Origin: Blepharisma stoltei ATCC 30299
Lineage: Eukaryota; Protista; Ciliophora
Assembly (NCBI GenBank): GCA_965603825.1
Contig: CBFDEM010000030.1
Span: 372,001-436,000, forward strand
Direction: 5' to 3'
DNA length: 64,000 nucleotides
The position numbers and the translations under genes are program-made. Positions 1-64,000 of this stretch are shown here, one piece after another; the stretch's first letter is position 1; each line of letters starts with the position of its first letter. The notes below the pieces were generated by a model. It was not told where the DNA came from. It worked only from the letters and a program-made list of their open reading frames with translations, and did no database searches.

Positions 1-1
1 A

Positions 2-457
2 GATTATGGAAAATATGAAAATGGTAATAAAATTTCATATAAGGAATTTCAAAGATACTTAGATATAAAAAGAATTGATGTAAGCTTCATGAATGATATA
101 ATTCCGAAAATAAAAGATATAGTAAAAGATACATTTATGGCGACTTTTCAAATGATTGATAAGGAAAGAAAATCTCATTCATTTGAAATTTATGGATATG
201 ATTTTCTTTTAGATACCAATTTTACACCATGGTTATTAGAAGTTAATACAAATCCATGTTTAGAGTTATCATCACCTTTGCTTGGTAGAATTATTCCTTC
301 AATGTTGGATAATGCATTTAGAATAGCTGTAGATCCTGTTTTTCCTGAAATTGCTCAGTGTTCAAGAAGAAGTAATGTTGTTAAAGAGTCTTATCCTCCG
401 AATAAATTTGAGCTGATATTCCATGAACTTATCGATGGTAAAAATCCATCTGAATAG
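2..457 (+). CDS. Tubulin-tyrosine ligase-like (TTLL) protein, C-terminal part (5' partial)
   Basis: Frame is open from base 2 (DYGKYENGNKISY...). Motif FEIYGYDFLLD..PWLLEVNTNP is the TTL ATP-grasp signature. Ends TAG. Confidence 0.88.
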   Translation, partial: DYGKYENGNKISYKEFQRYLDIKRIDVSFMNDIIPKIKDIVKDTFMATFQMIDKERKSHSFEIYGYDFLLDTNFTPWLLEVNTNPCLELSSPLLGRIIPSMLDNAFRIAVDPVFPEIAQCSRRSNVVKESYPPNKFELIFHELIDGKNPSE

Positions 458-645
458 GCTATTTTAACATTTTTATAACGATTAAAATTTTATTGATTTG
501 AGAGAAATTATTTATATTGAATAAAACTGTAAAACGAATTATCATTTTAAAAGATTATTAACTTAACGAGGAAATAAAGTATAAATAAATATGCATGAGT
601 TATTAAAATATTGGAATTATGGGAAAATGAAAGTTTATAAAAAGA

Positions 646-717
646 AGGTTCTACCGAGATTTGAACTCGGGTTACAGGATTCAGAGTCCTATGTGATAAC
701 CACTACACTATAGAACC
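646..717 (-). tRNA. tRNA-Gln(CUG)
   Basis: Reverse complement GGTTCTATAGTGTAGTGGTTATCACATAGGACTCTGAATCCTGTAACCCGAGTTCAAATCTCGGTAGAACCT folds as a cloverleaf with anticodon CTG and T-loop GTTCAAATC. A T-run (Pol III terminator) follows at about 639-643. Confidence 0.96.
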
Positions 718-917
718 TATTGCCTGTTAAACATTATCAGTGCATTTATAGCTGAAAACTGAAGCTTGGTGCATCATCAATTAATTCCAAAAATTGCTTT
801 GCTTTATTTTATCGAATGGATCAGCTCTAAGCCATGTCATAATTTTTCATTTAAAGATTTTCTTAATTTCTTATTAAAGCGTGTATATTTTCGTGCCTGC
901 AGCCTTAATAATTCAAA

Positions 918-2063
918 ATGGATTTTATCCAAGAAATCCCTAGGATTCAAGAAGCTCAAAATGCTAATATTGAAATATTTGTTATCAATCCTGTTATAAA
1001 TAACGAAAATTTTCAACGGCAAGTTACATATGAAGTCAAAGGTCAAGATAGTTTAGGACAGTTTGAAAGCTTAAGAAAATATTCTGAGTTCATTACACTA
1101 AGAAACATTTTAACACAAAAATGACCTGGCCATTATATTCCTCCTGTGCCTCCTAAAAAATTAATGGGAAGCTTTTCATTAGAATTCATAGAAACTAGGA
1201 GAAAACACTTAGAATATTTTTTGCAACAATCTTCAAAGATTAATATTTTTTATACAACAGAAGAATATCAACTATTTTTAAGAGGACCCGCAGATTTTGA
1301 TAAACTCATGAACCAATTTAAATATACAATCAGAGATATTTCAGATAAATATAAACAAGTATATGAAGAATGCACTAAAGTTTTTGTGACGACACAAATG
1401 GCTGATCAGATTGCTGAATATGAAAACTTATTTAAAGAAAATCTCAATAAATTGCTTGATTTTAAAAATGTTGTTAAAGAAGTTCATACAAAATTTGATT
1501 CTTTCCAAAAACAATTTTGTTTATTCAATGCAAAAATGACAAGTTTAGAAACCGAATACATAGGCGAAATCACACCTTCTTATAGCAAAATTTACAGTCC
1601 AATTGAAAAAAATGAAATAGAAAATCCTTTTCACGAAATTTACGAATGAGTCAAAATTGAAATTTTAGATCTTGAAGCCATTTTAGAAACAATTTCAAAA
1701 AAATCCGAAATCGAGAATCAAAGAGCAAAGATAGAAGAAAAAATAAAAAAGGAGAATGTCAATTTGAAAGACCTCCAAGCTGGAAAAACAAAATTTTTAA
1801 ATTTATTAAATTCAAAACCTAAATCTGATCAAGCTGCTGAGATAGAATCTACTATAAGAGAATTAGAAGCTGACATTATTGATCATTCTTGCATACTCAG
1901 AATTATAGTTGTTCGGCTTTTTGAGACTGTTTTACCTGAATTCAAAGTAATGAAGTCAAAAGTGTATAAAGACATGATGAAAACTTATGGAAGAATCTCC
2001 CTTCTTGCTTTCCAAAACTTCACAGATTCAGCTAAGCAAATAAACTGGCATTCTGAAGGTTAA
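918..2063 (+). CDS. Sorting nexin-like PX-domain protein with C-terminal coiled coil
   Basis: Three ORF-track fragments share one frame, joined by TGA at 1122 and 1647. RKYSEF..LR..L..K(W)PG..IPPVPPK and RRKHLEYFL are PX motifs. Confidence 0.88.
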
Positions 2064-2256
2064 TTAGTTCCCACAGAATAATTTACTTTTGGCTTTTCAT
2101 AAAATTCTTCCATTTTAATAATCAAATAATAAAATTTAATTAATATTTTGTAATCGGAAAGGAATTTAAATTGCTTTAGCTTTCACTGCTTTATTGAATT
2201 CTATTAAATTAAGGTCTTCTTTATAAGTAAAAGCATTGGCCAAATATGGCATAAAT

Positions 2257-2577
2257 ATGTTAGCGTGGAGAGCAAGACAGACTTATAGGCTCGTTCAGAC
2301 TACAATGAGAATGTTCTCTGACAAAGAACCTTACGAAGGCTCAATTCTCAAAAAGAAAGGCAAAGGTGACGAAGAGATTTACTTCAATAAAAAAGAAAAA
2401 GAACAATTGAGAAATTTACTTCATAAACTAGAAGATGCTGCAGGAGAACCAGAAGCGGCTGTAGAAAATGATAGAGAAAGTAGAGCGAAACTTCTTCAAG
2501 TGCTAAGCAAGCATAATATTAGAGCTTCAGAGTCACTCCTTGACGATATCCTGAGTTGGAAGAAAGGGACTTATTAA
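2257..2577 (+). CDS. Mitochondrial ATP synthase inhibitor IF1-like protein
   Basis: Arg-rich presequence followed by KKKGKGDEEIYFNKKEKEQL, resembling the IF1 core. First ATG is at 2257. Confidence 0.7.
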   Translation: MLAWRARQTYRLVQTTMRMFSDKEPYEGSILKKKGKGDEEIYFNKKEKEQLRNLLHKLEDAAGEPEAAVENDRESRAKLLQVLSKHNIRASESLLDDILSWKKGTY

Positions 2578-2747
2578 GTAATCAATCAATTATAACAAAA
2601 TTGCTAATTTTGCTTTGAGTTGTAAAATAAATATATTTGTAATAAAAGAGATACTCTGAAAATTCGAATTTTTAGAAAAAAATTGTACCCATTTTCATCT
2701 ATTCAGCTACAGTTATATATCGCAGCACACCATATTATCTGTAATAA

Positions 2748-3779
2748 ATGCAAAAGAGAGGATTACAACTTGATAGTTTTTCAGATAATCCTATGGAAGA
2801 GGACTCTCTCTCAGTAGAAGTGTAATCCCTACTTAGTGGCAGCGACGCCTTACGATTTTACAAAATTGGGCTTGAAGTTGGTCGAGAAGGCATCACTAAT
2901 TGCTCCACCGGAGTCAGTCTCAGCATAAATCCTTCAGAGATAGAGCTTGGACAAGTTATAGGCCACGGCTCTAGCGGAGTCGTCTTTGCTGGACGCCACG
3001 TGCCTACTAACACTTTGTTAGCACTGAAGTCTATAAATATATATGAACGCGACAGGAGAAAACAATTGGAAAATGACTTAAAAGCCCTGGACGAGTTTTC
3101 AAGCCCTTACCTTGTATCTTATTATGGCGCTTTCTTTGGAGATGGCGTTGTCAAAGTAGCCATGGAGCTGATGGACTTAGGAAGTTCAAGAAAAATTATA
3201 AGTGTCCTTGCTGGAAGACAAGAGCCAGTGCTTCCTGAAGAAATTTTATATGCTTTGTCATTTCCTATATTGAAAGGCCTGCAATATTTGCATACAGAAA
3301 AACATATGATACATAGAGACATCAAGCCAGACAACGTGCTAATTAACAGCAAAGGAGAAATCAAATTAAGCGACTTTGGGATTTGTAGGGAGCTGGCCAA
3401 TTCAGCTGCGTTTTGCAACTCTTTTGTGGGGACAATTACTTATATGTCGCCAGAAAGGATCATGAAGACTTCGTATGCGTACCCAGGGGATATATGAAGT
3501 GTAGGCTTGGTTTTGATTGAATTGATCAGAGGGGTTTTTCCTTATCCAAGACCTGGAACTTTTATTGAAATGGTGGAAAATTTGATGAACTCGCAGCCTC
3601 CTCAGCTGCCGAATAATGGTCTCTATTCAATTGAATTAGTAGATTTCATATCTAGGTGCATGCAGATTGATCCAGAAAATAGAGCAACAATTAACGAGTT
3701 ACTAGCACATCCCTGGGTGAGAAAATATGAAGGGTCAAGCATTGATTTGCTAGGATGGCTTAGAGGAGTACTAATGTAA
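2748..3779 (+). CDS. MAP kinase kinase (STE7 family)
   Basis: ATG 2748; 15-nt intron 2822-2836. Motifs IGHGSSG, HRDIKPDN, DFG, S-x5-S activation loop, YMSPERI. TGA 3495 supplies the W of DIWSVG. Confidence 0.93.
2822..2836 (+). other. 15-nt spliceosomal intron
   Basis: gtaatccctacttag. Contains an in-frame TAA; removal restores the kinase N-terminus. Confidence 0.88.
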
Positions 3780-3914
3780 TTCTTGATGAGTATTTGGCAT
3801 TTTATTTAAGTAGCATTATTTGGTAGTTATTTGTATTTAAATCTCTTAAATAACTCAAATATTCAACAGCTAAGCTCTTTATTGTTCATAAAAAGTAATA
3901 TGGTTATTTATTAT

Positions 3915-4223
3915 CTAGGTAGGCTTGGCTCCTTCTTCTGACTTATTGATTTCTTGAAGAACAATGATCCTAAAATTCTTCCCAGGCGCCACAAGGATTT
4001 CATGTCTTTTTAAAGTAAACCTTAAAAGTGTCATATCGTTAGCTGGGTCAACGTCTCTGACCACACTTCTTGCCTTATCTACCAGCTGATTGATATAACC
4101 GGTGAGTTTTGCATCTTCTGCTTTGGTCATAGTTGACCTTACTGAGCTTCCATCAGGCCCGGTGATTAAAAGTCCTTTTACTCTTCCTTTGACCCTGTTT
4201 ATTGCCTCTTCAATTTCTGACAT
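3915..4223 (-). CDS. Dynein light chain roadblock/LC7
   Basis: LVDKARSVVRDVDPANDMTLLRF..KRHEILVAP is typical of roadblock proteins. Confidence 0.92.
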   Translation of the reverse strand: MSEIEEAINRVKGRVKGLLITGPDGSSVRSTMTKAEDAKLTGYINQLVDKARSVVRDVDPANDMTLLRFTLKRHEILVAPGKNFRIIVLQEINKSEEGAKPT

Positions 4224-4264
4224 TTATAACTGCGATATAATCAAGACTTCATATAAGTTTAAAA

Positions 4265-6403
4265 ATGGGAAGCACAATAAGCATTGAAACCCAACAGTCA
4301 AATCTGGATGAATTGCTTTCACTCAGTCCGTCTACCTTCACAAAGCTTGGCAACGAGGCTTTGCTTACTGATTTTTCACATCATTTAAGGATATGGCGGT
4401 TCCAAGAGGATCCACATAATCCAGACCTTATAAAATCACAGCCTCTAAGCTTGAGCACAGCCCAGACATTTAAAAGCCAAGAATGCTATTTAGTGCTGCT
4501 TATAAGCCACAGTGGCAAAGACTATTCTTTTGAAGACCACCCTGGATCTATTATTAATATTATTGAAAGCATCACAAATTTAACCCCAAGAGGCCTTGAA
4601 AACGTGTTTTCAACAGACGATTCTGCTATGAGTTCACTTTTGTTGTCCAAAAATGAAATAAATGAGGCTCTGCATTATGCATTATTTGTGTGGAATGGAA
4701 AAAGAGCAAATCCACTGCTCAAAGCATTTGCGCTGACTAAAGGTTTTGAGCTGGAAAATCAGGTATCGAAAGGAGGGGCCAAGATGCTGAAATCACTATT
4801 TAATGGAAGCGTTATTAAAGGGAAAAAAATCCAGCAGGGGTCAGTCATGTCTTTGAATTCTGCATATGAAAACGAAGCATTAAGACCAGAAAACTCAGAA
4901 TCCTTTGAAGTCATACGAAAATGGCTGAGCCCAGAACAGCCAAATCCTAGCTTTCTTGCAAAGCCTCTATTTCCTAAATTTAGGGAGCATTTTTTAATAG
5001 GTCCAGGTGAGCCTTACTTTGTAGCCTGTCAAGAAAACACCCCGCCTCCTGCTCTGCCTAAAATAAGCTTACCTAAGCTAGATATGAAGCCTGATTTAAA
5101 GCCAAAACTTGGCATACCAATTCCAGGTCTTAATATAAAAAAAGATGAAGAAAGCAAGCCAAAATATGACACTAAAGAAGAAATTGACGAGCTTGAAAAC
5201 AACCATTACTTATCTGAAAAAGAGAAAAAACAAATAAAATTGGACTTCTATGATAAAATTTGCTCAGAATTAGATGATGGGCTATACGTAGGAAGTGATA
5301 GAGTTGCAAGAGATTTAAATTTGCTAAAGGCGAACGGGATCACCCATATTATCAATTGTGCAGGAAATGTATGCAAAAATTACTACCCAGACGATTTTGC
5401 GTATTTAACCTTTTTTTTAAAAGACTCCAAAACTGAACCTATTGAATCCGTGTTTTACCCCACGATAGAATTCATTGATAATGCTTTGCAGTCTGGTGGA
5501 AAAGTCTACGTCCATTGTATGCAAGGGGTATCAAGATCTGTAAGTGTATGTCTTGCTTATATAATTTTTAAAAGAAAAAGACCTTATGATTTGGTAATAA
5601 AAGAAGCTAAACAGAAGAGAGGAGTTTGCAGTCCTAATGTAAGCTTTGAAATACAGCTAATGTGGTGGCATAAAAGACTATTTGAAAACTTCGACTCGCT
5701 TTCTATTAGCCCAAGAGTTTTCGCAATCTGCTCACACGAAATTGAGCAGCCAAGGAGAATAGTCGCGAGGCTTTTGATGCAAAATCTTTACAGAGGCCCT
5801 GATAAAGAAGTTTTAGATTCAAGAGGTGTTTTTATTATTCAGACAGAAAACGTTACTTATTTGTGGATCGGCAAAGAATTACCAAGCTGCAATAGAAATG
5901 CCTATTTAGAAGTCGCAGAAAAGCACATATGGAATCTTAGACAATATGAAAAAGCTAAAGAGCATATAGAAGTCTATGAAGGAGAAGAACCAGACTATTT
6001 CTGGGCATCATGGAAATGTCCTCGCCCAGCTGTCACATCAGGGAAGAATCCAAGCATGAATAATTGGTATTTTTCTTTAGATACTGCTGTTGACATGGAG
6101 CCTCAAACACAGGAAGAAGAAATAATTGAAGAGCCGCTAGAAAACAAGCCGAAAGCTTACGTGTACCCTGAGTTGAGAGGAATGACAGTTCTTGATGAGG
6201 TTGAGCTTAATGAAGATGAAATGGTTTGCTTGTGCACTGATGAAAAGTGCTATTTGTGGAGAGGAGAGCTCTGTGAGGTTGAGGAAGAAGAGGAAGAACA
6301 GTTTGTGAGGGATGCGTGTATTAATTATTATGGGTTTGCTGGAGCAATTGTGGTAAGGGAGCAGGAAGGCTTAGAAAGTCCTGAATTTAATAGTTATTTC
6401 TAG
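4265..6403 (+). CDS. Dual-specificity (MAPK) phosphatase with gelsolin-like domains, plant MKP1-like architecture
   Basis: Catalytic VHCMQGVSRS. Gelsolin-like motifs (LDSRGVFII, YLWIGK, EGEEPDYFW, QEGLESPEF). N-terminal MG myristoylation-like start. Confidence 0.85.
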   Translation: MGSTISIETQQSNLDELLSLSPSTFTKLGNEALLTDFSHHLRIWRFQEDPHNPDLIKSQPLSLSTAQTFKSQECYLVLLISHSGKDYSFEDHPGSIINIIESITNLTPRGLENVFSTDDSAMSSLLLSKNEINEALHYALFVWNGKRANPLLKAFALTKGFELENQVSKGGAKMLKSLFNGSVIKGKKIQQGSVMSLNSAYENEALRPENSESFEVIRKWLSPEQPNPSFLAKPLFPKFREHFLIGPGEPYFVACQENTPPPALPKISLPKLDMKPDLKPKLGIPIPGLNIKKDEESKPKYDTKEEIDELENNHYLSEKEKKQIKLDFYDKICSELDDGLYVGSDRVARDLNLLKANGITHIINCAGNVCKNYYPDDFAYLTFFLKDSKTEPIESVFYPTIEFIDNALQSGGKVYVHCMQGVSRSVSVCLAYIIFKRKRPYDLVIKEAKQKRGVCSPNVSFEIQLMWWHKRLFENFDSLSISPRVFAICSHEIEQPRRIVARLLMQNLYRGPDKEVLDSRGVFIIQTENVTYLWIGKELPSCNRNAYLEVAEKHIWNLRQYEKAKEHIEVYEGEEPDYFWASWKCPRPAVTSGKNPSMNNWYFSLDTAVDMEPQTQEEEIIEEPLENKPKAYVYPELRGMTVLDEVELNEDEMVCLCTDEKCYLWRGELCEVEEEEEEQFVRDACINYYGFAGAIVVREQEGLESPEFNSYF

Positions 6404-6546
6404 AGTAAAAATTATTAGCTTCAATTTAATGCATTCTTCATATGATTAAGTGTTTTCAAGGCTCTTAAAAAGATAACTCATTTTCTATTAAATTCAAGTT
6501 TATAGTTTATAAATAGTATAATTAAGTGTCATAAGCTTATCCTGAT

Positions 6547-8473
6547 TTATATCGGACCTTTATGCTTGTCATAAAACGCCATCAATTTATCCCTTTGTGA
6601 TCTCACTTTTTTCAGCTTGTCTTTAAATGTAGAAATTTTTTCCAGCAGCTTTTTAATATATTCTGCTACTTCTCTGTTAACCAAAACATCTCCATTTTCT
6701 ATTTTTTGCTTGTAGCTCATGTCTTTTAAGTTAGGACAGGACATCTCATTCAAATCATTCATTTGAGCAAAAGCGCTACGATTGCTCATTTTGTCAAATG
6801 AAAGGTTAAATTTGACCTTTTTAGAGGATTTTGACTTTTGTTCTAATTCCCTAATTTTACCCATCAGGCCGTTTTCATTTTCTAGCATTTGAGAAACTAA
6901 TGAATCTTTTTCTTCTTGAAGTTTCTTATTTAAAATACTCAATTGATATAGTTGATCAGATAATACTCTAATATCCTTTGATGGCTCAGAATTTTGCTTA
7001 GATTTTTCATCAACTAATTCTTGTTCCATCTCAAGGACCTGTTGCTTATAAAATTCCAAGTCTGATTCAAGCTCTTTGATTATTTTCTTTTGATCATCAC
7101 AAAGTTTCTTATATTTTTCTGACTCTTTATATAATACTTTATAAGCTTCATCTTTAGCAGAAGCCCTAAAAACAAAGCTTTCTAAATCATTTATTCTCAT
7201 ATTAAGCCTCTTTACTTGTAAAATCAAATCTTTTCTTTCATCTTCTCGCATTTTGAGCATATTTACAGCATATTCATATTTTTCATGGCCAAATCCTTCT
7301 TCTTCCTCTTTGTTGATATCATCATATAGTTGACAATAGCTGATAAGCTCATCAAATAGAGGCTCAATATTATTATTCGGCTTTGTTGTCCATTTTTCAT
7401 AGCTTGGTTTATCAATTTTATCAAGCTGAAGCTTTGCGATTGGTAAGCTTAATTTTTTGACAGGAGTTTCTATTTCTTCATCTCTCACTTCTCTCGCGGC
7501 GTCTAAAAAATCACTCAAAGTAATTTCTTTCAAATCCATCTCATTTTCACATGCAGGATTGCTTAGAGAAACCCTGCTTTCCGTATGATGCTTATCTACA
7601 AACTCGCAAGGCTCTTCACATATAATTTCATCATAAACTTCTCTGCCGCTAAACCTTGAACTTCCTCCATGCTTACTAGACCTTCTTGAGTATCCTCAGT
7701 CAGGGCTTATTGAAATTCTTTCGCTTTCTTTATGTTTCTTTATAAGAGTCCTATATCTGCTTGATTTTATTTCTTTCAACTTTTCTGGATTTCTATAGTA
7801 CACTCCTTCTTGGAGTTCTGTAAAATTGGCTGGAAAATCAGATGATGTACAAAATGCATCTCGGGCTTTTAGCTCTCTATTTAGGTCTTACGATTGCAGT
7901 GGATTATGTCTCAGATTGACTACTGAGATGCTTGAATTTATATTCAAACAATCAACGTCGCTTTTTTTAGTTATCAAATTTCCTTCAACTTCCAACTCAA
8001 TTAAATAATTTAACCGCTCCAAGCCTTGAAGATTCTCGATTTTATTGTAAGCTGCATATAGGCACTTCAGGTTTGTGAGATTTGAGAGGGAACGAAGAGA
8101 AACTAAATTGTTATGGCCTATATCTAAGGTATGGAGACGGGTAAGTAATAGAATTGAAGGCTGTATAGTTACTAGTAGGTTATCTGAGATGTTTAAGTTT
8201 TCTATTGTAGCGGGAAGTGGCCAAAGAGCTTCTATATGATTGTTGGAAAGTATTAGTTTTTTTAGATATTTTAGTGAAAGGAGCTGAGTTACTTCTGAAC
8301 TTAAATAATTTCCTGAAATATCAAGCTCAGCCTTTTTAGAAACTTACTAGGTTTTTAAATTTCTCTATTCCATTAAGCTCAGTTTCGTCACGGTTTGCCC
8401 ATAATAATGATACGAGTGCGGATGGCTTGGCAATGTCGCTGAGATTTTTAGGAGTGAATTCACTCGTTTTCAT
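6547..8473 (-). CDS. Leucine-rich-repeat protein with C-terminal coiled coil
   Basis: ATG 8473; 16-nt intron 8332-8347; TGA at 7696-7698. LRRs include LAELDISGNYL, LKKLILSNNHI and IEKLNISDNLL. Confidence 0.82.
8332..8347 (-). other. 16-nt spliceosomal intron
   Basis: gtaagtttctaaaaag. Removal corrects a frame change and joins the ATG to the LRRs. Confidence 0.85.
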
Positions 8474-8977
8474 CTTTAAAATAATCAATCGTTATGCAAA
8501 CTGAAAAATTATTTTGGGTCTTAATAGTGTTATTGAATGGGATATAGAAAAGTAGAAAGAGGAAAGAAAGACCCTTTTTCTTCTCCAGGTCAAGGACAAT
8601 AAGAATGGTGGACGAAATTTTAAATAGGAAATTTTTGTTATATGAAAGGACTTTCTTTGGGAGATTCATGATGGGATTTGATAAAGTAAATTAATTAAAT
8701 GCTATAAAAATTGTGGGAAAATAGTAGATTAATGGTGTGATTTATGAATTTTTGAAAGGTGAGTTTGGAAATTATTATGTATTTTAATTTTTTTATTAAA
8801 AAATTAGAAAAGAAATTAATTATCAAATAGCTCAAGAGCCATATATATAAACTGCAAGCTTTTCAGATTATAAACTTTATTATTCTTTTCTGAAGTTATA
8901 TCTTTTCTTTAGATACGAATTAATATCAATTTTTTGTTATTTAATTTAATTTGATTGACCCATATTATTTCCACCCA

Positions 8978-9919
8978 TTATCTCATACTATAGCTCAGCT
9001 TTGCTGGTTTTTCAGATTTCCCACCATCGCTATCCTTTTCTGAAAATTTTTGATAAATTATTTTTTCCTGCCTTAGCTTTTTCGCAAGCATTTTTACAAT
9101 TTTTGGAGATCTTCCTCTGTGGCCTGAACTTTTAGGTGGAGCTGGAGTTCACCCACTTCCAAAACTGGAAGTCAATGGCCTTAGCTCACGATCTCTGTAG
9201 TTATTCATATTCAATGTCTTTATTGTCATAATTTTCAGTCCGTTTCGGTCAGCACGATTTAGCATAAATGCAGGTAAAACTGTATCACAAGGTCGTGATG
9301 GATTTCGATCAAGAACTGGACTTTGAACCTTAGGGTCAACCCTTGAATAGTTAATGAAATCTGCTGTAAAATCACTCATAGTGATTTGATGATTAGTTTT
9401 TCTGCCAAGAATTTTGTTAAAAGGAATTCCTTTTGACGTTTTTCTCCATACTAATTCATAGTTAGGATCATATGAAGGCTGCTCTGATAAATCTCCATAT
9501 ATTTTATTGAAATCTCTCCCTGAGTATTTTGAAATATCAGGAGTCGCCGAATGGCGAACTTTTGTAAAAATAGGAGGAGACATATCAAAAGAGACAAAAC
9601 GATTTTGATGAACATCATATGCAGCTTTTGTAAAGTCAGGTCTTCCTATTTGTTTATTTAAGGGAATAGGAGACTTAACTCGTGGCGCTATTGCAGCATC
9701 GTTATATGAAATTGCTGAAAGAGCTCTGCTACGACGGTTCTCAGTAATATAGAAATTTTTTGAAGTTGTTGAATTAGCTTTTGGAGACATATCATATTGA
9801 CTTGATGTGATAGATCTCTGAGGTGAATGAATAGATGTGTTAGTTCCTAAATTAAGATCAGGACTGGCCCCAAGTTTTGTAAATAAATCGAGAGTATGAG
9901 GATTAAACTGCCTTGCCAT
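8978..9919 (-). CDS. Hypothetical basic Ser/Pro-rich protein
   Basis: ORF-track stop at 9149-9151 is TGA; read as Trp the frame continues to TAA at 8978-8980. No recognisable domain. Confidence 0.7.
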
Positions 9920-10172
9920 TCTTTGTTATAATTAACTGATCGTATTTCATAAATAGTGAGATAATTAACTCAACTGATATATAAATTTAATCATTAAAAA
10001 TATGCAGCATGTACAATTTACAACAAATTCAAAATGTTTTCAATAAATTTATTATATTTTTCTTCTTCCTTTTCAACAAAGAATGCTTTTAAATAATTAT
10101 AAAAAATATTTATTCTAATTTATATATCAACTACTCAATATTGGAAATAACTTGAATTACAGAAATTTCTTA

Positions 10173-10988
10173 TTATGTTTGCACAGTTATATTGATTAGG
10201 GTTTCTACATTCGTCCTGCATATAGGGCATCTACTATTATGATGACTTCTCATAATATTTGCACACTCTACGCATAAGCACATGTGGCAGCAAGGAATTA
10301 CAAGAGTGTCTTTCCTATTAGTAAGGCACACCACACACTCCGGCGTTTCTTCATCTTCACACCCAGTGGTTGTCCCATAAATATCATGCAGCTCATAGCA
10401 CAATTCATTCATAGACAATTTTTGTCTTATAAGCTTCGGCTGATATTGGTTCCCAGACATCCCAAATTTTATATATGTGCTTTCAATAATCCTTGAAGTA
10501 ACACTCGCTCTCTATGTAAAATTTACAATTTCTATCACGAGAGGATAAGTTTTTCCATCTGCGTGGCTTAATTCGTGGAAAGAATATTTACCTGTATCAA
10601 AAATTGCAAGGTTTTGAGGAAAATTTTGATCAAGGCCTGCACTAAATGTATGAGTGCATGGAACTGGGAATCTAGAGGTGTCAACATAATAGCATTCAGT
10701 GACCCCAGTTGACATAAGAGTTTCAATTGCGAAGAAATATAGGGAAATTGTGCAGTCAGTAAGAGCGTCAAATGTAAAAGAAAGGGAAAAAGTTGTAGGG
10801 GAATCGGCTTGGACTGTTAAACTGCTTCCACGGATGTGAACTTGCTCAATTACTGTAGGAGTTGGAGTCATAGTTTGGTCTTGGGTTGGAGAAGATATAT
10901 TAGGAATGGCATCATGGGCTGGAGGCTCAAGCAAGTTTTGGGCTTGAGGATTATTTTGACCGACATAAAGAGGTTGACGATTTCCCAT
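10173..10988 (-). CDS. RING-HC E3 ubiquitin ligase, MGRN1/LOG2-like
   Basis: MGN start; 15-nt intron 10512-10526. RQKL....YELHDIYG followed by CVVC..PCCHMCLC..C..CPIC. Confidence 0.88.
10512..10526 (-). other. 15-nt spliceosomal intron
   Basis: gtaaattttacatag. Its terminal TAG is the ORF-track stop. Confidence 0.88.
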
Positions 10989-11158
10989 GTTGAAAGAAAA
11001 ATTATAATTGGACTTTTCTGTCCATTTTATTTTTAAATAATTTAAAATTGTGATAAATCTCAATGGCAAGCCTTTATTAGTTGATAGCATACAGATATAT
11101 GCAGCTGAGCTGATTATATACTTTTAAGACTTATCAATTTATTTTAAATTTATAACAA

Positions 11159-12085
11159 TTATTCTATTTTTTCTTCTTCTGTGGTTTTTTGTCTTTTATT
11201 AGGATTTCCTATATCTTCCTGAGTTTTGCTTTCAAAATTATTGATCCACTTTATCACCTTATCACCCAAATCATTGGTTTTTATTCCTCCATTTAAATAG
11301 TGTTTTTCAAGAGCCAGAAATTTTGTCATAGTATCTCCTTCTTCATCACTTTCAATAATTCCTCCTTTAGAGTATCTTAGTCCTTCTGCTTTATTTTTAA
11401 ACCATCTTATAACAGTCCTTTCAGGGACTCCAATTTTCTTTGCTAATTTTTCTTTATTTTTAGTTTTTTCATGCATTTTTAAAACGGTTTTAATTTCATT
11501 TTGGCCATAAATAATTGCATATCGTTCAAGATCTCCAGAAACTTCACCAATCCTATGTTTTCCTATTAATAATTCTTTAGCAATTTCGTCATCTGTCTTT
11601 CCTTCTCTTCTTAAGACTTGAATTTTATATTTTAAATAGGAATTCTTTTTCCCTTTGGAGCCAGACATTTTGTTTCAGTCAAATCAACTGTGGATCATGT
11701 AAATATTGGGAAGATCAAAAAGGTTTTGGATTATTTTCGGCTTAACACCATTTTCATAGAGCCTTCCAACTCTTTTTTTTAATTGAGCTACACATTCGCT
11801 AGTATTTTCTTCGAAGTTTATTTGAAGTGAAGGTGCTTTTACGCTTTGTGAAGTAATAAATTCAAGTGCAAATGGGGAAATGTTGAAAATCTCAGCAGCC
11901 CTTTCTAGAGATAAATTGCTAATCATTTTTCTTAAAACTTCTGATAAGCTGCTTAGGCATGGGATATTTTCGTAGTTTATTTTTGATATCAAATGCTTGA
12001 TTTCTCCCTCAGATTTGTGGAGCAATTTACTTGCTGTGCCAATTCCTTGAAATAATGCACAAAGGCCTATATATCTATCTTCCAT
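11159..12085 (-). CDS. Protein with several helix-turn-helix-like repeats
   Basis: Two ORFs in one frame, joined across TGA at 11684 and 11675. HTH-like segments LERAAEIFNIS and KLAKKIGVPERTVIRWFK; C-terminal PNKRQK NLS-like motif. Confidence 0.65.
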
Positions 12086-12191
12086 TTTATTAAATTTCGA
12101 CTTAGCCCCCCGAATCTTTAGGAAAAAATGTTTTTTGATATAAGAAATTCAATTATAAATTATTTATAATTACATTTTCATTTTAAATTGA

Positions 12192-13337
12192 TTAATTCTC
12201 TGCTATTTTATTTGGAACGATTTGAGAAGCTTTAATGATTTCACATAAAATTCATAAATTTGAAATGAAAAACAATGAGCTTGCTATCCAAATTTGTAAA
12301 AAAACACTCTCACCTAAAAATTCTAAATGATACCCTCAGTAAAGCCAATGAGCTTCTGAAATTATCCAAAACAAAAGAATAGTAATCCATTTTTTAAAAG
12401 ATAAATTTATTTTCGGGATTACAATTGGAAGCAAAGTTATATATCATATAAAATACTGAGCTGTGCAAACTTTATTGAATATCACAAAAATAAAAGTCTC
12501 TGCAATTATTGTGGAATAAAGATTTTTCTTGGTCATAAAAAGGCTTAAATATATTATAAGTGCTCACTGTGGGATAAAGGCTAATAACCCAAAAATTTTG
12601 GCTGAAAAATTGTATGTGAGATATAGGATATAAAAATACAGAGAAAAATTGTGACGGCTATCTTTTCTAATAAAATGATACAAATATGTCTCGTATAAAA
12701 ACTCTCAGCCATAAATAATTCAAAACACAAAAATAAGTCATAGAAATAAGCCTCCGCTTATAATAGTAAACTTTAACCTTTTATATGTAAAAATTGAAGA
12801 CTTTTCCTTGTCAACCCAAATATAAAAGCTAAATGAATAAATTATTGGATAGATACGAAAATGAACTGAAAGACCATAAAGGATCCCAGCTTGTCAAATT
12901 TTATTTTTTTTTAGAAAATAAATCGTGCTTAGTAGTAAAAAACTTGTTAAAGAATCTGATGATCCTCTTGTAGACATATTAAATGCTATTGGATTTAGCA
13001 AAAAGGTTGAGCTTCATAAAAGGCTTTCATTTTCAAGCTCAAGCAATTTAATTAAAAAATACCCGCATAATAAATCGCATACAATAAATATAAGCTTTCC
13101 TCAGAAAGAGATATATCAATTAGGAATAAGAATATATGCCAACAAAGGAGTGTATCTATATGTATGTCTTAGATACGGGCTTTTGCCATCAAGCACATAT
13201 TTGGCACTATCTGAATATACTTGATAATCCAAGTCTGTATATTTCACGTCCATTGTCCTATCTTGCCATTCTCCATATACAAGAAGAAAGATTCTGACTA
13301 CAATAGATGCAATAAACAAGCTATTTCTACCTATCAT
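12192..13337 (-). CDS. PIGM: GPI mannosyltransferase 1 (PIG-M)
   Basis: [44 protein letters not shown](W)Y and YHLEFLG. About 10 in-frame TGA codons, so it is mostly invisible to the ORF track. Confidence 0.93.
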
Positions 13338-13494
13338 ACTCTTTGATGGTATATAATAATTTTTTCCTATTTATTTTTCTGATTTAAGAAATAGTAGCAG
13401 ATAAATCTTGTATCAGCTAAAAAATATTTATTTAAAAAATAATCAATATATATTTTTATTATATCACTTGACGAATAATAAGCAAACTAATAAA

Positions 13495-15024
13495 ATGGAA
13501 TCTCGAGACTATATGAATCTCTCCACCGACAAAGCCTTTCCTAAGCTTTTAAATCCAGGAGAATCCCTTCTCATGAGTCTCAAAGTGATAAAATTTAACA
13601 AGCGAAATAAAGCCCAGGAACGCACAATTGCACTGACCTCAACATCTCTTCTCAATTTAAAAGGAAAAAAGCTCCAAAGAAGAATGGACATCACCTCTTT
13701 AGGAGGCATCACTCGCAGTAAGCACGGCGATGAATTTGTGTTGCATTCTCCATCAGAGTACGACTATAGGTTTGGCTCTCCACTTAAGGACCAAGCTATT
13801 CAAACTCTTTGCCAGGCTTTCAAAAACTTAACAGGACGTACTCTTTATGTGTGAGAGTCCAACGAAATCAGTTTGAAAGACCTTACAACTACTAAAAGTG
13901 ACAAGAAAAAAGGCCTCAACAAAATGCCTGCACCTGAAACTGCAATCAATTTCAGAGGCGAAGTTCCGAATTTTAATGAGGAGTCTAAAGATTCTCGCGG
14001 AAAGCGAAGCAGAACCATTTTTGCTGCCACAGAAAATCCGTCTGCAGCACTTTTAGATGATTTTACTATACTAAAAGTATTAGGAAGAGGAAGCTTTGGG
14101 AAAGTGATGCTTGTAAGAAGAAAAGATAATGGACAGCTTTATGCAATGAAAAGTCTAAGAAAAGATGCATTACTTGAAAGTGATCAAGTTGAGCATACAA
14201 AAACAGAAAAACTTATTTTGCAGCATATAAATCACCCTTTCTTAGTCAAACTCGAATATGCGTTTGCAACATCTACGAAAATTTATTTTGTGATGGAATT
14301 CATGAAAGGTGGGGAACTTTTCTACCATTTGAGAGAAGCCAAAAGATTCCCTGAAGACCGAGCCAGATTTTACGCTGCACAAGTAGGGCTTGGACTTGGT
14401 CATCTTCATGAGCAAAATATTGTATATCGAGACCTTAAACCTGAAAACGTCCTTATGGACGAGTTTGGGAATGTTTATTTATCTGACTTCGGCATGGCAA
14501 AAATGCTGGGAGAAAATGGATCGACCCAAACCTTTGTAGGAACTCCTGAATATGTAGCCCCTGAGATCATTTCATGTGCTGGCCATAACATAACAGCAGA
14601 TTGGTGGAGTTTTGGTGTATTAATTTATGAAATGATAGTCGGAATTCCTCCATTTTACGACCAAAACGTAAATCTAATGTATGAGCTGATTCAAAGAGGA
14701 AAATTGAAGTTCCCTGTAAAATCCCCTGTTTCAGATAATGCAAAAGATATCATAACAAAACTCTTAGACAGAGACCCGACAAGAAGACTGGGAGCTCAAG
14801 GCTTCAATGAAATTAAAAACCATCCTTTCTTTGCCCCAATTGATTGGGTAGCATTGGAAGCAAAAAGATTACCGACTCCATTTACTCCAAGAATCACGGA
14901 TCCACTCCAAGCTGAAAACTTTGATAGAGAATTCACTGACGAAGCTCCAACGGATTCGGTGATCCCAGAGAACAAGCTGAATATGATTTTGCAAAATCAA
15001 GAGCAGTTTCAAGCATTTCATTAG
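13495..15024 (+). CDS. AGC-family (Akt/SGK/S6K-like) kinase with N-terminal myosin-I TH1/PH-like domain
   Basis: ATG 13495; TGA 13852. LGRGSFGKV, YRDLKPEN, TFVGTPEY, AGC tail NFDREFT and C-terminal FxxF. Confidence 0.9.
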
Positions 15025-15191
15025 ATAAAAGTCTAAGCTAATTTTATAGAGATAGGATAAGGCCTTTATTTTGTCTAAAGACAGGTGTATTCTAAATTAT
15101 AATTTTGTTTAAAATTCAAGCATTAGATAAAGTAATAATTATAATTCTTTATGAATCAAGCTAAGGCCAAATATTTACCATATCATATAAT

Positions 15192-18100
15192 ATGGAGGCA
15201 GTAGGACACAAAAGACAAAAAATCGGAAATTTTAATTATACACTTACACCTACTGTATTACAAAATCTTGCTGACCTTGAGCTTTGTTTAAAGACGAAGT
15301 ATGGGTTATGCTTGATCGGACCTCCTTCTAGTGGTAAAACTACCTTGATTCAGATTTTGGCTGAGCAAAATGGCCATGAGCTTATAAGCCTTTTCATTGA
15401 CAGCTCGATTGATAGCAAGACTCTTCTAGGAACTTATCTATGCACTGAGGTGCCAGGTGAGTTTACATGGGTCCCAGGTCTTTTAACTCAAGCTGCTTTG
15501 GATGGGGCATGACTCATATTAGAGCAATTTGATAAGATGCCTGAAGACATCTATTGCCTTTTTTCGCATCTATTAGAAACTAACACACTACACATTCCAA
15601 ACAGAGGACAAATTATAAAGCCAGCAAATGGGTTTAGACTATTTGCCACAGCTGAAAAAATGCCAAGCCAATATAATCTGTCTAATTGGCTTACACATCA
15701 TATAATTCCGTTAAACGAAAGTGATTTATTTGACCTAGCTCCTTTAAGAATCAGCAAAAGCGATTTGTTAAGAGATTTATTAATTAAATGCTTCGGAGCT
15801 ATGAAAGAAATAAAAGGAAATGAATTGGTAAATCGAGACTGGTTCAAATTGTGCGATAGAGTGAATTATCATGTGAAAAATATTTATGGGGATAGAGAAA
15901 TGAATAATATAATCACTGAGAGCTTAAGAGAATTAATATTCCTCGAAGCTATGGGGGTTTTACTCGGAACAAGAGATAAAGCTCAAGCAATAGAGTGCTT
16001 AGCTGGATGCTTGAGCATAGACAAAGAGCATTTAAAAGCATTTTATGAAAACCGGACTATCAGACTAACACTAACTGAAGATTCTATACAGATTGGAAAA
16101 GCTCCAGGATTACCTACAAGCAATAAACCAAATTCAATTAACTTTGCATGCACTCCTTATACATTGAGGCTGCTCGAAAACTTATGCACTGGCATTGCTA
16201 GCTCAGAAAGTTTACTTCTAGTCGGAGAAACAGGGAATGGAAAAACAACCATCGTCCAATCCTTAGCAAAACTATTAGGTGCGAAACTATATGTACATAA
16301 CCTTAGCCAAGTATCTGATCCTTCAGATATTGTTGGCGGCTTTAAACCTATTGCCGTCTCAACATTACTATCTCCACTGGTATCTGACTATTACGACCTA
16401 ATCCCAATCATCCTTGACAAACCCAATTTTTCTCAACTTTTCAATAAACTTCGCAAATCTTTTACACAGCAAAAATGGCACAAAGTAATAAAATACATGC
16501 AAATTTCATATACAGAAATCCAAACCCTCCTTCAGAAAGGAACTATTTCTTTATCTGCAGAAATCATGCAAAAACTTACAAAGTTAACTGAAGAAACCAA
16601 AAGCACCGAAAATAAGCTAAAAGCATCCCATTTTGCGTTTCAATTTGTAGAAGGGTCTCTTGTCAAAGCATTAAAAGAAGGGTCATGGATTCTTCTAGAA
16701 GAAATAAACTTGGCTGAAAACGAAATGCTGGAAAGGCTTCATAGCGTTTTAGAAGGCAGAGGAATCACACTTGTAGAAAAAGCTGAAAGCAAAGAAATAA
16801 AGCCACATGTAAATTTTAGGCTGTTTGGATGTATGAACCCAGGAAAACAAGTTGGGAAAAAAGAGCTACCAAGCTCACTAAGGGCTAAGTTTACTGAAAT
16901 TTGGGTTGAAGAAATGGAGAGATTTGAAGATATAAAAGAAGTCGTTGTATGATATCTTGAAGGAAGAGCTGATAGAGGCATTATGGATAAAATCGTCAAT
17001 TTTTATCTTGAAACTAGAAAAATGTGCAGAGAAGGGATGCTTGAGGATGGTAGAGGGAAAATTCCTCAGTACTCGATGAGAACTTTATGTAGAGCACTCA
17101 GGTATGTGCAAGAATTTGGACCGCTATATGGGGTTCAGATATCATTGTTTAATGCTTTGAGGATTTTCTTCGAAACAATGCTGTCTCCCCAATCTCGGAT
17201 TGAGTTCTTGAAAATTGTAAAAAACCTTGACCCTCCACCTACAAGAATGCCAAAATCTCCCTCATCAGCACATATAGAACTCTTTGGGTTTTGGCATGAA
17301 AAAGGTCCATTACCTGAATTTAATGACCCTAATTTTATTTTGACTCCTTCTGTACGAGAATATTTAACACAATTATCCCGTGCAATAATTTTCAAAAATA
17401 ACGCAATTTTATTAGAAGGCCCCACAAGTAGCGGGAAAACCAGTATGGTGAAATATTTAGCTGGCTTAACAGGCCATGAGTTTCTAAGGATAAATAATCA
17501 CCAGCATACTGATATAGAAGAATATATAGGCTCTTATGTTTCAGATGAAAGAGGCAGACTTATATTCCTTGAAGGTCCACTAGTAAAAGCTGTAAAAGAA
17601 GGATATTTTGTAGTCCTTGATGAGCTTAATCTTGCCCCTTCTGAAGTATTAGAAGCTTTAAACAGGCTTCTTGATGACAATAGAGAACTTTTTATAACAG
17701 AAACACAAACCACTATTAAACCACACCCTCATTTCAGGCTATTTGCCACACAGAATCCTACTGGATATGCTGGGAGAAAAGAGCTTTCCAAAGCTTTTAG
17801 AAATAGGTTTGTAGAAATGTTTATTCCTGAACTGCCTGATTCTGAACTTATACAGATTTTGGAAAAAAGAGGAAAACTAGCACCTTCTTATGCACAAGTT
17901 TTGATTAATGTCATGAGGGAATTGCAAAGGCATCGACAACAAACTAGAGCATTTTTGGGGAGACAAGGGTTTATTACAATTAGAGATCTATTAAAAATAG
18001 CCAATAGAGAGCCTATTGGGTACGAACAATTGGGGCATTTCACTTTTGCAGTATTAGGAGAAAGACTGAGAAATGAAGAGGAAAAAGAATTTGTAAAAAG

Positions 18101-21100
18101 TGTGATAGAAAAAAACTGCAAAAAAATAAAAATTGATATGCCGAAATTTTATGATGAATACACAAAAAGCGAGAGCTTTCTAATGGATGTTGAAAGGCTA
18201 GACGAGACTATTGGAGTTGCAAGAGGACTAAGAAAAATTGCTTGGAATTCACATATGAAAAGACTATACACACTAGTAGACATGGCAACTAAATGCAATG
18301 AGCCTGTTCTTCTTGTAGGAGAAACTGGATGTGGAAAGACAACGATATGTCAAGCTTTAGCCTCTATGAGGAACACTGAGCTGAAATGTATTAACTGTCA
18401 TCAATATACAGAAACTTCAGATTTCATTGGAAGCCTTCAACCGATAAGAGATAGAACTACTTTAAATGAAAATGAGCAAGAAGGCGGCCATAAGCTCTTT
18501 GAATGGGCTGATGGGCCATTAGTTGAAGCTTATAACTTTGGCAAGTTTTTGCTGATTGATGAAATTTCTCTTGCAGATGACAGTGTTCTTGAAAGACTTA
18601 ACAGTGTTTTAGAAATTGATAGAAAGCTTCTGGTTCCTGAAAAGGGAGGAGAATGCAGCCTTGAAATGGCAGCAGCTGAAGGATTTCAGCTATTCGCAAC
18701 TATGAATCCTGGAGGAGATTATGGTAAAAAAGAACTTTCACCTGCATTGAGGAATAGATTTACTGAGATGTGGGTAAGAGTTGGGATAGAGGAAGTCAAC
18801 GAAGTGCTGATAACGATTTTAGATGCTGAGAAGACAACATTCCTTATAAGATTTATTGAATGGTACAACAGTTTTGCAAGGATTCCTTTATCTCTTAGAG
18901 ATGCTATAGCATGATGTGATTTCATCAAAAATTCTTCATTAGAGTTTTCTGTTTCTTTTTGGGAAGGTCTGTCAATGATCTTGCTGGATTACTCAGACGA
19001 TGCGAATAAAGCAAAATGCATGAAATTTATCATTGAAGAGCTTCAAATCCCAGAGCCAAAAATTGAGTATAATGTTACAGCTACACCTCAGCTATTTGGG
19101 ATTTCACCTTTTTTCATTGAAACCAATTCATTATCTCTATTAAGCAACTATTCTTTCAATGCACCAAACATAAAGAAAAGTCTTTATAGGCTATTAAGAG
19201 CAATACAGTTGAATAAGCCTATTATGCTAGAAGGTCCCCCAGGAGTCGGGAAAACAAGTATTGTTGAGTCACTTGGCAAAGTTACAGGACATAAAGTTAC
19301 AAGGATTAATCTTAGCGAAGAAACTGATTTAATTGATCTTTTAGGATGCGACATTCCTATAGGAGAAAGATTTGAGTGGTGTGACGGAGTTTTGCTTTCA
19401 GCTATCAAAGCTGGAGATTGGGTCATTCTTGATGAGCTTAATTTGTGTCCTCAACCAGTGATTGAGGGCTTAAATGCATTACTAGACCATAGAGCAACTG
19501 TCTATATCCCAGAAATAAACAAAGAAGTCCAATGCCCTATTTCATTCAGAATTTTTGCAGCACAGAACCCAGTAGCTCATGGAGGAGGCCGTAAAGGTCT
19601 TCCAAAGAGTTTTTTAAACAGATTCACAAAAATATATATCAGTGAGCTTACAAAAGAAGATTACATCAGAATTATCTCAGACATTTATCCTAATTTAGCT
19701 AATATCGACAAAATAGTAGAATTCAATGAAAAGGTAAAGACTCAAATCCAAGGACCCTGGGAGTTTAATTTAAGAGATATGCTGAGATGATGCCAAGGTG
19801 CTTCAATTGAACTTCTTTACTTCTATAGAACAAAAACACCAGAACATCGAGAAAAAATCCAAGAAATTTATTATGAAGTATTTGGTTGCCATCTAGTAAT
19901 TAGCCCAGTCCCTTATTATAGAGTCAACCCTGATTACGTAGAAATAGGAAAATGCAAAATTCCAAATCTTAAACCCAATACTAATTTAGCCTTTATTCCA
20001 AGCCAAATGAACATTTTAGAACAAGTCCTTTTTGCTATTGAAAAAAGGTGGCCAATTTTACTTGTAGGAGATCATTCAGTAGGCAAAACTTCAATATGCA
20101 GGCTAGCAAGTGTTTTGATGAATAAAAACTTATATGAATATACTTTAAGCCCAACTACTGACTCAAGCGAACTTTTAGGCTCATTTGAACAGAATGAAAA
20201 CGGTAAATTCGAGTGGTATGAAAGCACGCTAGCAAAAGCACTGAGAAATGGTGACTGGATTTTATTGAAAAACGCTAATCTTTGTCCTGCGTCTGTTCTT
20301 GACAGAATTAATTCATTAATGGAACCAAATGGAAGCTTGCTTATAAATGAGCGCGGCCAAGTAAATGGAGAAAGCTATATCCTTAGAGCCCATCCAGACT
20401 TTTGTATGTTTATTACTTTTAATCCAAAGCTTGGAGAAGTTTCAAGAGCACTTCGTAATAGATGCATTGAGATTTCAATGCTTGAGCATTATAACTATAT
20501 GGACGTGCTCAGAATAACTGGCTCTCATTTCGTCACAAAGGAGAGCTTTGCTCGTTTAATTAAAAATGGGTTTGGGGAAATTTTGAAGTGGGAAGAACTC
20601 AGCCGATCAATAGAAAATAAAGAAAAAAGCTATTCGTTATTGTTTGGAGATAGCATAGAAGATGAAATGGAGGTAGAAGAAAGATTGATGTTTGAGAAAT
20701 TAAGCAATATACTTAAATTGCCGATCGAGTCGTATTTAAATGAAGACTTAAAGTTTTTGGAAAAGTGAAATGACCATAATGAAGCTAAGGCATGCTTTTT
20801 TACAAATTCTTGCTACTTTGATTGCAATGAAAGAGCAAATCAAGTTAAAAATGGTAGTCTTGCTGAGTATTTTCAAAACATATGAAATGAATACAGCAAT
20901 AAGGGTATCTCAATAGGCTATTATACACCTCTTTTGAACCCAATTTGCCCTATCACTCAATATATTCCTTATGAAAATCAAGTTCATCATGCCTTAATGC
21001 TAAATTTATCAATTTTCAACCTATCATGGAAGGTGGATATTAACTTAAAGCAGCAAGTCGACTTATTCCTTTATCATATTGCAAGAGATGATTTCACCAA

Positions 21101-24100
21101 ACACAAAATAATTTCAAAATCAATTATACCAGATGAAATATCTCTATCTTATGAAAAGCCTCTTCTTTCGAAAGAGCTTATATCTTCATGAAAACAACGT
21201 GTCAGAACATCAATCAAAGCCTGCCCAATTCCTCTTGAAAAGTTTCCAGCTGTGCTATCATCAAATTTTGTAAAGAAACTAATGAGCAACATAAATTATT
21301 CTGAAGAATTCCCTAAAAGAAGAGTGGTAGTTGTATCTGGAGAAGAGTTTATTGACCAAGAAATCGGACTAATAATGGATAAAGAAACATGCCAAGCTGA
21401 GCAGCTGTTTTATATAGAAGAAATAAAAGATTTATATGAGCAGGTGCTATTAAGAGCATTATCAAGAATGGTAGACTCATCTTCACTCACTGATTTAGAT
21501 GTCATTCAATTTTTGAATAATGAGTATATACCAACTTCTCTATTAAAGCCTTTATGGATATTGAGGTATAAGGTAGGGCTTCCTTTTTCTATCAGAGAAA
21601 TCGCTTTACCTATCTTGCAAGCTCCAATTGTACCAGAAACTGATTTTCTGAAAATATATAGAGATTCTAAAGAAACAACAATTTTCAATGCTACCAAGCA
21701 TTGGTTTTTAATTAGAACTCTGCTGAAATGGCCTCAGGTCAAGTCATCTCTAGCAATTCCCAATTCGTATTTAGAGCTAGTATTTAATGAATTGACAAAT
21801 AAAATTGAAGGCTCAGAGCTAGAACTATATTTCACTAAAAATGAAAGCTATAAGGCTGTTGGTCTTGGGCTATGGCTTTATAAGCTTTATAAAGGCTTAA
21901 TATGTGATCCTTCAGAGCTTTATAAAGGCTTGTCTATTGATTATCAGCAAATGCAGCAAGAAATGGCACAGAGAGTTGAGATAAGGCAAGACTACAGTGC
22001 TTTTCGATATGGGTACAATTTTGATATTCCAATTATCACTTTCTATTCGCAATCCATCCAGCAGCTATCACAAAAAATAAATAAAGCTGAGCAAAATATA
22101 ATACCCAGGCCAGCAAACTCAGCAGATATTATCAGTTATATTACCAAGCTGCCTTCTTATGAAAGACTTTCTCAGCTTGTTTCTCACAACTTAACATCTT
22201 TGGAAACTGAAGGAACTCGTTATTTATTTGACTTATTGCAATCTTTTCTATCAACACTCATATCATACCAAACCATTTTCCCTGACCTTTGCTCTCCACT
22301 GTTAGAAGCATTGCTTCTTATTCAATATGGCTTAAAATCTCTTTCAATTATTCCATCTCCTGAATTTATCTATCCTTTTACTTTTTCAAGCATGCCAATT
22401 TCTCTTCAGTCCTCTCTTATTAAAGGTCACCTGTTCTATGACTCTTCATTCCTTCCTGAATTTCTAAGGCTTATTCTTGATTTAACTGAAATCAAAGAAT
22501 CTGAAGAGCCAAAAAAGCTAAAAATTGTTAAAACTACTGAGCTTGAAACTGTTCATACAATTGGTGAGCAGACAAGAGAAGAAAACATTAGAGAATATGA
22601 AGAAATTGAGAAGAGAGAAATAGAAAAATTGTTCCCAAAGTACAGAGATGAAAGGGCGTGGATACCTGTTGAAATGAAGAAGAGGAAAGAAATTATTGAA
22701 GCCTGGAAAGACTGGGAATTTGCATGTGGGACGAGGGATAATGAGCTTAAAAAAAGGTTTTTAGGGCTGATCAACCCAGAAATTGCAGGAGTTTTCTTAA
22801 GCAAACCTTTAGAAATCCACTTAAAAAATTTATGCAATGAATTCGAATATACCCCTGAAAAAGAAGCATACAATTTCTATTTAGATCCAAATCCAAAAGA
22901 AGCTATGGCAGCTTATACACCTTTAGTGAAACTTATTAGCAAGCTAGCAGATTTTCTTAAATTATTCCCAGACCACGAAATCCTTAAGGAAACTCAGTAC
23001 CTTGCTTATAAAGTCCTTTCTCGACCGCTTTTCTCAACGCCTCTAATGCAGCTAGTTTCAGGATTTGACAATGTTCTGAAACTAGCCCACGATTGGGAAG
23101 ACTATACAGGCTCAGAATATTCTCTAAAATCAGAACTTCATGAAATTTACGATTTGCTTAAAAGATGGAGAGAAAGTGAACTCCAAAACTGGGAAGGGCT
23201 ACTAGAGGCTAAAAAGTCAGAAATGATAGGACAAGATGCCAAGCTATGGGCTAGGCTGTTTAGAGTTCTTTATGTTGAAAAAGTTAGAGGGAAAGAACTT
23301 TATGAAGCTCTTGAAATGTATATCCGGTCATCAAGTTTAGGATGCTTCGAAAACAGGCTTAGAGTGCTGAAACTATTTGAAGACAAAGTAGACGCCGACC
23401 AAGTCCCATCTCTTCACCATATTTATGCATTTTATACCCAATTCCAAGAGCACTTCAATAAGACTATTGATTTTTATTTAGAACCTATAAAAAACAAGCT
23501 TAAAGAAATCGTAAAAATCGCCAGATTTAACGTCTCAAACTATCATGCATGGAGAGAAACTGCATTCAGAGCTCATAGGCAGCTGAATACCTTGATAAAA
23601 AAATACAAAGATGTGCTAGTCCTTAAATTCGAAGACGAAATTTTGAGAAAAATCAGGCAGGACTATTCAGAAAGTATCTTAGAGAAGCCTATACAAGTTC
23701 TCGAGACTGCAGAGCCTGATAATGTATTTGAGGAACTTTCATTAAGAATTTTCGAGAGGATTGAGACTATTAAAAATATAGAAAATGAACAAGGGATTAA
23801 ATATAGGTCTTTAATTGATTTATTGAATAATTTGAAAGAGCTAGGATTTAGCCAGTTTTACCATTCAAAAGATACAGAAAAATTGTCATTCAGTGAGCAG
23901 CCCGTAATTAATTATTATCCAGAAGAGTTGAAAGAAGTGATTGGCAAAGGAGAAGAGTATTATTATAGATGCATTGATAAATTGACCATTCTTCATTCAC
24001 TTATGGGGATTAATGATATAATTAAGCTAGAGGATAAAGAAAAATGTTTAGGGTATGCAATTTTTATTATGTATTCTTTGATTGAAGCAAGAAGAGCACT

Positions 24101-26693
24101 AGCTAGCTCTTTAGAAACTTATAAGGCTTATGCAAAACTGAATAATGAAGAAATGAAAGTAGTCTGCCAAATTAATGAAGTAGTAAAAGAAGCTGTTCTT
24201 GAAAATCTTCAGTTAGAAATAGATCAAGATACTGGCTTCAAGATATCATGCTTTAAAGTTTCAGGCACTATGAATGATCTATCTTTATGCAAAACTGCAT
24301 TAAGCCAGCTTTCAGAAATTCCAAAATATTCAGAAATTGCTTCTAGCCTCTCAGCAATTCTTCCGGAGCCGCGTTCGATTCCGAAATACTTAGAAAAATC
24401 TGAAATTCCAGACACTTATGTTGAGGATCTCACTTCTTATCCTTTGCCAGCTATATGCTCTTATTATAAAAGTCTTGGAAAGCTCTTATACATTTTAATC
24501 TCAATATTTTCCAGTCTTTTTTCAAAAGGATTTTGCGGCTCTGAAGAAGAAGAAGAAGCAGGTGAAGAGTCAGGCGAGCAGTTAGTTGAAGGGACTGGAC
24601 TTGGAGAAGGCAAAGGAAATAAAGATATCGGAGAGGAATTAATTGATGAAGAACAGTTCCAAGAACTTCAAAACCAAGAAGAAAGCGAACAAAAAGATGT
24701 GGACAAAGAAGGAGGAATGGATGTAAGGGAAGAATTTGAAGGAGAAGAAAGAAGCGCTGAAGGCAGTGAAGGCGAAGATATAGAAGGAAATGCCGAAGGA
24801 AACGAAAAACTTATGGAAGAAGAACAAGAAGCCCGCAAAGCTGAAGGAGAAGTAAGGGAGTCTGCAAACCCAGAGATGACCAAAGAATCAGAAATGGAAG
24901 CCGGACTTCAACCTCAAGATAGAGAAGGTGAAGCTGAAGACTTTGAAATGGCCCCACCAGAGTCAGGATCTGAAGAAAACATGGATATGGACATCGACGC
25001 CAAAGAAGAAGACTTAATAAACGTTGATAAAAGAAACGAAGACTACGAAAGTTCACAACAAGACAGCGGAGAAGAAAGCATGCAAGAAGACTCCGAAGCT
25101 GAACAAAACCAAACCAATGAACCCAACCTAAATGAAGCAGAAATGGAAGGTAAAGAGACAAAAGAAATAGAAGGATCCAGTGGAGAGGAAGAAGAAAAAA
25201 GATTAGAAGAATACAAGGACAGAGAATTCACAGATTATGATAAAGAAGCTTATGGGGTTGACAATCAAGCTGCAAACACTGATAAAATGAAAGGAAATGA
25301 AAATAAAGGAGAGCAAAATTCCAAAGATAAAGGAAGCTATACAGATGTCATTAGCCAGATGAAAGGTGAATGAAACTCCCAGCAGCAACAGCAGCAGAGT
25401 GAAACCGGTCAAAACCCAGAAACTGAAATAGAAGCCACTGTTAATGATGTAGAAACCGTAAATATGCCAGATGATATGAGTATAGACAGGCCAGAGTCCT
25501 CAAATATCTACACCTTTGACGAAAATTTCAATGATGTCACCTCAGCTCCCAGCTTAAAAAATAATCCCGAGCAAGAAGCAGGCAAACAAGTCCAGCCTAA
25601 AAAGTCAGAACGCAAAGAAAGGCCTAGAGAAGAAGTCAAAAGTGAAAGCTTCAAAACTTTTGACAGCACAAAGAGAGATGAGCAGAGAAACGTAATTCCA
25701 AAAATTGATATGATTAATTTCAATGAAGGGAATGTTGGAAGAAAAGGAACTCATAGAACTGGAGGAGAAGAAGTCCCTATGAGCATTGATAATAGCCTTT
25801 TAGATCCACTAGAAGAACTTGAAAAGCTTAGAAATCAAGTAAATATGGAAGCTTTTGAAAAAGGACTTGCTGAATGGGAAAACTACGAAAGAGAAACTAG
25901 TTATATTGCACAAGAGCTATGTGAACAGTTAAGAATCATCCTCGAGCCGACAAAAGCAAAAGGCCTTCAAGGGGATTATAAAACTGGTAAAAGAATCAAT
26001 ATGAAAAAAGTCATTGCTTACATTGCAAGCCAGTTTAGAAAAGATAAAATCTGGCTTAGAAGAACTAGACCTACTGCAAGAGAATATCAAGTACTTCTAG
26101 CTATTGATGATTCTTTTAGTATGAAGCAGCATGGACTAGGAGATATTGCGAAAAAAGGCTTATCAATTTTGGCCCAAGCTTTGCATAAGCTTGAAGTAGG
26201 AGAACTCGGGGTTGCAGGCATCAGAAATGGTATGAATTTATTACATGACTTTGGCCGGCCTTTTTCAAGCGACGAAGGAGGCTTTATTATGTCTCAGCTT
26301 GACTTTGAATATGGAAGAGATGTGGGCTCTGATACAGCATATCCAAGATTTATGCAGCAGTGCTATGATTATTTAGAAAAATGTGGAAACCAAAACATGC
26401 AGCTCGTTATTATTATTTCTGATGGAAGACTCAATAAAAACAAAGTCAGGCCATGGGTGAGAAAAAATGAAGGGATTTTCTTTTTATTTGTAATTGTTGA
26501 TAACCAAGAAAGTTCTATTATGGATATGCAGAGCGTTGTGTTTGAGAAAAAGGACGGGAAAAATTTAGTGAAGAAGACATCATATTTGGAAGATTTTCCT
26601 TTTGAATATTATGTTGTGGTACAAAATCCGGGATTGCTGGTTACAATTTTGTTGGATGTCATAAAGCAGTGGTTTGAACTGATGAAAGAATAA
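15192..26693 (+). CDS. MDN1: Midasin (Rea1) AAA-ATPase, 3833 aa
   Basis: Eight fragments in one frame joined by TGA at 15510, 16950, 18912, 19788, 20766, 20883, 21189 and 25371. Six Walker-A modules, a D/E-rich region, and a C-terminal MIDAS (DDSFSM, FRKDKIWLRRT). Confidence 0.96.
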
Positions 26694-27090
26694 ATAGCAT
26701 TAAGAATTAATTATTTCTTTATTTATTATCTATGCTAGTCTTTATATGCCAAAAGAACTGCCACTTATAAAAGTGGCTATTTTCAATATAATAGCCAGCT
26801 ACTTATTTTACTGTATTATATTCGCAAATATGCCATATCTAAATAATTATTTATAAGGCTTTTCAATTAGTATCGCAAACACTTTCTTCTCTCATATCCA
26901 TACCAGGCTATACTATAAAAATAAAGTAACCTAAAATTAATATCAAAAACAATTAAAAAAATTTTCCATGTTGAAAGATTTCAATAAAAAATTCTTATTC
27001 TGGATAAAAGACTGATAGAATTTCAGATCTAAAATATAGTAATTAAATTGATTTGAAAGCTTCCATTATTATTTTATATCCAACCGTAAT

Positions 27091-27351
27091 ATGGAAAGCA
27101 AGAAGGTTCGGGTATGGATCTGTGGATCTTGAGGTTACTGGAGTAAGGCCAATTTAACCAAACAAGCTTTAGTGCAAGAACTAAACTTATCAGACTCTCA
27201 AATCGAGTGCATGCCAGGTGAGCCAAGACAACTCAAAGTCGACGTTGTTATTGGTGGACAATCCCACACCGTAATCAGCAGAAAAGGAGCAGACTTTTTC
27301 CCAAGACATGCACCAATGGAAATTGTGGAGGCTGTAAGAAAATACTTCTAA
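27091..27351 (+). CDS. SelW/Rdx-family selenoprotein (CxxU), 86 aa
   Basis: MESKKVRVWICGS-TGA-GYWSKA...LKVDVVIGG...VISRKGADFFP...*. Matches the SelW pattern V.V.YCGxUGY and the Rdx C-terminal FP. SECIS-like hairpin directly downstream. Absent from the ORF track. Confidence 0.88.
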
Positions 27352-27361
27352 CTTCTCAATA

Positions 27362-27407
27362 TCTATGTGAAGGGATCACTTAAAGTTTAGTGATTTCTGA
27401 GGATAGA
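27362..27407 (+). promoter_or_regulatory. Eukaryotic SECIS element (GUGA-type)
   Basis: tctat-G-TGAA-gggatcact-tAAAgttt-agtgatttc-TGAG-g-ataga. Helix I (tctat/ataga), tandem GA/GA core, helix II with 9 pairs, unpaired AAA in the apical loop. Confidence 0.8.
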
Positions 27408-27971
27408 GTAAGCTAGATAATCATCATAATTATTCTTTTTTAAAAACTAACTGAGTTTTTATTTAATTATATTGCTCTGGTCAGTTGAAACTATGTGAAG
27501 AAAAATGTCAATAAAAAATATAGTGCAGGAATGAACTGGAAATTATAGCAAAAAATGCCATTTTTCAATTTCATAAAGAGAGGATATCATAAGCAAGGAT
27601 TTCTTTTGAATTAATTTTAATTTGTATAGTATAATAAATGAATATTGAATCTTTACGCATATAGCAAAAAAGTTATGCAAAATTGATTTAAAAGTTATCA
27701 AAACAGTAGTTAGTCTATACAAATAAACGATTTCTCAACGAATCGAGAAGTCAATAAATAAAATTATCATCATTTTCGAGCTAATTAAACTAAAAATTCT
27801 CATAATCAATATACTTAGTTTAATTCATTTAAAGGTAAAGCCCCAAGTCACTCTCTCAATATAAATCCTCATAAAAGCCTAAATATCTTCCAAATCCTTT
27901 ATTCCCCTCAATTATCTCCTCTAAATTTAAAATTAGACTGTTCTCAATAACTAATTCGTGGATTAAATAAA

Positions 27972-28505
27972 ATGGCATTAACTCGAATAGCTGCAGGCTT
28001 TACTCTCTTATTCACTTCCTCCACCTTATCTTCCTCCAACGAAAGAGTCAGTACAGAAGTCAAAGCTCGTGCAACTTTAACAGGGAAACTCGTCTCAGGA
28101 GAAGCTGAATTTTTCCAGCCTCGTTATACATTGAACACTGAAATTTCCATCAAAGCCACTGGACTTAACCCAAATAAGCCACACGGTCTACAAATTCATG
28201 AGGCTGGAAAAGACGGCCAAGTCGCAGAGATTTACAACCCATTTGCGAGAAAGCATGGAGGTCCTTGGAGCACAGAAAGAAAAGTAGGAGATCTAGGAAA
28301 CATCAAGGGAGATGAAAAAGGGGAAGGAGCTTTAAAGGTTTCTGACCCATATGTAAAATTGAGTGGGAAGTTCTCTGTTATTGGAAAAATTCTTGCAATT
28401 CATGAAAATCCAGATGACCTTGGATATGGGAGAAATGATCAAAGTCTTATTGATGGGCAGGCTGGGCCAGCAATCTCAAGTGGAGCCATCAGCCAAGTAA
28501 GCTAA
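27972..28505 (+). CDS. Cu/Zn superoxide dismutase-fold protein with degenerate metal ligands
   Basis: HGLQIHE, KHGGP, VGDLGNI and IHENPDDLG. Several His ligands, the catalytic Arg and the disulfide Cys are replaced. N-terminal targeting-like peptide. Confidence 0.85.
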   Translation: MALTRIAAGFTLLFTSSTLSSSNERVSTEVKARATLTGKLVSGEAEFFQPRYTLNTEISIKATGLNPNKPHGLQIHEAGKDGQVAEIYNPFARKHGGPWSTERKVGDLGNIKGDEKGEGALKVSDPYVKLSGKFSVIGKILAIHENPDDLGYGRNDQSLIDGQAGPAISSGAISQVS

Positions 28506-28531
28506 AAAGTTAGATACTTTTAGATGAAAAA

Positions 28532-29689
28532 TTAGTTAAATGGTTTATAAGAATTTAAAACAGATGATCTTGCAAAGGAATCTTGATCAAGATCACTTTT
28601 CATTAGTTTGCCTGAGTTCATTAAGCTTTGGTATCTTTTGTCGATTTCTTCGACTTCTTTGTCGAGGATTCTCTCTTGGATGCTTGGCTTTTTGGTATGA
28701 TGGGAGTGGGTGTGTGATTTTTTGGGAGGCTTGGAGGAGTCTTCAGACTTTTTCTTGGTTTTTCGATGTTCTCGTTTTTCAGAGAGTTCTTTAAAATATT
28801 GCTCGTTTTGCCGATTCTGCTCGATTAAAACGTCTTTGCTTTCTTCTAGCTGATTTATAGTAGATCTTAGGATTTCAATTTCTCTTCTTAGTTGTTCGAT
28901 TTCTTTTTGCTGGGTGTCTGCTAAGTCTTGTAAAAACTTGTTTTTGTATTCCATTTCTCTCACTTTGTGGCTTTCATATAGAGCTCTGTTTTGCTTTTGC
29001 TTATCTGAGCCTCTACATGCAGAAAGTTCTCTTTGCAATTGAGCTATGAATTTTTGGGCTTCTTCAAGTTCACTTTTAAGCTGATTGTTTTCTACTTCAA
29101 AGCCACTAGTATGTTCTTCATTTTCTTTGACCTCAGTTTTAATTTTATTTATTGTGCTTTCTAGCTTTTGTGTTTTAGAAGACTCATAGTCTAAATCAGT
29201 TTTTAAAACATTTGATTCTTGCTTAACTCTATCAAGCTCTGCTGATATCTGTCTATTTTGATCTTCAAGAAGCAAAATTCTGCGCCCATACCTTTTAATT
29301 TCATCTTCATAATCATATACTTTTTTATTGTTTACTTCAGCTTGTTGCTGAGTTTCTTCTAATTGTCTAATAGTTTCCTCTTTATCTTTTTGCGCTCTTT
29401 CTCTTTCAGCTATAACTTGTCTTTTTAATTGTTGATTTTCCTTATCAAGAGCAGCTACTTTTTCTGTTAAAGCTCTAATGCAATTAGCGACTGCTTTTGA
29501 GTTAGATTTTTTATCTTCTAACATAGAAGATGATTTTAAATCTTGAAGAGGACTTGGGGATGTGTCAAATCTGAAATCAGGACTATAGGAGCTAAATTCT
29601 GGGTTTTGAGAAGACTGCAGCATTTTGCTTTTTGGCGAGATATATTGCTCTTTATATGAATTCATTCCTTTTTCGAATGATTTATCCAT
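28532..29689 (-). CDS. Coiled-coil protein, possibly CEP57-like
   Basis: Long heptad pattern. NSKAVANCIRALTEKVAALDKEN resembles the Cep57 centrosome-localisation segment (weak). Confidence 0.6.
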   Translation of the reverse strand: MDKSFEKGMNSYKEQYISPKSKMLQSSQNPEFSSYSPDFRFDTSPSPLQDLKSSSMLEDKKSNSKAVANCIRALTEKVAALDKENQQLKRQVIAERERAQKDKEETIRQLEETQQQAEVNNKKVYDYEDEIKRYGRRILLLEDQNRQISAELDRVKQESNVLKTDLDYESSKTQKLESTINKIKTEVKENEEHTSGFEVENNQLKSELEEAQKFIAQLQRELSACRGSDKQKQNRALYESHKVREMEYKNKFLQDLADTQQKEIEQLRREIEILRSTINQLEESKDVLIEQNRQNEQYFKELSEKREHRKTKKKSEDSSKPPKKSHTHSHHTKKPSIQERILDKEVEEIDKRYQSLMNSGKLMKSDLDQDSFARSSVLNSYKPFN

Positions 29690-29840
29690 TATATTGAAAT
29701 TCATAATTAAAATGAGCAAATTTTTTGCATATGTTTTGCCATATACTCAATAAATTTTTATTATCTTTAGCAAAGCTATTTCCAATATTATAGATTTATT
29801 ATTTATTTTGTCATAATTATTCTCCTGAGTTGATAAATGT

Positions 29841-30746
29841 ATGAATAAAAGTGAAATGTCTAGGAAGATCAATTCAAAACATAACCATTCGAAGCACAAA
29901 AATATTTCTGCATTTCCAAAGCTACCAAAGCATTTTGCTGAGCAAGTAATCGACCTTGAGTCTGACCTCGACACAAATTGTACCGCCCTTGGTGCATCAA
30001 AATTAGTCGAGCTCTACTCAGTGATTTTTATTTAGGCTGCTGTAGAATATTATGGTTCAATAAAAGACACCCGATATTTGCATTATAAAGAACGCATCCA
30101 GCAATTGCTGGCCAGAGATGATGTAATCAATGTTTTGAACCATAATCAGCCCACAAAGTTGGAGCGCAGCAGAAGTGAAGATCAGCTTCCTAGCAACGAA
30201 TTTGAGCTAGAAGAACTGAAAATTCCGAAATCTGACCAAATAAACTTACATTTTACTTCACCTTTAGCAATTAAAAAAGATGCAGAAGATATAATAAATC
30301 AACATCTCAATACAAGTACCTCTACAAGTGAAAAAATATGTGAAAACCTTAGGAGCCAAGAAGGAAAACATCTAGAGAGAAGATTAAAGCAGAGGAGGGC
30401 CAATAGTCCTCAAATTTTGCATAAATCAAATTTAGCACCTGTAGAAGCTGTTATGAAAATCACTGCAGAGCAAAAGCTTGAAAGATATCAGGATGAGATT
30501 GAAAAAGTAATGGAAAAATATATTGAGGAAAAAATTACAAGAATTCAAGGAATTAAGAGCAAGTATAAAGAGCAAATAAATGAATTAGCTGCAGGAATGA
30601 ATAATGGTAAATGACATATAGAAACTATGGAACTTCTTAGGAATCAGATGGAGCAGGATATGGAAAGTGAGATTAATCTTGTGACAGAACAATTGGATAT
30701 TGAAAGGAAGAAAGAAATTTCACAAATCAAGAAAAAATTCAAATAA
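29841..30746 (+). CDS. Hypothetical coiled-coil protein
   Basis: Intron 30021-30035 joins KLVELYS to AAVEYY. Possible second intron 30607-30621. TAA at 30744. Confidence 0.75.
30021..30035 (+). other. 15-nt spliceosomal intron
   Basis: gtgatttttatttag, with an in-frame TAG at its end. Confidence 0.82.
30607..30621 (+). other. Probable 15-nt intron (no TAA/TAG if retained)
   Basis: gtaaatgacatatag fits the consensus, but retention only adds five codons including a TGA-Trp. Confidence 0.6.
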
Positions 30747-31047
30747 ATATACTTTTAGATAAATAATGCTTCATTTCTGAAAATAATGACTTCTTTTATA
30801 AGATAATTACAGCAAATTCTTTTGGAATGAATAAAAAAAGCGTGTTTAATAATTTTCGATAATAATGCAAATTGACCCTTTAGATAAAACTTTTCTATTT
30901 GAGATCTTTAATTGGAATTGATCTTTTTATTCAAATTTTAGTGAAAATGCAAAATATATGAGCCATAAAAATCACCTTTAATTTATATTCATTCATCATA
31001 ATTTGAAATGTTTTAAGAACTTATATTCAACAAATTATAATAAAAAT

Positions 31048-31500
31048 ATGTCTGTCTTAAATACTGAAGAGCGTGAAGACTGTCAAGATATTTTCAAGCT
31101 TCTTGATTACAACAAAAACCAAGTGATAGAATCTTCAGAACTCGGAAAAGGTTTAAGAGGGCTTGGCTTGAATCCAACAGAAGCTGAAGTTCGGAAGCTG
31201 TTAACTGAATTTGATAAAGATCATAATAACACACTTAGCGAAGAAGAGTTTCGCGGAATTTATAAAAGATGCCTAAGCTCTACATCAGTTACTGAAGATG
31301 AAATAAGAGCTCAATTTAGAAAACTTGACAAAAACGGAGACGGAACACTAGATGCAAGAGAATTAAGAAATATATTGACTACTGGAGATGAGGCATTAAC
31401 AGAAGAAGAGGTGGATCTACTGATAAGAGATTTTGATCGTGATGGGGATGGAGTTCTCAGCATTAAAGAGTTTGTTGATGGTATCTTGAGTCGCGTATAG
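31048..31500 (+). CDS. Calmodulin-like protein (4 EF-hands)
   Basis: DYNKNQVIESSE, DKDHNNTLSEEE, DKNGDGTLDARE and DRDGDGVLSIKE loops; LGLNPTEAE linker. Confidence 0.92.
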   Translation: MSVLNTEEREDCQDIFKLLDYNKNQVIESSELGKGLRGLGLNPTEAEVRKLLTEFDKDHNNTLSEEEFRGIYKRCLSSTSVTEDEIRAQFRKLDKNGDGTLDARELRNILTTGDEALTEEEVDLLIRDFDRDGDGVLSIKEFVDGILSRV

Positions 31501-31649
31501 ACGATGGCTCTTAATACTTAACGTAAATTTAATTATGGAAAATGAATTTATACTAATTTTACTTAACTGAGATCTTGATTTTTAATCAGGTAAAATATGC
31601 ATTAATAATTTAAAATTGTGATTTATTCACTAAAGTAATCAGTTAAAAT

Positions 31650-33404
31650 TTATGACATAAGGGAGCCGTTCTTTTTTCTTGCAGCTGCCTGAGCTCTGCT
31701 CAGCTGCGCAGACAAAGAATCGCACTGTTGTCTGTATTTCAGGGCTTCTTCTTCAGTTGATTTCAAAGCGTTTCTAAGCTCTTCTATTTCGTTATCATTT
31801 CTTATAGGCTCTTCTTGCTTGTTTTCTTCTTGAATATTTTTATTTAATTCCTCATACATTTTCTTAGTTTGGCTATGGCTTTCTTTTTCAGACTCTAATT
31901 CATTTTCAAGCTTTTCCAGCTCCTCTTCAAGACTCCCTATTTTTTTACTTAAAATTGATCTTTGGCCTAGCAATGCTTCATTTTCTTGCTTCAGTTTTGC
32001 AATCTCTTGCTGAGCTGTTTTTTCTTTTCCTAGCTCTTTATTTTGCTCTCTATATATAATTTACTCTAATATCTCATTTTTTTTCTGCATTTCCCCTAAC
32101 GCATTTTTCAGATTTTTAATTTTTTCTTGATATTTTGAAACTTTGGCATTTAAAATCTCCAGCTCTTGAGAAGTAAATTCAATTTGGGTGCTCATTTTCT
32201 TTTCCATCTCTTCATATTTCTCTAGATCCTGCTCTTTTACAATCTTCATTTCCAATTCTTTTTCAGCGCCAATCTGCTTCTCCTTCAGCATTTCGTTTTC
32301 TTTTCTTAAATCTTTTATTTCTTCTTCTTTTTCTTGTACTTTTTTTCTTAATTTTTGTTTATTCACAATTGCTATATTAAGTTCATTTTTGAGCTTTTCA
32401 ATTTCTTCAGACAGTTCTGTTTCTTTGCCGCCTTCATTTTGATAATTGAGCATTGTTTGGTATGCTTCAATAGTTTCTTTCATTTCTCCCTCTAATGCTT
32501 TAAGTTCTCTTTTTTGCCTTTTTTTATCTTTATTTAATTCAAAATTTTCACTTGCCAGATTATTCAACTCATTAAGAGCAATTTCAAGCTCAACTGCATA
32601 GTCAATGCTCGTATTCCTTGGAAGTTCTTGAGAAAACATCCCATCAATTGCTTTAGAGTGTATTAAATAATTCCTCACCGCAAAAGCTCTGACAGTCATC
32701 ACAATTAAATCTCGGTTTTGTCTGGACATACATTGCACTGACATTTTCCTGTTATAAGGTAGCTCTTCAGTCTCATTTATTGCCGCAACACCTTCATTTA
32801 AGATAAAAATCAATTTTTTACTGTCTGAGTGATGAAGGATAATTTTTGGATAGTCGATAGAATAAGAAGTTGAAAACGAATTTCCTGTATCAAGAGTTCC
32901 ATCTCTTTGGTAAACTTCTAATTTAAGCATCGTTTGGTTTATTTCTAATACAGCTTCGTCATTCCTTGCTAAATGGTCTAATAAATCACTAGAGTAGTAT
33001 AAGGTAAATTTGGAGGTACCACTAGATAAAATATATTCCAAGTTTTTCCTTATATTGGGATCTAATGTTAATTGCCCACATACAGCTTCGGCTGTTCCTT
33101 GGCCATCATGAGGATCTACAGGGGAGGCTTCAACTGCTATGCAAGATCCTATATCTTCACATGTAGGCTGATAAGCACTAAATATCAATTACTTGCTAGT
33201 AATTCCTGGGATTAAATAAGTTCTATCTCCTGTTATTCTTTTTCATTTGCATTCCATAAGAATTGGGATATTACTTGCATTTGTGGCTTTTGCTATAAAT
33301 GCTGATATATTAGTTTCTTCGTATTTCACTTCAAGCTCAAAGTTATATGTAAATTCTCCTCTTACTTCAATCTTTTGCTTTGCTTTGAGGAATTTTAAAC
33401 TCAT
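31650..33404 (-). CDS. Ig-like/PH-like (SCAB1/AIR9-type) domain plus long coiled-coil protein
   Basis: ATG 33404; TGA 33243; introns 33178-33192 and 32050-32064. CK(W)KR...IPGITSNAYQPTCEDIG..I.VE resembles SCAB/AIR9 Ig repeats. Confidence 0.7.
32050..32064 (-). other. 15-nt spliceosomal intron
   Basis: gtaaattatatatag, with an in-frame TAA. Confidence 0.85.
33178..33192 (-). other. 15-nt spliceosomal intron
   Basis: gtaattgatatttag, with an in-frame TAA. Confidence 0.85.
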
Positions 33405-33667
33405 TTTTATTTAAGCTTAACAAAATATAAATAATCAATTTAGGAAGAAAAAGACATTTATAAAGTGCCTGTGCTTCTTTAGGATATAATATTAGAAATG
33501 CTGTAATTAATTTTCCCATAGGATTATAATTATTATTTTTAACTAAGTTAATTTTATAATCTTATAATAAATTTTATATTAAAGAATAGAAATTTCATCA
33601 CACAATAGTAAATTTGAGAATCTACTGATATCACTATTTAAAATAAATGTTCTAATTGACGAAACAA

Positions 33668-33988
33668 ATGGTAAATTTCGAGCATGCTTTATTTGGGTGT
33701 TTTAGGGATATTTACAGCTGTTTGATCATATGTTTACTTCCTGGAGGTTATTGCATTTACCAGGGCTTAACAGTTTCTAAAGCAACAGGAGAGCATTGTG
33801 CAGTAGCATGCTGTTGCCCTTTACTTTTATGCTGTGTAGGTGCTGCTGTGAATAGAGGCAAAATTCGGGATAAATATATAATTGGAGGCACTTTTTGCGT
33901 AGACTGCTGGCTTCATTTTTTGTGTGGGCCATGCGCAGCATGCCAAGAATACAGAGAAGTAAACCAAAGGGAGATGCAAGATAATTAA
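33668..33988 (+). CDS. PLAC8-family Cys-rich protein
   Basis: LFGCF.D...C, RGKIRDKY.I.G...DC..H..C.PCAACQEYREV. Confidence 0.9.
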   Translation: MVNFEHALFGCFRDIYSCLIICLLPGGYCIYQGLTVSKATGEHCAVACCCPLLLCCVGAAVNRGKIRDKYIIGGTFCVDCWLHFLCGPCAACQEYREVNQREMQDN

Positions 33989-34025
33989 ATCTCTTATAAG
34001 TATTATTTCAACTTTAATATTTTTA

Positions 34026-35195
34026 ATGGACACAATAGGCATTTTCGGAGCCTCTATTGGTGGAATGGCACCACTTACAGTAATTACACTAAGTGGGGTT
34101 CTCTTAACCAAGCTCGGTATTTTCACAAAACGCACAAATGACACAATATCAAGAGCTTTAGCCAGATTTTTGCTTCCTATCTATTTGTTTTTTAACCTTG
34201 TACAGACAGTCAATCTCAACAAACTCGACGTTTTGTGGCCTAACTTTGTGATGCCAGTAATAGGTGTGCTCCTTTCTTTTATCCCTGCAGTAATCGAAAT
34301 CCTTCTGTTGAAGCATCCTAAGAATTTAAGATATTCCTTTATCTGTCTGATAGGGTTTAGTAACGCAGGGCTATCTTTACTTATTGCTGACGGTAACTGC
34401 AATTCATATGGCCCGCTATCTAAAAAAAAGGAATGCTCAGAAATAGGTGGCTACGTCGCAATCCAGCTGATGGTTTGAAGCTTGATAATATTTACATTTG
34501 GATATGCCTTGATGAATGCTGATTTGATGGAAGCAGAAAAATGCAAGCCTAAAGAAGATCCAAAAGATATGAAAGAGGTCGAAGATAACGATGAAATGGA
34601 AGAAAATGATCCTGAGAAAAATAGTTTGGAAATGGCAAAAACACAGTCAAATTTGGTACAAGTAAAAACAAGCTCATTTAAAAGAGATATGATAAGGATT
34701 TTAACGGGACCAATCCCTGTTTTTTCACTTCTTGGAGTCTTAGTTGGGTTTATCCCTGGGCTGAATGCTGTGTTTTATGACTCTGATGCCCCTTTACTTC
34801 CAGTCGCCGAAACAGGATTAGTAATTGGAAAAGCAGGAATCGTTATTGGACAAATGATTCTTGGTAGCAACTTAGTTCTATCAGCTAGAGCTAAAGTATC
34901 ATTATCCAAGCCTTTAATTTACTCCACCATTCTAGTCAGAAATATCATAATCCCTGCAATTGCTTTAGGGACCACATATATCTTTTGGGTTCTAAAAGCA
35001 TTTGGTGACGACGTTGTGATGGCTTTTATTTTCGCAATCAATTTTGCAGCTCCTCCATCAATTTCAGTATTAGTTTTATCACAAATTTTTAATAACGGAA
35101 TTCAAGAAGTGACAATGCTAATTTTATGGACATATGTGACTGGAGTCTTCACCTTGACAATATTTTCATACCTATTTTTCACAGTTTTCTTGTAA
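34026..35195 (+). CDS. Auxin-efflux-carrier/PILS-like membrane transporter
   Basis: Two blocks of about 5 TM helices around an acidic loop; FSNAG, MILGSNL and AAPP motifs; TGA 34476. Confidence 0.82.
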
Positions 35196-35287
35196 AACAG
35201 AACATTAAGTAATTCAGTATTCTATAGTAATTTTTATAGCAGAGCGTTATAAATAAATTATTTTATTTTAAGAAGAAGTTAAATTAG

Positions 35288-37819
35288 TTATCTGACTCTC
35301 TTGGCTGGCGAAGTCATATCAGATCCCCAACCCTTTTGGTAAGTTTTGCCTTCGAAGTTCCAGCTGTTCTTCATCATGAGTTCGAAATATCTATCATCAT
35401 CAATAGAAGCAGAGACATGAGAATAGTATTCCAAAAACTCGTCCATGGTAACTTTAAAGTCCCTAGTGTTTTCTTTATAGACGGCATGATGGGTTTCAAA
35501 GGTATCTAAGAACTCACATAAAATATCGTCCTCAGTTTTCTTGCCTGAAATGACATCTGGATGTCTTGACGCGTTGTAAACACCTTTAATATCATCGATC
35601 TCCACAATTCCGTTTCCATTCTTATCAAGCTTGCTGAAAGCCATAGAGATGAGTTGTCTTCTGAATTGGTTGAGTTCTCCTCTCAGTCTATGCATGAATT
35701 CTTCATAATCAATGGTTCCACTGCGATCAGCGTCCATAAAATTGAAAAGTCTTCTGGTGTCTGACTCGTTGATGTCGACTCTGAAATCTCTCATAGCTTT
35801 GGAGAATTCTTGCAAGTCTAAACTCTTTGAACCATCGTCATCCATGATTTTGAAGCTTCTGGAGAGACCAATGAATCCTCTTGCACCTCTGGAGGCAAGT
35901 CTTTCTTTCAGAGCTGTCAAAAGTCCTTCAACTGGGCCACCTGCAGTAGGTCTGCCTGAGGAGGCAGGTTCTGCTTGTCTGCTGGCAGGTCTATTGCTGG
36001 TGCTGTAATCTATAGGTTCAGCTGAAGTTCCCCAAGGGGTTTTGGCTGCTGGGTCTCTTTTATTGACTTGTCCTGCAGATTGGACTTCTCCACCTCTTGA
36101 AGGAGGTTGGTTTCTTGCACCTCTTCCTCCGACTTCTCCAGCCCAAGCTTCTCTTTTTGGTGCTTGAGCGCCTAATTTCCAGGCATTAGTCATCATAAGA
36201 TCGAAATATCTGTCATCATCAATGCTGGCTGATACGTTGTTGTAATACTCTTCGAATTCTTCTTTAGTGACTCTTCTGTCTCTTTGTGAAAGATCGCTGA
36301 TATTGTGGTGGGTTTCAAAGGTTTCTAAGAACTCTCCAAGGATTTCGTCTTCAGTCTTCTTTCCTGCTCTTACATCTGGGTGTCCTCTAGCATCATAGAC
36401 TCCTCTGACATCATTGATATCAATAATTCCGCTTCCATCCCTATCAAGTTTGTCCCAGGCTTTACTAACTAAAGCTTTCCTAGCATTATTCATTGGCCCT
36501 CTGACAGCTCTGATAAGCTCGTCATAGTCAATAGTTCCGCTTCTGTCCCTATCTAAAGCTTGGAATAGTCTTTCAATATCTCTATCTTCAATATCAACTC
36601 TGAAATCGTGGCAAGCCTTTTTGAACTCGTCGACTGAAATGTTTTTGCTGCCGTCATCGTCCATAATCTTGAACTGTCTTTGGATTCCAATGATTCCTCT
36701 GGTACCTCTTGCAGCCAGTCTTTCTCTGAATTTCTCACATAAGGCTTCACCTGTTTTGGTAAGTCCACTGCTAGGAGCGCTTCCTCTGCTTTCTCTTTCA
36801 GGGACACGTTCAGGAGCTCTTTCTGGCTCACGTCCTCCTTTAGAAGCAGGTCTCCTTCCTGATTCTTCACCTCTCCAAGCTTTATTTTTGGCATAAGCTG
36901 GCGCTTCACTGAGCTTCCAGGTATTGTTCATCATAAGCTCGAAGTACTGGTCATTATCAATGCTGCAGGAAATATTGTTGTAGTACTCTTCAAATTCCTC
37001 TCTAGTTACTCTTTGGTCTCTGGCTCCACCAATATTGTGGTGCATTTCAAAGGTCTCTAAAAACTCTCCTAAGACTGCTTCTTCAGTCTTCCTGCCACTT
37101 CTTACATCAGGATGTCCTTTAGCATTATACACGTTTCTGATATCTTCAATATCTAAAATGCCTGAGTTGTCTCTGTCAAGCTTATTGAAAGCTTGAGTGA
37201 CCAAAGCCTTGCGGAAAGCATTCATAGGGCCAGCGACTGCTCTTAAGAACTCATCATAATCGATTAGTCCAGATCTATCCCTATCAACTAAATTGAAAAG
37301 TGCCTGAATATCTCCTTGAGAAATTTCGACTCTGAAGTCTCTGATTCCTTTGGTGAATTCTTGCAAGTCCAAGCTCTTTGAGTTGTCGTCGTCGATGATC
37401 TTGAATTGTCTGGCGAGCCCAATGATTCCTCTCCCTCCTCTTGATGCCAATTTCTGTCGAAGCTTTTCGAGAGCTTCTTCACCTTCTCTGATTTGGCTTG
37501 AGGAAATGCCTTTTGAAGGGGATTTCTTAGCTGAGGTGTCTTGCTCGAAAATGACAGCAGTGAATTCTTTATAGTCCAATGCGCCTGAACCGTCAGTGTC
37601 GTAGAACGTGAAGAGCTGTTGGACTTGGTCTGGGTTCACAACCATTCCGACCTTCTCTAAAGCTTTGCAGAACTCAGAGAAATCAACTGTTTCGGTGTTG
37701 TCTAAGTCAAAGTACTTGAAGGCTCTGAGAAGAATTGTTTCTTCTGATACGTGCGCTGTTGATTTTTGGCTCAGTCTTTGTCGGAGCTCGTTCTCAAATT
37801 GTGCTCTAAAGCCAGCCAT
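35288..37819 (-). CDS. Calcyphosin-like multi-EF-hand protein with three tandem modules
   Basis: Three copies of LASRG.RG.IGL.R.FKI.DDD.SK...HPDV..G.KTE...L.EFL.TFE...DD.YF.LMM.N.W (about 36910-37480, 36170-36750, 35350-35920) plus an N-terminal EF pair. Confidence 0.92.
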   Translation of the reverse strand: MAGFRAQFENELRQRLSQKSTAHVSEETILLRAFKYFDLDNTETVDFSEFCKALEKVGMVVNPDQVQQLFTFYDTDGSGALDYKEFTAVIFEQDTSAKKSPSKGISSSQIREGEEALEKLRQKLASRGGRGIIGLARQFKIIDDDNSKSLDLQEFTKGIRDFRVEISQGDIQALFNLVDRDRSGLIDYDEFLRAVAGPMNAFRKALVTQAFNKLDRDNSGILDIEDIRNVYNAKGHPDVRSGRKTEEAVLGEFLETFEMHHNIGGARDQRVTREEFEEYYNNISCSIDNDQYFELMMNNTWKLSEAPAYAKNKAWRGEESGRRPASKGGREPERAPERVPERESRGSAPSSGLTKTGEALCEKFRERLAARGTRGIIGIQRQFKIMDDDGSKNISVDEFKKACHDFRVDIEDRDIERLFQALDRDRSGTIDYDELIRAVRGPMNNARKALVSKAWDKLDRDGSGIIDINDVRGVYDARGHPDVRAGKKTEDEILGEFLETFETHHNISDLSQRDRRVTKEEFEEYYNNVSASIDDDRYFDLMMTNAWKLGAQAPKREAWAGEVGGRGARNQPPSRGGEVQSAGQVNKRDPAAKTPWGTSAEPIDYSTSNRPASRQAEPASSGRPTAGGPVEGLLTALKERLASRGARGFIGLSRSFKIMDDDGSKSLDLQEFSKAMRDFRVDINESDTRRLFNFMDADRSGTIDYEEFMHRLRGELNQFRRQLISMAFSKLDKNGNGIVEIDDIKGVYNASRHPDVISGKKTEDDILCEFLDTFETHHAVYKENTRDFKVTMDEFLEYYSHVSASIDDDRYFELMMKNSWNFEGKTYQKGWGSDMTSPAKRVR

Positions 37820-38672
37820 TGTTTAATTCTAATCCAATAATGGCTAACTGCTTTTAATTTTTGAAAGATTGAGACAGAAAAATAAAGTTTGCTGGCTAAG
37901 GAGAAGAAAAGAAAAAGGAGGATAGAAGAATTAAATGAAAATGAAAATTAGAATATATAGGAATTGGATAAATCTACTTGGAAGGAAAAATAGATTAGAA
38001 TTATGCTGGTTTTAATTTTAATTTAATTATTTGGCATAAGTTTATCCAAAAAATAAAAGTTAACGCTGAAATCATGTGTCTGAAATTAGATGAAAATTTT
38101 TAGAAGCTTGGTGAGAGGATCTTTATATTTAATCTAATTGGCATAAGAAGCAGAATTTTTTTTTAGCTTTGAAGCAGAGTTTGGAATATGGCTCCATTAA
38201 TTAAATAAAAACTAAGTCAGAATCTGTAAGCTAATTCTATACTAAACATTTATATTTGGTTTAAGGATTTATCTCTATGCAAGAAACCTGAAATATCAAA
38301 TAAAAATAATTATAAGTAGGCATGAAATTATCTTAAAGGTAGCTAGGATTATTGAGAAGTAAATAATTTTGCATGCTCTATTTAGTTTTTGCAGGATTTT
38401 CAATAATCCTAGAAATTAGAAATTTATTAATAAATAAAAAAATAGCAGGGTTTATTTTTCATTTTTCCTAAGAAGCTTTGATAATATTTAATTCTAATAA
38501 ACTGAAATTTTTATGTAGTTTATTTTGAATATTTCCAAATAAATAGTAGCCCAGTTGGCTTGTGCAATGATAGAATTTTTATTGAGCAAAACTTCTTATA
38601 TCATTTATTCGCCTAATAATAAAGCCATCATTTTTCCAGTTAATTACAAATGCTAATGTCTTCCATTTAAAT

Positions 38673-40779
38673 ATGATTTTGTTCTATGCACTCATATTGT
38701 CTCCTTTCTTCCTAATTTTTTCAGCAACCTGAACATGTAAGACCATCAAAAACATAATCAAGAACTGGAAAATGTACTGATTTACACAGATTTTGATATG
38801 GCTTATTAGCAATCGTCATAATCTTTATCCTCTTCATCCAAATTCAACTAGAAATTGCTATGGGAAATTGGTATTATGGTCTAGGAGACCGCTATCTAAT
38901 TTCTAAGCACGAAAAATGTACACTTACGCCACCTGGCTATCCATGGCCTGGAGTTCTTCCTGATAGGACTTTAAACTTATTCAGTAATCTCTATTCAGCT
39001 GGAAGCAATAAATGCCCAGAACAAGAAGAGTTTTCTAGTTTCCAGTCAGGGATTCTTTCAATATGGTGCCCTTCAAATGCAACTATAATAGAGCAGCCTG
39101 ATTTTCTTTCTATGAGAAATGATACTTTCGTCTTGACTGATACAGGCATGGAAAATTGAAGTAAAATTGCCTCTGGTCTGCAAAAGAAATATTCTGTTAA
39201 TGGAACGTAATGCAAATACAGATCATCCTATAAGATAAATTCAGAGTGATTCCAGGTTTTCTGTGAAAATAAAGAAAATTATTATGTGCAAAACGTAGTT
39301 AAAGATGAGGTTGTAAAAAGAATTGAAGGAAAAATGCAGGAAAGATCAGTAAAACCTATGAATTTAGTTGTTTTTATGATTGATACTGTATCAAGAGCAA
39401 GAGTTTATAGAAAAATGCAAAATTTGGCGAATTATTTAGAAAATTTGAATAAGACTGGAAATAGCCAAGTTTTCCAGTTTTTTAGGATTATTTCGAATGG
39501 AATAAGTACAGCTTTTAACACGAGAGCGATGTACTCTGGATCTCAATTAAGGCAAAACCGAAGTGGAAGACCCTTTTGGGACATTTTTCAGAAACAAGGA
39601 AACGCAGCACTTTTCTTAAATGGGTTTTGTGAAGATTGACAGAAAACTTTTTTAAAAAAAGAATTTAGCGATATTAATTATGCTGTGTTTTTTCCTTGAT
39701 GCCATTTTGATTGCCATCCTTTACAAGGAACTTTTGGGAATTTTGCTGGTCCTTTTTCTATTTTGAGAAGATGTATTAATGGAGATTACCTTCACAATTA
39801 CATTATAGAATATTTGAATCAATTTTGGAAAAACCATGAACAGTTTGGAAAAGTGGTTTTAATTCCTTTTCAGGAAGGCCATGAAGGAACAGGAGAAGTC
39901 ATTTCAGTGCTTGATCCAGATTTAACAAATTTTTTGAAAAAACTTGAAAAATCTGGAGATCTAAACCAAACAGTTGTAGTCATAACGTCTGATCACGGCT
40001 TGCATATGGGGCCTTATTATACAGGAAGTAAAATGGGTGCTTTTGAAGAGAAGCTTCCAACTTTATTTATGATTTATCCTCAATGATTCATTAATAAGTA
40101 CCCAGAATTCAGACAAAATTTAGCTGAAAATGAACAAAGACTTGTAAGTCACTATGACACATATTGGACATTTCGACATCTTGCAACACTCCCAGAATTT
40201 GGAGGTGAAATTTCTGAAAATTTTGAAGAAAACTCAAATTTATATGAAGATACCTGGGACTGCCAAAAAAATTTATACTATATGGAAGCCTCTTATCAAT
40301 TCATAGGGAAAAAATGAAGAAAAGATTTTTATTCATTTCCATTAAATATTACTTATACCAAAATAAATGATTGTTTTACATCATTACAATATACCCCAAA
40401 GGTTTATGAAAATTTGACATCAATTCCTTATTCAGAAATTTCGAAAGAAAATGATAAGTATAATAGAGACAAAGCTTTAGAGACTGTGCTGTTAGATAAA
40501 GATGTGAGGTATTGGTTTGAAGATGCCTATCAAGATGTAATCAAAAAGCTTATGCTGAAGAGCAAAGAAGCTGTAGGGCAGGAAGATTATGTTTTGGAAA
40601 GCAAAACGTTGGAGGAAGAATCATGAGATACTTTAAAAGCACCTGGAAGAGGAAGATATTTGTTTGGAAGAAGCTTGCTTAAATACACAGATGATAGAAG
40701 CTGCGATATGGCTGGGATTCCTAATTGTGTTTGCGATGGAGATGACAGTATAACTAAAATAATAGCAAAATCTGGCTAG
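38673..40779 (+). CDS. DUF229-like alkaline-phosphatase/sulfatase-superfamily membrane protein (start tentative)
   Basis: NLVVFMIDTVSR, SDHG, EEKLP, RLVSHYD, GRSLL....RSC..AGIP.C.C. About 9 TGA codons; introns 38774-38789 and 39207-39221. Confidence 0.8.
38774..38789 (+). other. 16-nt spliceosomal intron
   Basis: gtactgatttacacag. Removal links an upstream ATG to the TM segment. Confidence 0.65.
39207..39221 (+). other. 15-nt spliceosomal intron
   Basis: gtaatgcaaatacag, with an in-frame TAA. Confidence 0.82.
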
Positions 40780-40852
40780 TTTAAGATTGATAATCAATAT
40801 TAAAATAAGCTTTCTTTATTAAAATCCTATACAATGAAAAGATTTATGCTTA

Positions 40853-42388
40853 TTAGGCCAATCCTTGTCTTTTAAGATCAGTAAACTTTTTCTTGCTCAT
40901 CACATTCCCTTGAGAATCTTCAAATTCCTCCTCTTCATCTGCCCTAAACAAATCCAGCTTATGGTCCTCGATTAATTTTTTGTGCAAAGTGATAGCTTCA
41001 TCAATCTTTGTAACCTCTCTAAAGTGCATAGTATTAGGGATCCTCAGACATCTCATTCCATATGCATGTCTCCACTCCTGAAAATGTCTTTCAAAGGCTC
41101 TTCTGCCCCAATACGAGTAATTTCCACATATTTCGCATTTATATTCCACATTTAATCCTTGCAGCTTATAAAGCCAGTAAGGTATTGGCTTTCCATCATA
41201 TCCTATTGGCAGATTAAGAGGGTTATAAGCAGGCCGCTCGTCTTCTGATGAACTGCTTTCTTCTTTTTCTTTGTTTTCCGATTTTTTTTTCAATTCTTCA
41301 ACAGGGAGAGAAAAAGGCTCCTCTTCTTCATCAGATTCATAGATTTGGGCTGCAAGTTCTTCAGCTGTCCTTGTTTGTTTTTTCCTAATGTTATTCATGG
41401 TATCTTCCACTGTATCGCCTAGAGTTTCTCGAAGTCTTGAAATGAAGCATTCTAAAGAAGCGACTTCTTGGTAGTGCTTTATTTCTTCACTTTCATCTGT
41501 ACGATCTATAAGCTCTGCGATGTTTTCTGCAGCTTTTCTATGCTTTGCTCCTGTTTTGTGAGCTTTGTAAACGTTTTTGTTGGTAAACAGCTTGTTGCAG
41601 GGAAGGCAGAAAAGGGGGTCTGTCTTTAATTCATGCTTCTTAGGCAGCTTTTCCCACCCTTTGATAGATCTGCTTTCCCATCGAGCTTGAAAGTCTCTTC
41701 GATGTTGGTCTTCAAGCTGAGAAATGTTAAGAAGTGGTTGTGTTCTGTTAAAAAAGTATTTTAGATAATCCAATAAGTTTTCCAGATACTTTTTATACTG
41801 ATTATCTTTACAAGATATTGGAATAGTATGAAATTGGTCAAATGTGGACAAATATGTAAGATAGTCCAGTGTAATTCGTAGTCTTGGATTATTCTTATTG
41901 AGCTTCTTGAGATTAATAAAATCTATATATAAGTTATGTAAATCCACAAATCGGCCGTTCCCTTCTGGGCCTGAAAACTTTGGAATTTTTGATCGGTCAT
42001 CCAGCGCATGAAGAAAATATCAGTTATCATCATGATTTTCAGCAGGGGTTCCATAGGGTGTAAATCGGTCATGGTAATCTCTGATTTCATTGAGCTTTTC
42101 GTAAAAGTTAGTCCATACATCTAATGATTTATTTCCTGTTGCGTCTTCAGCTTCTCTGCAGCCTTCTAAGAATTGGATTTCGTTTTTTCTGAATCCGTCT
42201 TCGTCTTGGTAAATTTTTAGTGCTTTTGCGCTTTTTGATTGAATTTCTTCGAGGAATTCTTTTATCATGAAATCTGCTAAGACAGCGTATTTTGGGCTTT
42301 GTGATTTTAAAAATAGAGCTTTTACTATAGCTTTTTCTAAGTTTTCAATGTCTTCTTGGGCTGATCTCTTTTGCTCTAGTATAGACAT
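40853..42388 (-). CDS. SF3A3: Splicing factor 3A subunit 3 (Prp9/SAP61)
   Basis: FSGPEGNGRFVDLH, YNPLNLPIGYDGKPIPYWLYKL, CEICGNYSYWGRRAFERHFQEWRH; TGA 42020. Confidence 0.96.
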
Positions 42389-42554
42389 TGAACAATAATA
42401 ATTCCAAATGTTTTTATTTAATTATTTAATCTGGCTCTAAAGTAATTGGTATGCCTCAGCACATAAAGCAATAACCAGCTTAAATATCACTAGAAAACTA
42501 AGGGAAGCTTATTTTCTAATTGGATACTAATATTAATTAATAAATAATTATGAA

Positions 42555-43169
42555 CTAAGAATGAATATCCATAATTGCTTTAATCTTTTCCAAATCCCCA
42601 TACAAGTCATAAAATTGCCTTGGCGTCACTTCCAAAAATATTTCATTCCTCTTCTTATCAGGAGTCTGTATCACAAACTTCAGCTGCACAAAGCACTCCC
42701 CTTTTGCATTAACAAACTTATTTCCATAAGTGACTCCAAATTTCCACTCCATATCTACCAATTCATGCCCAACTCCAATTTGTCCCAGCATAACTTTGCA
42801 AGCTCCAACCTTATTTTGGTCCCACAGAGTCCCAATTCTAGCAGAAATATTTTCATTAAATCCTAATTGATGTAAGTCTTCTAAAATCTTGGTCCGATTT
42901 AATACCTTTTTAGCTGAAAATCTGAAGAAAAGAATCAATGTTCTTGCGGCGGATTCTCGCTGCTTTACTGGGAGTTCTACATCGTCAAGGGCACTATAAA
43001 AATGCTGGGGTTGAAGTGAAGAATTTTGAAGATATTGGAGACAGATAGAAGAAAGGGCTTCTAAAGCTGCATCAGGCAGGGATGATAAAGATCGAAGGTC
43101 TGCAAGGAGCTAATTAAAGGTTACTTCTGCACCGAGATCGTACTCTAGGGGTAAAAAATTAAAAGCCAT
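42555..43169 (-). CDS. COMMD7: COMM-domain protein, COMMD7-like
   Basis: LVDMEWKFGVT...G..FVQLK....E.T..QFY; intron 43110-43124. Confidence 0.82.
43110..43124 (-). other. 15-nt spliceosomal intron
   Basis: gtaacctttaattag, with an in-frame TAG. Confidence 0.87.
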
Positions 43170-43226
43170 TTATAGAGAAATCTTTACAATTTAGTCAACT
43201 TTCAGCTTTCTAGTTATTTATAATAG

Positions 43227-43598
43227 TTAGTCCTGCAGCTTTATTTCTTGTTTATAGATGGAAGAAAGCTCTTTTGATAAGAGGTCGATAAGCTTGTGCC
43301 CATCAGTAGCATTAACCCAGCCATTATTCACAAAATCGTATCTTTTTGGCCCACTGATAGGAGATGACAGCCAAATTTGTTTATTTGGGCTTTGCTTGTT
43401 GATAATATAAGTTTTTTCCTCCTTGCACTTTAGTGTCACAACACCATCAGACAGCTCAACATCTTCGAAGCATTCAAGCTCTTCACACTGTTCTGCAATT
43501 TTCTATGTAAATCATACATCCAAAAATGCAGCAGATACTTTTGAGTATTGATTTTCATTCAATACACAAAATCTTCTAGCAAGTTTAATAAGAATCAT
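43227..43598 (-). CDS. FXN: Frataxin
   Basis: DVELSDGVVTL, TYIINKQSPNKQIWLSSPISGPKRYD; short presequence; intron 43503-43517. Confidence 0.94.
43503..43517 (-). other. 15-nt spliceosomal intron
   Basis: gtatgatttacatag, with an in-frame TAG. Confidence 0.88.
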
Positions 43599-43622
43599 TA
43601 TTATATTTCTTAGATAAGCAAA

Positions 43623-44987
43623 ATGGTGCAGGCCTCCAAGTGATTTAATTTTTTACTATTTTTAGGGATATTTCAGCTTGCTGAATCTGCATTTGGAACT
43701 CCAGAACATATACACTTGGCATGGACTGAAAATGAACATGAAATGATGGTTTCATGATCAACGTTTATTCCTGTGGATTCCTTTGTACATTATAGGCCGA
43801 TTTTGTGTAATGATGCAGCAGAAAATTATGAGTATACAGAAGTGCTTGGAAATCGGACGATGTTTAACGAAGGGGTTCTAATGCTAAGGTTTATTTTTTT
43901 GCATAATGCACTGATTAAGGGGATTAGATCTGAGTGCTTTTATGAGTATTTTATTCAAAGCTCGATTGGGAAAAGCAAAACTTATATTTTTAATGGAAGA
44001 ACGCCAGAAAGTGATGACTCGTTTAATGATACAAGTAATCCTTTTAAGATGATAATTATAGGAGACTTAGGCGGCGGAGATATTGGGTCAATAACTGCAG
44101 CTCTTTTTCAAAGGGAAGTTAAGTTTAGAGACTCTGCTGGGCTTATTCATTTAGGAGATCTTGCCTATAACTTAGATACAGATAATGGTCTTACAGGAGA
44201 TAATTTTTTAAATTTAGTTCAAGATCTTGCTGCAACTATTCCTTATATGGTTCTTCCAGGAAATCATGAAAACTTTGATAATCAGACCCATTACAAAATG
44301 AGATTTAAGATGCTAAAAAATGAATATAATGATGGCCTTGGGCAATTTTATTCATTTAATCTTGGTCCAGCCCATTTTACTATCATAAACACTGAAGTCC
44401 ATTTTTTTGAAAACCAAACTATTTCTGCAAACCGAACTATTTCTGCAAAAGTTCAAAGGAAATGGCTGGAAAATGATTTGGCAGTAGCAAATAAAAACAG
44501 AAAAGAAAGACCATGGCTATTTGTACTTGCACATCGTCCATTATATTGTTCTTATGATTATTTAGCTAATAGCAAAGAAAGAAATAGGACTTGTGGGCCG
44601 GAAGCAAAGTATCTTAGGGAAGAATACGAAGAATTATTCAATGAAAATGCTGTCGATGTCTTTTTTACTGCTCACGTGCACTCATATGAACGAATAACTC
44701 CAATTTATCATAATGTTACTGTGAAAAGCCAATATGATGATACTAATACACATATTAATCCAAGGGCAACAGTTCATATAGTTGATGGAATAGGCGGAAA
44801 CCGATTAAGGCACAATGCTAAAGCTACTCATACTCCTCAGTTGTGAAGCGTGTATAGAACAGATGATTATGGCTATGGAAAACTCACTGTGTATAATAAG
44901 ACACATATGCTCTTTGAACAGTATAGCTCGCTGACTTGGAACACTATAGACACAGTAAGCATAATTAAAACACGAGAAAGATTTTAG
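43623..44987 (+). CDS. Purple acid phosphatase (ACP7-like), copy 1
   Basis: Signal peptide, PEHIHL, GDLG, GDLAY, GNHE, AHRP, AHVHSYER; TGA at 43641, 43755 and 44844. Confidence 0.92.
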
Positions 44988-45377
44988 GAAATTATATAAA
45001 GAATAATTTATCAATTTTAATATAATTAATTTATGAAAATATTTGCCAAATTAAGTTTTTTGGGCTAATCGGTTCACTTAGTTGATATAGCATTATATTA
45101 TACATCAAGCATTCTCAAGCGCTGGTCTCTACAAAGAAATTATTATAAAAATGCTTTGGATTAAAATCTTAATTTTACGCTCTTTGGTATTTATGATTTC
45201 TCAAATCATTAAGACCTTTGTTCAAATCTGTGAATATAAGTATCAGCTTAATATATTTATAATAATTTCTTATTTATTTCTTCTATCCTAATTTTTAGTT
45301 TACCTTCCAGCTGTTTCAGTAAAAATCAGTGCACAAATGTCAGAGTGGCAATAATGGAAATTAATTTTTTATCAAAA

Positions 45378-46709
45378 ATGTTTCTACCCTTTATCTTACC
45401 ATTCTTAGTAGCAGGAGCTCAAGCTTCTCTAGCAAATCCAGAGCAAATTCATATTTCTTGGACAGAAAATGAGCATGAAATGAAAATCACATGGTCCGTC
45501 TTCTTAGAAACCGAATGCAAGTTATGGTATCGCCCTACACTATGCAGCGATACAAGCACAGATTTTGCTTTTAAGCATATAAAAAGCCAACACACAAAAT
45601 TTGATGAAGGAACTTGGGTTAATCGTTTTGTTTTTATCCATACAGCAGTCTTAACTAATCTTCGAGATGATTGCTTTTATGAGTATTATATCGAAAATCA
45701 TATCTCGACCAGTGATACCTATATCTTCAGCGGACAAACCCCTCAGTCATTTGATAACTATGGCAACTCCAATAATCCTGTTAAAGTAATTATTTTCGGC
45801 GATTTAGGGACTGGACCACATGGGAACTTGACTTACCAGTATTTACAAGCGGATGCCGTTTCTAGAAATTTTTCCGCAGTTTTTCATATGGGAGATATAG
45901 CTTATAATTTAGAAAGCAATGACGGAGAAGTGGGTGATGAATTTTTAAATATGATACAAAGCACAGCGGCAATTATTCCATATATGACTTTACCCGGAAA
46001 TCATGAAAATGACCAAAATATGCTTCATTACCGGATGAGATTTAATATGCCAAAAAACAATATAGACCCAGACGGTCTCTTTTATTCCTTAAACATTGGC
46101 CCAGCCCACTTTGTTTTTTTAAACACAGAAATTTATTTTGATTATTATAATTACCCTTATGATGAAGAAGATTATCAAAGACTTTGGCTTATTAATGACT
46201 TAACAGATGCAAATGCCCATCGCAATGAAAGACCATGAATTATAGTAATGACTCATCATCCTCTATATTGCTCATACGATTTCTTTAGACATAGTGTAGA
46301 GAGAAACATTGTCTGTGGAGCTGATACCTGGTTTTTCAGAGATAAATTTGAGGATATTTTTTATGAGCAAGGAGTTGATATGTTCCTTGCTGGGCATTTG
46401 CATACTTATGAAAGAATGGGTCCAATATATAAAAATAATACAGTTAAGAGTGAGCGTGATGATTTGAACTTACATTTAAATCCTCAGGCAACTGTTTATA
46501 TGATTGATGGAAATGGAGGAAGCGTTATAGGTCACAATGCAGAGTTAAGCACTACCCCTCATTTATGGAACTTATACAGTTCTAACGACTTTGGCTATGG
46601 AAGAATGACTGTATTCAATAAAACTCATTTGTTTTTTGAGCAATTCAGCGCTGCGCAAGAAAAAGTTACAGATACTCTTTGGTTGATAAAGACAAGAAAT
46701 AGATTCTAA
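45378..46709 (+). CDS. Purple acid phosphatase (ACP7-like), copy 2
   Basis: Signal peptide, GDLG, GDIAY, GNHE, THHP, GHLHTYER; TGA 46236. Confidence 0.93.
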
Positions 46710-47345
46710 TGTGTTTTAAAAATTTAATCTATTAGCTTTTGAGTTATGATCTTTTATATTTATTCAATTCTTTTATATTGCATTCAATAATAGAGATACA
46801 AAAGATATAAGAATTATGTATTATTCGAACATCTTGATTAGTCTACCTTAATGCAAAGTTCCATTTAAGTTATCTTTCTTTTAGCAGAAAATATACATAA
46901 ATAAATTTAAATGGTTTATTAATAACTCAACAAGTAAAATTTTGATGCTTGACTTGTTTTATTTCCATGATTTATATTATTTTCTTATTTTATAATTATT
47001 ATTTTTAAGCCATTATTAATTTTCTATAGGCTATTGAGCAGTGTTAATATGGAATTGTAAAAATTTTTGAGTAATTTATTGAAAAAGACTCAGATAATAT
47101 TTAATTTAGGAAAAATCTTTGTTTTAGTTATTAATTTTTAAACTTTAAAAATCTAAAATTATAACATAGTCTTCTATAAGATCCCAATTTTACTAAATCA
47201 ATAGGAGATTCTTTAAATGTTCTTTGTTTAAAGTCAATTCAATCAATTTGAAATACTTTCCTAAAATATTTCTTTCTTGATTTTTTTAATTTGCTTGAGC
47301 AAAATAAATATCCAAAATGTCAGCTGTTACAAATATTTTAGAAAA

Positions 47346-48665
47346 ATGTTTCTTCTACTTATCTTGTTATGCTTATTCTCAGGAGCCAGAGCATCATTTT
47401 CCAAACCAGAACAAATTCATATTTCGTGGACAGAAAATGAGCATGAGGTGAAAATCACATGGTCTATATTCGTAGAGGTTGAATGCAGGCTATGATATCG
47501 TCCAACACTGTGCAACGCAAGCGCAGATTTAGATTTTAAGAACGTATCAAGCCACCACATAAAATTTAATGAAGGAAATTCCGTTAATCGCTTTGCTTTT
47601 ATTCACACAGCAGTCTTAACTAATCTTCGAGATGACTGCTTTTATGAGTATTACATCCAAAATGATATTTCTACAAGTAGTACTTATATATTCGGAGGAA
47701 AAACACCTGAATCATCAGATAACTACAGCAACTCGAATGATCCAGTAAAATTAATTATTTTCGGCGACTTAGGGACAGGCGAATATGGGAACTTGACTTA
47801 CCAGTATTTAGAAGCTGAGGCAATTTCTAGAAATTTTTCAGCTGTTTTTCATATGGGAGATATAGCTTATAATTTAGAAAGCAATGATGGTATCGTAGGC
47901 GATGACTTTTTAAATATGATACAAAGCACAGCAGCAATTATCCCATATATGACTTTGCCTGGAAACCATGAAAATGCTCATAAAATGTTGCATTATCGTA
48001 CTAGATTTAATATGCCAAAAAATAATTATGCTCCTGAAGGCCTTTTTTATTCCTTAAACATTGGGCCAGCCCACTTTGTTTTTTTAAACTCAGAGATCTA
48101 TTTCGGTTATCAGCATGATCTTGAAAATAGTCAAAAACTTTGACTTATAAATGACTTAACAGACGCAAATACACATCGTAATGAAAGGCCATGAATAATA
48201 GTTATGACTCATCATCCTCTGTATTGCTCTTATGATTTCGCTAGACACAGCATAGAGAGAAATTATATTTGTGGAGCTGAAGCAAGAATTTTGAGAGATA
48301 AACTTGAAGATATTTTTTATGAGCAGGGAGTTGACATGTTTCTCGCTGGACATTTACATACCTATGAAAGAATGGGTCCAATATATAAAAACAGCACAGT
48401 TAAAAGTGAACTTGATGACTTGAATTTGCATTTAAATCCACAGGCAACTGTTTACATTCTTGACGGGAATGGAGGAAGTGTTATAGGGCACAACGCAGAG
48501 ATAAGTACAACCCCTCATTTATGGAATTATTACAATTCTAATGACTTTGGGTATGGAAGAATGACTGTTTTCAATAATACTCATTTGTATTTTGAGCAAT
48601 TTAGCGCTGCAAAAGAAAAAGTTACAGATCATATTTGGCTGGTAAAGACCAGAAATAGATTTTAA
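47346..48665 (+). CDS. Purple acid phosphatase (ACP7-like), copy 3
   Basis: Close paralog of copy 2; TGA at 47493, 48141 and 48192. Confidence 0.93.
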
Positions 48666-48768
48666 TAAGATTAAAAATTATATTTATTTTATTGCTTAAA
48701 TTTTCATATTTTATATGAAGTTGATTTTTTTTATTATTTTCTTTTTAGAATACAAAAAGCTTTAAGAA

Positions 48769-49263
48769 TTATTTATTAGTGGAAAGTCTTGATGAGTTTC
48801 TGACTTGAAACAAGGCTTTATTTAAGTTTAATCTTTCTTTTGAGAGAAAACTTCGATCACAAAAAGATTTAAGATGCTTATCAATATTTGTTTTTTCTTC
48901 CAAAACAGTCGATATTGATTGATTTTTCCATGAAATTAAATTTGGTGGGGGAACCATAACAAGTTTTTTAGAAATCAGGCTGCTTCCAGACTGCACAACT
49001 TTCTGCTTTGTATTAGCATTTAAATTAATATGTGTATGTGGAAGCATCCCAGGAGCATAAATAATCGGAGTTTGTATTATGCTGCTTAGTGAATGAGATT
49101 TATGATGAATGTTTGTTTCACTTGATATGTTGATTGATACTGACTTTTTACTCCGGCTATGAGATGAAGAAGGCTGGTTTTCTTTATCGTTATTATATGT
49201 TGGCCTAATAGCAGATTTCAATGCCTTTGAATTACTCCCAGGAATAGATTTTCCTAATTCCAT
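48769..49263 (-). CDS. Hypothetical Ser/Lys-rich protein
   Basis: 164-aa ATG-TAA ORF flanked by AT-rich spacers. Contains a KEN motif; no domain recognised. Confidence 0.6.
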   Translation of the reverse strand: MELGKSIPGSNSKALKSAIRPTYNNDKENQPSSSHSRSKKSVSINISSETNIHHKSHSLSSIIQTPIIYAPGMLPHTHINLNANTKQKVVQSGSSLISKKLVMVPPPNLISWKNQSISTVLEEKTNIDKHLKSFCDRSFLSKERLNLNKALFQVRNSSRLSTNK

Positions 49264-49354
49264 ATTTTCAAATTCTTTAAGAATTGCAAGAATGACATTT
49301 TTTGAATAATTTTAAAATGCCCAATTAAAATAACTTGTAATTAAAATAAGAAAT

Positions 49355-49933
49355 TTATATATCTATGATTTTGCTTTCATCTTCAGAAGACTCTATAATA
49401 ATTCTTTCCCCAACTATAACTTTTTGAAATATCTCTTTATTAAAAATATTTCCTTTTGGAGATAATAAAAATGTATCTTTTTGTTTTGTAAATAATAGTC
49501 AAGCTCTAATATAACTCATAGCCTCTTTATAGTTGGGATCTAATTCAGGATTAATAATATCGCCAATATTTATAATCAGCTGCCTTTTGAAATAAAAATT
49601 CCCTATTGTTGAGACTTCAATCTGATTTCCATTATCAAGAAGACTTATTTCTTTGATTGTGAATTGGTTAGACATCCACCTACAAATAACTTGATATAAA
49701 CACGTAAAAACACCAGTCCAGTCAAATAATAAGTGAATTCAGCCCATACTTGAATGGTAAAGATAAAGGCTCCTCCCAAGATATGCTCCAAAAGCTCCAA
49801 AGCCAGCAAGTTTTAAATAATTTTTTTTAGGGTCGTCAGTGCTGCTATAGAGCATCATCCTGCTGTTTTTAAAAACTAGCCTACTAGTTGGCTTATACGC
49901 AAATCCTCTGGCTGTGAATCTTATAATAAGCAT
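49355..49933 (-). CDS. Putative mitochondrial membrane protein (TMEM70/186/223-like layout)
   Basis: Arg-rich presequence, two hydrophobic segments, then IKEISLLDNGNQIEV. Two TGA codons; TAA at 49355. Confidence 0.62.
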
Positions 49934-49956
49934 CAATCACTAAATTATATGAATTT

Positions 49957-51417
49957 ATGGAATTTAGTATTGAGAAAATGAATAAATTGCTCAAGAAGAG
50001 AGTCCCAGAAAATTATGGAAAAAACTCGTCATTTAGTGAATGGGTAGGCCTGGCAACACAGAATATCTCATTTCACAAAGATAAATACACAGAAGAAAAT
50101 TTAAGCGAAAAGAGGAAATCTCTGGAGACAATTAAAGTAAAAGTCAGGAACTGTAAAACACAGATAAAGAAACATTTAAAGCTGCAGAAATTTTTTTATA
50201 AGGTCGAAAAAGCAGAAACTATGCAAGCCTTCAAAGAAATCGCAGCAGCTATTCGAATTCAGGCTACATTCAGAGGGTATTCAGTTAGAAAATGGATTTC
50301 TAAGGTAAATTTTATTCAGGTAGCTGATGAAAAAATTGAAAATAATTTGAAAACTGCTTTAAATGATCTAAAAATCTTCAGTGAAGATTGCTTTTTACAT
50401 CTAGGAAACAGAGCAGAAGAAGTAACGTTTAGTTAGGCCGCAATAACGATCCAAAAATTCACAAGAGGACTGCACGAAAGAAACAAATGAAGAAAAGTCA
50501 TCTCAGAGTACAGAAAATCCAAAGCAGCGTTTATATCAGCCGTAATCAAAGTTCAAGCCCTAATTCGAAGATGCAGGGCTGAAGAAATTATCCAAAATTT
50601 AAAAGAAGAAAAAATAATTGAAGACAAATTGCATGAAATAAAAATAAAAATTGCTGTAAGAAGAATTGCGAAATTCTGGAAAATGCTGAAATCAAAGAAA
50701 AAAAAGAAAGAAATGATAATTAAAGGAATGAAAAAAGGGAGCATCCTTATGAATATTTTGAAACCTGGACAAGAGTTTTCCTGCATGGGGAAAAGCCATA
50801 AACTCAAAGACACACAAGAAAGCTTAAAAAGAAGGGGGAGTCTTATGACTGATGCTTCTGAGAGTCAATATGCTAATAATTTTGGCTTTCCAAATCCGAT
50901 TTTGGTGAAAAGCCTTATTTGGAAATACAAAAATGATGGAATTTCGAGACCTACAGAATCTTCAATAGAAAGAGAAAGATGCATACATATAAGGCGCCAC
51001 ATTCCTCATCTATCAAATTCTGCAAATTTAAATGCATCTCGAAGGAAATCTGTTGAAAGACCAAGAGAAACTCCTCAATTAGAACGCTCAGGAACTTATA
51101 TGTGCCAAACTGAGTCTTCTTATAACAGATGCAATTCAAATGGGACACCTCCAGTGCCGTTATTTTTTAAATTTAAAACGCAAAAATCGATGAGGCTTTC
51201 TTGGAATTTTACCAAAAGAACGGTGTCTTCTCAGCAGCATTCTTTAAAAAGAACAAAATGTAAGGAATTATGCAATGAAACAGTAGATTATAGTTTATGC
51301 AATCGTCGGCATAAGTGCTCGTCTATATTGCAGAGACCAAGAACGGCTTCTCCGAATTTATCAATGAACACAACAATTTATATTAGTTATCCTCCAACAC
51401 CGTCTCCGCTATCTTAA
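49957..51417 (+). CDS. IQ-motif (calmodulin-binding) protein
   Basis: AAIRIQATFRG, AAITIQKFTRG and VIKVQALIR. Intron 50422-50436, probable intron 50305-50319, TGA 50488. Confidence 0.8.
50305..50319 (+). other. Probable 15-nt intron (stop-free)
   Basis: gtaaattttattcag fits the consensus; retention adds VNFIQ. Confidence 0.65.
50422..50436 (+). other. 15-nt spliceosomal intron
   Basis: gtaacgtttagttag, with an in-frame TAG. Removal completes the second IQ motif. Confidence 0.87.
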
Positions 51418-51621
51418 TTTTTGTAATTTAACTTAACTCCGTAAAATCGTTACTATGAAAAGATCGAAATTACTTTAAATGAAATAAATTATAACTCTTG
51501 CTGGCTAAATTATAAAACAAGACAATCACAGTCGGGCGAGGACGTTGGCAGTGCCAATCAGCCGAAATTAAAAAATATTAGAGATTTACCAAATAAAACC
51601 ATTCTTAAGGAAAGTCATTAT

Positions 51622-52683
51622 TTAGAATGATGGTGAAGGATACCAATAATCAGAGTTATAAATGCTCTTGATGCACTGATCGTTTCCAAGTGACCTTGTA
51701 AAGAACTCAACTTGTCTTGCAGCGTTTATAACATTGTTCAATATTGCTCCTTGCATATATGGACAGCTTGCTTGTCCAACATCTAAATAGTGGCATTTAG
51801 TGATATTAGGGGTCAAAGTATATGCAACGACTGCTTTGAAGTACTGCTGATAAAGATCATCACCTGGGAATAGAGGACAGTAAGCACTTCCATTGCTGTT
51901 GAATCCACACTCGCATGCAGCTGCATACTGGCCATCAGCAGAAATACAGTAAGTGCCTGGGGTGCATTTAGCTGGCTGAGGAAGGTTTGGACTCTTAGGT
52001 GCCTTTGCACAAATTGCCTTGTTCAAGTTGTTTTTAACATAGGTGTAAAAGCCAGTTGAGCATAAGGATGCAGCTGATGTGGCGTCTACAATAGCCCCAA
52101 CACCCATTGAAAAAGCCTTTTGGCAGGTGCCGAAATTGCAAGCCAAGTTATTTTGGCAGTTGTTCATTGTCAAATAGCTACCACATTGCTGTCCAAGGGA
52201 TTTCTGAGGTTGGCATGTAGAATTTGATGGGATGTTGTAGCAGGCAAGGCCAACGTTACAATCTGGCTGATCATCACACTTGGCACCGGCATCGCCAGCC
52301 ATGCAGATTCCATTCACACATTTAGGCCAGTGGCCACCACAATCACTTGGAACATTGCAGGTATCGCCTGGATTTCCTCCTGGGAGATTAGGGACAAATG
52401 GTAGGCAATAAGAGCTCGATTTTGAATATAAGGCCCAAGGACAATACTGGCCAGATGGGCATACTTGAAGGTTGTAGGTGTTAGAAACCGAGTTATATGA
52501 AATGCACTGATTGGCTTGCAATGGAGTTGTGGAACATTGGTAATTTGCACAAGAATAGCTGGTGCCGCTAAGATTATCAATATCTTCAGTTGGGATAAAA
52601 CGCGAAATATACTGATTGTGATGGTCTATCAGCGGGTTTGCGAATATTAGGGGAAGAACTGCTAAAGTAATCAGGACTTTCAT
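51622..52683 (-). CDS. Secreted cysteine-rich repeat protein
   Basis: Signal peptide MKVLITLAVLPLIFA; repeated G..C.....C..GL.C-type units; no TGA codons. Confidence 0.85.
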   Translation of the reverse strand: MKVLITLAVLPLIFANPLIDHHNQYISRFIPTEDIDNLSGTSYSCANYQCSTTPLQANQCISYNSVSNTYNLQVCPSGQYCPWALYSKSSSYCLPFVPNLPGGNPGDTCNVPSDCGGHWPKCVNGICMAGDAGAKCDDQPDCNVGLACYNIPSNSTCQPQKSLGQQCGSYLTMNNCQNNLACNFGTCQKAFSMGVGAIVDATSAASLCSTGFYTYVKNNLNKAICAKAPKSPNLPQPAKCTPGTYCISADGQYAAACECGFNSNGSAYCPLFPGDDLYQQYFKAVVAYTLTPNITKCHYLDVGQASCPYMQGAILNNVINAARQVEFFTRSLGNDQCIKSIYNSDYWYPSPSF

Positions 52684-52932
52684 TTTTTCACCGAATAGAA
52701 AATGGCTGAGTAGAATTTATGTGAATTTAATTTTTGAGATAGAAGACTTTTAAAGTGCTAAATGCTTCAATATATATAAATCTCTTAGGTTTTATTTCAC
52801 AATTCAAATTAATTATAAGCTATGTAGGGAGGCTTACAAAATATTTTACTTAATTATTTAATTATGAGATTTCTTTCACAGAGAATTATTGTAGCTGGGA
52901 ACTCTTAATTTACAAAAAATAATTATATTGAA

Positions 52933-54549
52933 ATGAACAATGAAAGACACATTAGGGCAATTTCATGGCAATCTAGCGAAAATGAATTCACCATGAGCTT
53001 GATTAAAAAAATATTCCCAGCTCCAAAGTGAGGCCAAGTGCTTATAAAGGTCGAAATTGCTCCCATTCATCATATGGATTTTGAAGTCTTAAAATACTGC
53101 TCCACCAAATCAGTTATCCCAGGCTGTGAAGGTGCCGGAAGAGTAATAAGCACTGGCAGCGGTATAAATTGGACCAGCATGCAAAACAAAAGGGTCAGCT
53201 TTATTCAATTTGACAGCACCTTACCAGGATCATGGTCTGAATATGTTCTGTGCAGTTCAAAAAGCTGCGCTATTTTAAATGAAGATATTGACTATATAAA
53301 AGGAAGTGTTCTTATGAGAAATCCTCTAACTGTTTTGATGATAAATGAGCATATAAATAATCAAAAATTAAAAGCAATCATACATATAGTCGATTCTTCA
53401 AATTTAGGAAAAATGATTGTGAAATGGTGCAATTTTTCTAGCATAGACTGCATTAACATAGTAAAAAAGAAAAATGATGAAAATTTGCTTGTTGATATAG
53501 GACAAACTAATATTTTGTGCTTTGAAGATCTCGATTTTAACATAAAATTTCAAGAAATGGTTGAAAAAATCCACCCTGCTTGAATAATTGACAGATTTGG
53601 AGAAAATGATGCTTTAAAAGTACTTGAAAATATTGAACACAAATGTGAGTTGGTTGTTTATGAAGGAAATACCTCGAGTTATCACTGTACCGCAGTCCCA
53701 AATTCTCATTCCCAAATCACTTATTTAAACCTCAAGCAATGATTTCAAAAATTATCATCATATAAACGACGTAAATATTTCCAACAAATCCAAAAGCTAA
53801 GCTTCGTTTTTTCAAATGACATTTCAGGGATTTTCCCAGCTCATCTATATAAAGATGCTATTTCTGTCGCCAAAGAGCCTGAAAATGATGGCAGAGTTCT
53901 TTTGCATATTGGAGAAGACATCAAAGAAGACATAATTGAGATATTTGAAGCCCCAGAAGAAAATTCATCGTTTATAAGTGAAGAAGATTTTGCATATACA
54001 GAATCAGACGAGGTAGAAAGAATTATAGAACAATTTGAGAAAAGCAAAGGGTATTTAATTGAAAAAAGCTTACCAAAATTCGAATGGGGAGAGTGAACAA
54101 CCACTGAGAGCGATACGACGGAAGTTAACTTAAAATTTATGCCAGATAATTCAGTTTATAGTGGAGAATGGGCTAGAAATCATTGTCATGGAAAGGGGGA
54201 AAGATTTTATCATGATGGATCTTATTATCAAGGATATTGAAATAATGGCAATACGCATGGAATGGGAAGACTTATAAGACCTGACGGAGAATATTATGAA
54301 GGGCAGTGAAAAGACTCTATGAGGTATGGAGAAGGAAAATTGTGTACAGTGGATAATATCATATTTCAAGGAGAATTCTATGAAAATAATATAGTTAGAG
54401 GAAAAGAAATAAGAAGTGATGGAAAATGTTATGAAGGAGATTTTGATGATTGAAAGTGGCATGGGCACGGGAAGTTGGTAATGCCAAATGGGGAAACTTT
54501 TGAAGGTATATTTGAAAAAGGCGTATACATGGATTTCAAAACAGCATAA
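52933..54549 (+). CDS. Medium-chain dehydrogenase/reductase-like domain fused to MORN repeats
   Basis: One frame with 7 TGA codons. QVLIKV..API...D, PGCEGAGRV, GSWSEY, NPLTV and GRVLL, then Y.G.W....HG.G repeats. TAA at 54547. Confidence 0.85.
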
Positions 54550-54608
54550 TGCAGGTGAAATTTCATTAATCAAGTATTTTAATTCATATAATCATAAATG
54601 ACCTTATT

Positions 54609-55598
54609 TTATAAGATAAAATATGTTTGCTCAAATGGATAATGTGTGAAATACAAATCATAGCTCCTAGCTGAATTTTTTAAAAATTCAAAATCAGTAT
54701 CAAATTTATTTGAATTTTTTTTTGCTTCAGAAGCAAAAATCCTTACAAAGTAATGCCCTAATTGTATTGCTCTGATATCGTGATTGATTTCAGGGAAATA
54801 ATACTCACTATTTATTATTTACTATGGCGGTTTTTCAGGATGTACCATCATGGCATAGAATGGGTACTTTTTACCTTCAGCAATTGCTATATTAATTTTT
54901 CCAGCTCTATCCTTTGATATTGCGAGTGGGTCAAAAAAGTCTGTAAGTCTAGGATTATTCAAATATTTTTCATAGCTCACACCAAATGCATGATTTTCAA
55001 ATGCAATAGGCTCATAGCTCAAATCATAGAGCAAGGCTGGGTTAGCGCCTCGAAGAAACCTTGAAGTTGGTGCTTTCTCTGTAAAATACATAATAGAGCG
55101 ATACATTTCAGAGTCAAATCTTTCCAAAACGTTTTCTCCTGCAGCTGCAACAAACATAGCTTCAAATCCTAAACAAGTCCCGAAAACTGGGTAATAAACT
55201 CCTTTATCATTCATTTCTATAGCTTTATTGACTACATATAAAGCTTTATTCGCGTACTCAGTGAACTGATATTTTCCTTTTTTACGCTTTACAAGATTAG
55301 CCCTTCCTCCAAGCAGCATAATAGCTATATAGCGAATACCATTCACCCTGCTCATGAGATAATCAATTTCTTCATAAGGGATATCATATTTGATGACTAT
55401 AGTTCTGAATCCGCCTGATTCTAGATGTTTTACATATGATGCCGCAATGTAAGATGTATAGTTTTTAGTTGTATTATACCCAAAATCATCCCATTCCATA
55501 GTAAAAATTCCAACTATAGGGAAATCGCTTTCCACAGCTGATGCCTGAGTTAATATCAGCAGTTTCAAGATTAGAGGTAAAAATAAAAGACTCAACAT
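54609..55598 (-). CDS. GGH: Gamma-glutamyl hydrolase (peptidase C26)
   Basis: Signal peptide, SYIAASYVK, GTCLGFE, HPEKPPYE; introns 54808-54822 and 55325-55339. Confidence 0.92.
54808..54822 (-). other. 15-nt spliceosomal intron
   Basis: gtaaataataaatag. Removal gives HPEKPPYE. Confidence 0.88.
55325..55339 (-). other. 15-nt intron, stop-free
   Basis: gtattcgctatatag. Removal converts VNGIRYIAIMLLGG to VNAIMLLGG, restoring the family spacing (INGxLxPGG). Confidence 0.8.
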
Positions 55599-55685
55599 AT
55601 CCTTTTAAATATGAAAGTAATTGAATAATGAAATTGTAGTGTGTATAAATGATATTGCTTATTATCATCAGTGAATTTCTAAATA

Positions 55686-56453
55686 ATGTCTATTATATCG
55701 AAAACCTATCGTTTAGTCCTTGTCCGTCATGGAGAATCAGTATGAAACCTTGAAAATCGATTCACAGGCTGGACTGATGTGCCTCTTACCCCAAAAGGAG
55801 TCGAAGAAGCTAAACAAGGTGGAAAAATTTTAAAAGAAAACAACTTCAAATTTGACCTTGTTCACACTTCTCTATTAAAGAGAGCAATCCAAACCATGAA
55901 CTTTATTTTGAATGAAATAGACCAAGAGTATATCCCAATTAATAAAACCTGGAGACTGAATGAAAGACATTATGGAGGACTTCAAGGATTAAACAAAGCA
56001 GAAACAGCTGCTAAGCATGGTGAAGAAAAAGTCTTGATTTGGAGACGCTCGTATGATATCCCACCTCCAGAACTCCAAGTCGATGATGAAAGATTCCCTG
56101 GAAATGACCCCAGATATGCATTTCTGCCAAAAGATGTTTTACCGAAGACTGAATCACTTAAAGAGTGCATCGCAAGAGTGCTCCCTTATTGGTATGATCA
56201 TATTGGACCTGATATCATTAATGATAAGCAAGTACTTGTAGTAGCTCATGGGAACTCTTTGAGAAGCTTAGTAAAGCATCTTGACCAGATTAGTGATACT
56301 GAAATAGTAAAACTGAATATTCCAACAGGTGTTCCACTTGTGTATGAGCTGAATGAGAACTTGAAGCCAATGAGACATTATTATCTTGCAGATGAAAATG
56401 AACTGAAGAAAAAAATTGAAGCTGTTAGTAATCAAGGGAAAAAAGCGAAATAA
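55686..56453 (+). CDS. PGAM: 2,3-BPG-dependent phosphoglycerate mutase
   Basis: RHGESV(W=TGA 55743)NLENRFTGWTDV, LNERHYG, AHGNSLR. Confidence 0.96.
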
Positions 56454-56504
56454 ATAAATTATTTAAAGGTTGATTATATATGTGTATGGTAACAACTTTC
56501 TAAA

Positions 56505-57245
56505 TTAAACCTTTTCAAAATAGTTGTTTATGCAGACTGAAATGCTTCCTGGTTCATGAGTCTGGTGTGGTTCAGGGGTCACAGCTAGACTCGTTTCATT
56601 CTCTTTTCGTCTTGAATATATTTTCGAGCTCCAATAAAGAAATGTGTGCAGTGTTGCTGCAAAAGGAAACATTAGTAAGCACCCTAATGCAGCTTTCGTC
56701 CCATCTTCTCCACAAACACTTGAAGATGCATTTATAGAGTCCCAGTCCATTTCTTCACAATTCTCAGAAAAAAATAATACATTTAGCCCAGACCATACCC
56801 AGAATCCTGCTAAGTGCAAAATAAAAGCCATTCAAAACGAGAACACTGAGAATCCCACACATCTGATATTACGAAAAATATCAAGAATAAGGATAGCCAA
56901 AGAAATTGTTACAAATAGGATTGACCCACATTCAAGTATGCCATATGTAACCCCACTAATTCATAAATTCTTAAATACTAAGCATTCATCCTGAGAAAGA
57001 CTGTTTGAGGTTGTGTTTCGTTCACATTTGTCCAATATATCAAAATAACTATCAGTTTTTGCATATTTGGCAGAGTCTGAATTTGGGTAGAAAAGTCCAC
57101 CATGTCAATTATTGGAGTTTTTTGACTGGTAAAACCAGTTAGCAGAAAACAAGGATATAATTTCAATTGACTTTATAGATAAAAGAAAGATGATGATTAT
57201 AACTCTCCAATATCTTGTTGCCATAAGGCATGATCTTGAAGTCAT
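56505..57245 (-). CDS. Claudin-like four-TM membrane protein
   Basis: ATG 57245; three TGA codons. TM1 is followed by W...(W)HGGLF...C...C, then three more hydrophobic segments. Confidence 0.68.
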
Positions 57246-57431
57246 TTTTAATTTTTTTTTGTCAATTCCTAATATAATTTTTAAATTAAGCTTTATATAG
57301 TTGTTTCAGTTTAAGCAGTGAATTATTAAAATTGAGATACTTTGTTAAATTGAAGGTTTTATTGAACATTTTTAAATTAATCACTATTTTGTCATATTTT
57401 TAGAATGCATATATAAATGTTATAATTAATC

Positions 57432-60400
57432 TTAACTATCTCTTAAACTTTTCTTGATAGAATTTCTCAGCCATTTCAACGGCATATTATCTATTATTCC
57501 TGCATCTGCATCAAATATTTCACTTTTAAGCCCGTTTGCTTGCTTTAGTCCTCTTTGCAATGACGTTAATGCTAATCCAATTTTCGCCAGACTTTCCTTC
57601 GCAAATTTCGCACTCTTCTGTTTTTCAACCAGCTTATTTACCTCGCTTTTCAAATTTTTCGGAAATTCTTTGATCATCAGTTTCAGTGACTTCATTTCAT
57701 TCCTAATATTTTTGCATTTAGTGTGGATCCCTTTAACTGATTTTTTTATCACATTCATTTTTCCACTCCATTTTGAACTGTCTTCTTGCACTTCAGACTC
57801 CTTAATTGCACATTGATGAACGTAATAAGGGACATTCATTTCTCTATTCCAAATCATGATGCTTTCTACTTCCATGATTAACGCTGCGAACTCTTTTTGG
57901 TCATTTGCTTCTGAGTTTTCGCTAACTTTGTCATAAGTGTCGCCCATTATTGAAATAATGATGTTAAGCATGATTAAGGTAGTGAAAAAAGAAGCAAATA
58001 AATCTAAAAATGTAGAAAATCCTGACCATTCTGTATCAATATTGAACTCTCCATAGTTAAGAGTATAAGCCCTTAATAATGCGTCCTTTATAAACTCATT
58101 TAATTTAAGCACATAAAATACAATTCCAAATATAACAGTACAAGATAGCAGGACAATCAAAAATGGGCCAATATCCATATAAATCTGAATCAGCAGTCTT
58201 ATAAATCTGCGAGTAGGCTTGTAAGCTCGAAGATATCCAGCCCCTCTAATAAAAGATGTCATTAATGCAAATGGGAAAATATAAACTTTAGCATGCCATG
58301 TTTCATGTCCAACCCTAAAAAATAAATAAAGGTACAAAATGATGATTTTCGACAAGCCAACCAAATTTCATGGATCACCTATATAATATCTTCCAACATA
58401 CTTAATAAGCAAAATTTCTTTGATTGCATAAACACAATTAAAAGCAAGGAGAGCGTATGTAAAATTGGCCCCAGAGTCATCAGATATGCCATGTGCTATC
58501 ATTGTTGCGAAAAAGCCTATAAAAAGTATCCCTTCAATGATAATAAATGCTTTCGTTTTTCTCCATTTAAACTGTAGTAAAGATTTTATGAGCTCTGTTT
58601 TGAAGATTTCGTGGTTTTTACACATGACAATAGATTGTAAGAACAGGACACTTGACAATGCCCCTGGAATCGTAGGCAGCCTTATTAAAGACCTTGAGAA
58701 CGAAAGCTGCTGCTGTCTCCATTCCTGATCATTTTTAGCCTTTTCGTGTACAAACTTGCTATGGTCTATAAATTCTGAATAGCTTCATCTCACCTCAGGA
58801 TTTGACCCAACCATCACTCCAAATTCAGGCAATATTTTATCAGTGCAAGGAGTAAAGGCACTTTCATATAAAAAATGAAGATTCATTAAATTGGCATTAT
58901 TGAAATTTTTTAACAGCGGCTCTACATATCTGAAGATTTTCGGATTGTTTGGGGCTATATATTTTGGAAAGGAGCGCAATATGAGCTCTGTGCATTGTTT
59001 GCTTTGGAATAGCGAGATTTTTAAAGGGTCTTCTGCTACAATGCTTTTTATGAATTTTGCTCCAGATTTTAATGCTTGGCCAAGCATATTTGCGTTTTTT
59101 AAAAATGCAAGAAAATGAAGGATGCTAAACCGGTCTGGGAAAATTACGTAATCTGTGAACAAAGGGTCATATATATCAGTTTCTTTTAGCACAACTTTGC
59201 GAAGATAGCTCAAGAATAGGCCAGAATATTTCTCAGGTAAAATGCTTAAGGAGGAATTAACTGATAATGGGTTTGGCATTCTTATTAAAACTCCGCCACT
59301 GGATCCAACTAATATCTCTTTACAATCATCAATAAACGTTAAAGATGTAATTTTGAAGCCAGCCGAGATTTTTCCTAATAGCAGCTGATCTTTGATTGAC
59401 CACACTCCTATATATTTGTCAAGACTTCCAGTGATTAAAAATTCATTTTGATAAACAAGCATGCAAGTAATATCATCTTTGTGGGACTCCAAAGGCGGGC
59501 TATGCCTTTTAGCCCTTAGATCCCACAATAACAATGAATTATCAGCTCCTCCACTTACAGCAAAGAACTCGTTTTCAGTAAAAGATAAGCATAAAACCCT
59601 ATCATTATGCGTCTTTTTAATTGCAGTTAGCTCATTTCCTGTAATAATATTCCACACCTTTATTTCTAAATCTTGGCTTGCCGAAATCAATATCGATTTA
59701 TCATGTGTAAGACAAAGACAAGTAATTCCTAATGAATGACCTATCATTGCTCCCCGTTTTTTTGCTGTAGTGCTATCCCAAACGCATATGATTCCTTCAT
59801 TTCCTCCAGTTACAAAAGAATCATGTGCCTCAACAAAGCAATTAATTGCTGAACTGTGAGCATTGAGAACGAAACCAGATTTGAACTCTTTTCCAACTAA
59901 TTTTAGAGTCCTGAGTATACCGTTTTCAGATCCTATGCAAGGCTGATTTATATGCTTCAAAAAAATGGCTGCTGTGATTTCAGTCTCATCTGAATTAAAT
60001 TCAGCCTCAAGCTCCATAGTTTGAATTCTCCACATTTTTATTTCTTTATTGGTGAATGTATAAAAAAACTCGGATTTTGCGTCTTCAAAAATAGCTATAA
60101 TGCTTGACTCATGTGCTAATCTTTTGTTTTCTGCTAGAAATGATCTCCTGAGTGGCCAGATTTTAATACCATCAGATTTAGAGCTAGAAACAAGCATATC
60201 GTCATCAGAAGATATACAAATTTTATTGATATTGAATTCTTGGTCAGTTATAGGAATAGGCTGAGGTGCCATCATTTCTATATTTCATACAAATATTGCT
60301 CCTTCTGAGCTTGCAGATGCCAGAAAAGTATTATCACTAGTTAAAGCAAGATCAATAATAGGCCCATCATGTCCAGCAAGCGATAATGCTATAGCTTTTT

Positions 60401-61172
60401 CTCTTACGCTCCACACAAAAATATTCCTATCATCTCCTCCTGAAATTATATTTTTCGAGTCATTTGTAAAAATGACTGCATTAATTCCTAGTTCATGCCC
60501 TTCCATTGTCCAGCCGCGAGCTAAGGCCATGGTGCCCCAAACATGTACAAGTCTATCAGAACCTCCTGCAGCGATTCACTTATCATTTTTGCTTATATCA
60601 ACTGCCTTTACTGTCCCTTCCTCAACAATCACTGTTTTATCAATTTTAAAAGTCTTTGCATCCCAATAATGCACATTTGTATCTTCCCCTACAGACAAAA
60701 AAAACCTATCATCATGGTTTATAACTATATCATTTATCGAGCCTTGATGGCCGGATACTTCTTTGCTTGATATTGAAGGATTATCAAGCTCGAAAATTCT
60801 GACAGTTCCTAAAGAAGTCCCAACTATTACAGTTTCGCAGTCACTTGTAACGCAAATTGTAGTGATTATTATAGATTCAAGATTGAGGCTATCGTCTTGC
60901 GAGTGCTCATTTGGAGCCTCATCGGCTTTTGTATTCATTGCATATTCCTCATCTTTTTCTAGCTCAATAATTTGCACTCGACCTTGGTCTATTCCAGCAA
61001 GAATATGAGCATCATCTGAGGTTAAACAAAGAGAAGTTATTTGGGTGTTGAAGTGAAAATCTCGAGGCTCAATAAAGGAGTTAGATTTAAGGTCGCTAAT
61101 AAATGCTCTTAGTGGGACATGAAAAGTTTCCAAAAATCGCATACTTGTGTGGTGTGCTGCAGTAAAACTCAT
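57432..61172 (-). CDS. WD40-repeat TRP-like cation channel, about 1246 aa
   Basis: Five ORFs in one frame joined by TGA at 60576, 60285, 58785 and 58368. Numerous GH...WD repeats, then LLQFKW, DP(W)N and S6-like IMLNIIISIMGDTYDKV. Confidence 0.88.
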
Positions 61173-61206
61173 ATTTATTGGATTTATTTCATAATTAGAA
61201 AGATAA

Positions 61207-61413
61207 ATGGGAATTTTTGAGACTTTGAGGAAGAGAGTGTGGCAAGTGAGGATGATGAGATGGACAGGATATTGCCTTTTAGCGCACACAGGATATATAT
61301 GGTTCACTGATCTTGCTTTGATTAAAGCTTTTGAGCAAGAAGTATTAGAGGAGCACGCAGAACTGGAGAAAAAAGTTGAAAAAGAATACAATAGGATAAT
61401 AAGTGAGAAATAA
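61207..61413 (+). CDS. Small single-TM protein
   Basis: 68-aa ATG-TAA ORF with a basic N-terminus, one TM segment and a charged helix. Confidence 0.6.
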   Translation: MGIFETLRKRVWQVRMMRWTGYCLLAHTGYIWFTDLALIKAFEQEVLEEHAELEKKVEKEYNRIISEK

Positions 61414-61618
61414 TTTAATCTTTTGATAATGGGTTTTTTCTTTTAAAATTTAAGCTTTGATTGAGATTCAATTTAGACATTTTGCTAGGTTTATATAAAA
61501 TTCACATAAATAGAAAGTAAATTCTAAGCAAATGATATGAAGAAAAGGGAAACCTCAATAAGCTAGATATTATAAGTCTTCTTTCACAACTTTTAACTCT
61601 AGTTGCAATAAAGTTAAT

Positions 61619-63151
61619 ATGGCAGAACCTATGAGAAAACGAATTGCAGCAATTGCTGTCTTCCTTTTGTTTATATACGTTACTGATGAGCTTTTTAGTC
61701 CTCACAACAAAAGATTGAGGCACCCCACCACCAAACAAAACTCAGAAACACTTGAAACGTATAATGTTACAATTGAAGCACAAGAATATGAATCTGAAGC
61801 GTTAAAAAGGGATTATTTAGGGACATGACAGTCATTTTCAAATGGCAAAGCACTTGACTTATTTGATTCTGCAAAAGGGAGAGCGCTCTATAAACATTTT
61901 AAAGATAATTCAAACCATACCATAAATCGATTCATTATGTGTGATGGAATGTGAGAAAGCGATGACAAATATATGCTGATTACCAAGGGAGCGCAATTTA
62001 ATGAGAGTACACAAACAATTGTGAGCAATAATGGTATAATTATAATTCCTAGCAACTATAAAAATATTACTATATGTGAAGGAGCCAGCAAAATTGTATC
62101 AGAAAAAGACAAAAAAGAGAAATACAAGATGCAGATTTCGATGAAAAGCAATAATTGTACTTTAGACTTAAATTTTAAGCTAGAAGAACATACAAAGAAT
62201 GAACAATTGTCTGAGGCTTTACCGTATATTATTTTAGTATCAACAACAACGATAATGCTTATTGTAGTTTTTGCTAAGCATACTAAGGACTGTTTTGCAG
62301 AGAGTCATGCTAAGAAAACATCAATAGTCACTCTGGGTATGCAAGCAGCAATGGATTTCTTTATGTGTATTTGAAATATAAGGCTGACTTTTGATCACCC
62401 AAAATGTTTTGACTATTTTACCATAGCATCAATTTTGTCCTTTTCTCTATTTGTTATAATTCAAGGAAGACTGCTGCAATTTGTGTGGAGGGCTCAACAT
62501 ACAGAACTACTAGACATAAGCACAGAGACTTTTAGAAGAAATTATGCCATTTTTCAGTCCCGATTTCTTTTACTGGTTATGGTATCTGTCATTTTGTCAA
62601 CAATTTTTGAGTCTATGTTTTACGTCACAATTTTTATTTTCCACAGCTTTTTTATCCCTCAAATAATTCACAACGCAAGATATGGGTACAAAAACTCATT
62701 CAGGAAGTCTATGCTATACATAATCTTCATTTGTAGAACTTCTATTGTACTTTATGTGTTTGGCTGTCCAAAAAATTATTTTGTATATGAGCCGAAGCCA
62801 TTATATTGCATTTCACTTGTCACCCACCTTACGATCCAATTTTTGATTTTATTGAAACAAAGTTCATCAGGGACAAGATTTTTTATACCGAAAGCACTGA
62901 GACCAGCTGCATATAGCTACTATAAAACCCCTGAAGAAGAAAGAATCATTGAAGCCAATACAGACTGTATCATTTGTATGACACCTTTGAATTTGCAAGG
63001 CAAAGAAATGCATGACGTGGTCGATTTTACGAAAACTATGCATACACCTTGTAACCATATGTTTCATCAAGATTGTTTGACGAACTGGATGACGATAAAG
63101 ATGGAATGCCCTACATGTAGAGGAACGTTACCTCCATTAGATGAATGGTAA
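61619..63151 (+). CDS. Multi-pass transmembrane RING-H2 E3 ligase (Tul1/FLY1-like)
   Basis: TGA at 61826, 61952 and 62372. SFFIPQIIHN, YVFGCPKN, G.RFFIP, CIICM...TPCNHMFH..CL..WM..KMECPTCR. Confidence 0.9.
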
Positions 63152-63320
63152 TCAATATTTTAATACTTATTCTCATTTAGTACTATAAGATAATGTATAG
63201 CAAAAAATAAAGCTGACTTAAGATAATTAAATTTATAAGGATTTTGTCAGCAATTTTTCATGTGAATTATTTTCATTAAACTTTTAAAGATTTATTCAAC
63301 AGATATAATAAAAGAAAAGC

Positions 63321-64000
63321 ATGGATTTGCTCACAGAATTATTTAAAGATAGAATTATTGGCCCGTTCTTAAAGAAATTTCCGGAAAATGCTCAAATTGA
63401 TATGGTGAAAAAAGTTCTTATATTTGGAATACATTCATTTGACGTAATTTCAGCAGTTGGACTAACTGGGTGTATAGACACATTCAACGAAAATAAACAG
63501 AAGTCCATCGAAAGGACAAATTCAAGCAAATACGAGTATAAAGGCTCGAAGCAAACCTCAGTAATAATAGATGATACAGCCGCGGAGCCGAAAAACCCTA
63601 AGAAAACCGTTCAAAAAAATGCGAAATCGGCATCAACTCCAAAAGGGCAAAAAACCCCGCAATCTCAAACTACAACGGGAGCTGGAAAAAAGCAAACCTT
63701 TGAGCTAAGTGATTCGCAAAGAATTAGCTCACGAATAACCAAAAAAAAGCGAGAAAACTCCGAGCCTAAAGTTCCAGCTTCCTTCATAAAGTCCCAGCCT
63801 TCTTCAAAAAGAACACCTTCAGCGAGAGAAAAAATGGTTTCAAAGATTTCGAATATTTCATTGATACTGGATGATATTACTGATTTCCCTTACAAACCTT
63901 TTATTAATACCCCAGCAAACTGCTATTCAGCCTCAAATGCAAAGCGTAACGATTCATCCTCGCAACTTTCTAAAGATTACCGTCAACCAGTACAAAACGA
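63321..64000 (+). CDS. Hypothetical protein, 3' partial
   Basis: ATG 63321; frame appears open to the window end; Ser/Lys/Thr-rich. Confidence 0.65.
   Translation, partial: MDLLTELFKDRIIGPFLKKFPENAQIDMVKKVLIFGIHSFDVISAVGLTGCIDTFNENKQKSIERTNSSKYEYKGSKQTSVIIDDTAAEPKNPKKTVQKNAKSASTPKGQKTPQSQTTTGAGKKQTFELSDSQRISSRITKKKRENSEPKVPASFIKSQPSSKRTPSAREKMVSKISNISLILDDITDFPYKPFINTPANCYSASNAKRNDSSSQLSKDYRQPVQN

Follow-up and report, generated by a model that had tools for sequence, protein, structure and literature searches.

In the ciliate Euplotes crassus, the codon UGA is decoded as either Cys or Sec (Turanov et al. 2009 Science, as cited in PMC12153298). UGA is a sense codon in this organism and never a stop, it is additionally read as Sec in SECIS-bearing mRNAs, and the competitor for Sec insertion is an elongator tRNA rather than eRF1. 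A double meaning of UGA, as Trp and as Sec, has been described from sequence in other genomes, namely in Condylostoma magnum and Parduczia sp., where UGA is also a stop and the term ‘codon triality’ (Trp/stop/Sec) was used (Swart et al. 2016, PMC4967479), in Amoebophrya (PMC6394959), and in Blastocrithidia for the protein SelTryp (PMC12153298). In all four, Trp is the genome-wide meaning of UGA and Sec its meaning in mRNAs with a SECIS, the Sec machinery including tRNA-Sec is retained, and the 3′ UTRs are very short with the SECIS located close to the coding end. The principle of Trp/Sec dual use of UGA is therefore not new, and in this respect the original prediction from which the present analysis started overstated the novelty of its proposal. 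The SelW-like genes described here are new examples of the principle and are useful for annotation.

The window analysed is a continuous stretch of 64,000 nucleotides from Blepharisma stoltei ATCC 30299, taken from an assembly of 41.46 Mb in 64 contigs. The somatic genome of this strain has been reported as 41 Mbp, AT-rich, and using UGA as a Trp codon (PMC9942806). The window contains an 86-codon ORF with an in-frame TGA and a hairpin behind its stop codon (Table 1). Based on comparative evidence from sequences, we conclude that the UGA at codon 14 of this ORF very probably encodes Sec as the selected product, and that the ORF is an expressed gene for an Rdx/SelW-like oxidoreductase.

Table 1. 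Coordinates of the features discussed. Positions without a contig name are those of the window.
Feature	Position	Strand	Basis or remark
Midasin (MDN1/Rea1) gene, in-window control for UGA = Trp	15165..26693	+	3842 codons, provided TGA is sense
Small mRNA, approximate extent: ~22 nt 5′ UTR, CDS, ~99 nt 3′ UTR with predicted SECIS	27069..27450	+	Run contigs
CDS, 86-residue Rdx/SelW-like selenoprotein (predicted)	27091..27351	+	ATG at 27091, TAA at 27349-27351
Redox motif Cys-Gly-Ser-Sec (predicted Sec), TGT GGA TCT TGA	27121..27132	+	Predicted Sec codon TGA at 27130-27132
Predicted SECIS element, form 1	27362..27407	+	Fold, covariation, covariance-model matches
SECIS helix I	27362-27366 / 27403-27407	+	Fold
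SECIS core	5′ G-UGA 27367-27370, 3′ GA 27399-27400	+	Fold
SECIS helix II, 10 bp	27371-27380 / 27389-27398	+	Fold
SECIS apical loop, 8 nt, UAAAGUUU	27381-27388	+	AAA at 27382-27384
Distant paralog, 248-residue fusion	contig 35: 719514-720245	minus	HMG box (PF00505, E = 5.3e-8) N-terminal
Rdx-family match with Trp-TGA, negative example	contig 33: 202489-202734	minus	PF10262 six-frame search
Sec-GPx gene (predicted)	contig 62: 663039-663362; SECIS 662844-662888	minus	TGA at catalytic Cys position

UGA as a minority Trp codon

The default meaning of UGA can be read from the window itself. Its longest ORF, which encodes midasin, grows from 1393 to 3842 codons once TGA is counted as sense. This ORF contains eight in-frame TGA codons, and the pieces between them align collinearly to solved midasin chains. 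In yeast midasin (6i27_A), residue 332 is the last to which the piece preceding the TGA at 15510-15512 aligns, the unaligned last residue of this piece corresponding to position 333. The piece following this TGA aligns from residue 336, so that its first residue extrapolates to position 335. The TGA thus faces W334 of the yeast protein, the invariant Trp of a conserved Gly-x-Trp-Val-Leu-Ile-Glu motif. Across 15 long ORFs in the window, Trp is encoded by TGA 40 times and by TGG 118 times (40/158, or 25%). UGA is an ordinary, minority Trp codon in B. stoltei, and these observations, along with the published genome (PMC9942806), uphold the default Trp reading from which the original prediction proceeded. 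The midasin gene ends ∼400 bases upstream of the ATG of the selenoprotein gene.

How this codon is read in Blepharisma has been described previously (10.1101/2023.10.09.561518). No nuclear tRNA-Trp(UCA) is reported in that study, and UGA is read by a tRNA-Trp(CCA) with a 4-bp anticodon stem, which is near-cognate for UGA with a C-A mismatch at the wobble position. The same study describes UGA as not observed as a stop and as recognised weakly by eRF1, and gives tRNA-Sec(UCA) as the only nuclear tRNA so far reported that is cognate for UGA.

TGA at the redox position of an Rdx-fold protein

Translation of 27091-27407, together with a reading of the surroundings at 26700-27800, gave 86 sense codons between the ATG and the TAA. 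The single in-frame TGA is codon 14, and its context is Val-Arg-Val-Trp-Ile-Cys-Gly-Ser-TGA-Gly-Tyr-Trp. Both Trp residues of the ORF, which flank the motif, are encoded by TGG (27115-27117 and 27139-27141). The ORF, the position of the TGA and the use of TGG at both flanking residues are as originally described. The ORF had also been called hidden, which is not so in public data, because an identical 86-residue protein has been deposited with Trp at the TGA codon. Its paralog, listed as a Blepharisma stoltei protein, is likewise in the protein database, and both entries are unnamed with W at this codon.

The database entry would be correct if UGA14 were read only as Trp. The product would then be a Cys-x-x-Trp protein of the Rdx fold, and the hairpin behind the stop codon would be a generic UTR or 3′-end structure. 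This reading agrees with the public annotation and with the bona fide role of UGA as a Trp codon in B. stoltei, but no function is known for a Trp in place of the nucleophile of a CxxC/CxxU fold.

Assignment of the protein to a family by sequence profile gave a weak result. The Pfam Rdx profile (PF10262) aligns to the 86-residue protein over profile positions 1-72 of 74 with a score of 12.2 bits (E = 0.21; cut-off 22.6). Neither the paralog nor the 72-residue piece after the TGA gave a Pfam match, and a six-frame search of the genome with PF10262 did not recover the selenoprotein locus. When solved structures were searched by sequence with the 86-residue protein, no SelW was among the matches, which were all spurious ones to leucine-rich repeats. 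The input to an AlphaFold2 model was the deposited protein, which has W at codon 14, together with five relatives. The model has a mean pLDDT of 95.6 and a pTM of 0.85, and its topology is β1-α1-β2-β3-β4-α2, with β1 formed by residues 4-11 and α1 by residues 16-31, which places Cys11-Gly-Ser-TGA14 at the β1-α1 junction. When the model was compared with the PDB using Foldseek, the matches ranked 1-21 were all SelW-related or Rdx proteins (probability 1.00, TM 0.61-0.70). The top matches (2fa8, 3dex, 2p0g, 2ojl, 2obk and 2oka) are all SelW-related, and the closest ESM-Atlas clusters are annotated as Rdx. Of the two redox positions of the CxxC/CxxU motif, the TGA occupies precisely the second in the modelled fold. 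The protein is filed on the basis of this model as Rdx-fold and SelW-like, with no claim of orthology to animal SelW. The proposal of a SelW-like protein with TGA at the CxxU position is thus supported by the predicted fold and its structural neighbours. As to the Rdx family, the profile score stayed below the cut-off, and the codons of the homologs, described below, were all TGA.

The one match of the six-frame search with PF10262 that contains an in-frame TGA is an Rdx-family match on contig 33. As a candidate selenoprotein it was rejected, since the TGA is an ordinary Trp codon (Ala-Arg-TGA-Pro) and the locus has neither a CxxU motif nor a downstream SECIS. Its clear Trp-TGA is a point on the side of the Trp-only reading of codon 14.

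The B. stoltei genome contains two paralogs of the SelW-like gene, on contig 27 (85% identity) and on contig 35 (31% identity), and both have the motif Cys-Gly-Ser-TGA-Gly-Tyr. The contig 27 paralog has an intact reading frame with mostly synonymous or conservative changes. In the contig 35 paralog both flanking Trp residues are substituted, while the TGA motif is kept. This distant paralog is a fusion in which the HMG box is followed by a Lys-rich linker and a C-terminal SelW-like Cys-Gly-Ser-TGA domain, and it has its own predicted SECIS. Its organisation resembles that of the nuclear selenoprotein H, in which an Rdx Sec domain is likewise joined to a module for DNA binding.

When 1.84 billion representatives were searched exhaustively by profile, only four further true relatives were found, all of them metagenomic. 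The large matches in this search were to unrelated repeat proteins (Ig-like, secretin and LRR) and were discarded. Three of the four relatives had originally been called as C-terminal fragments of 49-64 residues, which is the usual fate of selenoproteins under a standard-code gene caller. The N-termini absent from these calls are present on the contigs, and the motifs recovered there are Cys-Gly-Ala-TGA-Gly-Phe, Cys-Gly-Ser-TGA-Gly-Tyr, TGA-Arg-Ser-TGA-Gly-Phe and TGA-Gly-Gly-TGA-Gly-Phe. The last two suggest Sec-x-x-Sec proteins. One of this pair had been called with both TGA codons as Trp and the other had been truncated by the gene caller.

Among the two paralogs and the four environmental homologs, neither TGG nor a Cys codon was found at the redox position, which is TGA in every one. 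Retention of a minority codon in every lineage is unexpected for Trp and favours Sec. With TGA accounting for 25% of Trp codons, its presence in all three B. stoltei copies would have a probability of ∼0.02 under the Trp-only reading if the copies were independent. The TGA at the Cys position of two of the four environmental homologs also argues against that reading, as it makes sense for Sec and not for Trp.

Contigs from three B. stoltei sequencing runs cover only the small mRNA interval of Table 1 within an 801-nt stretch, with high word depth, and the flanks are bare. These runs are RNA by guess and their contigs cannot fix transcript ends, but coverage of this interval without its flanks is expected of a transcript and not of genomic DNA. 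Transcription probably runs through the hairpin. A run from a second organism contains two diverged copies, ∼94% and 85% identical, that span both the ORF and the hairpin. The gene might be regarded as a decaying or untranslated copy in which the TGA is inconsequential, on the grounds of its very short ORF, unnamed protein and weak profile match. We consider this extremely improbable in view of the likely-RNA contigs that cover ORF and hairpin at high word depth, the two diverged copies in the second organism, the intact frame of the paralog at 85% identity and the very confident fold model. Further downstream, in the intergenic region, weak C/D-box snoRNA-like matches with UGAUGA and CUGA-like boxes are present on the minus strand at 27707-27779 (SNORD41, E = 0.91; snoMe28S-Gm3255, 22.9 bits), all below the gathering scores.

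The hairpin downstream of the stop codon

The original prediction placed a SECIS-shaped hairpin ∼10 nt past the TAA, and a hairpin is indeed found there. It begins 11 nt past the TAA, which puts it ∼235 nt 3′ of the UGA at codon 14. Its unpaired apical AAA starts 11 nt past the UGA core. The folding energy is modestly unusual (z = −2.0), with 9 of 200 shuffled sequences folding as well, and an Rfam scan of 26500-28000 with E values up to 10 returned no SECIS family, giving only weak, unrelated matches. The lack of a match to the Rfam SECIS models is in accord with the Trp-only reading, and, given this result and the unremarkable stability, the case for a SECIS must rest on comparative evidence.

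A hairpin is located directly 3′ of the stop codon in all three Blepharisma copies of the gene. Between the close paralogs, one pair of helix II changes from A-U to G-C and another from C-G to U-G. In the contig 35 paralog the sequence of helix II is almost wholly different, yet its geometry is identical. A covariance model trained on the three Blepharisma hairpin copies (R1) matches all four metagenomic homologs, 11-26 nt past the stop codon and on the correct strand. Its best non-training match in 128 kb is a hairpin that lies 11 nt after the stop codon of a glutathione peroxidase (GPx) paralog. An alignment of eight elements was fitted to the model, by which the pair counts are inflated; a model-guided alignment was preferred because MAFFT alone shifted the GPx SECIS by one base. 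The U.G, G.A and A.G core pairs and the apical AAA are common to all eight elements, and nine of the ten pairs of helix II show changes on both sides. Sliding the 3′ partner lowers the share of paired cells over all 13 pairs from 79% to 28-54%, and none of 500 shuffles reached the observed covariation values. A three-sequence MAFFT alignment shows the same covariation trend.

The hairpin associated with GPx provides a control from a different protein family. The genome has seven full-length GPx paralogs, six with the catalytic Cys and one with TGA, and it is the TGA-bearing paralog that is followed, 11 nt after its TAA, by the same type of hairpin as that of the SelW-like gene. Judged from its sequence, the TGA-bearing GPx is a textbook selenoprotein, independent of the SelW-like gene, which represents a second predicted selenoprotein family in the genome and serves as a positive control. 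Scans of the 41-Mb genome with R1 and a further model, R2, gave convincing scores only for the three paralog copies and the one GPx copy. The scans each score 150 first-look candidates and do not amount to an exhaustive selenoproteome. Additional low-scoring matches in these scans were rejected, as none had a plausible upstream ORF or a SECIS core. With only four convincing elements genome-wide, the hairpin is not a common 3′-end structure.

The hairpin is, by comparative sequence analysis, a conserved SECIS with form-1 anatomy and a predicted role in recoding. The SECIS-shaped hairpin of the original prediction is thus substantiated by an invariant core, a covarying helix II and its presence in all family members. 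The Trp-only reading does not account for the retention of the SECIS-defining bases through extensive compensatory change, or for the recurrence of the hairpin behind a GPx in which TGA replaces the catalytic Cys. When these findings are taken with the pattern of TGA among the homologs, it is very unlikely that UGA14 is read only as Trp.

Recoding at codon 14 and relation to known systems

The components expected for Sec synthesis and insertion were all found in the B. stoltei genome. The tRNA-Sec(UCA) gene is found on the contig of the window, 337 kb further upstream. With the Rfam tRNA-Sec model it scores 75.6 bits, and ARAGORN calls it SeC; a B. stoltei tRNA-Sec had already been published (10.1101/2023.10.09.561518). 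Homologs of SPS2/SelD (213.9 bits) and SepSecS (423 bits) are present. PSTK is represented by a second KTI12-family gene whose best match is archaeal PSTK, eEFSec by an EF-Tu-like protein (1.7e-132 versus human eEFSec, 5izk), and SBP2 by an L7Ae-domain protein (1.2e-20 versus human SECISBP2, 7zjw_B). The SPS2/SelD gene (contig 13: 721728-722546) has Cys, not TGA, in the Gly-Cys-Ser-Cys-Lys active-site loop, so this enzyme of the Sec pathway is not itself a selenoprotein in B. stoltei.

We propose that SBP2 would bind the kink-turn core of the SECIS on the SelW-like mRNA and recruit eEFSec with Sec-tRNA(UCA), whereupon codon 14 would be read as Sec. The resulting 86-residue, thioredoxin-fold oxidoreductase would have the active site Cys11-Gly-Ser-Sec14. 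Because tRNA-Trp(CCA), which reads UGA, is near-cognate and eRF1 recognises the codon weakly, the competitor at codon 14 would be the near-cognate Trp elongator tRNA. Failed recoding would then be expected to result in a full-length Trp14 protein and not in a truncated one. Both the competition with an elongator tRNA and this outcome had been put forward in the original prediction and are reasonable. Insertion of Sec at UGA under the control of a SECIS, alongside the default Trp, is supported by the predicted fold, the kept TGA, the hairpin and the machinery.

In mammals, Sec is inserted inefficiently even where the competitor is a release factor. By this precedent both products might be made in B. 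stoltei, with the Trp14 protein as the major form and the Sec protein as a minor, selenium-dependent fraction, if Trp-tRNA and eEF1A outcompete eEFSec at most ribosomes. The competing elongator tRNA-Trp is also the one that decodes ∼44,000 UGA codons genome-wide (10.1101/2023.10.09.561518). However, the strong purifying conservation of the TGA and the SECIS, both among species and between paralogs with 31% identity, implies selection for the Sec form, and tRNA-Sec(UCA) is cognate for UGA whereas the Trp tRNA carries a C-A wobble mismatch. Moreover, the choice between Cys and Sec at UGA is position-specific in Euplotes (Turanov 2009, cited in PMC12153298). A predominantly Trp14 product is consequently judged unlikely, and Sec at codon 14 is retained as the preferred reading.

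A broader interpretation is offered tentatively and may well prove wrong. The genes could belong to a previously unrecognised, protist-specific Rdx family that occurs only in the Sec form and includes Sec-x-x-Sec members and an HMG-box fusion. Synthesis in Blepharisma would require that SECIS-directed Sec-tRNA outcompetes the near-cognate Trp-tRNA, and selenium supply would set the ratio of Sec14 to Trp14 isoforms and not that of full-length to truncated protein.

A literature search found no paper on Blepharisma selenoprotein genes, and the genome paper was absent from the results for ‘Blepharisma’ plus ‘selenocysteine’. The corrected SelW-like genes and the predicted Sec-GPx are, as far as this search shows, the first concrete Blepharisma selenoprotein genes. 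Public annotation, in which all three copies are unnamed and have Trp at the active site, hides this predicted selenoprotein family.

Compared with known SelW/Rdx proteins (PF10262; 2fa8, 3dex and 2p0g), the Blepharisma protein has a similar length of ∼85 residues, the same β1-α1-β2-β3-β4-α2 thioredoxin-like fold in the model with a predicted CxxU between β1 and α1, and a Gly...Phe-Pro segment before the last helix. The Cys-Gly-x-Sec-Gly-Tyr/Phe context presumably resembles the motif of animal SelW. The protein differs in having diverged below the Pfam threshold and so far that its sequence retrieves no solved SelW. The Blepharisma-type family differs further in that only TGA-containing members and no Cys homologs were found, some members having TGA at both motif positions.

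The predicted SECIS shares with canonical form-1 elements (Rfam SECIS_1) a helix I, an internal loop, a kink-turn core with (A/G)UGA and GA and with tandem G.A/A.G pairs, an unpaired apical AAA 11 nt after the core, and a location in the 3′ UTR. In the canonical form the UGA is more commonly preceded by A, but in the Blepharisma type it is preceded by G (AUGUGA or AAGUGA). The apical loop, at 8 nt, is short, the stop codon is only 11-26 nt away from the start of the element, and the Rfam models give it no score.

With respect to the use of UGA, B. stoltei resembles Condylostoma, Parduczia, Amoebophrya and Blastocrithidia in the general features outlined at the outset. It differs from the triality of Condylostoma and Parduczia in that UGA is not observed as a stop and would have two meanings only. 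The published Trp/Sec examples concern thioredoxin reductase, SelT/M/O and SelK/T/Tryp, and the Blepharisma family is SelW-like instead. Blepharisma is culturable, has a complete somatic genome, and uses UGA, as far as observed, only as a sense codon. It would therefore be a clean system in which SECIS, SBP2 and eEFSec are set against ordinary elongation and not against termination. Competition between Sec and an elongator tRNA has so far been examined experimentally only for Cys and Sec in Euplotes. Euplotes crassus is like Blepharisma a ciliate with UGA as a sense codon. Its default amino acid is Cys, delivered by a cognate tRNA-Cys(UCA), whereas that of Blepharisma is Trp, delivered by the near-cognate tRNA-Trp with its CCA anticodon and 4-bp anticodon stem. 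Dual decoding was verified by labelling in Euplotes, while for Blepharisma it is predicted from sequence.
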